Source of the DNA: Octopus bimaculoides
Taxonomy: Eukaryota
Reading direction: 5' to 3'
Assembly (NCBI RefSeq): GCF_001194135.2
Contig: NC_068985.1
Span: 43,557,529 to 43,612,577 of the forward strand
Length of the DNA: 55,049 bases
In this document: positions 1-55,049 of the stretch, one piece after another
Position numbering within the stretch: the first letter of the stretch is position 1
Layout: every line of letters begins with the position of its first letter
The notes under the pieces: generated by a model
What the model was told of the DNA's origin: nothing
The model's database searches: none
Seen by the model: only the letters and a program-made list of their open reading frames with translations
Translations under genes and position numbers: made by a program

Positions 1-268
1 TGCCAGTGCCCCTGGACTGGCTCTTGTGCGGGTTGCACATAAAAGACACCATTTCGAGCGTGGCCGTTTTCGTGTGGGTGACACGTAAAAGCACTCACTA
101 CACTCTCTGAGTGGTTGGCGTTAGGAAGGGCATCCAGCTGTAGAAACTCTGCCAAATTAGATTGGAGCCTGGTGTTGCCATCCGGTTTCACCAGTCCTCA
201 GTCAAATCGTCCAACCCATGCTAGCATGGAAAGCGGACGTTAAACGATGATGATGATGATGATGATGA
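1..268 (+). mobile_element. 3' end of an RTE-type LINE (or SINE sharing its tail) with (GAT)n tail
   Basis: ...ccaacccatgctagcatggaaagcggacgttaaacgatgatgat; the same tail terminates the RT-bearing copy at 36903-38450. Confidence 0.75.
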
Positions 269-635
269 TATATATTGGGTTGTCAGATAAATTTGTTCAT
301 TTTTTCCCATTTATCCTGATCTTTTCCAATGTTATTTGAATTAATGTGATAAATATTCTTATTGTAGTGATTTGCTTTTTCTAGCTCTCTTCTTCCTCTA
401 CAACTTTTATGCATTGTTTTGAAATTTGAATAAAATTTACATCATTTGAAACATATTTGTGTATGTGTGTCTTATATTGACGTTGGAAAGCAGCCACAAT
501 ACAGCCAGAAATAAGAACAAATGTTTACACTTTTAGCTTATTTATTTCAATATTTTAGTCATAAAAGCTCCTAGTCACAAATGAGAAGTGAACTGACTAG
601 GCCTTTTAATAACTGTAATATCGATATAAGATTAA

Positions 636-833
636 CCCTTTAGCTTTAAACTGGCTGTATTCTCCCTGTTTTAATGTTCAAACTGGCCAGGTCTGGCCTC
701 TCACATCAACCATACAATATCATTCTAAAAATTAAGTTATCTCATTAAGATCTCAAAGCCACATGATAATGCATGATTAATTCAAAACAATGTGAACAAA
801 CATTACTTTTGATAGAATATGAATGCTAAAGGG
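636..833. mobile_element. piggyBac-type MITE
   Basis: TTAA|CCCTTTAGC ... GCTAAAGGG|TTAA: terminal inverted repeats and TTAA target site. Confidence 0.75.
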
Positions 834-940
834 TTAAAGAGTAAATTTTCGTTTTTATTCCTGTATTTCTAACTCTATTACTGTGGTTTTCTAAATCACT
901 TGATTCTATTTGACAATGTTTCAAATACATTACTTTATTC

Positions 941-1536
941 GGATCTATTTCAAAATGGGGGCACCAGTTTTCATTTATGTTTTATGTAGAGTTTTTGGTA
1001 CTGAAAGACTTTCAAACTTCGTATACTTATCTATTTTGTGTTATAGAACAGAAAAAAATTTTTGTATTCGAATTTATTTCATGTAAAAAATTGTCTTATT
1101 TCGATAATTTCTATTAATCACTGATGTCTATTCAGTTGAAAACAGTTAGCGCTGTAACGGTGTATATCGTATTAATCCCCTAACCCTAACCCTAACTAGA
1201 CTGTTAACCCTAACCCTAAAACTAACCCTAACTCTAGAATCCGAACTCTAAAATTGTTACACACATAGATACGCACAGCGTAATTTATTATATAAACAAT
1301 ATATGCGTATAAATTACGATTAAACCGGATGAAATATGTCACAGGGAATAACATTTTTATGACCACCCAGCAGTAACTCTATTCAGCTGAATAGACGTCA
1401 GTGATTGGTTGAAATTACAGAAATACGACAACTTTAACATGGAATAACTTGCGATGTACGTTGTGTCCCAAGTTTCAAAGTGTTTCGTTAGTGTTTCGTT
1501 AAGAAAATACTGGTGCCCCTGTTTTGAAATAGATCC
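941..1536. mobile_element. Fold-back element with internal (CCCTAA)n
   Basis: 941-968 vs 1509-1536 inverted 26/28; 1091-1148 vs 1374-1431 inverted 48/58; CCCTAA repeats at 1178-1236. Confidence 0.6.
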
Positions 1537-1558
1537 CTTTATTCTAATAATACATATA

Positions 1559-1947
1559 TTGTTGTTGTTGGTACTCTGTCGCTTACGACGTCGAGGGTCC
1601 CAGTTGATCCGATCAATGGAACAGCCTGCTCGTGAAATTAACGTGCATGTGGCTGAGCACTCCACAGACATGTGTACCCTTAACGTAGTTCTCGGGGATA
1701 TTCAGCGTGACACAGTGTGACAAGGCTGACCCTTTCAATTACAAGCGCAACAGAAACAGGAAGTAAGAGTGAGAGAAAGTTGTGGTGAAAGAGTACAGCA
1801 GGATTTGTCACCATCCCCTGTCGGAGCCTCGTGGAACTTTAAGTGTTTTCGCTCAATAAACACTCACAACGCCCGGTCTGGGAATCGAAACCGCGATCCT
1901 ATGACTGTGAGTCCGCTGTCCTAACCACTGGGCCATTGCACCTCCAC
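1559..1947 (-). mobile_element. tRNA-derived SINE, apparently full length, (CAA)n tail
   Basis: Minus-strand head with A-box TGGCCCAGTGG and B-box-like GGTTTCGATTCC; caacaacaac tail at about 1559-1570. Confidence 0.75.
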
Positions 1948-3611
1948 AATACATATATTAAATGATATCTATTCTTCATTACCAATTACTTAATGTAAAT
2001 TTTAGCATGATGTTTTGCTTGATAAAATGTTATTTCCAAGTTTTCTATCATTCCTCAATTGTGGTTGAAGATTATCTGTTATTCCAAGTTTCTACATCAC
2101 AACAAAGGAAACAACTTAACACTTTAATATATTTTAATACTGGATCTCATAACATTGTCTGTTGCTCTGAAATCTACCTTTTACATGTAATACCAGAGAC
2201 ACCTTAAAACCAAGTACAGTGGAATTTAAGTGAGGTACAGCCAGCTGTCACTCTTGAGTAAATATAGCTTGTTAGTATGTACTGTGTTCCCACTGACAGT
2301 TTTAGGTGTCAATGTAGTCATGCACATAGAGCTCTCTCCCACCATTCTTAGTTCCCTTACCCTTGATCCAACAGATCAACAGTAAAGGAGCAGTCAAAGA
2401 TGTGACACCCAGAAGGAGAGAGGGCTGTACCAACATGTGGCTGGTACAGCTCTCTCTCTCTCTCTCTGAGTAGATTGGAGCACTAAGAAATGATGTGATA
2501 TAATCAAAGACACAAAATACTGCATAGTCTGGGATTTGATCCCATGGCATTATGATCATGAGTTGAGCACCCTAACCACTAGAATATGTTGCTTCATGCA
2601 GTGGGATTAATAGTACTCATTTTTACATGTTACGGCAGTGATATATCTCTCCTAAACACAGTGATATTAAGTAATAATTGTAAATTTTTACTTGTAATAG
2701 CAGATAACTGTCAGGTAGGTTTAGTAATAAAAGTGTTAGTGAGAGAATAAAGAGGAACTAGAGACGACAAAAAAGATGTGTGTTTTCATCAAATGTTGTT
2801 TTATTGTAGATGAAAAGGAATGTTGACTTTGGATTTATTGATATCCAGCATAAGACCATCAGTTTGTAACAAATCAATATAAGAAATACCAAGTCACTTC
2901 TCTCTTGTGCTAACTTAAGTGATTGTGTTCAACAAACAAGACAGTAGTGAAAAAAAATTTACAGTGTTTATAAAGAATAAAGCTTTTCAAAAATGTGTAT
3001 TTAGGTGGGTAGAAAGTGGAAAAAAAAAAAAAGAAGCAAAATTTAAATATAAAAAGGAACTCATAAATCTTTTAAGAATAAGAAAAATATATAAACTTTT
3101 GGTTCTTCATTACACTGAAATTTGAAGCAATCATATACAGAAAGATAAGTAGATAGCTACTGAGGATTATTTATTTATTGTTTTTTTTTNNNNNNNNNNN
3201 NNNNNNNNNNNNNNNNNNNNNNNNNNNNNNNNNNNNNNNNNNNNNNNNNNNNNNNNNNNNNNNNNNNNNNNNNNNNNNNNNNNNNNNNNNNNNNNNNNNN
3301 NNNNNNNNNNNNNNNNNNNNNNNNNNNNNNNNNNNNNNNNNNNNNNNNNNNNNNNNNNNNNNNNNNNNNNNNNNNNNNNNNNNNNNNNNNNNNNNNNNNN
3401 NNNNNNNNNNNNNNNNNNNNNNNNNNNNNNNNNNNNNNNNNNNNNNNNNNNNNNNNNNNNNNNNNNNNNNNNNNNNNNNNNNNNNNNNNNNNNNNNNNNN
3501 NNNNNNNNNNNNNNNNNNNNNNNNNNNNNNNNNNNNNNNNNNNNNNNNNNNNNNNNNNNNNNNNNNNNNNNNNNNNNNNNNNNNNNNNNNNNNNNNNNNN
3601 NNNNNNNNNNN

Positions 3612-3644
<33 letters not shown>

Positions 3645-4906
3645 TATAGATATATATGTACGTATGCATATGTGTGTGTATATGTGTACATAATATAAAC
3701 ATACACATATATATCTTTATATTATATACGCATACACATATATGTATATAAATATATGCACAGACACATAGATATTGAGATAGACAGAGAGACAGACACA
3801 CCACACCTACACACCTGCCTTCTATAGTGTAATACAAAGAGACAACACTCACTAACAAATACATTTACACACAGACATACTTGTCGTTTTGCATTCTTGA
3901 ATTAGAGGGTTTGGGAGCTACAAAACAAATATATGTATGTATATAAATGATGCATACCATTGTGTATATACGTACATATGAATACATAAACTCCAAACTC
4001 CTACATGTTGATATAAATATGAAAGGAGAATAATAAAACTAACAAAAACAAAAGAACCCCTAAAATTTACTGACACCAGCCCAAACAGGGACTCATTTGA
4101 GTCACTATTGAAAACTTCTACTTCTTTTCAGACATGACAGATGAAGCTAGAAGCTGTGTGAGGTACAATACTTTTTGTACAAGGGATGATAGTATATCTA
4201 TTTAGACTTGAGAGCTAAAATGATTGTAGAGAGACTGAATTATTATTAATACTTGCATTTATTTTGAATTTGACATTTCTAGATATTTTGTCCGACAGTT
4301 TAAAATTGGCTTTGATAAGTATAATTAATCAGATACTATTGCTTCAGAGTTTTGCATGTGTGAGAATGTGAGAGAGAGGGAGGGAGACAGAAATTTCTTC
4401 TAGAGTTAAATAAACTGTCTGAAATTTCCTGAGAGAACAACAGTGTGCTGTTTGACTAGTCAATAGATTTTAGAGAATTTCTTGTGATCTCTCAAAGAAT
4501 AAATTATATATTCTTTAAACCACAGCTCATTTTTAAAATCTTGTAACTAAATTTTGGGAATAATAAATAATCTTTGCATAAAATATATTAAAAAAAAAAA
4601 TCAAGCAATATAACATAGTATAATAAGTTTTAATGGCATGTTATAATATAGCAATAGCATCGATGGGTANNNNNNNNNNNNNNNNNNNNNNNNNNNNNNN
4701 NNNNNNNNNNNNNNNNNNNNNNNNNNNNNNNNNNNNNNNNNNNNNNNNNNNNNNNNNNNNNNNNNNNNNNNNNNNNNNNNNNNNNNNNNNNNNNNNNNNN
4801 NNNNNNNNNNNNNNNNNNNNNNNNNNNNNNNNNNNNNNNNNNNNNNNNNNNNNNNNNNNNNNNNNNNNNNNNNNNNNNNNNNNNNNNNNNNNNNNNNNNN
4901 NNNNNN

Positions 4907-4944
<38 letters not shown>

Positions 4945-5410
4945 ATATATATATGTATATAGAGTAATCTGTTTGGTAATTTCTGAGAGTGTTATCAACA
5001 ATTTATCGATAATTTCAATAACTTTAAAACATTCAACTAATAATAAACGAAGGGCTGTTTTAACAATAAACTACAGCTTTAACAAAAATATATATTTCTT
5101 TGAAATGAAGATTTTTTTTTGTTTTTTTACTGAGCTCAGTTTCAGCAAGTAAACTATAACTGAAGTTTTCTGCAACATGAAATTAAATGCAGAAATAAAA
5201 TAATAGAAAAAAAAATGTTTAGAAAAGCATTAGATTTTAATTGTCTTTATAATTATGTTATGCATGCATAGTAAAATAGAATATATACATACACATGCAC
5301 GTACACCTACACATTTACTTACACATATGCATATATAAACATATCCATACACACACACATATACAAATATATACATACACATACATACAAATATATACAT
5401 ACACATACAT

Positions 5411-5470
<60 letters not shown>

Positions 5471-5756
5471 GTATATATAAATGATGGTGGCACTAATAAG
5501 AGTAGCTGGATAATAATATGTCAATCATGAAGAACTGTCTTCTTTAATAGTTGTAAATGAAAATTTCAAAGAAGGATTTATTTAAGACAAAATCTTGTTC
5601 TTTAAATACCCCTTATATATTAACTCAATGAAATATTAACAGCCAAGAAAATATGTTGGCAAAACAAATAAACCAAGAAACAAGGTAATTTCAGTAGTAT
5701 AGGTATAATATTAATAATTTAATAATAATAATAATAATTATAATAATAATAATAAT

Positions 5757-5950
5757 TGTTTCTAATTTAGGCACAAGGCCAACAATTTTTGAGGTGAGAT
5801 GGTTAGTCAATACCACTGACCTCAGTACTTGACTGGTATTTATATTTTATCAACCCTGAAAAGCAAAGTTGACCTTGACAGGGCTTGAATTTAGAAAGTA
5901 GAAGACTGTAATGTAGTATTTTCTCCAACATTCAAACAATTCTGCCATGC
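5757..5950 (-). mobile_element. Abundant SINE with a Deu/Nin-like core (other copies near 27650-27830, 31540-31720, 32124-32230, 41365-41560, 45700-45870, 50655-50850, 53500-53695)
   Basis: Recurrent ggcacaagg...ctggtacttattttat.gacc.tgaaaggatgaaaggcaaagt...atttgaactcaga...gctaagcattttg; family naming is from recall. Confidence 0.75.
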
Positions 5951-5956
5951 ATCACA

Positions 5957-6009
<53 letters not shown>

Positions 6010-9000
6010 AAATTAAAATATCACTGCTGTCCTTTGGAGGGAAGTATACACAATAAAAATACAGTTAAAAGAATAGTTTTAAAAATAAACAGAATGAAAT
6101 GCTGGCAAGATTATTATTGTTATTGTTATTATTATTATTATCAATTTTTTAGTGATTTCTTTTCTTAGGCCAGTAACAGCAGTGAGAACAACAAAATATA
6201 AGCTGTAGACACTGGATTAATTAAATATGATAAATGACATACAGATTAATATAATTTCCTTTTACATTAATTGTTTGTAGTAGGAAACTAAATATATGCT
6301 ATGGAAAAAAATTGAACTGGGAAAATAAGTTAATTTAGAAATGAAAGAGCAAAAATAAACAACATGGATTTATTCTAGGAGAGACAAGAGAAATTATAGA
6401 TGAAGTGTGGTGTGTAGTAGTAGTAGTAGTTGTTAAATTATTATCAACTGACAAGAAGAGTTCAGGAGCATATTGCGGTAATGTGCCATATTACGTTTGT
6501 CTAATGCTAACAGAAGGATAATCAGTCAACAGCTTTCAATGACTAGAATTCTTGAAGGGGAATGGACACATATTTGTTTCAGTAAATTTAGTATTACCAT
6601 AAGCTATAGTCATCAAATGAAATTCCAAATTGATTTTTGGAATCAATATTAAAAAAAACAAACAACTTCTTGTTGAGGTTATAATTCCAGGAAAAAACTA
6701 TGCCAGGTGTAAAATAAAATAATTTTTTTTTTAAACCAAAAAAAAAAAAAAAAAAGACATTTAAATGTTCCCTTTTTAATTTTTATTGTTATTATGTTTT
6801 TTTTTAATTAAAAAATGAATGTAACTTTTATTTTTCTGCTCATTTTGCAACAAAGAAAGAAACTTTGTTTTAACAAAAAAATTCAAGGAAAAAAAAAAAA
6901 ACTGAAAAGAAAAAAAACCTTTAAAAAAGCCACAAAGGCTTTTTTTTAGTAATAATAAATTGACTAGAACATGTTGATTGCACATTTTGGAGAAGTTCTA
7001 TAGGAGGCAGTTAATACATATAAAGCAATGATGAAATAATCCAAATTAACATCAATTTTTTAGTCTTTGAATCACACTCAAAGCCTGACTATCAACATCA
7101 TTTTTCAGTACTAGAATGATTTTGTGTGTTTGTTGTCCATTTTGTAAAGGATAATCATAAATCCATTTAGTTGAGGAGTGGACTAATTCAATATTACTGA
7201 GTTGATCTAATTACAGATTTCAGTTATAATTAAGTGATGTTTTAGTTGCATTAAAGCTTGCATGGAAGGAAATTATTGGTAGAGTTGGTAAGAAACCAAC
7301 ATTAAGTAGTTTTTAAGGTGAACAAGCTTCAACATTTAAGACATGTACCATAGTTGATAGACTCATACACACAGTATAGCATGAATATGCAGTCAGATAC
7401 ACAGGCATACAGTAGAATAGATTATTGATCAAGTATAGATCTACATTCACTTGATGCATATTTACAAACACCCATGCACAATGATACCCTCACAAAGAGC
7501 TGTAATATTAAAGATCTAATGTTATCAAAATGGAGTCAACCACAGAAAAAGCTTCAAATTGACTTGGTTTGCCACAAATGGCCAAAGTTGGTCTAGTGGT
7601 ACTATAAATATCCTTTGCCTATTACATTGAATGAAGAAGGAAAAACACACAGCAATGATCTATGTGTCAGTTAGAGTGGAAGCTTTCATCTAATGTGTCG
7701 AAATAATAAAGCTATGAAATTTATTTCACAGAGAGGAACAATTAATGTAAAATTAGCTCCAAAGCAGAAGGGATCCATCGACAGGTTTGTGTAGACATAG
7801 AAGAATAAAAACTGAGTAAAACTATTAATTTTCACTGAACAATTGTTTAGGCATTGTACCATCATCAATGTTGATAATAATAATGATAATGATGATAATG
7901 ATAAAATAATAATAATAATAATAATAGTAATAATAATAATATAGTAATTCTTTGTAGAATAAATAAAAGTTCAGAAGCTTCAAATGAGTTAGTAAAGAAA
8001 GTTCTGAAAATTTGTAAATTATTTATATTCAAGAATGTAGGAGATAGAATAGAAGGGAGGTAAAAATCAAAATATGAACTTTTCATGGCAAATAAATGTT
8101 AAATTGCTACAGACAGTCGATATATTTTAGTTTAAATACAGAGAACTATAGTGTTAATATTTATGGTACCATAATAATATCATCAATGATGATGATATTA
8201 TTATTATTATTATTATTATTATTATCATCATCATCATCATCATCATCATCCTTATTATTATTCAGTACTATTTATGACAGCACACTTTAACATCAACAGA
8301 AAATTACACAAGAACACAAAGAAAATCCTCAAATAATTCCAACTAAGAATGAAACCAAATAAATCGGTCAAGTCCAAGAGATTATATCACAGAATCAGTT
8401 GTCTAAACCTTGAGTTTTAGATCTTATATATTAATACTAAAGCAGATGAAACAGAAATATACCAGAATTAGGAAAGAATATGAAAAGTTTCATAAAACTA
8501 AAACAAGTTTAAACATATGCACAAATTTTGTTCTTTAATTCAAATTGAATTTCTGTGTGTGTGTGTGTGTGTGTATGTGTGTGTGTGTGTGTGTGTGCGT
8601 ACGTGTGTGTGCATGAGTGTGTCCATCAAAATAGCAAAGTAACAGATAAAGAACTTGGATTATGTTAAAAAGGTCATCAATAAAATAATAAAAATCTGAG
8701 GTTATGTGTAAGACAGTATGAAGTGTGTGTCTGTATATGTGAGTGTATTTCAACAACTTACAAACAATTGTAGAAACAAACAAAAAGGAAGGTTATTGAA
8801 GGATACTATTAAATAAATTTTGTATTAGTAAAAATATAAGAGTGGGGAAATGAAGAAAGAAATGTAAACAAAGAGGTATGAAAGAAAAGAGACAGGAAAT
8901 TTCACTAAAACTAAATGCGAAGATTACAGTTTATGGCAGTGGTGTATAAGCAACAGAGAGAACTGAAAAGAATGCACATGTATATATGTATATATATATA

Positions 9001-9817
9001 TATATATANNNNNNNNNNNNNNNNNNNNNNNNNNNNNNNNNNNNNNNNNNNNNNNNNNNNNNNNNNNNNNNNNNNNNNNNNNNNNNNNNNNNNNNNNNNN
9101 NNNNNNNNNNNNNNNNNNNNNNNNNNNNNNNNNNNNNNNNNNNNNNNNNNNNNNNNNNNNNNNNNNNNNNNNNNNNNNNNNNNNNNNNNNNNNNNNNNNN
9201 NNNNNNNNNNNNNNNNNNNNNNNNNNNNNNNNNNNNNNNNNNNNNNNNNNNNNNNNNNNNNNNNNNNNNNNNNNNNNNNNNNNNNNNNNNNNNNNNNNNN
9301 NNNNNNNNNNNNNNNNNNNNNNNNNNNNNNNNNNNNNNNNNNNNNNNNNNNNNNNNNNNNNNNNNNNNNNNNNNNNNNNNNNNNNNNNNNNNNNNNNNNN
9401 NNNNNNNNNNNNNNNNNNNNNNNNNNNNNNNNNNNNNNNNNNNNNNNNNNNNNNNNNNNNNNNNNNNNNNNNNNNNNNNNNNNNNNNNNNNNNNNNNNNN
9501 NNNNNNNNNNNNNNNNNNNNNNNNNNNNNNNNNNNNNNNNNNNNNNNNNNNNNNNNNNNNNNNNNNNNNNNNNNNNNNNNNNNNNNNNNNNNNNNNNNNN
9601 NNNNNNNNNNNNNNNNNNNNNNNNNNNNNNNNNNNNNNNNNNNNNNNNNNNNNNNNNNNNNNNNNNNNNNNNNNNNNNNNNNNNNNNNNNNNNNNNNNNN
9701 NNNNNNNNNNNNNNNNNNNNNNNNNNNNNNNNNNNNNNNNNNNNNNNNNNNNNNNNNNNNNNNNNNNNNNNNNNNNNNNNNNNNNNNNNNNNNNNNNNNN
9801 NNNNNNNNNNNNNNNNN

Positions 9818-9860
<43 letters not shown>

Positions 9861-11318
9861 TATATGTGCATATATGTGTGTATGACTACATACACATACA
9901 CACCTATCTTTGTGTGTGTGTGTGTGAGTGTATGTGTGTATACATATATGCATACATATAGTTCTATATAGACATATACATACATATGCACATATATATA
10001 AACAGTACATACATATACATACATATATATGTAAACACATATATGTGTGTGCACATGTGTGTGTGTGTGTGTCTGTATGAGTGAGTGTATCAGTGTATGC
10101 ATGTTTGTGTGTGTGGAAAGGTGAACAAAGTGCTTTCTGCACCCGCACAACATAGGTGCTTTATAAGGTAATGGACAATGAAGTTAGAATTCAGCATCAA
10201 TTATTAATCCACAGAAACTGACAATACACAGTTGTTTGTGCAGGATTGACAAGATAACTATGGAATGATACTGATTGAAGATGAATAATTCAATAAGCCA
10301 GTCATGTAGACCTCTTTACATGCTGGAGATCACAGAAAGATAAACAGGCTGAAGTTATAAAATAAAAAAAATTAGTCAATAAAGAGATAAAGAATATAAA
10401 TGACTGGTGAATAAAGATCGATTAATGAATAAGAGCATCACACTACATGCCTAGATAGTACCCATGTGTGTGTACCTATGCATCTAAGGATATAAATATA
10501 TGTATACATATATATACACATACACATATATTATATACATATATATGTGTGTGTGTGTATACATACACACACATATATATATATATATATACATACATAC
10601 CTATAAACAAGCACACACACACACACAATTGTGTGTATGCTATATACACGTGGCTGTGTGGTGACACCCTAACAAACAGGAATAACGTAATAGAAACTCA
10701 TAATCCAATAAACAAGGCAGCAACAAGAACAAGAGTTAAGAATTTTCCTTAAAATAATTATGATGATGATGATGATGATAATGATGATGATGAGGATGAT
10801 AAGGATGAAGATGCTGATGATATTAGCAGAAGACCACAAATATAGAGAATTAACTCCCAGCCAAGTAAGTACAACAAGGTATTTTGTCTGGCATTCTACT
10901 GAGTCTGCTAATAAATAATAATAATAATAATAATAATGATGATGATAATGATAATAATAATAATAATAATAATAAAGAGATGCTGTCAGCCAGAGTGTAT
11001 TCTGTTGCAAGCACAGTAACAATATTAGACACAATTTTGATTATAAAACAATATATTTTTCTCTATTTTCTCACTTGAAGTTGCTGCCTGGACCATATCT
11101 GAATAGACACCCACATTGTACCAGCAGACAGCAAATGTCTACACATCGACAAAACACTGCATTATGATTTTGTATTCAATATGATTTGGTGTGGTGGAAA
11201 AAACTGAAACTAAAAGTTCCAGTTTTGAGGAATTAATATGAAGGAATAAATAGGAAACTTAAGTCATTTTTGAAATGTATTAAGTGAAATAGAATGAATA
11301 AATGATTTAATGCAGAGA

Positions 11319-11359
<41 letters not shown>

Positions 11360-11734
11360 AAACAATAACTAAATTAGATAATGCAAAGAGAAGACAACAA
11401 ACTTCCAATGAAGAAAGATGGCAAAAAACTGCATCTAAACATTAATTTAAACAAATAACGCTATTTTGAAACACATTTACATGCAGCAGTAGCAAATAAA
11501 GCTATTCTTACTAACTACACTTTTCATACAGTTTGTAGAAAAAAACCCATTGTTGCAGCACAAGTATAGCTGTACACATAACTGTTGAGTTAACTACTCA
11601 CACTCACACACAGACATACTGATGCATGCACATGCACACAGAGAAACTAGTACATACATACACACATATCTGCAGATGTTGAAGGTTGTAACAAACACAC
11701 TTTCTCCCCACCCAACATTCATTTTTTTTCAATT

Positions 11735-11740
11735 TTTATT
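11735..11740 (-). terminator. Candidate proximal polyadenylation signal for Nrg
   Basis: First AATAAA I found on the minus strand after the stop, with GU-rich gtgtgtttgt about 35-45 nt downstream; a distal AATAAA with a U-rich tract lies near 6781-6786. Confidence 0.3.
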
Positions 11741-12215
11741 TTTTCACACACTTGGAAAAAAACCCCTCCAAAATACAACAAAAACCAACAAAACAAAAAC
11801 AGTATGAAAGTTAATGATTAAATAAATAGAAGTATTTAGTTATGGATGATTACTGTTGGGTATTTTAATCATTGATGTGAATTCTAGTTTTGGTTTGAAG
11901 CAAGTTATTTTGTTCACCTTTTTTGAGTAAATTTTAAATTTAAATAAATGTTTTTTTTTTTTAATGGCACTGAAGCATCTGTTAACAATAGTTTATCACT
12001 GTTGTTTGCAATAGTATTCAGCAGCTGGCAAGGGGATCAAGCTAAGCCCCATATTTGATGAACCAGTGCAGCTCAGAAATACATACAAAAAGGGTAGTTA
12101 AGGAGAGTTATAATCTCCGTAGTTTCATTGGTGTTTTTATCATTTTTCTCCTCACATCCACCGAGAGGAAAGAAAAAGAAAACCCCAAAAAACAACCTCA
12201 TTTTTTTTTGCCGAG

Positions 12216-12423
12216 TTACACAAACGTAGACATGGCAGATGGTGCAGCAGTCTCCGTTGCTTCCTTCTTGTCCTGGGTGCCATACTGTCCAATGAAGGAG
12301 CCGTCTTCATTGAATTTACTAGGATCAACGTCTCCATAGTCTCCTAAGCTATCGGAATCACTTATTCCACTGGTTTTGTCTCCATTCACTAAGGCTCCAG
12401 GTTTACCAATTCCATTTTCATCA
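12216..12423 (-). CDS. Nrg: Nrg last coding exon DENGIGKPGALVNGDKTSGISDSDSLGDYGDVDPSKFNEDGSFIGQYGTQDKKEATETAAPSAMSTFV*
   Basis: ttgatctttcag acceptor, TAA at 12216-12218; FIGQY ankyrin motif and a class I PDZ-type C-terminus. Confidence 0.97.
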
Positions 12424-15008
12424 CTGAAAGATCAAAAGTTATATTTGAAGAATTAAATGGATATTGAAATAAAGATACAGATTTAGAACAAACTGAGATT
12501 ATTTAAGGGAAAAACATTATGTTCCATAAAAACATTTGCAATTGTAAATCTATGTTTTACAGGCTAAATAGAACGATCTGCTGTCTGCATAAGACTAATG
12601 AAAGCCAGCTATTGTAGTAAAAATACTGATAAAAATTTATAAACAAAGAAATACATGGAAAAAGTAATTAGTTTAAAAAGAAATATATGACATTAGCTAG
12701 TGAAATAATGTAACTATTTTTTCACCAAGTATGAAAAACAAACAAAAGCTCATATTAATGAAAAATGTAATGTTAAATGTAAAAATATTTTTAATAAATA
12801 AAAATGTAGTTTCCTAAATTTCTTCAAGAGAATCAGAAAACAAATTAACACAGTATTAAAACAGCAATGTCTAATATTAAATCAATACTAAAATCTGGAG
12901 TATTGTTTTTATTCTAAAACAATTATTATACTAATAAGCTGATGTTAACAGAAAGAAATACAAGTAACACTACCCAACAGGTATTTTGTTGTCAGGACAT
13001 TTTTATCTGATTTGCAGGTTTTTTGAAATGCTAAATCCCAAAACGGAATCCATGTTTTACCATCTTGTCTAGATTTCAAGATATCCAAATCCCAACTATC
13101 ATCAATGGGTGATAAGCATGAACTTTTATATGGTCAATTTTCTTCTGGAGAAACAAAGTAGATACACCAAATATCCATGCTTTTTATGTATGTGGGACAG
13201 AAAAACATTGGTTGACCAAAGAATGGGTGTAGCGAACATTAGCTCCAAGGTCTTTTAATGTGGCTAAAGAACCTTTTTGTTCAACCAGGAAAAAAATCAT
13301 CCTACCTCCACTCCATATGAAACTGGGCAGAATGAAGCAGTTTGTTAAAGATCTAGATACAGAAGGATGATACTTTCACTATATCTGTAGTACATTTCCC
13401 AGTCTGGGCAGTGAAAAAAATAAAGCTGGCCTCAAATCAGAAAATAGATGACAGATAGGAACTTTGTAAATTCAACGAATTGTATAGAAGCAGCTGTATG
13501 GAATCCATTTGTAATAGGTGTAAATGAATTACTGGGCAACAAGAAAGCAGCCAACTATGCCAAAATAGTCAGCAACAAGCTGTAAATTCCCTGAAAACCT
13601 CAGTAACACAAGTGATGAGCAGGGAGAACATTTCCATCAGGACATAAAACCAATGGGACAAAGGTATCGTGGTAGACTGACTTGCATGTGATGGCAGGCT
13701 ATTGCTGGAACTTGGCTCAAATTCTTCCTAAAGTTTAGTGGTCAAGAAAAATTATCCAAATCCAAATTCATGGGAATTAAAATGATGTAATTTGTCTGTA
13801 AAAATTTAAAGATTTTTACTAGTTTTTCAATAGAATCTTAAGAAAGCATTCTGGTTTTGAAGAAAATACAATTTCTATCTATGTATATATGTTATACCAT
13901 ATTTTTCATAAGCTGTTTTATTGAAAAAACAATGAAATTCTATGGATCAGGTATCTTAAAATCTCAACGTGATGGTAATAAACTGATATCATTTTTTGGA
14001 GTCTGTGAGCCAAAAAACCCATATATATATATACGTACACATATAAACAAACTTTAAATCAGCTCTAATATGTTTGGGACATATTTGAACCTGTAAAAGC
14101 TTTTCACAGCAGTTTGCCATGGAAAAAAATTCTTACTTCAGAGAAAAAGGTTTTGAACACCATAGCCAGCTCAAAACACCCACATGCTAGTACATGGTGC
14201 AAACATTATCTAATATAGATCTCTATTCTTGAAATACAATGGTAATAATATATGATTATCATATCAAAAAGTGACAGTCTACTCAAAACTGAATTTTGTT
14301 AAGAAGCATCTATTATTTATGGGTATCATTTTGAAAGAAGAGTTCTGGTTGATTTAATTTTGTGCATATAGTCTATAATCTACATATGTGTATTTGGATG
14401 GATATAAGTTTGCTTATGCATATGCTGATGTGTTCATACACACACACACACACATATATATGGTTCCTTGCATTGTTGTAGCTTTTGAATGATATCACCC
14501 ACTGACCAGGTGGGCAGGCCAATATATAATTGAGATTCAGTTGAATTAGGTATTTAAGTCGAAGCACCAAGTCAATGCGGTATTGTCCATACAACTCAAA
14601 GTAAGGTGAATAAAATCAAAATAAGCAACAGGATATCAAGAGGTGATGCAGTAGTCTATGATAAAAAAGAATGATAAATTAAAAATGAACCACAATCCGT
14701 TACAAGCTATGACCATAACAAACTTGATACAGTTCTTAGAAGTGTAGTATATTTTGAGCTACATTTGTAGCAACATGGACTTTTTCCCTCTTCTTGCTCT
14801 GTTAGAGAATTTAAGTAAAATTATATTAATGTGTCCAACTGATTAAAAAATTCTATTTATTTATGCAGCTGAGGATAGTCCTGCATTTAAAATGATGTAA
14901 TGATTACATTGTTCAATTAAATGGAGCCGCTTGAAACGGTCGTACTGCATCACCTCTTGATATCCTGTTGCTTATTTTGATTATATATATATTTATATAC
15001 ACACACAT

Positions 15009-15073
<65 letters not shown>

Positions 15074-18000
15074 TATATGTGCCTTGATCCTCATCTTTTC
15101 TCTTTCCATATAAGGAAGTAATATACTCACCTCTTCAGTAAAAATGTTGCACCTATCCTATCATACCAAAACTTTTTGGAAGGCCAAAAGTTTACCCATA
15201 TATAACAAATACTTCATCATTATTGACATCATTATTAGTTGTGACCAGCCACTAGGTAAAACTCAAGCAATTGTTCCTTTTTGATATAATAAACACTCAT
15301 ACACAACAGGCTTGTACACACTTCAAGGCATTACACACACACACACACACATTTATATATGCACATACAACATATTCCTGTTATATCCATTTTATTAATT
15401 TATTTATTTTTTGTTTAACCCTTTACCTGTCCTGCATATCTTAAATGAAACACAAGACATATTTCCTTGGCATACATGTGTCATATATGACACAAATTCT
15501 CAGTTTTTTTTGGTCACCAGAGTAACTTGAGACTTACAAAAGGAAAGTCTTAAATTCCTCAGAACATAAGAAATAAAGGCTAACTAAAAGTCTGAAAAGA
15601 AGCATGAACATTTGGGACAAACTTATGAAAATGCTTTGGATAGGCAAAGGGCTAATACAGCAATGGAAGTTTCTAATTTATCGGAAAGAAGTTGTTACTA
15701 CAGGAAATTGAGCCTAAACTACAACTGTCACTTTCCAACAAAGTGTAATGACTTGGCACAAAGTGGATAATTATAAAATAATAAAAAAATATGATAAATT
15801 AAAAAGAAACAGTTTCAATAAATAGGAACAAGACAAACATTTAAAATCTGTGCACAGTGAAACATTGAAGATTGGAAGGAAGGTGGTAAAAGGTGAAATT
15901 TAAAATGCTATTATTGTTGTCCCACAGAGTTGAAGAAGAGATAAATATTTCCAGCAGTGTATTTAAGTGCAAATGTAATTGTAACCGATGATTAGACCAA
16001 TGATGAGATATGCTTGAAATAGCAGCTACATCTCATTCAAATTAACCGTACCATCTTATAATAAGGACTCATTGGACAGTGTAGTCAGGGATATACTATA
16101 GCTGTAAAATAAATAAAAGATATAGTGATGATGGTTGGAAAGTGTTTGATCATAGGGTTGCTTGATCATGACTGACTTGGAACTTGTTATATCACATGTT
16201 CGGATGACCTCTACTCAACTACCCGACATCTAGACTTCTCCCTCTATATCTACGTATTGGGCTAGCCTACTTCATTGTCTGGGGGCGTCCGACACAACAC
16301 CTCCCCCTTTTGAGTTTTTTTTAAAACCTGAATTTATCAATTTTATTTCCTCATTGAGAAACTGGCATATCTTTTTCTCTTAGCATTAATTTCCATCATT
16401 TCTGTAGGTTTTCTCTTCCTATTCGATCTACGTGTCAGTTCTGCTTTTGCTTGTGGTTCTGGGACCTCAAACAAATCATACCATAAATCCATTGATTCTT
16501 CTCACCTCTCTTGGTTTTTGGTATATCTTTTTTTTAATTGGTTTAAATGCCTTCTGTGTTCATATTTTGGTCCTTTTACCATGTACATCACGTTACCCAG
16601 ACGCCTAGTTATAATTCCTTGTTCCCAGTCCTGTTTTCCGTTACTATATATTTTAAAATACACTTTGTCACCTGTGTTAAAAAATTTCGTTTTTCTTCCC
16701 GAATTTTCTATTTTCTGTTTCCTGCTCGGCAACCATTTGTCAAAAATAGAACGAATATTTCTGGAAAACATCAAATCTGCAGGTGACCTACCCGACTCTG
16801 CATTTGGATTCGGTGTTTATACACCTGCAAAAACTTAGTCATATTTGTATCTTCAAGGATTTCCTGTTTGGTCTTCCTTAAGGCTCTCTTGAATGTGTCG
16901 ATGAATCTTTCTGCTAACCCATTTTACCTTGGATGGTATGGCGGAGTTAACACATGCTTTATCTGAACTGACTTATAGAATCTTTCGAACTCCTTCGCTG
17001 TGAATTGTGTACCATTATTTGACACGATCGTATCTGGCACTCCATACCGAGCGAACAGTTCTTCCAAGAAGTCAATCGTCACACTAGTGGTTGGCCTTGA
17101 ACATTTACACACTTCAGGCCATTTGGAATAGCTATCCACCACAATGATATAATAAGAGCTATTTATTGGTCCTGCAAAATCCACATGTAGTCTGGACCAT
17201 GCTGAATCCGTTTTTGGCCACGGTTGAATCTGCACTGGGGGCGCCTTTGCTGCCATAGCGCATCCCCTACACTGTTTTACCAGTCTCTCAATTTGCTTGT
17301 CCATATTTGGTCAATAAACGTAACTTCTCATAAGGCTCTTCATCCGGACAATCCCTGGATGTCTTACATGAAAGTCTTTTAATACTCTGTTTTGCAGTGC
17401 TTCAGGTATTACCACTCTTTGTGCATATAATAATACCTCATAACATACTGAATAGTGCTTTGAATTTGTGTCCCACTCATTTATATTTTTTGTGTTACTC
17501 AACATTTTAAAAATCTTATTTATGATCCTATCATTTCCCGATTTCAATTTAATTTCTTCCTGCGTTACTGGCAAATCACGTACTACATTGCACAAAATGT
17601 TCTTCAGTTCCATTTCTAGTTTTAACGATGCAATCACTGTGTCTTCAAAAGGTTCCTCATATTTTGGAATTAGCCTAGACAACCCATCTGCGTGTCCCAT
17701 TTTCATTGATAGCAAAAATTCCATCTCGAAATCGTAGTTCAACAGAGTAGTCCCCCAGCACTGTAAGCAGTTTGCTGAGTGCATGGGGATACCCTTTCTC
17801 GAACCAAAAATAGACAATAACGGTCGGTGATCCGTTTGCAGTGTAAACTTCCTCCCATGTAAGAATTTATGGAATTTTTTTACTGTGAAGATAAATGATA
17901 ATGCCTCTTTTTCAATCTGGCTGTAGTTTCTTTCCACTGGTAATAGAGCTCTTGATGCATGTGCAATAGCTTTGATTTTACCATCATTAAATTTATGCAA

Positions 18001-21000
18001 TATCACAGCTCCTATACCATATTCACTGGCATCTGATGCCACAATTATTTTCAGATTTGGGTGAAAATGAGTTAATGATAAATCTGATGTTAACCGCTTT
18101 TTTAGTTCCTCGAATGATTTCTGACGTTCGTTTGTCCAGCTCCATTTTGAGTCCTTCTTTAGCAACTTATTCAACGGAGCTCTTAGCTCATACATTTTAG
18201 GTATGTACAACTGGTAATAACTTACTAAACTTAAAAATGCTTGTAGTGTTGTTTTGTTAGTAGGAGCAGGCATTTTTTTTATCATGTTGATCCTAGAAGG
18301 GTCCGGTTTTTGTCCGTTTTCATCGATCACCTGTCCTAAGTACTTTATTTTTGTCAAGAAAAATTCAAATTAATCCTCCCTTACTTTAAACCCGTAATCA
18401 CATATTCATTTGAAAACCTCTTCTCTATGTTCAATATGTTGGTCCCTTGATTCCCTTTTCATCAATATGTCATCGAAGTATGGGACCGCAAACTCACAAT
18501 CTGCTAGCATAGTATCCATCACTTGCTGAAATATTGCTGGTGTGACCTTTACCCCAAATGGCAGTCTTTTAAAACGGTACAGACCTTTATGAGTATGATT
18601 ATTAATACTTTAGCACATTCTTCATTTACCAGTAATTGGAGTTAGGCCTCTGACAAATCCAGCTTGGAAAAAATGTTCCCGCCACTGCACTTAGCAAATA
18701 TGTTTTCTAGGTTTGGAAGCAGATAATTGTAATTTTTTAAACAATCATCAAGACCAGTGGCTGTGTGAGCTACGAAATCCTTGTCGCCACTGTTATATCG
18801 CATGTTTGGATGACCTCTACTCAACTACCCGACGTCTAGACTTCTCCTTCTATATCTGTGTATTGAGCTAGCCTACTTCATCATCTGGGGGCATCCGACA
18901 CAACAGAACTAAACAACAACAACTTAGAGAGTTAAAAAGAAAAAGCAGTAGCGCACATATTGATATTTAAGTTTAAATTAAAATATAAATATAACAAAAG
19001 CAGCCATAAAAAAAAAAACATAAACTAGAGACAACATATTTTACATATGCTATATAATGTAAATGAACATTATTGGTGGTGGTGATGGTAGTGAAGTGAT
19101 AGTGATAATGATGGTGATGATAAGTGGTATTGGTAGTAGTGGCAATGCCAGCAGTGGTGACAATGATTGGTGGTGGAGCTGGTAACAGTGTTGATGGTGG
19201 TAGTGATGAATAACAGCAACAACAATTAACTTAATATTAAATTCCTATTTTTTAAAAATGAACTAAAAAGTGTAGTATGGCTGAAAATGGTGTGTCATGC
19301 ATAGAATAAAGTAAGGTGAAGTAAGGTTGCGATGGACTTACAAAAACTAAAGAGGAGAGAAAATGGAGAGGCAAGTGCTTAATATAGATTTTACCTTTTT
19401 TTTCTGTAAAGCATTGAAGGAAAAGAAAGAACGAACATGATGACAAAAGAAAACATTGAATGTCTGTTGGTGTGAATACTCTGCCAGTCAAATAGCAAAT
19501 CACATCTTTTTTTAAGGGTATTAACAAAGCAAATATTTAACCCAAAGGGTTAAATATTTGCTTTGTGAGGTTTGTAATTTATTTAATTTATAATAAATAT
19601 TCGAATATTATTTACTGATTAACACTGTAGAGAATAAACACTGCAATTTTATATATTTTCTCAAATAAACATAATACAACAAGAAATACATATGGTAATA
19701 TAAGATATAACATGATAAAGTATTAGGTAGATAAATGTTTCATTTTAACGACAGCAGCTCAAGATTTTAGTGTTTTTATTATAGAATTGGGAGTTAAAGT
19801 TTTTCTTTAAGTAACAATAGCTTGCTACATTGATAAGAGTAAAGGCTTTTTCAGATTTGTAGGAGGGAAAGAAAAATATAATGTTTAACAACATAGGCAC
19901 CCCTAATATTTACCTTACAAAAATACATACCAGTAATATTGGCTTAAATAAAATAGATGCTTGTAATATTAGGTCTAATAAAATAGGTACCTGTGATATT
20001 AGTCTTACATAAATATGTATCTATAACAATGGCCTTAATAAAATAGATACCTGTAATATTAGTTTTAATAAAATAGGTAGCTGTCACATAGGCCTAAATA
20101 AAATAAGTCCCTGTTATAATGGTCTTAATAAAAGAGATACCTGTAATATTAGGGGCAAATTCAATCAGCTGTAATCCTCCCTAAAAAATTGACATTGTAC
20201 TTTGTACAAGAACAAAGATATTAAAATATCATTTTCTTGCTATTTGTGGATTGACGAGATTATTAAAGAAGAACTGTGTCACTGGAGAATATTTATAAAA
20301 GTTATCAGAGAAGATATCTAGTTTGTGACTTACTTTTTACTGTCATTGAGGTGGTCATCAGTACTGTACGGATCATGGCCTCGTAGTCTTTCTTCTTCTT
20401 GCACTGGAGAGGAAAATACATTTTTAAATATGACAGACATATACATCATTGTCTGTGAACACATCATTTTAGAATGTGATATTTTAAAAACACCCATAAA
20501 TATATGCTCTGGTTTAGTCTCTCAGAACCAGAGCACAGTGATGATGTTGATGATGCCTAAGATGATAATGACTACAACATAGTATGGTAAACTATTGTAC
20601 AGATATTTTACAAATAACAAAAATTGCTTAACTAATTCTTTTTACTATGGCTAAAACTATAACAATTCAGTTTACTTAGAAACACGTTTCTATCAAGTAA
20701 TTAAATCTTCCTCTTCACAACTCAAAATGATATCCTTAATGAATTGCTAAATGTATGTTAGTCTATGACAGCATGGGTTTGATAGGTCTGTTTTATTGTT
20801 TTTAACCATCAATCTATTACTTGTCATTCTTCAATAACCTATAATCTCTCAAATAGTCACCCTTGTCTTATTTACACTATCACTTTACATAGAGTCCACA
20901 TTGATTAGCCAACACAATGGTTATATATAGAATAATGAATTATTATCCTTAATTACAAGTATTTATAAAACAAGAATCCAATGAAATATGGTTAATTAGT

Positions 21001-24000
21001 TTAATTTTATTTTATGATCATTTATAGATAACCTCTAACAGCAAATCTGTTGTTGAACAAATTTTTCTTGTTATTTTTGCTAAGATATCAATTTACATCG
21101 CACAAAACTAAGCATTGTTATCTGTTCATAATACTTTGTATCAAACAACACAAACATATCTTCATTCTCTTAACTTCATTTTGGAATATTAGTAGTAGTA
21201 GTATTCATCATTATTTAATACCCACTTTCCATCCTGGCATGGGTTGGACCATGGGTTGGAATGTGCTATCTATTTTTTCTGCTGCTTAAAAGTTATAGAA
21301 TTTTGAGTAAACTTCTAAATGAATTAAACATTTCAACCAAAATTAACAAAAGCTCAGAATTGTTTTTCCCAATATACTGAAAATGACACTTAAATACTTA
21401 AAGTATTCATGAAGTGCTTACTTCTTTAGAAAAAAAAGACGTCTTAAAAATAAACCAATAAAATATGACTTACCATCATATTTGGCTTCACGGTTTCTCT
21501 TGGCAATACACACAATGATCAGAATGAGGATGAGAAGAGCAATTGCCACCATCATGGCAATAAACCAGGTAGCAGAAGTTAGATCTTGAGTAGCTGTGCC
21601 TTAAAGTACACACAAACAGAAAATTAGTGTTACATTTTGCATTTAAAAGCTATTTAGAATAGATAAAGGGTTGGTCACAAGTGGGACGCAGCTCACAAGT
21701 GAATCACTGATGGAATGAGGAGGAGGAGGAACATTGGAATATTTCTATATGTGATATATGATATACATGCACACACGTGTGTGTGTGAGCCACATATGGA
21801 CATAGGAAAACATGAAAAATAAAAAACGGACCATTACAAAAAGAAGTTGCTGATATCTGTAGTAGATAAATATTTGCGTAAGGCCATGTATTTTGAGGCA
21901 TGTGTTTTAATAGGCAATTAAATCAGCCCAGTTATTTGTATCCATCCAAGACGAATGGCAGTATTTGAATTCAAATAAAGATGAAAATAAATACCAGCAT
22001 GTATGTCTAATGCTGCTCTACACTGAGCTTCACTGACATAATGCAGTCATACTTGATAAAATTCATGTGTTTAACTTTTTGTTCCTTAAATATTCTTATG
22101 TCAGAGATACAACTAATTAACACAATATTTCTAATATTTCTTCACAGAATTTGTAATCTATATTCCTGAAATTGTCTTTATCAAATATTAATGAAGGAGA
22201 CTGAACACAAGCCAACAGCAATGTGGTTTTCTACCTGCTAGAAATAGCAACTAAATATCCCTTAAATTACACTATCATTTCTGAAGAGAGAGACATACAT
22301 TGGTTAATATAGTCTGACAGAGTGGTCAGAGTTGGAATGCCTTAATCATCAAGTGTCTAGTTAGAATGACTTCTATAAATTTGTTTCTCAAAGGTACAAA
22401 TAGAATCATATCATTTTAACGATCACCTTATGTTTCCTTACAGGGTGTCTCTTGTACTTCAGTCAAAATTTCTTTTAAAACTATTTAGTGCTTCACCTGT
22501 TTATACTTTAATGTAATAATTAGTATTAATGGATGCAAAAATTTCCTCTCCAAATAACATTGTTCCAAAACATTTGATTTCTCTTTAGCTTTAAAACAAA
22601 ATAATTTATTCCATTTTGTAAATCATTTGCCAATGCAGAGAATTTCTTGATTTCTTGAATTCAGCTGTTTCCTTTATGTATAGCAAACCTCTCTTAACCT
22701 ATGTAATAGCTAATAAGCAAGAAACTTTCTGATTATGGCTAAAATATTAGTCTGGAAGAAGATAAAATCTAATGTTTTTTGTAAGTGATGCCTTATTTAT
22801 CCACTGTCTGGGATTACTTTCTACTGTCATACAAAATGTACGGACTTATAGTCTCCCACAACTAAAGTAGAATACTGTATTGGATATAAACAGTGACAAT
22901 GGAATAGGTCTGGGCTCTTTGCTTCCTGTTCAGCACAATTTGTATCATTGGACGGTAGCTATAAACAGCTTTGAGGAACATCTCTTGACCCTGGGTCTTT
23001 CATATGCAGCAGGCCTGCAAACATTATTGAACATTAGTATACAGAGTATAGTTTTAATAAATTACATGAATGAAGACACAAGGTTTATAAAAACATGCTG
23101 ATGATTGAGATGATAGATGAAAAATGCAATAGAGACAGTCAGGCACTTGAAAGGAGAAGAGACAGTTTGAGATAAAACTAGTTTATAGGAGCCATAGGCT
23201 TTCTAAAATACATCATTCAATTATTATAGCTAGGTATTTACTATCATGCTTAGATGATGACAGTGATTATCTTAATTAAGATCTGTATATCAATATAAAA
23301 AATAAAAGACAATAGGATGAATTGGGAGATGCAGAAGTGAATAGAAAATATTGATTTAATCATGTTTTTACATGATCAGATAATGATGCTGGGATAATGT
23401 AGATGTTTTTGAAACAATAGAAAAGAATAGAAAGAATGAATAACGGGGTGAAAATAGAACCAAACCATGTATCTATATGCAATGGGTAAGACAGAACCAG
23501 AGATTATAATCAAAGAAGATAACAGAAAAATTGAAATTAGTTCATATTTATGCATGTGAAGTGTAGGTAAAAATATGAAAGTATGAAGATAGTCTTTGAG
23601 AACTGTATAAAAAAACTAAGTTCATTAGAAGTACTGAAGTTGATAGATTATTGTATTTAGGATGTGAGTGTATAATTAGAAAATGTTAATGAGCTTATGA
23701 GTGGAATCATTCAATCAGCAAGAATCTTTAACTTTTTAAAGCTAAAATAGACCCAATGTATGTAACTATTTCTAAATGTGCCATCTCCTGAGATGGGGCA
23801 TTAATTTCGTCAATTTATATTTAAAATTAATAAAATTCTTGAAAATCAAAGATATTCAAACTTGGCAATAAGGTAAACTAATGACTTTGAGCTTTTCAGA
23901 CATTTTTGCTGAAGGACAGGGTGACTATAATTGTATGAAGTTCAAGGTCTCTGAGAGATAAGATTCTTTTATGTTAATATGAATAACTAAATTTACTAGG

Positions 24001-27000
24001 AACAAATATGTTAAAAAAACATACATAAAAAAAATCAGTCATTTCTATGACTAAATGAACGATCACATCTTTTCTAACTTGTTCTTTAACCCTAGGCCAT
24101 CCCTCATTGAGAATTCTAGTGATAACATTTCAGGATCACATTATCAAATGAGTCCTTCTTGTCTAAGATCTTAAGGAATGATTTGAGGGAAATTTGGCTG
24201 CTATTGCAGAAGATCAAATGACTGTGTAGAAACTCCACTACTGGCTAATTTTCATGCTAGTTTCACATGGTAGTGGTTATGGTTGGGTTAATTGAGAGAA
24301 GACAGGGAACAAGATAGATTAAAACTTTCTCTTCAGTTTTGATCTAAGGCCTTCACTCTACTTAATGGGAATGTAATGAGGAGAGAATAAAAATAATAAT
24401 TTAAAAAAATTAACCTATATTATGTATTGATGAATACATGATGAAAACAGTAATTTTATATATATGATCATCATAATCTTTATCATCATCATTACATAAA
24501 AGTTAACTACTTTTCTATGATGCACACACATGTACACACACATATGCATGCATGTGTGCACACTCATACACATACAGAATATAGTAAAGATAATATCAGG
24601 AGGACTCAGTATATAGATAACAAATTATTAACTCCAAATTGAAGGCAACTGATTGACAGGGCCATTAGAGTGCCAAATAGAAAGCCTGGGGGTATATGTT
24701 CTGAGTCTCTGTGCCCTGAGTTCAAATTTTGCCTTTCATTATTTTAGGGTTGATAGGTGAAATACAAGTTCAGAGCTGTGAATTAGTCAAATTGCTAAGA
24801 GTGTTGGATGACAAGCTAACTTTTGGTATCTGTTTTGGTCAAATTTCACATAATGATTCAATTCCCAATGATAGCCAGAGATTATGAGACAACAACTGAT
24901 TATGGAAAATGTAATGGGCAGTGGAAAAGGATTGTGGCTATTGTCTGCCACAGCAGTTAAATGATGATAATGATGATGATAGTGATGATGAATCCAAAAT
25001 TTAAAAGTAGTTAAAAAGGTAGAAACATAATGGAAATAGTACCAGATGTAAGAAGAAAAAGAATCTACTTTAGTTATATACGGTTAAAAATACCATCACA
25101 TTCCAAAATAAATAATTAAACATTAAATTTATCCAATGACAATATTAAATTGGTCATTTTTACATTAACAAATTACAAGTTATAAATAATTCTTGGAACT
25201 AAGTGTTAACCAAAATACAAAATATTTTCTGTATTATAACAATGATTAGTGTAAAATATGCTGCTATAAAAGTTATGAAGGTTAGTATTTTTAGCCTAAT
25301 TTTGCCTACAGTATGTTAGTAGAAAAAGAACAACACGTAGTTAATAGGTTATTACTACAAGTTAATAAACAACACCAATATTTTAGTTCTCTCAGTTTGT
25401 TTTTTTTATAAAAGTTTGTTTTTACATGTACAATTCGTATTTTGAAGAAAATAAAACAAAATAGCTTTGTAAGTGGATAGAATTTTTTAAGGATAGAATG
25501 GATGAGGAGAGTACAATTCTTATGTCTTGTAGGACCTTAATGGTTAAAATACTTTTTGGCTTTGAGGAAGCAGCATATATTTTGGATAAATTTGAGAAAT
25601 TACTCAGGGATGTTGAGTTAAGTTAGTGTTAACGTATTTGATTTACTGAGCATCAAACAGTAAAAAAAAAAAAATGCAGTGAAGAAACAATAACTTTATT
25701 TCAATAACTAAAATTATTTTAATCACTTCTTATCCACTTGTTTAAAATAATGTTAATCATTGAAGTAAGGTTGTCTTTTCTTCAACACATAATTTTTTCT
25801 AATTAGATTTTTGATGTCCTCCTTGATATAGTTTGTATAATGCTAAAAATATGAAGGATTCAGAAGAAATCATCAAAGACAATAAATTGTGTTATATTGT
25901 GTACAATTATTTTATGTTGGCGGATGAAAATGAAAACGTATACAGTTCTCTGCTTAAGTAGGGTAACATGCATTTTGAAGTTATTCACTAATAGGATGAA
26001 AATTTTAATAAATGGAAAATGAAGATCAGTTGGTACTGAATAGATGAGCAGGCCATGAGAATAACATATGGTATTGGTAACATGTTAAGGTATTGGTATA
26101 GAGTATATAAGGAGGATAAAAGAAATTCTTAGATGAAAATAAAGTACATAAGAAGGATGAAAGGAATTCTTAATGAAAATAGAGTACATAAGAAGGATGA
26201 CAGTAATTTGTTAATGAACAGAAAGTTAAAGGTATAACATCGATACTCTTCCTCTCTAGCAATATCTACTAATTTATGGCCATTGTCACACTATTGTTTA
26301 ATAGCATAGATATTGTTATACAATGTCTATATAGTTTCTTCGATAAGAAAATAATGAATGGACTTACATCTACTTTTGTTAATGGAATGATCTGGAGTAA
26401 GGGATTATGCTTATAGCCTTCTTAGCCCCTTGGGGACTAATGATGTTGACATGGCTGATGTTTCAGTTATCACAATTTCTATTCTTAAAACTAACAGAAA
26501 ACCAAAATATTCTCTCCAAAGATAATTTGTACATTCAACTACTAGTCATGACAAGCAAATTCTAAACATTTTAATTCTTAACTGTGCATCTACCCATTTG
26601 ATCTGAAATATTTTTCACAAAAATATAAGATTCCTAGACAAACTATGAGGGGGTTGGAGATTTTGTAAAGAGTAAATGTAAGACTAATTATACACAAGTA
26701 AATATATCAGAGTGTTTTAAATTTAAAAAAATTATTATCAACATAAGTTCATTGAAAGCTTCTAGAATCTTAACTGGTAAAATAATCAAATAATCTATCA
26801 TTATTAACAGTTTTTTTAAATAAAAGAATTCAGCAGCTGATAAAATGTTATTTATAAAATTGTTGAAACTATTCTTTGAAAACTCTCTTTTCATTGAAAA
26901 TTGGGAATAAACAGTAAATGTGGATATTGTGTCTTTGAGCTAAATCTTACTGTTGTATCAAAGAATATTTTGCTTGTTTTTAAACCCTCTTGTTATGTCC

Positions 27001-30000
27001 TCTTTTGATGTGGGAAGATAATCCAAGAAACCAAACACCATAAGAAAATGAAAACAGAAAATATGTGGCACATTTCATAGATAATACAATGATAAAAGAT
27101 AAAAATAAAAGATTATGTACAATTAAATTAAATGAAATAATTTTTTAAAATATAACTTCTTTTTTATTGAGAAAAATCTCCTGTCCTCATTTTCTCTTAG
27201 GAAATTATTTTACACTTTATCTTTGATATAGGTATTACATAAATATTCTGAATACAAATATAATGAAGTCTTGTGCCACATATTTTTGATAGAAAGAAAT
27301 TAGAAAATGAATCAAGATGAGAAAGCACTATGATGGTGTTAGTAGAAAGGCCAAATACCATTTTAGTTGTTATGAAGGAGAGGAATTGTTTAAGTAAATG
27401 CCAGAGTAATGGACCTATTGCAATCACAGATATATTTACCTTTAAATATAATAGAAGGATGAGCTGAAATAAGCATTTGTATAGAAGTTGGCATGAAAAC
27501 AATGTAAAAGCACAACAGCAAATGGTTGAAACATCCAAATAATATTTTCAAAATAGAGAAAGAGAAAACAGAATTGAGAAGACAAGAAATATATTTGAAA
27601 GGTATGTTAAACTGTGTAATATTGTGCTAAACAGTAATAATAATTGTTTCTAATTTAGGCACAAAGCTAGTAGTTTTGAGAATAGTTAGTCAATTATACT
27701 GACCCTAGTACTAGACTGGAGGGATAAAAGGTAAAGTTGATCTTGGCAGGATATGATCTCAGAATGTAAAAAGCCAGAACACATACTGTAAGACATTTTT
27801 TCTGATGCTCAAATTCTATCAACCTACCATCTTAAAACAATTATTTCTAACAGAGTTGCAAGGCCTGAAATTTTGTGAGAGGGGGTTAGTCAATTATATT
27901 GTGCCCCACAGTACTTCAACCATACTTTCTTGAAGTACAGGGTTAAAGTTAACCGAACATTTTCCCACAGATTTCTAACCTTGTGCCTATGCTAGAAACA
28001 GTTACAGGTTTTGCTGAAACTCCTGGTGTCTTGCATGTGTAGCGGGCTTGCTACCTACAGCCTACAGTACCATGATATCCATTCTTTTCAGCAATCTAAT
28101 ACTTTGCTGGTTATTCTGGCCATTATCATTATTATTATTATTATTAATAATATTAATAATAATAACAACAATTCATAATAGTTTAATACAATTCTAAATT
28201 TAGAATTAACTTCCTTTTAATTTTAACTTGTATTTATGTATAAATGATGGATATTCATTGAGGCAGACAGACAAGAACACCATTTGATTTAGAGTAATGA
28301 ATTTATTTCTCTATTATGTGCTCCCCACACTATTAAATTACCAATGATATTCAACTTATTGAATCAAAAACTCTTGTTAGAAATTTATTTTTGGTCTTAG
28401 TTATTTTAATAATCTTTCTACAAATATCTTGCTTTAAACAAAATACAGTTATTTATTAGCTATCAAAGAATCTGATGGATTAATCTATCAAAATACTAAC
28501 AAAACATTCTTCTACATTATAAGCTCAATTTTTTTTTTATGTAGAACTTCTATGAAATCTAACCACACATATAATGACGTTATATTTTCTATAGTGAGAA
28601 ATTCATAAACAGAAGCGATCCATTTTCTAAGTAGTCCTATGTCTGTAGGGAAAAACTTTATCTATAATTATATAATTATAACGCTGTGTAGCCTGAGTGT
28701 TTTCAAGAAAATCTTTGCAGAGAATGCAATGCAAGTATAGCGAAACCTACCTAAGTTAATTTAAGTATATAAATGTATCATTTGTGAATAGATGACATTA
28801 GATTCATCAAGCAAAGTATAAATTAGGAATTGAAGAAGAATGTGAAAAATATTTAAAGATTTAGAGGCAGAGTTGCATCTAAAGCATTTGTGTGTTTGCA
28901 TTACCGACTTTCTGAAAGAGCTGATAATGACATGAAGAACAGCTAGTAAGATGGCAATAGCCATTCATAAGCTATAAGATAGATAGGAGAAACATTTCTG
29001 TTATTTTAAGACAAGTAATATAACAAACAAAATAGAAGAAATAAAATATCACACACAAATATAACTGAACAATATCTATAACAAGACACTGAAGTAAAAT
29101 AGATGTTTAGGCAGAGAGAGTATAAAGAGATGAAGTTTAGCAGCAGAAGAGTAAATGTAACATATAAACAATAAACAATTTCTAAGTACAAAAACAACAA
29201 CAATAAAATCAACCAGTCATTATTTTATTATTTAATAATATTAAATTAATCACCTGGCTTAGGCAAAGTAATTTTTTTCCAGCTACTTGCTGCTTGGCGT
29301 TCACCACTTTTAGCAACAACTCTAAATTCATACCATATTCCGGCAGATAAGTTAGATATATTCTGCCAGCGATTCAACATCTGACCAGGAGTGCTTTTCA
29401 GATTGCTTTCACCTTTCATAGAAAATAAAAGAAGAGATTTGAAAGTTATGAAGATTAGAATTTATCATCTTTTGTTTTGAAAGTAAAATTCAACATGCAT
29501 GTATATTTGTTTGTATGCATGCATGTACATATATCCATGTGTATGTGCACAGATACAGCAATACCACAACTTAATGATTTGATTCATTCTAAATGTCTAA
29601 TCATTAAGTGAGAATCTAATTCACATAGAAATCATGCTATAAACTATTGTCTTTAGATTTTTTATTCATCACTTGATATTTTTTTGCTGCTTGTTTTAGT
29701 TTCATCACCCAAAAGCTGAAGGAGTTCTTCTTTTCTTTATAAGCATGTCATGGGTTCCATGCTGTCATGCATGTCTATTCTTTTCTTTACAAATCTCACA
29801 ATAACAAACGCGAGATATATTTAGATCTACAGCAACTTGCCAACTTTGTTTGAAATTTGAATATTAAGATTTTAAAAAATCTTAATTTTTTTGAATTTGT
29901 GAAAATGATTCTTCAAGTCCTTTATGAGCAAGGGAATAAACAGGTGTTTCTATTGTGATATCTTTTTTAAGATTTTTCCTTAAGTTCTTCCATTTCAATA

Positions 30001-31122
30001 AGATTTTCATTTGTGGTATTGAATTGAAACACATCATTTATGTTGTTCAAGGAATCTCTGCTGGTTCTTCAAATCTATCAATATTGTCAGTGAATTAAAT
30101 ATTTTTCATAGTTTTTTTTTGCTGTAAATTTGTTCCAAGTGCTTATTATTTTTACTGCATCTAAAACTTTATTTAAAGTCTGTTTTTCCTTGCCAGCATC
30201 AAATGATTTCCTTCTTCCATATTTGCACTTCAAATCTCTCAAAACTGTCATTAAATTGAGGACGAAGTGTATTCTAAACATTTTTCATAGTTTACTCTGT
30301 AATTTTGTTTCAGGCTCCTTTTATCAACAACATTAAAGGATCAAATGTGTGCTGAAGATAATATGCTTTGAATGTTGCAATAAAATACTGATCCATTGAC
30401 TGAGAAAGTATAAACATTAATCTAATATTTGAATGGTGATGTTGTAGAGGTTGTATATGAGGAGGTCTTTCAAAAGTGAAGCAGTCTCTCAAGCGTTTTT
30501 ATTTGCTTTCCTTACGACTGAAAGAATAACTTTTATGAGACCTCTAATTGCTTTTGGATTTTCAGCATGATGCAGAAGCATCACTTTCAACTTATAGTCT
30601 CTAGTTACATTACCTCCAAATGGTAATGGTATCCATTCTCTAGCTACTTTAAAACTGGCATTGTTAATTTTTTACCTTCTTGCTGATGTGTGCTTCAAAA
30701 ATAGTTTCATATTATCTATATTAGAAATTTATGAGAATATTAAACTATATTCCTCTATTATTTCTTCTAATTTGTCAACACGCAAACTAACTGAATGAAC
30801 AAACACTTATGCTCACATTACTGCAGTGCATTGTGATAAATTAACTTTGAAAGCAATCATTATGAATGTTCAGCATTTATTTTGCTTAAGTATTATTTTT
30901 TGCATATTTATAATTAAAGTAGGTTTATTAAAAAGGGGTGCCATTAAGTTGGAGATTATTGAGACATAACTATATGTGTATATGTAGAAATACGTACACA
31001 CACACATAAAATAAAGAGCTACAACAAGGTGGTGAGACACTGTACTGGAGAAGATTTATTCAACTTATGAATGAAAGTGTAGAAAAGTTCAGATGTAAAA
31101 GAAGGATAATTATGATGTATAC

Positions 31123-31193
<71 letters not shown>

Positions 31194-31477
31194 AAGATAT
31201 CAAAACAGATAAATAAGAATTTAGAGTAAGTTAATGAATCAACATGAAGTAGATTAAATAAATGGTCCAGACATACCAAGTTTTCTATATTCGACAACAT
31301 GCATCAAGCCAACATGTTGATTAGTTTTGTTGTAATCAATTTTCCAAGATACATTTAATGAATTATTTCCCATTGGTGTCATGTTCCAGTCAGGAACAAT
31401 TGGCACTAGAAAATAAATAAATAATTAAATAAATAAATAAATAATAATAATAATGAAAAGAAACAATAATAATAATG

Positions 31478-31534
<57 letters not shown>

Positions 31535-32251
31535 TGAGTAATAGTTTCAAATTTTGGTATAAGACCAACAATTTTGTGGAAGGGTATAAGTCAATTACAT
31601 TAACCTCAGTACTTGACTGGTACTTTATTTTATTGATCCTGAAAGGATGAAAGGCAAAGTTGTCCTTGGTAAAATTTGAATTCAGAATGTAAAGAGTGAA
31701 AGAAAATGCTGACATGCACTGCTCTTTCATTCAATAATAATAAAAGGAACTGAAAATTATTTGAGAATGATCCCTGACTTACCATCCATGCAAGAAGTGC
31801 AAAAGGTTGTTTTAACTGGTATTTAGAAGAGCATTGTTGCAGTGAATTTTCTTTCCTTTTTATTTTTTTTTGTTTTTTTCTATTTTTCATCTTTTTCTAT
31901 TTTTTATTTTTTGTTTCTTTCTTCCCTTTTTTTCTATCAAATAATTTGACTTTGTAAATGAAAAATCTGATGTGTTTATTTTAATGGTCTACCAAAGCAA
32001 ATAGTAAGTTTCTTTGTTGTAGGCATCAGGAAAACACTCAGTAAGAAATAGAAACAAAATTGAAAGAAGATAATAATAATAATAATAATAATGATGATAA
32101 TAATAATAATACTAATAATAATTTCATCGACCCCTAAAGGATGGAAGGCAAAGTCAACTTCAGTGGAATTTGAACTCAGAATGTGAAGACAGATGAAATG
32201 CTGCTGAGCATTTTGTCCAGTGTGATAACATTTCTACCAGCTTGCAGCCCT

Positions 32252-32324
<73 letters not shown>

Positions 32325-35300
32325 CAACAATAAAAATAATATGAGTATCCTTTGTGATCATAATATTGCAACAAAAGAATTTGACAAGCTCAGAAAACAT
32401 AAGATTTGCTCATTGAAATAGAAAAAAAATATATGGCATCTCAAGGCAGTTATAATACCAGTGATTGTAGATGTGCCAGGAATGATCAAAAAAGGAACTG
32501 AAAATTATTTGAGAATGATCCCTACCTTACCATCTGTGCAAGAATTGAAAAAGATTATTTTAACTGGTATGTCACACATTGAGAAGAGCATTGTCAATGT
32601 GCGAATGATAAGTTTTTATGTAAATAATTTATTTTTCTTCATAACTTCATTTGATTTTGTAAACGAACAATCTGATGTGTTTATTTTAATGGCCTATCAA
32701 TGTATACAGTGAGTTTCTTTGCTCTAGGTGTTGAAAAGATACTTGGCAAGAAATGCAAACAAAATTGAAGGAAAAAAGTACCCGATATCTCCTAGAGCTG
32801 GTGATTTAATTTACAGTAAATTAAATCACCTGTTCCAGGAGATATCAAGTACTTATTTTTTTTACTGATGTTGGAGACAAGCTTAAATACAGTAGTATAT
32901 GAATTTAAACTGTAGAGAATGAAATTAAATGCTTTGATGCCCTCTACTGGTCATATATATTATATGAATTAGTGAATGTGCATCTCTTGATTTGTGCCTC
33001 TATACACTTACTTCCTGCATCTGTGGTCCATACATCAATATAATATGGTTCTCCTTCACCAGCACTGGTCATTGCTTGAATCTGTATCCGATAGTTTGTA
33101 CTGGCTTCCAAACCACGTAGTATATACTCTGTCATTGTTGGATCAGTAGTTGGTTCATCTTCAAATTGTACTGGAGATACTTTCAAACCATTAACTGCAG
33201 AAGACATTTTAAAGCAATATATCTCTTAAGTACTTTCTCTAACATAATTAACAATTGTATTTTTGAAATTTTGATAATTATAAATTTAATTTCATTGAAT
33301 GAAAATATTTTACAGATAATATTTATATCTAAGAAAACTTACTCCTTTGGAATCCAATATTATAGCCAATTAACAAACCATTCCTTTCTTCTGGGGGTTC
33401 CCACTTTAAGTGGAAGTGACCAGATCCTCTAACTAAGGCCATAAAATAATGAACTCTGCCAGGAGCTGTATAAAGAAAATAATAGGACAGTAACAAATAT
33501 ATAAAATACCTTCATTGTAATTATAAATTCATTTTGAACTGATAAAAGGAGAACAGTTTTGCAAGGACTGGAAATAGTCAAGAGATTCCTCCTTAGTGTA
33601 TTATTAGAAGTTATTTTATTGATCATGTAAGGATGAAAGATAAGCTTTTAGGGTAGTATCAACAGATTTTTGTGTAGTATCTACAACTAAGGCAAGACTA
33701 ATACCTCAGATTTCAGATAACAAAATCTCAGAAAAATAGCAAAGGATATGCCTCTTATTAGACTGTGCAAAAATGCAAATATTTCACTAAAATGTGGATA
33801 TTATCAACCATTTCCAGCATTTTTCTCAAAATGACATTTCTGACTGTGAGTAGCAATCTATAGGTCATGATATCTCTGAGAATAATTGATGTATTGCACA
33901 TGTATTGCTTTGATACTTGTCTAGATGCTGTTCTAGTGTGATTAGATACGCTTCATTTGTTCATCTTCCAGAGACACTTGAATGCTACTACCCAGGGGTC
34001 AAAAATGCTCGAACTGCTGCATATGGTTATGAGCAACCCCACAACGAAATCTAGGACAACTTCATCAATGTCTTTAATTCAGCATCTAGTCTGTACCCCA
34101 ATCTGTTGGCATTCCAAATTAGAGCACATTATCTTTGATAGTTTGGTAGAAAAATCAACCTAAAATAAGAGTATGTTTGCCTTATCGGTCATTTTGAATT
34201 TATAATTAGGTCATGAATAGATAATGTGGAAACTTGAATATTATGATTTTTGATAGAACTGACATTGTTCTTGATGTATGCCATATTTGGTTTGCCTGGG
34301 CTTTATTCCCACTGAGTGAGGGCATCTTCAATTTAGGAGTGTTTTCCTATGTCTGAAGTGTTAGTCTTGCCTTAACTTTAGTATTCCTAGATTAGCTTTT
34401 AGAGTAGTATCCATAATCTTGTACAGTAGTATCTATTGTGAGGTGGTAGTTTGCAATCTACATCCTACAGATGCAAACATTTATTTTAATGATTGAAGAA
34501 CAGATAGGTTTATACAAAAAAATTGAATACATTGAAAGTATAACTCTGCACCATTTATTGTTAACTATCCACATCAGTGGTTCTAAACTTGTGGGTGGCA
34601 AGGACAAAATCTTATTTTAGAAACATAAAACAACTGTTTAATCTATATTAAGCAAGGCTGAGTTTCAATATGTTTTCTATCAACTTAATTCAACTGACCT
34701 CCCTCAGGTGTCTGGACATCAATGACATTGCTCTCGGGGCCTTCATAATATGTGTTGCGTGCTACCACTGACAAGCTAAAGTTTGAATAAGCAGGGAGCA
34801 TTACGTTGGCTTTCACTTTAGATGATGTTCTACGATGTCGACTTCTCCGTGTTGAACGGCGATTATGTGTATTTTCAGAAACATCAATTTTCTTTAAAGT
34901 TGTTTCTTTCTCACCAGGTTTCCAGAAAAGAATCTAGAATCAAAACAAAATTTAATAGATGCATTGTTATGCTTGAATTAGAATATCAATATCTAAGCTA
35001 TTAATAAACCATTACAGTTATTTCATTCATTTGACATTCATTTTTCCATGCTAGTATGGACAGGAATTGATTTTGAGGCAGTATTTCACAACTGAATGCT
35101 CTTCTTGTTGCAAATTTTCACCAGGTTCTGGGTAATGGATTTTTATATTCCAAAGTTGTTTGAAAGTGCCGAGCAACTGATTGTAATGTTGTCAACAAGG
35201 AATTTCAACATCAGTATCATTTTGCTCACATGATGTTAACCAAAATATTAGCCTTCACTCCCACAACCCACCCCACCACAAAAAAGCAGAATTACTACAG

Positions 35301-35527
35301 TTTCTGGTTACAAAATCCATTCACAAGACATTGATCAGCCTGAGGCTATAGCAGAGGATACTTTCCCAATGTATTATGCAGTATGACCAATCCAGACTAC
35401 AAGGTTAAGAAGTGAACTTCTTACCCCCACAGCCATGTGCCTGTGCCTTTAGAATAAAATATTCAGTTTAAACTGAAAGTGTAATGGCTTGTAAGTACTT
35501 TAAAAAATAATTCCCCCCTCTTTTCTT

Positions 35528-35562
<35 letters not shown>

Positions 35563-36181
35563 AATGTAGAATGATGAAATGAGTGTTCAACACCACATTG
35601 GTGGATATATAACTTCTTTATTTGTGAATTAAGTTCACCAATAGTTTAATGTTAAAAAGAGTAAGAAAATATCCTAGTGTCTTAACAATTTTAAAGCCAA
35701 TCACATGGAGAAAGGTGTTTGCCTCTATTTTGGAAAACAATCATGTTTCATTCAAGGGATTTCTCATTATGTGAATTTATGAGAAAACCCATGAACGAAA
35801 CGAGACTGTTTTCCCAAATGGAGGCAAACACCTTTCTCCATGTGATTGACTTNNNNNNNNNNNNNNNNNNNNNNNNNNNNNNNNNNNNNNNNNNNNNNNN
35901 NNNNNNNNNNNNNNNNNNNNNNNNNNNNNNNNNNNNNNNNNNNNNNNNNNNNNNNNNNNNNNNNNNNNNNNNNNNNNNNNNNNNNNNNNNNNNNNNNNNN
36001 NNNNNNNNNNNNNNNNNNNNNNNNNNNNNNNNNNNNNNNNNNNNNNNNNNNNNNNNNNNNNNNNNNNNNNNNNNNNNNNNNNNNNNNNNNNNNNNNNNNN
36101 NNNNNNNNNNNNNNNNNNNNNNNNNNNNNNNNNNNNNNNNNNNNNNNNNNNNNNNNNNNNNNNNNNNNNNNNNNNNNNNNN

Positions 36182-36234
<53 letters not shown>

Positions 36235-39224
36235 GTGTATGTATGTGTATATATACATGTATATATATATAACAAAAGACCGAGACCTCTGGAGATATGC
36301 TGTGACTGAGAAGACCCGCCAAATAAAGTGAGTTCACATTTGTAACCTACACCAATGTCACATAACCAGTCCACTCAAAAAGTACCTTGAATTGTAGGGT
36401 GACATGCCGTGTTTGAGGAGACCTATTGAGTCAAGTACATCAAAATCAAAAACCTTGCCAGATCAGATTGGAACCTGGTGCAGCCTCCTGGCTTGCCAGT
36501 CCCCAGTCAAACGATTCAAACCCATGCCAGCATGGAAAACGGATGTTAAATGATGATGATGATGATGATACATATCAATAAGAAACAAGTTAAAAATAAT
36601 GGTCATTACATATTTTTGCTTTATTGGAGCAAATTTAGCTGACAACTGTTTCCAATGAAGGAAAAATATGTACTGGCCATTATTTTTAACTTGCTTCTTA
36701 ATTATCACTCTGTATAAAAACCAGTTTGTCTGGAGCTCATCCACGGATTTACAATATAGAATTGTGATGAACCATTACTTTGGACCCTGCCACAAGATTA
36801 CCTGGTGTTCTTCACTAATCTAAGGAATATTGTTAGCCTGATGTTCTAACAGAGAGCTTACGAATTATTTTGTTTGGATTGATTATCTCTCACTATTTGC
36901 TTATCATCATCATCATTTAGTGTTGAATGGTTTGACCAGGGCTGGTAAGCTGGAAGGCTGCATCAGGCTCCAGTCTGATTTGGCATGGTTTCTATGGCTG
37001 GATGCCCTTCTTAATGCCAATAACTTAGAGAGAGTAATGGGTGCCATTTGCATGACACTGGTATCTGCCACAATTGCGATTCTACTTGGCTTGATGGGTC
37101 TTCTTCTCAAGCATGACATAATGCCAAAAATCTCAGTCATTGCCTCCGTGAGGCTCAACACTTGAAAGGAACTTACCATGTGCTTCCGGCATCAGCCACT
37201 TTGCCTAAGTGAGGCCCAGCGCTTGAAAGGTGCTTTTCATGTGCCACTTACATGGCACCAGCATCATCCACAACTATGATTTCACTTGATTTGATGGGTC
37301 TTCTCAAGCACAGCATATCACCAAAGGTCTCAGTCACTAGTCATTGCCTCTGTGAGGCCCAACATTCACAGATTATGCTTCACCACCTTGTCCCATGTCT
37401 TCCTGGGTCTACCTCTACCACAGGTTCCCTCCACAGTTAGAGATTGGCACTTCTTTACACTGCTGTCCTTGTCCATATGCATCACATGACCGTACCAGTG
37501 AAGCTGTCTCTCTTGCACACCACATCTGATGCCTCTTATGCCCAACTTCTCTCTTAAGATGCTTACACTCTGTCGAACATGCACACAGACATTTCACATC
37601 CAGCAAAGCATACTGGCTTCATTTCTCTCAAGACTATGCATGTCCTTGGCTGTCTCAGCCAATGTTTCACTGTCATGTAACATTGATGTTTCGCACAAAG
37701 GCATCATACAATCTGACTTTCACTCTGAGGGAGAGGCTCTTCATTGCCAGCCGAGGCAGGAGTTCTCTGAACTTTACCCAGCCTAATCTTATTCTTACAG
37801 CTATGCTCTCGGAACATCCACCTCCACTACTAACTTGGTCACATAGATAACAGAAGCTATCTACTACCTCTAGCTTATCTCCCTGGCAGTTGATGGAGTC
37901 AGGATTTGTGATTTGTCTGCCTTCCTACTTACTAAGACTTTGGTCTTTGCTAGGTTAACTCCAAGGCCTTTCGATTCTAGACCTTGCTTCCATACTTGGA
38001 ACTTCTCTAGTTCTGGTAGTGATTCAGCTATAAGAACAAGGTCATCAGCATGGAGGAGCTCCCAGGGGCAGCCTGTCTTAAATTCCTCTGTTATTACCTG
38101 GAGGACTATGATGAACAAGAGTGGATTGAGGACCGATCCTTGGTGAACCCCTACATGTACCCTGAATTCTTTGCTGTACTTGTTGCTAACCCACACCTTA
38201 CTGGTAGCATCCCTGTACATGGCTTGTACAGCTCTCACCAATCACTCATCTATCTCTAGTTTCTGCATTGAACACCAGATAAGAGATTGGGGGACCCAGT
38301 CAAAGGCTTTCTCCAAGTCAACAAAAGCCAAGTACAGAGGTTTATCTTTGGTTATGTATTTCTCTTGCAGCTGCCTTACCAGAAATATAGCATCAGTAGT
38401 GCTTCTCCCAAACTGCATCTCATCTAGACTAACTCTCTCCCTAATTAATTGGGCCCCCCCTCTCTCTCTCTCTCTATATATATATATATCATCATCATCA
38501 TCATCATTTAACGTCCGCTTTCCATGCTAGCATGGGTTGGACGATTTGACTGAGGACTGGTGAACCAGATGGCTACACCAGGCTCTAATCTGATTTGGCA
38601 GAGTTTCCACAGCTGAATGCCCTTCTTAACACCAATACTATATATATATATATAGAACAAATAGTGAGCGATTATCCTCATGAAATGATGATCACACACA
38701 CACACACACGAAATTCAATTTATAAATGATGCTGTCTAATTAAATGTCTATAAAATTACTATATTGATATATATATATACTTACTCTGTAACCTTTGAAG
38801 ACACCTCTCATTTTCTCTGTGTCAGTATTAACTGGGTCCCATCGGAATCTTGCAGATGTAGCTGTCATTTCATGGTCGGGATCTAGTTCAAAGTTGCTAG
38901 GTACTTCTAGTGGAGCTATAAAATAAAATTTAAATACTTAATGCAAGTAATATTGGGTATATGTAAGTGTTCTAAGTATCAAGTAATTAACTTAAAAAAA
39001 AAAGGAACAAACTTTTTAATTAAAAAATGAATATTGAATTCATTTTCAGAGTTAAATTTAAAAGAAACAATAGAAATATACAAAAGCTATTGAATGAGCA
39101 AAAGAAGAGTTTTTTTTATTTAAAACATTAAATCTGTAAAATACTACTATTTGTTTTGCATTTATCTTTAAAACTTATAGAAAGTACTCTTTGGAATTCT
39201 GTCTTCTTTGCTTTAGCTTCAAGA

Positions 39225-39291
<67 letters not shown>

Positions 39292-41560
39292 TTGGCAAAG
39301 TTTACTTACAATCTTCCCCAGAAAATCCTTCGATTTCTTTAAGGTCGACTTGTGCATAACCTTTATCATTCTTTGCAGCAACAGTAATTTTGTATGGTTC
39401 ATATGTGGTATTGGTTCTGATTTCTTTCTTAGCTTCTTCATTGCCATCAACAGTATAAGTTTCAACCTTATCATCCTTTTCAATTTTGACCTCATAATAA
39501 AATCCAGGCCCATTAAACTGCAGAGGTGACATAGGCTTTAAAAACAAATTAATAAATAAGATTACTTAAATGTATGAATTACCTGACATAATAATTATAA
39601 TTATAAAAAATACAAGTAAAGTAAAGTGATCGAAAAATATAAACAATATCTTAAGTTAAGCAGTAATTCTTCACTTAGATTAAAAGAACTTGTTATTTGT
39701 AAAGAGTGAAAATAATCAAAATATTACTATTGATAGATATTTTACAAATTATGAGCAAATGAAAGACAAAATTGACCTCCAACTGTATCTAGATTCAGAA
39801 TTATGCAGCTAGAACAACAATGACATACTCTGTTGTTAAGTTTGGATGATACTGAGGTATATTCTCTGTTGCAAACATTTGAGTAAGACACACACAAAGA
39901 AAATCTCCTTGACACCATAAGAATGTTTCCTATTTACCCCAAACATGATCTATATATTTCCTGATATTATGTTGATATAACTAAATCTGTTACTGTCCAT
40001 CAGTTAACCCACAGTCACAAGGCATTTGTCAATCTGAGGCAATGGTAGAAGACTTCAGTGCAGGTGTCAAACCTGGAACCACATGGATGCAAAGTGAACT
40101 TTTTTTTATATAGCCATACTAGCTTTTTGTTGCTTTGCAACATCAAATGCTACACATATCTGTGAAACTACTTCAGTACATATTTAACAACTAAATGTGG
40201 CGGCGGCAAATATATTTTACGATTCTGTATTGTTACTGTTTACCTCTCGTTCAGAGATTTAATATAGCTTATTTCAGTATATTCTTCAATAAATTATTAT
40301 ATGAATATGATGCTGTCAATGAAGAAGTAATTATATATTATTCTCTGACTTATAACATGAATATAGTTTGGAGAAAGGGGCAGTGCCCATGGCTCTTATA
40401 GACCAGACAAGATCAGTGACATTGATGGTGCTTCTGTTCAATTCTGATTAAACTGTTGCAATTCAATGACTACAAGAAAGGCATGCAGAAAGGAAATTCC
40501 AGGGAGGAGTGAAATAAGAAAAGCAGCCAGTGTGGGACTTGGTAAATTAGACACAACATATGTAATAAGAGAAGAAATGAATCAGGAGGGCCTGAGTGGA
40601 GGTGTCTCAAATTCTAGGACTCAGAGAAGATACCTTTTCCTCAATCCTTTCCCCACAGAATTTGTATCTCTTTGTTACCCATCTTCCCAACTTTACATGT
40701 CTGGAATGTCTAGGAGGCCTGAATGGAATATGGGCACTGACTCTTACTTTGAACTAATTAGCTAAAACATTTTGATGAATACCAAAACATTATAGTGGTG
40801 GATTATGACAATGATCATAATGATGATAACAATAGTTGTTAGTGTGATAAGAAAGTGAATCTTCTTTTCTTCCAAATGTAACAGGTAAAGTGTATTCAAT
40901 GAGAAAAAGAAAACTTTCAAATGTTACTTACATCCCAGACTACAACTAAGTAGTCCTTCTTGTTGATTAAGGTCCTCACATTTTTGGGATGGAATGGTGG
41001 GAAATCAGCAGCAGTTGTACACACATTATCTGCAGGTTCACTAGGTGCCCCGGTTCCTAATTCATTTACTCCCCTAACTCGGAAGGTAAAGTTTGACCAA
41101 GATGTCAATTCTGTTTCCCACTTTTCAACTTTATCATCTGTCTTGCCCTTCTCATACCAAGCATCATCAAAAGAAGTTTTGAACTCAATGATGTAATGAG
41201 TAATAGGTGAATAATTATCTTTTCCTTCTTTCCAAGCAATTGTAGCACTTTCGGGTTGACAATTAACCTTAACATCTGTAGGAGGGTCTGGGGGTCCTAA
41301 AATATAAGACAGGTTGTCATAATTATTTGTTGAAAATACATACACACACACACAGACATACATCTATTAATTTCAAATTTTGGTGGAGGGGGTAAGTCGA
41401 TTACACTGATTCCAGCACTCAACTGGTACTTATTTTATCATATCAAAAGGATGAAAGACAAAGTAGACAGGGGTGGTATTTGAACCCCGAATGTTAAGGT
41501 GGACAAAATGCTGCTAAGCATTTTGCCCAGTGCGCTAACAATTCTACCAGCTCACTGCTT

Positions 41561-41599
<39 letters not shown>

Positions 41600-44500
41600 T
41601 AGGGAAAAATTCCAAATTTACAGGGAAAAATTCAATTTAATTTATCAAAATTAAATTAAATTTCACAATATATAATATATAAATATATAATTTAGAGAAA
41701 AAAAACACAATTATTCAATTCATCCATGAAAATCCACAATCACATAGAAAAAATTAATAAGTAAATATACTAAAAAGACCTATAATAAAAATAAAAAAAG
41801 TACAAAGTAATAAATATTAAAATAGTAAAAATGACTACACATGTTTCATAATCATATTTTCAAGTTAAAATTAACATTATTAAAGAGATTTTAAAACTAA
41901 CATTATTAAAGAGATTTTAAATATAATCGATATGTTCCTTAGAGATAATAAAAAATATAATAATATTTTTTCTAGTAATAATTTGGGAGTTGGTTATTCT
42001 ACTACTAATAATGTTGGTAACATTATTTCTTCTTTTAATAGATTTAAGTTAAATAAGTTTTACAAATATAAATTAAATACTTATTCTAATAAAAATAATA
42101 AGGACCAGGATATAATTAATTGTGCATGTAGAGATAAGACCAAATGTAAATTTAATAATAAATGTGATTTGAAGGATGTGGTGTATAAATGTATAGTGAC
42201 TTTAATTGATGTGAATAAATTTAATGGTTATAATTTAAATAAGATTTACATAGGATCGACTTCGAATAAAATTAAATTATGTGTGGCTCAACACATGAAT
42301 TCCTTTAAGAATAGAAATTTGATTAATTCTACTGGCCTTAGTAAATATATTTGGGAACTAAAATCTAAAAATAATAAGTACATTTTAAATTAGGAGATAG
42401 CTTGTAAGGCAAAATCTTTTCTTATAGGTAGTAATTTTTGTATGTTGTGTACTAGTGTACTAATGAATTTAAGGAGATATTAAATAATAATAATATTTTG
42501 ATTAACTCCCTTGATGAATGTAAAATTAAATGTAGACATAAATTAAATTGTTTATATAATAAGTTTAGCTAATTGTGTATATATATATATATATATNNNN
42601 NNNNNNNNNNNNNNNNNNNNNNNNNNNNNNNNNNNNNNNNNNNNNNNNNNNNNNNNNNNNNNNNNNNNNNNNNNNNNNNNNNNNNNNNNNNNNNNNNNNN
42701 NNNNNNNNNNNNNNNNNNNNNNNNNNNNNNNNNNNNNNNNNNNNNNNNNNNNNNNNNNNNNNNNNNNNNNNNNNNNNNNNNNNNNNNNNNNNNNNNNNNN
42801 NNNNNNNNNNNNNNNNNNNNNNNNNNNNNNNNNNNNNNNNNNNNNNNNNNNNNNNNNNNNNNNNNNNNNNNNNNNNNNNNNNNNNNNNNNNNNNNNNNNN
42901 NNNNNNNNNNNNNNNNNNNNNNNNNNNNNNNNNNNNNNNNNNNNNNNNNNNNNNNNNNNNNNNNNNNNNNNNNNNNNNNNNNNNNNNNNNNNNNNNNNNN
43001 NNNNNNNNNNNNNNNNNNNNNNNNNNNNNNNNNNNNNNNNNNNNNNNNNNNNNNNNNNNNNNNNNNNNNNNNNNNNNNNNNNNNNNNNNNNNNNNNNNNN
43101 NNNNNNNNNNNNNNNNNNNNNNNNNNNNNNNNNNNNNNNNNNNNNNNNNNNNNNNNNNNNNNNNNNNNNNNNNNNNNNNNNNNNNNNNNNNNNNNNNNNN
43201 NNNNNNNNNNNNNNNNNNNNNNNNNNNNNNNNNNNNNNNNNNNNNNNNNNNNNNNNNNNNNNNNNNNNNNNNNNNNNNNNNNNNNNNNNNNNNNNNNNNN
43301 NNNNNNNNNNNNNNNNNNNNNNNNNNNNNNNNNNNNNNNNNNNNNNNNNNNNNNNNNNNNNNNNNNNNNNNNNNNNNNNNNNNNNNNNNNNNNNNNNNNN
43401 NNNNTATATATATATTAACGTCTGTTTTTAATGTTCTGTTATAATAAAAACAATTTTACGTTAATCTGATGGCTTACTCTATACTTTTGTACAGTACAAA
43501 TTTATTATTCTTAAACAAGAATGTTACTGATAGTGACTTTGAAGTTTCAGCCAGCTAAGCCATTGTTGGCCAATGCTTTAGCTGGATGAAACTTTGAAGT
43601 CACTGTCAATAATATACATACACACACACGTGTGAGTGAGTCAGTATGTATGTATGTATATACATACACACACACACATACACAATTAAGCATTGCTTAA
43701 TTGTATTTATATACTTAATGAGTGGGTGGAAAGGGCAATTTAGTCTTAATGATATGGCTCATCCAATAATTACCATAAACATAAAACTAAACATTAGTGT
43801 GGATATATAATTTTATTCTTTCACTTGTTTCAGCCATGCTGGGACACTGCCTTGAAGGCTTTTAGTTGAATGAATTGGTCTCTACTTATTTTTTTTTAAG
43901 CCTGGTACTTATTCTATCAGACTCTTTTGTCAAATTTCTAAGTTACTGGGACACAAATAAATAACACCAGTTGTCAAGCAGTGTTGTGGGACAAGCACAA
44001 AAACACATACACGCATATTCATGTGTGTGTGTGCATATACAGACACACACACACACATATATACATATAGACACACACACACACAAATATATATGATGGG
44101 CTCCTTTCAATCTCCATCTACCAAATCCTTTCACAAGGCTTTAGTTAGCCTAAGGCTATAAAAGAAAACACTTAACACTTGCCCAAGATGCCATGCAGTA
44201 GGACTTAACCCAAAACCATGTGGTTGGGTAGCAAACTTCTTACCACACAGCTATGCCTGCACCTATATATACACAGGGAGTTCATAGAATTAAAAAAAAA
44301 CTAAATTAAGGCTGTTGAGATTTGAATTGGAATATTGATAGAATTAGTATTGCAAGCAGACATTGCAAATGTTCACTTTGATGTTACACTATTAAAATAT
44401 AATTGATTTCCAATAGCACAAAGATGATTTGAACACATTACCTTTCACTTTCAACTCTGCTCCTTTTGTGGCATTATCTAAGCCATTGCTAGCCACACAA

Positions 44501-47500
44501 GTATAATTCCCAGAATCTTTGTTGGAAAGGTTAGAAATAATCAGGTTGTTGCTTTCTTCATGCTTAATATTTGGATCATTAACATCAACAGGTACACCGT
44601 CTTTATACCAGGATATCTTCAAATTGTCAATTTCATAAGAGTCTGTAATTGCATAGCAGGTAAACAATGCTGTCTTTCCAACCATGACGACCATGTCATC
44701 AGGGCCCTCAACAATACTGGTGCGTTCTGAAAAGGTGATAGAAATATAATAAATACCATTTCATTTATCAGTTGTCTACATACTTGGCTCTACATAGCTA
44801 TTTTTTTGTTTTGAAAGTCTGGTACTTCTTCTATTGGTCGCTTTTGCTGAACTGCTAAGTTGGGGGTGTAAATGATGCTGAGTACCCTCATCACTTGTTC
44901 CTCTTACAGCTCAATACTATCAGTCATGCTTCTGCTATATCCTTTGAGCCTCTCTGTAAAAAGGTTGGCAAGTGAGCAAACATGGGAGACAAGAGAATCC
45001 TTTATTCATGTCATGGACAAGGGTATCTGTATAGTGCAGGTGCCAGGGAAAATTGCTCCCAGAAAACTTGGTAAAGTCTAAGGTTGAAAGGACCCTTTAG
45101 ACTTGTAGGAGATAAGGCACTGTCTGAGTAATGGTACCATGAAAGGAAGCACCCTGTATATTTTGTAAAGTGGTTGATATTAAAAAGGGCATCAAGCCAT
45201 AGAAACCAAGTAAAATATGCAATTCACAAGTGATACTCATCACAGCTTGATGAGAAGCACCTCCTAATATGATTTACTTATGCTTACTGTGGTGACCCAT
45301 CTAAACCATGCCAGTATGGAGAGTGGACATAAAATAATGATGATGATGATGATGTAATGTTATGATGTGTAAGAAGTGAAGCAACAAGTTTACAAAATAT
45401 AAACTTTTTAAACCTGTTACATGGCCCTGTGGTTAGCAAACTTGCTTCACATTCATGTAGTTTTGGACTTGATTCAAATGCAAAGTGGCCAAATGTCCTC
45501 TGCCAGTTATGTAGTGATATCATACCATGGAAGAACTTACTGCAGTCTTATCTACTGTCACTGCTATATAGATACATCATACCATGGAGGAAATTATCAT
45601 AGTTTTATCTACCACTGTTATCCAGAGGAACTTATTTCAGTTTATTCTGCTTAATGCAGTTGAGATAAACATTTTGCTCTCTCACTGAATATAATCCTTT
45701 CTATATTACATCGATCCCAGTGTTTCACTGGTACTTAACTTATCGACCCTGAAAGGATGAAAGGCAAAGTTGGCCTTAGCGGAATTTGAACTCAGATTGT
45801 AGCAACAGGTGAAATACTGCTAAGCATTTTGCCTGACATGCTAATGATTCTGCCAGCTTGCTGCCTCTTACTGAATATATTGCCAAATTATTATAGTTGC
45901 TTTACTCATGTCAGTATCTGAGCAATGTCAATACATCTTAGAGCATTGAAATTTAATGAAATGGACCACTGAATCTTGAGAGTCTTTCTTATGGCTACAA
46001 TACCAGTAACAAGATCTGAGGCATCTGACTAACCAGCTGTAACTCTCTACTGTAATGTTACAGATGAATTAACCTAAAATTACCATTAACATTTTATACC
46101 TTAAGGAAGAAAAAATTATTGTAGTAATGAGGTAATGAGCTGATTTTGTAAAAGCTTTGATATAAAACTCCTGAAAAGAAAAAAGACTTGAGAATAAGAG
46201 AAACAGATCAGTAAAGTCACATGAATGAACTTACTTCGAACAGCTAGTTTGCCTGTGGAACTCATTCCACCAAATTTATTTTTAGCACGACAAGTATATT
46301 CTCCTGAATCTTTAGCTTGTACCCCCTTTAAAGAAAAGATAAATATATATATTTATAAAGTGAAGAATGGAGCAAATCCAAATGTTGAGGTCATTGAACA
46401 TGTATCAAAAAATCTGACAGTAGGAGAATCAAAACCATGCACTAGATAATATAAGTATTCCTAGAGAATATAAATATACTACCAAAACAATGATTATCAG
46501 AAGCAACTAATGAGTAGAGGATCAGAGCTTGTGCAGGTTATTTATGATGTAGGTAAACATGTAGTGAAACCCTATCAAAAGTTTGATAATATCTTTTGTT
46601 AAAACCTGTTCTTTTTTACATTTTGGAATCATTAGCTGCTATTATCTATTCCAAGGCCAATTCTAAATTCAGAAGAGCTATGATCAAAAACATTTAGGAT
46701 CATCACATCCTCTTTCAGTAAAGTTTCTAACATCTTATTTTTTAAAGACTGTAGAATATGGGCTGAGGAATATTCAGTTGCTATTTCAAACAGGTCAATC
46801 GAGTATACTAAAGATTCTTCATTGGCTGGTGGAATCATTAGTTGATGATATGATGAAAGGACTTTATGGAAAATGAAGAGTTGATCCTTGATGTGTGAAT
46901 GATATCTGAGATCTTGCAGAATAATGAGTTTACCATCATGAAGTTTAAAATGTAAAATTACTAAATGAAAAGCTAGAGATTTCATTTCTTTGAAATAGAA
47001 CACTGAATTCTACATTTCCAAATTTTGAAGTAGCAAAATCTTCTAGAGCAGTTTAAGTAATGTTTGGCACCAGCTTAACTTCAGGCACAACTTAAGTACA
47101 GAAACACAATTAAGTTTGGTATCTTATATATTTGGTTATCATAACATATGTTTGTTAACAGGACAAAAACAGAACTTCTAGATGGTCACTTAATTTGTCA
47201 GATATAGCAGCCAAATTTTTCACAATCACCCTCTCATCTTAGAAACAGGACTTTCCACAGTATCAGTATTTTACATATCTACTTTTCTGTGCTAGCATTG
47301 GTAGGACAGTTTTACTGAGGCAGTATTTTATGGCCAGATATTTTTTCCATCAAACCTTTTAGTTGTCTTGTATGACTCATAGGAACACACTGTATCTGTT
47401 CGAAAACGATCATGTGATTAGGTAATAGAAGGTAAAGGCTAAAGACCTCCTTTGGTCATGAATGACCATGAGATTGCACCTAGAAAGTTACCCTCCAAGG

Positions 47501-48637
47501 TACAAGTTCGAGCAAGGTTGTTTTATGGAAGACCAGCAGTTGCTCATGCATACCAGCTTCCCCTCTCCACACCACTGATGTCACCCAAGAGGAAGGCAAA
47601 GGCCAATGCAGCTTGGCACCAGTGACATTGCAACCCATTTCTATAGCTGAGTGAATTGGAGCAATGTGAAATAAAGTGTCTTGCTCAAAAACACAACACA
47701 CAGTCCAGTCCAGGAATTGAACTCACTACCTCATGATTGTGAGCCCAGCGTCTAACCACTGAGCTATGCACCTTCACCATTAGGTAATACAATTTGGAAT
47801 ATAATGTACCAGAAAAAAGAAAACCTTAAGATGGTCTTGGCTGGAGAAAAATAATAGGTCTGTGGCTTGCATCTAGTCATTTGACCAACTACCTACTGTG
47901 TCATACACCTGTTCAATCTGGATTGGCCAAGAGTTAAACAACAACAACAACAACATCAAAAACAAAACATGTATTTTTGCACAAACACTCAGTCACAAGT
48001 GTTTGGAATTATGATGAAAACAAAAGAATTTGTTAGCATATATCCATATACTTACAGTTATTTTTAAAGCACCACTAGGTAACATTTCATGTCTTTCACT
48101 CTTAATTAGCTGATCACCTCTGAACCAAGTTATAGCTGGTGTTGGTTTACCTTCTGCAACGCATGGTAATACTACAACAGATTCTGCTGCAACTTTAGTT
48201 AATTCAGGAACTCCTTCCGAAAATGACGGTGGAATTGCTGAAATATAAATACAAAAGAAATGTGAAAATTGCTTTAATATATTTACTCTTCAAATTGTGG
48301 AAGAACAATTTTTTTTTTACTTTTTCAGTTACCGGACTGTGACCATGCCGAGACACCATCTTGAAGGGTTTAGTTGAACAAACTGGTCCCAAGTACTTAT
48401 TAAGTTTGGTATTTAATCTATCATTCCCTTTTGCTGAACCACTAAGTTTTGGGGATGTAAACAATTATCAAGTAGTAAGAGACAAACATAAACACAAAGA
48501 TGCATGTGTGTGTACACATATGCGAGGGGGTGCTGAAAAGTTCCTGGCTTTAAGGGTATCGTAAAAAACCTGGTTGGAGGCCCAGCCTTCTGGGCTCTTT
48601 TACATGACTTAGATGGAATGTCAAATATATGTATATA

Positions 48638-48671
<34 letters not shown>

Positions 48672-51600
48672 NNNNNNNNNNAGAGAGAGAGAGAGATAAA
48701 TAAATAAAAATAGATAGATAAATATAAATAGTAAAATAGTAAAATAGTATAAATATATATAGTAAAATATAAATAGTAAAATAGTAAGATAGATTGGTTT
48801 GGTCATGGTTGTGTGATCCAAGAAGTTTGCTTGGCAACAACATGGTTTCAGGTTCAGTTTTACTGTGTGGCACTTTGCTATAATTTTCTGCTATAGCCTC
48901 AGACCATCCAAAGCCTCGCAAGTGAATTTAGTTGATGGAGACTGAAAAGAAGCCTATTGCATATGTATACATCCAGGAATTTTTCAGCACCCCCTTGTAA
49001 TTTTACTGATGAGGTATTGATTAATCTGAGGCTTTGGTTACCAAAAGGGCTAGGGCTAGGGCTACTCAGTGGAATTAAGGACAGGATACAGTGGTTGAGA
49101 AATCAGTTTCTTAAATGAATACTCATACCTGCACCTATCTATTTATTTTATATCTATCAAAGGGATACTATTTAAGCTAACTTCTGAGTGAAGGTTGGTT
49201 GTGTTTATGCAAATATTTATTCACTTTTCTTATCGTAGTAAATATTATTAATACATTTATTCCTTCAAATAAGAACACAACCATTTTAATTGTATTTGCA
49301 TAATATCATGAAACTAAATTGAATTTCAACATTAGCTCATATTTACCTAACACATTTAGATAGAAATCGGCCCATAAGTAACCATTTTCATTTGAAGCAT
49401 TGCACTGAATAACCTTTGAATCATTCCTTGTTAACATAAAATATTTCAAAGTATCGTTTTGAAATTGCTGATTTACTCGCGGAGGAACAGCTGAAAAAGA
49501 CAAAACAAAAAACAAAGTAAATAATCACATGAGACATCATGTATTAGATTTAAAAACAAAAAAAACAATGTAAATAATTAAATAACATATCATGTCTGGG
49601 ATAAAATAACAATAAAAAGTTTTCACTTTGTCCATTTTACATCTCTTTTCAATACTAGCATGCGTGAATGAATACTTATTATTAAGGCATTATTTTAAAG
49701 TTGGATATCCTTCCAGATGCTAACTCTTCATTGTTTCTCAAGTAAGTGTTTTTAATTCCACTTGTACATGAAAGCACAGAGCTACAGCAAGATTTGTTAA
49801 TAGGGAATGCCAACATAACATCATTTTCCTTGAACATGGAATGTAAACAATAACACAGGTACACACACCCAAACTCACACATAGACACAGATGGGATGCC
49901 ATACAATTTCCATCTATTAATTCCACTTACAAGGCATTAATCAGCCCAAGATATCATAAGATAGAACTTGAAACCATGTAGCTGTATACTGAAATTTGTA
50001 TTCACACAGCCATGCCCACATCTATTATATTTTGTATTTTCTCCTACAAATGTACTTATAAAATATTTTATTTTTGTAATGTTGCAAATGATTTATTGAA
50101 TGCATGAGCACGTTTCATGCTTTGGTAGTTTTAAATACTGAAATCTTGTAGTCAAGATACAAGGTTCAATTACATATTAGAGCAGTTATGTTCCAAGATG
50201 TAACTGATTCCTAACTAAATTTTTCAGATCCTAAACTGTTTCTCAAAGATCTATATTTAACTGAATGTTTATTTCTGTTCATGTGTTTTTTAAATTATCT
50301 ACTATGGGCAACATTTTTTTGAGAACAGGGCCACATGAGGCATGGCTCATCCTCAGACAGGTTGCACTACATAAAACATTTGAGGTAATTTTTTGTTAGG
50401 TGTGCCATTCAGAGAGTCTCACAGGCTGCAGTTTGCCTGTAATTGATTTACTGTATCATCCTTACCCAGCTATCTTAATTGTTCAGCTTTGAGGGGTTAG
50501 AAAACAGATAAGAGTTATGCAATCTTACTGGATATAAAAAGTAACCCCTTCAGTCTATTCTCTAGGTTTAATATTATACAATTAATAAAATTCTCTTCTT
50601 TTAGCCATTGGATTTTATGTATGGAGAAATACTATTATAATATGTTTTCTACAATAGGCACAGGGCTTAAAATTACGGGAGAGGGAGCTTGTCAATTATA
50701 TTGACCCCAGTGCTCAACTGGTACTTAATTTATTGACTCTGAAAGGATGAAAGGCAAAGTTGATCTTGGTAGAATTTGAACTTAAAACATAAAGCCAAAA
50801 GAAATGCTGCTAAGCATTTTGTCCAGCATGCTAATTATTCTGCTAACTCACCACTTCAGAAATAATATATAACTACACCATCATGTAACTATTATACAAA
50901 GACAAGTCAATGACACAATAATAAAAACACCATATATATAGTGCAGGAGTAGATTAGACAGAAATGGGGAAATTTTAGAGAAATACTAGCTCTTGGCATG
51001 AAGAAATCATTTCCTTCTCAGCCAAGGGTGTAACCATATCAATTTTATATCCTCATTCTAAATTACAGAATTACATGAAAACATGATAAAGAATTTTCTT
51101 GAATAAGGGACAAAGTGAAGTAGAAAATAGAAGAAACTTGCATTGTATGGGTTGTCCATTGATGTACCATTTCACTTCAGGTTTTGGTCTACCAAGTGCT
51201 TGGCAGGAAAATGTCACATTTTCATCAACTCCTTTGGTTACATCTTCAGGAACAGTTACCCAATATGGTCGAGCTGAATGAAAGAATAGAAATATTCAGT
51301 GGGGGGGGGGNNNNNNNNNNNNNNNNNNNNNNNNNNNNNNNNNNNNNNNNNNNNNNNNNNNNNNNNNNNNNNNNNNNNNNNNNNNNNNNNNNNNNNNNNN
51401 NNNNNNNNNNNNNNNNNNNNNNNNNNNNNNNNNNNNNNNNNNNNNNNNNNNNNNNNNNNNNNNNNNNNNNNNNNNNNNNNNNNNNNNNNNNNNNNNNNNN
51501 NNNNNNNNNNNNNNNNNNNNNNNNNNNNNNNNNNNNNNNNNNNNNNNNNNNNNNNNNNNNNNNNNNNNNNNNNNNNNNNNNNNNNNNNNNNNNNNNNNNN

Positions 51601-53950
51601 NNNNNNNNNNNNNNNNNNNNNNNNNNNNNNNNNNNNNNNNNNNNNNNNNNNNNNNNNNNNNNNNNNNNNNNNNNNNNNNNNNNNNNNNNNNNNNNNNNNN
51701 NNNNNNNNNNNNNNNNNNNNNNNNNNNNNNNNNNNNNNNNNNNNNNNNNNNNNNNNNNNNNNNNNNNNNNNNNNNNNNNNNNNNNNNNNNNNNNNNNNNN
51801 NNNNNNNNNNNNNNNNNNNNNNNNNNNNNNNNNNNNNNNNNNNNNNNNNTTTTTTTTTTTTTTGTAGAATTATTTCAACAAGATTAACAAAAAAAAAAAA
51901 ATCCCTATTTTTCATGTTGGATAGTTGTTAGTGCAAATTCAGGTAATTGTATAAAGCATGCTGACAACCTTTAATCCTTTAGCATTCAGATGACTCTGTC
52001 AAATGTATTGCTTATCTATTTACATTCATCATCATCATCATTTAATGTTCGCTTTCCATGCTGGTATAGATTAGACTGGAACTGGTAAGCCGAAGAGTGG
52101 CACCAGGTTCCAGTCTGATTTGGCATGGTTTCTATGACTGGATGCCCTTCCTAATGCCAACCACTCCAAGAGTGTAATGGGTACTTTTTATGTGCCACTG
52201 GCAACAGCCATGACTACAATTTCATGGGTGCCATTTACATGACACTGGCAACAGCCATGACTATGATCTCACTTGGCTTGACAAGTCTTCTCAAGCACAG
52301 CATATTGCCAAAAGGTCTCAGTCACTTGTCATCAACTCTGTGAGGCCCAACATTCAAAGATCATGCTACCAACAACAGACAAGATTATGATTCCATGGGT
52401 GCCATTTACATGACACCAGCAATGGCTATGACTATGATTTCACTTGGTTTGATGAGTCTTCTCAAACACAGTGTATCGCCAAAGGTCTTGATCACTTCCA
52501 TGGGGCCCAACATTCAAAGATCATGATTCACCACCTCATCTCATGTCTTGGGTCTATCTCTTCTATAGGTTCCCTCCAGAGTTAGAGATTGACACATTGT
52601 TTTGAATTAATCATGTATTATCATGTAGCTTTCTGATTTCAATGATGTGCTCATATAGATTTAGAATGATATTGTAGTATAGGTGTGAAAGGTTGGGTCT
52701 GGTTAGCTTGAACATAAAACAGATAGAACACTTTGACTGGATATGGCTGAATTAAATGCTAAAGGCTTAAACTGACATGTTCTAACTTTACACTTTATAT
52801 ATTGTAGATTATGCTCATTGGTGTTATATTTCTTAGATATCAACTATGTAAAAATAGAGAATTTCAATTATTATAAGACAGAATAACGAAATAACTTTAT
52901 ACATACTTGCCACTGAAAATACATTTCATTTTTAGATCATCACTTCTTAGAACTTTGATGTCAATCTTTGAAACCCAAAAGAGCTCAACTGGCTTTTTAA
53001 TTGATCCGTCTGAAAAAGAAATTATAACCAATGTTTGTTATGAGTGTTTAATGAAGTTTTAATTCAAGGATTTTGTTAAGGTAAAGTGTTAATAAAGAAA
53101 TAAATATAACATCGCAGCTAGTATATGATCTTTATTATATCTAAGGGTCTTTTCTACATCATTTATACACTTTGATCTTAACCAAAAATTGAGTCACAAG
53201 TGAAGCTCTCTAACACATTACCAGTCAGTGGGAGCCTTAACATGCTATCATCTGGTCTCTGGGTGCTTTCAGTAGAGTTCACTCTATTGCAAGTATTCAA
53301 ATCAGGTCCTTAGTTCCCTCCACATTTTTCTTGCTGATATTAAGATAGGATATCAGTTGTATCAGAAAAATTAGTATGAAAGGACCTACTGAATGTGGAT
53401 ACTTCACCTATCCCTTTTGACTAAATTTATAAAATAAGAATTTCAGTTTTAGAATATGCATCATTTAAGTTATAATATTTTCTAATAATTTTTTCTATTA
53501 TAGGCACAAGGCCAGAAATTTTGTGAGGAAGAACTAGTTGATTACATTGACTCCAATGCTCAACTGGTAATTATTATATTGCCCCCGAATGGATGATAGG
53601 CTAAGTTGACTTTGCTGACATTTAAACTCAGAATGTAAAGCCAGAAGAAATACTGCTAAGCATTTTGTCTGGCACATTAATGATTCTGCTAGCTTGGGAA
53701 AATATCATTTTATTACATTAGATTTGAGTAAAATTTCATGAGAACTGAATTGACAGTATGTATATTAAATGAAATGGGATTGATAGCATGTATAATAAAT
53801 ATAATGTCAACTTACCTCGTACTACCTCTGGTTTAATAACATGATCAAATCCTTGTCCAAAAATCCTCAAGAAAAAAATGTTTGCTGAACACATATAGTT
53901 ATTACCATCTTGGTAATCATGTGCTTCTACATTAGCGAAATATAAATTAC
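12216..53950 (-). CDS. Nrg: L1-family cell adhesion molecule (neuroglian/NrCAM-like), multi-exon, 5'-partial: 18 visible exons totalling 3027 nt
   Basis: Exons join in frame into the L1 architecture: Ig2 signature GNLYFANV, Ig domains with C...W...DSGxYxC, five FNIII repeats, TM helix followed by KRNREAKY, then DSDSLGDYG, NEDGSFIGQY and STFV*. From 51273 to the stop the exons sum to 2+2787 nt with no internal stop. Confidence 0.95.
13015..14030 (+). mobile_element. Degenerate DNA transposon, Chapaev3-like (CMC) transposase relic
   Basis: Peptide remnants IILPPLHMKLGRMKQFVKDLDTEG (about 13296-13370), SDEQGEHFHQDIKPMGQRYRGR (from 13611) and MAGYCW; multiple frameshifts; boundaries approximate. 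Confidence 0.65.
14614..14982. mobile_element. MITE-like element with a perfect 40-bp inverted repeat
   Basis: 14614-14653 is the exact reverse complement of 14943-14982. Confidence 0.6.
16185..18905 (-). mobile_element. Ty3/Gypsy LTR retrotransposon, internally deleted (2721 bp)
   Basis: 115-bp LTRs 16185-16299 and 18791-18905 (TGTT...AACA), 5-bp TSD GAACT, PBS TGGCGACAAGGAT 18777-18789, PPT AAAAGGGGGAGG next to 16299; inserted in the 3' end of a SINE whose aaacaacaacaac tail resumes after 18910. Confidence 0.95.
16502..18758 (-). pseudogene. Disrupted Gypsy pol: RT (FSKLDLSEA, RLPFG, YFDD at 18469-18480), RNase H (DASEYGIGAV, YSQIEKEAL, TDHRPL), integrase (HPG..C..C, HVDFAGP, PPYHP) and C-terminal SH3-like tail
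   Basis: ORFs 17311-18357, 16924-17304 and 16502-16774 plus upstream fragments; RT-RH-INT order; stops and frameshifts; no gag or protease. Confidence 0.92.
19342..19346 (-). CDS. Nrg: Candidate 5-nt frameshifting microexon
   Basis: cttgcctctccattttctctcctctttag|TTTTT|gtaagt; strong 3' and 5' splice signals only 5 nt apart. Confidence 0.3.
19395..19403 (-). CDS. Nrg: Candidate 9-nt cytoplasmic microexon (KKKS replacing N)
   Basis: About 55-nt pyrimidine-rich tract, then tgctttacag|AAAAAAAAG|gtaaaa; frame-preserving in a phase-2 intron. Confidence 0.6.
19921..20152. repeat. 30-bp minisatellite, about 8 copies, consensus aaatagatacctgtaatattRgtcttaata
   Basis: Units start exactly every 30 nt at 19921, 19951 ... 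20131 with substitutions but no indels. Confidence 0.9.
20334..20403 (-). CDS. Nrg: Nrg exon: cytoplasmic 1 (V)QEEERLRGHDPYSTDDHLNDSK
   Basis: tttcctctccag acceptor, AA|gtaagt donor, 70 nt, phase 1/2; links the TM exon to the last exon in frame. Confidence 0.9.
21474..21599 (-). CDS. Nrg: Nrg exon: transmembrane (G)TATQDLTSATWFIAMMVAIALLILILIIVCIAKRNREAKYD
   Basis: tactttaag acceptor, G|gtaagt donor, 126 nt; WFI..M..IALLILIL.IVC.KR..KY as in L1/neuroglian. Confidence 0.96.
26368..26391 (-). CDS. Nrg: Candidate 24-nt juxtamembrane microexon B, (D)HSINKSR(C)
   Basis: tcccttactccag|ATCATTCCATTAACAAAAGTAGAT|gtaagt; phase 1/1, no stop, short pyrimidine tract. Confidence 0.3.
27440..27463 (-). 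CDS. Nrg: Candidate 24-nt juxtamembrane microexon A, (A)HPSIIFK(G)
   Basis: tgcttatttcag|CTCATCCTTCTATTATATTTAAAG|gtaaat; phase 1/1 matches the flanking exons, no stop, several UGC motifs upstream. Confidence 0.5.
29254..29412 (-). CDS. Nrg: Nrg exon: FNIII-5 C-half ESNLKSTPGQMLNRWQNISNLSAGIWYEFRVVAKSGERQAASSWKKITLPKP
   Basis: ttctatgaaag acceptor, CAG|gtgatt donor, 159 nt; L.AG..YEFRVVA motif. Confidence 0.9.
30310..30660 (-). mobile_element. Tigger/pogo transposase relic
   Basis: QSMDQYFIATFKAYYLQHTF and FGGNVTRDYKLKVMLLHHAENPKA resemble Tigger DDE motifs. Confidence 0.65.
31277..31405 (-). CDS. Nrg: Nrg exon: FNIII-5 N-half (M)PIVPDWNMTPMGNNSLNVSWKIDYNKTNQHVGLMHVVEYRKL
   Basis: attttctag acceptor, G|gtatgt donor, 129 nt, phase 1/1; not in the ORF track. 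Confidence 0.9.
32345..32780 (+). mobile_element. 3' fragment of an R4/Dong-like (restriction-like endonuclease) LINE; a shorter second copy at about 31765-32075
   Basis: IPVIVDVPGMIKKGTENYLRMIPTLPSVQELKKIILTGMSHI resembles RLE C-termini; shared downstream sequence with the second copy. Confidence 0.6.
33012..33194 (-). CDS. Nrg: Nrg exon: FNIII-4 C-half NGLKVSPVQFEDEPTTDPTMTEYILRGLEASTNYRIQIQAMTSAGEGEPYYIDVWTTDAG
   Basis: cttctgcag acceptor, A|gtaagt donor, 183 nt. Confidence 0.94.
33343..33465 (-). CDS. Nrg: Nrg exon: FNIII-4 N-half PGRVHYFMALVRGSGHFHLKWEPPEERNGLLIGYNIGFQR
   Basis: ctttatacag acceptor, A|gtaagt donor, 123 nt; WEPP..NG.L.GY motif. Confidence 0.93.
34699..34933 (-). CDS. 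Nrg: Nrg exon: FNIII-3 C-half ILFWKPGEKETTLKKIDVSENTHNRRSTRRSRHRRTSSKVKANVMLPAYSNFSLSVVARNTYYEGPESNVIDVQTPEG
   Basis: ttgattctag acceptor, G|gtcagt donor, 235 nt, phase 0/1; ends in the canonical TPEG; not in the ORF track. Confidence 0.92.
35694..35852. repeat. Palindromic repeat, 74-bp arms (65/74), 11-nt loop
   Basis: 35694-35767 is inverted to 35779-35852; the right arm runs into an N gap. Confidence 0.85.
36903..38450 (-). mobile_element. 5'-truncated RTE-clade LINE (RT pseudogene, 3' UTR, (GAT)n tail)
   Basis: STTDAIF, FVDLEKAFD, GVHQGSVLNPLLF, LLHADDL, VNLAKTK and RGRPRKTW; internal duplication in the 3' UTR. Separate tail copies at about 36461-36568 (+) and 38488-38630 (-). Confidence 0.9.
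38785..38915 (-). CDS. Nrg: Nrg exon: FNIII-3 N-half PLEVPSNFELDPDHEMTATSARFRWDPVNTDTEKMRGVFKGYR
   Basis: ttttatag acceptor, AGA|gtaagt donor, 131 nt, phase 1/0. Confidence 0.93.
39310..39535 (-). CDS. Nrg: Nrg exon: FNIII-2 C-part PMSPLQFNGPGFYYEV...TYEPYKITVAAKNDKG...GFSGED
   Basis: tgtttttaaag acceptor, T|gtaagt donor, 226 nt; NGPGF and GxSGED are L1-family motifs. Confidence 0.95.
40932..41296 (-). CDS. Nrg: Nrg exon: FNIII-1 plus start of FNIII-2 (PPDPPTDVKVNC...DNVCTT...LVVVWD)
   Basis: tattttag acceptor, GAT|gtaagt donor, 365 nt; Cys pair in FNIII-1 recalls the disulfide in Drosophila neuroglian FNIII-1. Confidence 0.95.
41830..42570 (+). mobile_element. Penelope-like element, GIY-YIG endonuclease remnant
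   Basis: ORF 41932-42393 NCACRDKTKC..KC..KDVVYKC...IYIGST...H..SF...T.LSKYIWELK, continuing after a stop to C..C; very AT-rich. Confidence 0.75.
44442..44726 (-). CDS. Nrg: Nrg exon: Ig6 RTSIVEGPDDMVVMVGKTALFTC...WYKDG...DSGNYTCVASNGLDNATKGAELKVK
   Basis: cttttcag acceptor, G|gtaatg donor, 285 nt, complete Ig domain. Confidence 0.95.
46235..46325 (-). CDS. Nrg: Nrg exon: Ig5 C-part GVQAKDSGEYTCRAKNKFGGMSSTGKLAVR
   Basis: ttttctttaaag acceptor, A|gtaagt donor, 91 nt, phase 0/1; DSGEYTC motif. Confidence 0.93.
47428..47778 (-). mobile_element. tRNA-derived SINE
   Basis: Minus-strand head tagctcagtggttag...gagttcaattcc followed by ttgagcaagacactt. Confidence 0.7.
48056..48237 (-). CDS. Nrg: Nrg exon: Ig5 N-part IPPSFSEGVPELTKVAAESVVVLPCVAEGKPTPAITWFRGDQLIKSERHEMLPSGALKIT
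   Basis: atttcag acceptor, ACT|gtaagt donor, 182 nt, phase 1/0. Confidence 0.93.
48523..48997. mobile_element. Mariner-type MITE with a nested SINE fragment and microsatellite
   Basis: TIR cgagggggtgctgaaaagttcctgg at 48523 inverted at 48973-48997, followed by TA. Confidence 0.7.
49347..49490 (-). CDS. Nrg: Nrg exon: Ig4 C-half VPPRVNQQFQNDTLKYFMLTRNDSKVIQCNASNENGYLWADFYLNVL
   Basis: tctttttcag acceptor, G|gtaaat donor, 144 nt; QCNASNxxGY is typical of L1 Ig4. Confidence 0.93.
51142..51273 (-). CDS. Nrg: Nrg exon: Ig4 N-half RPYWVTVPEDVTKGVDENVTFSCQALGRPKPEVKWYINGQPIQ
   Basis: ctttcattcag acceptor, 132 nt, phase 1/1; donor is non-canonical T|gcaagt. Confidence 0.9.
51311..51849. other. Assembly gap (others: 3190-3611, 4670-4906, 9009-9817, 35853-36181, 42597-43404, 48672-48681)
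   Basis: Runs of N, mostly flanked by (TA)n or homopolymers. Confidence 0.99.
51975..52766. mobile_element. piggyBac-type MITE carrying a nested RTE 3' fragment (about 52026-52590)
   Basis: TTAA|tcctttagcatt ... aatgctaaaggc|TTAA; interior has an RTE tail and tandemly duplicated RTE 3' UTR units. Confidence 0.6.
52907..53009 (-). CDS. Nrg: Nrg exon: Ig2-Ig3 linker and Ig3 N-part (D)GSIKKPVELFWVSKIDIKVLRSDDLKMKCIFSG
   Basis: tttttcag acceptor, AA|gtatgt donor, 103 nt, phase 1/2; ends just after the first Ig3 cysteine. Confidence 0.88.
53816..53950 (-). CDS. Nrg: Nrg exon: Ig2 C-half (G)NLYFANVEAHDYQDGNNYMCSANIFFLRIFGQGFDHVIKPEVVR
   Basis: ttcttcag acceptor, G|gtaagt donor, 135 nt, phase 1/1; GNLYFxNV is the L1-family Ig2 signature. 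Confidence 0.93.
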
Positions 53951-54578
53951 CTGAAGAATAAATATTAGTAAATGAGTTTTGAATTGATGAATTATAAATT
54001 TATACAGTTCATGCACAAAATATAAACGCATAAATATAGAATCCCCTTTAAGATATGACCAACTGATATACAAGCAAAATAATAACAAAATTCTCACACA
54101 TAATGACAATATACACATGTATTATACGTATGGATATATATGTGTATGTATGTGTTTGAGTGTCTATTTATCACTATACATCCATCTGTCCATCCATACA
54201 TGCACATGCACACACACACATACACAAGCATGAATGTGTGATCAAGAAGTTTGCTTTGCAACCATGTAGTTCTGGATTTGTTCAACATGCAGCACTTTGG
54301 AAAAGTGTCTTTGAATACATCCTTGGATTGACCAAAAGCTTGTGAGTGGAATTTGGTAGACAAAACTATGTAGAAATCTGCCATATATGTTCTCATCCTC
54401 ATCATAATCATCATTGCTTTTATGTCTGTTTTCCATGCTGGCATGTGTTGGATAGGTTGCCATTGATAAAGTTTGTTCTTATTAAGAGTTATGGCTCTCC
54501 TAGATGCAAACAAACCAATACTGGTTGTCAGGTAGTAGTGGGGAACAAGCACAATGACACACACATGCACACACACAC

Positions 54579-54643
<65 letters not shown>

Positions 54644-55049
54644 CATACATACATAATGGGCTTCCACACAATTTCTACCTACCAAATTCATGCACAAGGC
54701 ATAGGTCAGCCTGGGGCTCCAATAGAAGATTCTTTCCCAGGGTGCCATACAGTAGGACCGAACCCCAAACCATATCGTTGTAAAGTGAGCTTCTTAAATA
54801 AACATCCATGCCTGTGCCTATTACTTGGAGACACAAGGCACATTATAAAAACATGGCTAGCTACATGTCTTCATAGCAAGAAACTATTGGCAGCTCTCAT
54901 CTTTATACAGCGTATATTAAATGATATACATCTATTACACACACAAATTGTTGGTAAAACATAAATCCAAAAAAGCACATTCTAAGTTATAGAGCAGTGT
55001 ATTATTTAATAAAGTTAGATCCCATAAACCGACCTTATCTAACTTTATA

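What the first reader, a model, noticed from the sequence alone, without database searches (positions are those of the whole stretch)
19342..19346. 5-nt microexon candidate that would switch off ankyrin and PDZ binding
Seen: a 27-nt near-pure pyrimidine tract, then AG|TTTTT|GTAAGT. Inclusion shifts the frame to ...NDSKNFLMKMELVNLEP* with the TAG at 12389-12391, inside the last exon. Known: a stop in the last exon escapes junction-dependent NMD; FIGQY binds ankyrin. Inference: a stable isoform lacking FIGQY and STFV. Only 48 nt separate it from the 9-nt candidate, which suggests sterically enforced mutual exclusivity, giving a three-state tail switch (skip, KKKS, truncated).
Basis: partly seen in the sequence, partly recalled or inferred. 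Interest (0 to 1): 0.72.

Follow-up and report, generated by a model that had tools for sequence, protein, structure and literature searches.

The report
Splice-site look-alike beside a real microexon
The sequence looks exactly as described, but nothing shows that the five bases are ever spliced into the message; it more likely belongs to the control region of a real 9-base microexon 48 bases upstream in an L1-type adhesion gene.

Summary
Observation confirmed. On the minus strand, a 19/20 pyrimidine tract plus AG (19373-19347) is followed by TTTTT (19346-19342) and GTAAGT (19341-19336). Inclusion would give ...DSKNFLMKMELVNLEP* with the TAG at 12391-12389. The 9-nt candidate lies 48 nt upstream.

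Both splice signals are as strong as, or stronger than, the confirmed ones of this gene. Such a composite is expected 0.11-0.23 times per window by chance, and looser versions occur 8-18 times.

New context: a spliced RNA contig from a related species (L001) carries an A-rich insert at exactly this exon junction. The neighbouring 9-nt microexon (19403-19395) is therefore real. L001 carries no TTTTT.

The candidate sits in that microexon's downstream flank, beside the only sense-strand TGCATG of the 7.9-kb intron.

No RNA-seq and no genome of a close relative could be reached. The protein database cannot register a 5-nt isoform, so inclusion is untested.

Against a real exon: it breaks the frame, 5 nt is extreme, and there is no transcript or conservation evidence.

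- Best reading (about 0.4): an unspliced pseudo-exon acting as a regulatory module for the 9-nt microexon.
- No function: about 0.3.
- Real 5-nt exon: about 0.1.
- Alternative donor giving a 62-nt exon: about 0.1.

The parts
19342..19346 (-). The 5-nt candidate TTTTT, lying between an AG and a GT
   Evidence: Read directly. Inclusion gives ...DSKNFLMKMELVNLEP*. No transcript evidence was found.
19347..19373 (-). Acceptor-like element tgcctctccattttctctcctctttAG: a CU-rich tract, 19/20 pyrimidines before the AG
   Evidence: It is stronger than all five confirmed acceptors of this gene (13-16/20). It contains UCUCU, UUCU and CUUU motifs.
19336..19341 (-). Donor-like GTAAGT (TTT|GTAAGT), a full 6/6 match to the intronic donor consensus
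   Evidence: It has the same intronic hexamer as the real donors at 33011, 21473 and 20333.
19395..19403 (-). Genuine A-rich microexon AAAAAAAAG (9 nt; replaces N with KKKS). Its donor AAG|GTAAAA is weak.
   Evidence: The spliced RNA contig L001 from a related species has AAAAAAAAAG inserted exactly between the two flanking exons. The donor matches 4/6.
19404..19450 (-). Long pyrimidine-rich acceptor region of the 9-nt microexon, with TGC 8-10 nt before the AG (caaTGCtttacAG)
19347..19394 (-). The 48-nt interval between the microexon's donor and the candidate's AG. It is too short to be removed as an intron.
   Evidence: Coordinates. That it is too short is inferred from established minimal donor-to-branch-point distances.
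19296..19301 (-). TGCATG (Rbfox-type motif): 94 nt downstream of the microexon's donor and 35 nt downstream of the candidate's donor
   Evidence: It is the only sense-strand TGCATG in intron 12424-20333. TGCATG is the one motif enriched downstream of alternatively spliced micro-exons (PMC4317164).
20334..20403 (-). Upstream cytoplasmic exon (..VQEEERLRGHDPYSTDDHLNDSK, ends AAAAA|gtaagt)
   Evidence: Aligned to L001 positions 548-618
12216..12423 (-). Last coding exon (DENGIGKP...FNEDGSFIGQYG...STFV*). It starts TGATGA. The TAG of the +2 frame is at 12391-12389.
   Evidence: Pfam Bravo_FIGEY E = 1.6e-16.

Best explanation
The AG|TTTTT|GTAAGT arrangement is a pseudo-exon: splice-site look-alikes that are rarely or never joined into mRNA. 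It lies inside the downstream regulatory flank of a genuine 9-nt A-rich microexon (19403-19395) in the cytoplasmic tail of an L1/neuroglian-type adhesion gene.

Proposed mechanism (inferred, not shown):
- The microexon is tiny and has a weak donor (AAG|GUAAAA).
- A perfect U1-complementary GUAAGU lies 62 nt downstream of the microexon's acceptor AG. That spans a unit long enough for exon definition.
- The CU-rich tract 22-46 nt downstream is a binding platform for PTB-type pyrimidine-tract proteins.
- The UGCAUG at +94 is an Rbfox-type enhancer.
- Together these set how often the 9-nt exon is included. The decoy acceptor may also engage the microexon's donor non-productively, because 48 nt is too short to splice.

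Shown here: the sequence anatomy, the reality of the neighbouring microexon, and the strength and position of the motifs. Inferred: protein and snRNP binding, and the direction of the effect.
For: 1. The neighbouring microexon is real. L001, a spliced RNA contig from a related species, has an A-rich insert exactly at this exon-exon junction.
2. The candidate lies +49 to +59 nt from that microexon's donor. This is the zone where downstream intronic splicing elements act.
3. The microexon's donor matches only 4/6, while the downstream GTAAGT matches 6/6.
4. The tract is 19/20 pyrimidines, stronger than any confirmed acceptor here.
5. The only sense-strand TGCATG of the 7.9-kb intron is 35 nt further downstream. 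TGCATG is the single motif enriched downstream of alternative micro-exons (PMC4317164).
6. There are precedents. A decoy 3' splice site with a U/C-rich PTB region in the intron downstream of an alternative exon regulates that exon (caspase-2 In100, PMC2082412). PTBP1 bound downstream activates exons with suboptimal donors by helping U1 dock (PMC5716086).
7. The composite is unique in the window. Its position next to a real microexon is much less likely by chance than its mere existence.
Against: - No conservation data are available: no genome of a close relative was reachable.
- About 600 nt here are generally pyrimidine-rich on the sense strand (60-72%), so a CU tract could be compositional.
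- The composite motif is expected 0.1-0.2 times per window by chance.
- The strict In100 definition is not met: there is no UAAC, and the acceptor is TAG rather than CAG.
- No significant RNA structure links the elements (z = 0.09).
- The other mollusc locus, L002, shows no comparable microexon or pseudo-exon in the homologous intron.
- No binding or splicing assay exists.
Confidence: 0.4

Rival explanations
1. A chance pseudo-exon with no function. A pyrimidine-rich stretch of intron happens to end in AG and is followed by a GTAAGT. It is neither spliced nor regulatory.
For: - Simulations expect 0.11-0.23 such composites per window, with P(at least 1) = 0.10-0.19.
- There are 8-18 looser pseudo-microexons in the window.
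- About 11 non-exonic GTAAGT sites and about 8 non-exonic strong polyY-AG sites lie on this strand.
- The surrounding 600 nt are pyrimidine-rich.
Against: - It lies on the sense strand within 50 nt of a real microexon and 35 nt from the intron's only sense TGCATG. The joint placement is improbable by chance. My rough product is about 1e-4: roughly 0.025 for GTAAGT, 0.05 for a strong polyY-AG and 0.06 for TGCATG within 120 nt.
- The acceptor tract is stronger than every confirmed acceptor.
Confidence: 0.3
2. TTTTT is a real 5-nt cassette exon, mutually exclusive with the 9-nt exon. Its inclusion shifts the frame and yields a stable membrane-anchored isoform ending ...NFLMKMELVNLEP, without the ankyrin-binding (FIGQY) and PDZ-binding (STFV) motifs.
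For: - Both splice signals are excellent: 19/20 pyrimidines plus TAG, and GTAAGT 6/6, comparable to real donors such as AAA|GTAAGT and ATG|GTAAGT.
- A TGCATG lies 35 nt downstream.
- The frameshift stop lies in the last exon.
- The neighbouring microexon is real, so this intron is under microexon-type control.
- 48 nt would indeed forbid joint inclusion.
- Absence from the database is uninformative, because such an isoform yields no complete ORF that the database could hold (reasoning).
Against: - There is no transcript evidence. The only spliced contig lacks it.
- 5 nt is not a multiple of 3, unlike typical regulated microexons.
- Described microexons span 3-27 nt (PMC13174390), and exons of 51 nt or less already suffer steric hindrance (PMC4317164).
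- With AG and GT 5 nt apart, acceptor-bound and donor-bound factors would have to sit almost on top of each other.
- The UGC is 25-27 nt upstream of the AG, before the pyrimidine tract. In the 9-nt exon it lies next to the AG.
- No conservation could be shown.
Confidence: 0.1
3. GTAAGT at 19341 is an alternative, stronger donor for the 9-nt exon. It would give a 62-nt exon (19403-19342) that carries an in-frame TAA (...DSKKKKR*). This would be an unproductive or truncating isoform that tunes expression.
For: - 62 nt is a normal, definable exon size.
- The distal donor (6/6) is stronger than the proximal one (4/6).
- The translation ends at ...KKKKR*.
Against: - There is no transcript evidence.
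- L001 uses the proximal donor.
- The stop would lie upstream of the last junction, so the product might be degraded. Whether that rule applies in molluscs is unknown.
Confidence: 0.1

Closest known systems
RSLE mini-exon (12 nt) of vertebrate L1CAM, and the related tails of NrCAM and neurofascin
   Same: It is a tiny neuron-specific cassette in the cytoplasmic tail of an L1-family adhesion molecule, between the juxtamembrane region and the FIGQY ankyrin site (RSLE and FIGQY: PMC2173803). By my recalled alignment of the human L1CAM tail, the intron holding the 9-nt and 5-nt candidates sits within about one residue of the RSLE insertion point. That alignment is from memory and was not tested here.
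   Different: RSLE is 12 nt and in frame, and it adds a sorting motif. The 5-nt candidate would break the frame and delete the whole distal tail. Only the 9-nt neighbour resembles RSLE in kind.
Caspase-2 In100 element (decoy 3' splice site plus PTB-binding U/C-rich region)
   Same: It is an intronic element downstream of an alternative exon. It contains an acceptor look-alike that is not used and pyrimidine-rich sequence, and it acts by non-productive engagement of the upstream exon's donor (PMC2082412).
   Different: The In100 definition needs UAAC, then 5-10 nt, then (Py)n-CAG, then a 20-60 nt U/C-rich stretch. Here there is no UAAC, the acceptor is TAG, and a consensus donor follows at once. 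In100 represses its exon. The sign of the effect here is unknown.
Calcitonin/CGRP intron enhancer (Lou, Gagel and Berget 1996; listed among the references of PMC2874999)
   Same: As I recall it, a pyrimidine tract with an acceptor-like end sits directly next to a consensus 5' splice site. This zero-length pseudo-exon binds PTB and U1 and promotes processing of the upstream exon without being spliced itself.
   Different: That element activates polyadenylation of a terminal exon. Here the upstream unit is an internal microexon. The architecture is quoted from memory, because the primary paper was not held.
RBFOX- and PTBP1-regulated neural micro-exons (for example c-src N1)
   Same: A very short exon is flanked by pyrimidine-rich sequence, with UGCAUG downstream (PMC4317164). 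PTBP1 bound downstream helps U1 dock at weak donors (PMC5716086).
   Different: Those data are from vertebrates. No binding data exist for this organism.
Sterically enforced mutually exclusive exons (alpha-tropomyosin exons 2 and 3; from memory)
   Same: A donor-to-acceptor distance too short to splice (48 nt here) would prevent two neighbouring exons from being joined to each other.
   Different: In tropomyosin both exons are documented. Here only one of the pair has any transcript support.

Membership tests
Cassette microexon (3-27 nt, regulated) | Flanked by a functional-looking acceptor (polyY-AG) and donor (GT) | tested here: met
   19/20 pyrimidines + TAG, and TTT|GTAAGT with 6/6 intronic match
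Cassette microexon (3-27 nt, regulated) | Found in spliced transcripts | tested here: inconclusive
   The only spliced contig (L001, a related species) lacks it. The database cannot register such an isoform, and no RNA-seq was accessible.
Cassette microexon (3-27 nt, regulated) | Length preserves the reading frame (typical of regulated microexons) | tested here: not met
   5 nt gives a +2 shift and a stop after 13 new residues
Cassette microexon (3-27 nt, regulated) | Exon and flanking intron conserved across related species | not testable with these tools
   No genome of a close relative was found in any collection
Cassette microexon (3-27 nt, regulated) | UGC motif close to the acceptor AG (SRRM4/eMIC-type microexons; feature recalled from memory) | tested here: inconclusive
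   For the candidate, TGC lies 25-27 nt upstream of the AG, before the tract. For the 9-nt exon it lies 8-10 nt upstream.
In100-like decoy 3' splice site element | Lies in the intron downstream of an alternatively used exon | tested here: met
   It lies 48 nt downstream of the transcript-supported 9-nt exon
In100-like decoy 3' splice site element | UAAC, then 5-10 nt, then (Py)n-CAG, then 20-60 nt U/C-rich (definition in PMC2082412) | tested here: not met
   There is no TAAC upstream and the acceptor is TAG, not CAG. The downstream 60 nt are Y-rich but begin with GTAAGT.
In100-like decoy 3' splice site element | PTB binding and repression of the upstream exon | not testable with these tools
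   Needs binding and minigene assays
Sterically enforced mutually exclusive exon pair | Both exons are documented alternatives | tested here: not met
   Only the 9-nt exon has transcript support
Sterically enforced mutually exclusive exon pair | Donor-to-acceptor distance too short for splicing | tested here: met
   48 nt, 19394-19347
L1/neuroglian family adhesion molecule (host gene) | Cytoplasmic Bravo_FIGEY domain with FIGQY after a single transmembrane segment | tested here: met
   PF13882 E = 1.6e-16, 61.6 bits against a cut-off of 23.8. Homologues are named neurofascin/L1/NrCAM C-terminal. The truncated 5-nt isoform loses the match.
Recursive splice site | AG immediately followed by GTAAGT, so that a donor is rebuilt after the first step | tested here: not met
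   Five T's separate the AG from the GT. The junction AAAAA|TTTTTG rebuilds no GT.

The most novel reading that the evidence does not exclude
TTTTT is a genuine 5-nt exon, mutually exclusive with the 9-nt exon because only 48 nt separate them. The L1-type tail would then have three states: plain, +KKKS, and truncated without the ankyrin and PDZ sites. A frameshifting microexon would be acting as a deliberate off-switch for cytoskeletal coupling.
Probability: 0.07. Interest if true: 0.7.

Novelty: new member of a known kind. Interest (0 to 1): 0.3.

Why it matters
If the 5-nt exon were real, it would be one of the shortest functional exons known. It would also be a rare case of a frameshifting microexon used to remove the ankyrin and PDZ anchoring of an L1-type adhesion molecule.

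If my reading is right, the value is more modest. It would be an invertebrate example of a strong unspliced pseudo-exon that helps define or restrain a 9-nt microexon. That bears on how spliceosomes recognise exons too short for normal exon definition.

The A-rich microexon next door has transcript support. It also appears to sit at the position of the vertebrate RSLE mini-exon, although that alignment is from memory.

Tried and rejected
**Searches for transcripts or related genomes that found nothing useful**
- Transcript or isoform evidence through the 5.8-billion-protein database with the spliced tail. Only one hit from a close relative, P0001/L001. No full-length L1-type proteins from close relatives are held.
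- Exact look-ups of the window's own ORFs: the 57-aa last-exon ORF and the 91-aa intron ORF spanning both candidates. Not on record.
- A six-frame pseudo-protein of 19232-19700, to catch spurious ORFs on related genomic contigs. Nothing at E of 10 or less.
- The retrotransposon ORF, used to identify the species. The best hits are 56-68% identical. No close relative is in the database, so the organism was not identified.
- Metagenome scans with the exon-donor pattern (no hits) and with the FNEDGSFIGQYG coding pattern. The second gave 7 contigs, all 69% identical or less, from other invertebrates.
- The Dreissena locus look-up. Not on record.

**Checks on the sequence itself, all negative**
- The homologous intron of another mollusc, L002. 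Exon structure and junction nucleotides are the same, but no comparable microexon or pseudo-exon was found.
- Repeat or transposon origin of 19150-19600. Not repeated in the window.
- Duplication of the upstream exon end. The alignment score is no better than shuffles.
- RNA structure pairing the two candidates. There is a 9-bp complementarity, but z = 0.09.
- An alternative terminal exon starting at 19346. No AATAAA or ATTAAA lies within 1 kb.
- Recursive splicing. Rejected because the AG and GT are not adjacent.
Full report
**1. The observation**

Everything below is read on the minus strand.
- The window has tgcctctccattttctctcctctttAG, ending at 19347, then TTTTT (19346-19342), then GTAAGT (19341-19336).
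- The upstream coding exon is 20403-20334 and ends GACAGTAAAAA|gtaagt.
- The last coding exon starts at 12423 (ctttcag|TGATGAAAATGG). It runs through FNEDGSFIGQYG to STFV and the TAA at 12218-12216.

I translated the spliced variants by script.

| Variant | Tail |
|---|---|
| Skip | ...HLNDSKNDENGIGKP...FIGQYG...STFV* |
| 9-nt insert (19403-19395, AAAAAAAAG) | ...DSKKKKSDENG... |
| TTTTT insert | ...DSKNFLMKMELVNLEP*, TAG at 12391-12389 |

The interval between the 9-nt donor and the candidate's AG is 48 nt.

**2. The host gene**

The spliced tail matches Pfam Bravo_FIGEY (PF13882, E = 1.6e-16). The 5-nt isoform loses that match.

Database relatives are L1/neurofascin/NrCAM-type tails from molluscs, for example Dreissena polymorpha at 53% identity.

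A spliced RNA contig from a related species (L001, Logan assembly of SRR25158151) is 74-84% identical in nucleotides over the five most 3' exons (68% over the sixth). It confirms the six most 3' exons and their GT-AG borders in the window.

I could not identify the organism, and no close relative is in any reachable collection.

**3. The key piece of context**

L001 carries AAAAAAAAAG (positions 619-628) between the exon that ends ...AGTAAGAA and the last exon that starts TGATGAAAAC.
- The 5-nt candidate sits 48 nt inside that microexon's downstream intron.
- L001 has no TTTTT.

Two caveats apply.
- L001 is one contig.
- It is visible in the protein database only because its frame is broken. 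The insert is 10 nt there, in a run of 11 A's, which creates the complete internal ORF P0001. In-frame contigs give ORFs cut by the contig end, and these are not searchable. The 209-aa product of L001 itself was not returned.

A 5-nt isoform would generate no complete ORF in the tail frame, so the database cannot register it. Absence is not evidence.

**4. Strength of the signals**

| Site | Acceptor: pyrimidines in the 20 nt before AG | Donor: match to intronic GTAAGT |
|---|---|---|
| 5-nt candidate | 19/20 | 6/6 (TTT\|GTAAGT) |
| Five confirmed acceptors, including the 9-nt exon | 13-16/20 | not applicable |
| Real donors of this gene, e.g. AAA\|GTAAGT, ATG\|GTAAGT | not applicable | 6/6 |
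| 9-nt exon donor (AAG\|GTAAAA) | not applicable | 4/6 |

By sequence alone the candidate sites are as good as or better than real ones.

**5. Chance**

- The strict composite (at least 17/20 Y, AG, 1-30 nt, GTAAGT) occurs once on both strands.
- Markov models of order 1, 3 and 5 expect 0.11, 0.11 and 0.23 per window, with P(at least 1) about 0.10-0.19.
- Looser definitions give 8 and 18 sites.
- The minus strand holds 22 GTAAGT sites, about half of them real donors, and 12 strong polyY-AG sites. Four of the latter come from a SINE-like repeat.

Existence alone is not significant. Position is another matter. The composite is on the sense strand, within 50 nt of a real microexon. The only sense-strand TGCATG of the 7.9-kb intron is 35 nt further on, at 19301-19296. 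With background rates, a GTAAGT, a strong polyY-AG and a TGCATG all falling within 120 nt downstream of a given exon is of the order of 1e-4. This estimate is rough, made after the fact, and the region is pyrimidine-rich.

**6. What it most likely is**

The region 19394-19290 looks like the downstream control region of the 9-nt microexon.

From the literature:
- TGCATG is the single motif over-represented downstream of alternatively spliced micro-exons. Pyrimidine-rich motifs and PTBP1 regulate them. Exons of 51 nt or less are prone to skipping, probably through steric hindrance (PMC4317164).
- PTBP1 bound downstream can activate exons with suboptimal donors by helping U1 dock (PMC5716086).
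- A decoy acceptor with a U/C-rich region downstream of an alternative exon regulates that exon through non-productive contacts with its donor (caspase-2 In100, PMC2082412).

In this window:
- The consensus GUAAGU lies 62 nt from the microexon's acceptor, beyond the roughly 50-nt limit for exon definition.
- The decoy acceptor lies 48 nt from its donor, too close to splice.

I therefore commit to an unspliced pseudo-exon acting as a U1 and pyrimidine-tract-protein platform that sets inclusion of the 9-nt exon (confidence 0.4). Binding and the sign of the effect are inferred. Nothing here shows them.

**7. Rivals**

- **Pure chance (0.3).** Supported by section 5.
- **Real 5-nt exon (0.1).** For it: strong sites, the nearby TGCATG, a stop in the last exon, and a database that cannot see it. 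Against it: the frameshift, the extreme size (described microexons span 3-27 nt, PMC13174390), an AG and GT only 5 nt apart, no transcript, and no conservation.
- **Alternative distal donor giving a 62-nt exon ending ...KKKKR* (0.1)**.
- **Rejected.** Recursive splice site (AG and GT not adjacent); alternative terminal exon (no poly(A) signal within 1 kb); repeat or duplication origin; RNA structure (z = 0.09).

**8. The secondary claims**

- *Mutual exclusivity.* A 48-nt interval would indeed prevent joining the two exons. This follows from established minimal donor-to-branch-point distances and is an inference. It is moot unless the 5-nt exon exists.
- *Escape from decay.* The stop lies in the last coding exon, and no junction downstream is known. 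The junction-dependent rule comes from vertebrates, and whether it applies here is unknown.
- *FIGQY and ankyrin.* The link is documented (PMC2173803).
- *STFV as a PDZ ligand.* It fits the class I pattern, from my own knowledge.

**9. Comparison with what is known, and novelty**

The 9-nt neighbour resembles the vertebrate RSLE mini-exon in kind. By my recalled alignment it also matches in position, but this was not tested here. The 5-nt candidate resembles no documented L1-family isoform.

As a regulatory pseudo-exon it would be a new member of a known kind. It fails the strict In100 sequence definition (no UAAC; TAG rather than CAG).

Interest is 0.3. The striking reading is possible but improbable, and it can be settled cheaply with junction k-mer counts.

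Noticed in passing
window 19395-19403 (-), with 20334-20338 (-): The 9-nt microexon AAAAAAAAG has transcript support from a related species. Spliced to the upstream exon's terminal AAAAA, it creates a run of 13 A's that exists only in the mRNA (..AGT-A13-GTGATG..), encoding KKKK. Poly(A) runs in ORFs are reported to cause ribosome stalling and frameshifting (PMC7295572).
   Followed up: partly
L001 617-631: In the related species' RNA contig the insert is 10 nt, not 9, within a run of 11 A's. As assembled, the main frame ends ...HFNDSKKKKK* at a TGA formed by the first bases of the last exon. This is either homopolymer slippage or mis-assembly, or a genuinely truncating microexon. The contig is visible in the database only because the frame is broken.
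   Followed up: partly
window 12418-12423 (-); L002 about 10068: The last exon begins TGATGA (TGGTGA in the other mollusc). Any upstream insertion of 3n+1 nt therefore terminates at once. The junction nucleotides AAAAA|GTAAGT ... CAG|TG are shared with a distant mollusc locus.
   Followed up: partly
window 19296-19301 (-): The only sense-strand TGCATG (Rbfox-type motif) in the 7.9-kb last intron. It lies 94 nt downstream of the 9-nt microexon's donor.
   Followed up: yes
window 19524-19566: A perfect 20-bp hairpin with a 3-nt loop (CAAAGCAAATATTTAACCC-TTT-GGGTTAAATATTTGCTTTG). MFE is -26.5 kcal/mol and z = -7.0. It lies about 120 nt upstream of the microexon and is not repeated elsewhere in the window.
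   Followed up: partly
window 16502-18824 (-): A degraded LTR-retrotransposon (reverse transcriptase, RNase H and integrase ORFs; K02A2.6-like relatives at 56-68% identity). It lies in the sense orientation inside the same intron. The homologous intron of L002 also carries a reverse-transcriptase element.
   Followed up: partly
window 50739, 45749, 31639, 27716 (-): A SINE-like repeat (caactttgcctttcatcctttcag|GrTCrATAA) supplies four strong acceptor look-alikes in introns of this gene.
   Followed up: no
window 19070-19225 (-): A CAC/CAT-rich, microsatellite-like stretch just downstream of the candidate. It contributes to a pyrimidine-rich island of about 600 nt on the sense strand.
   Followed up: no
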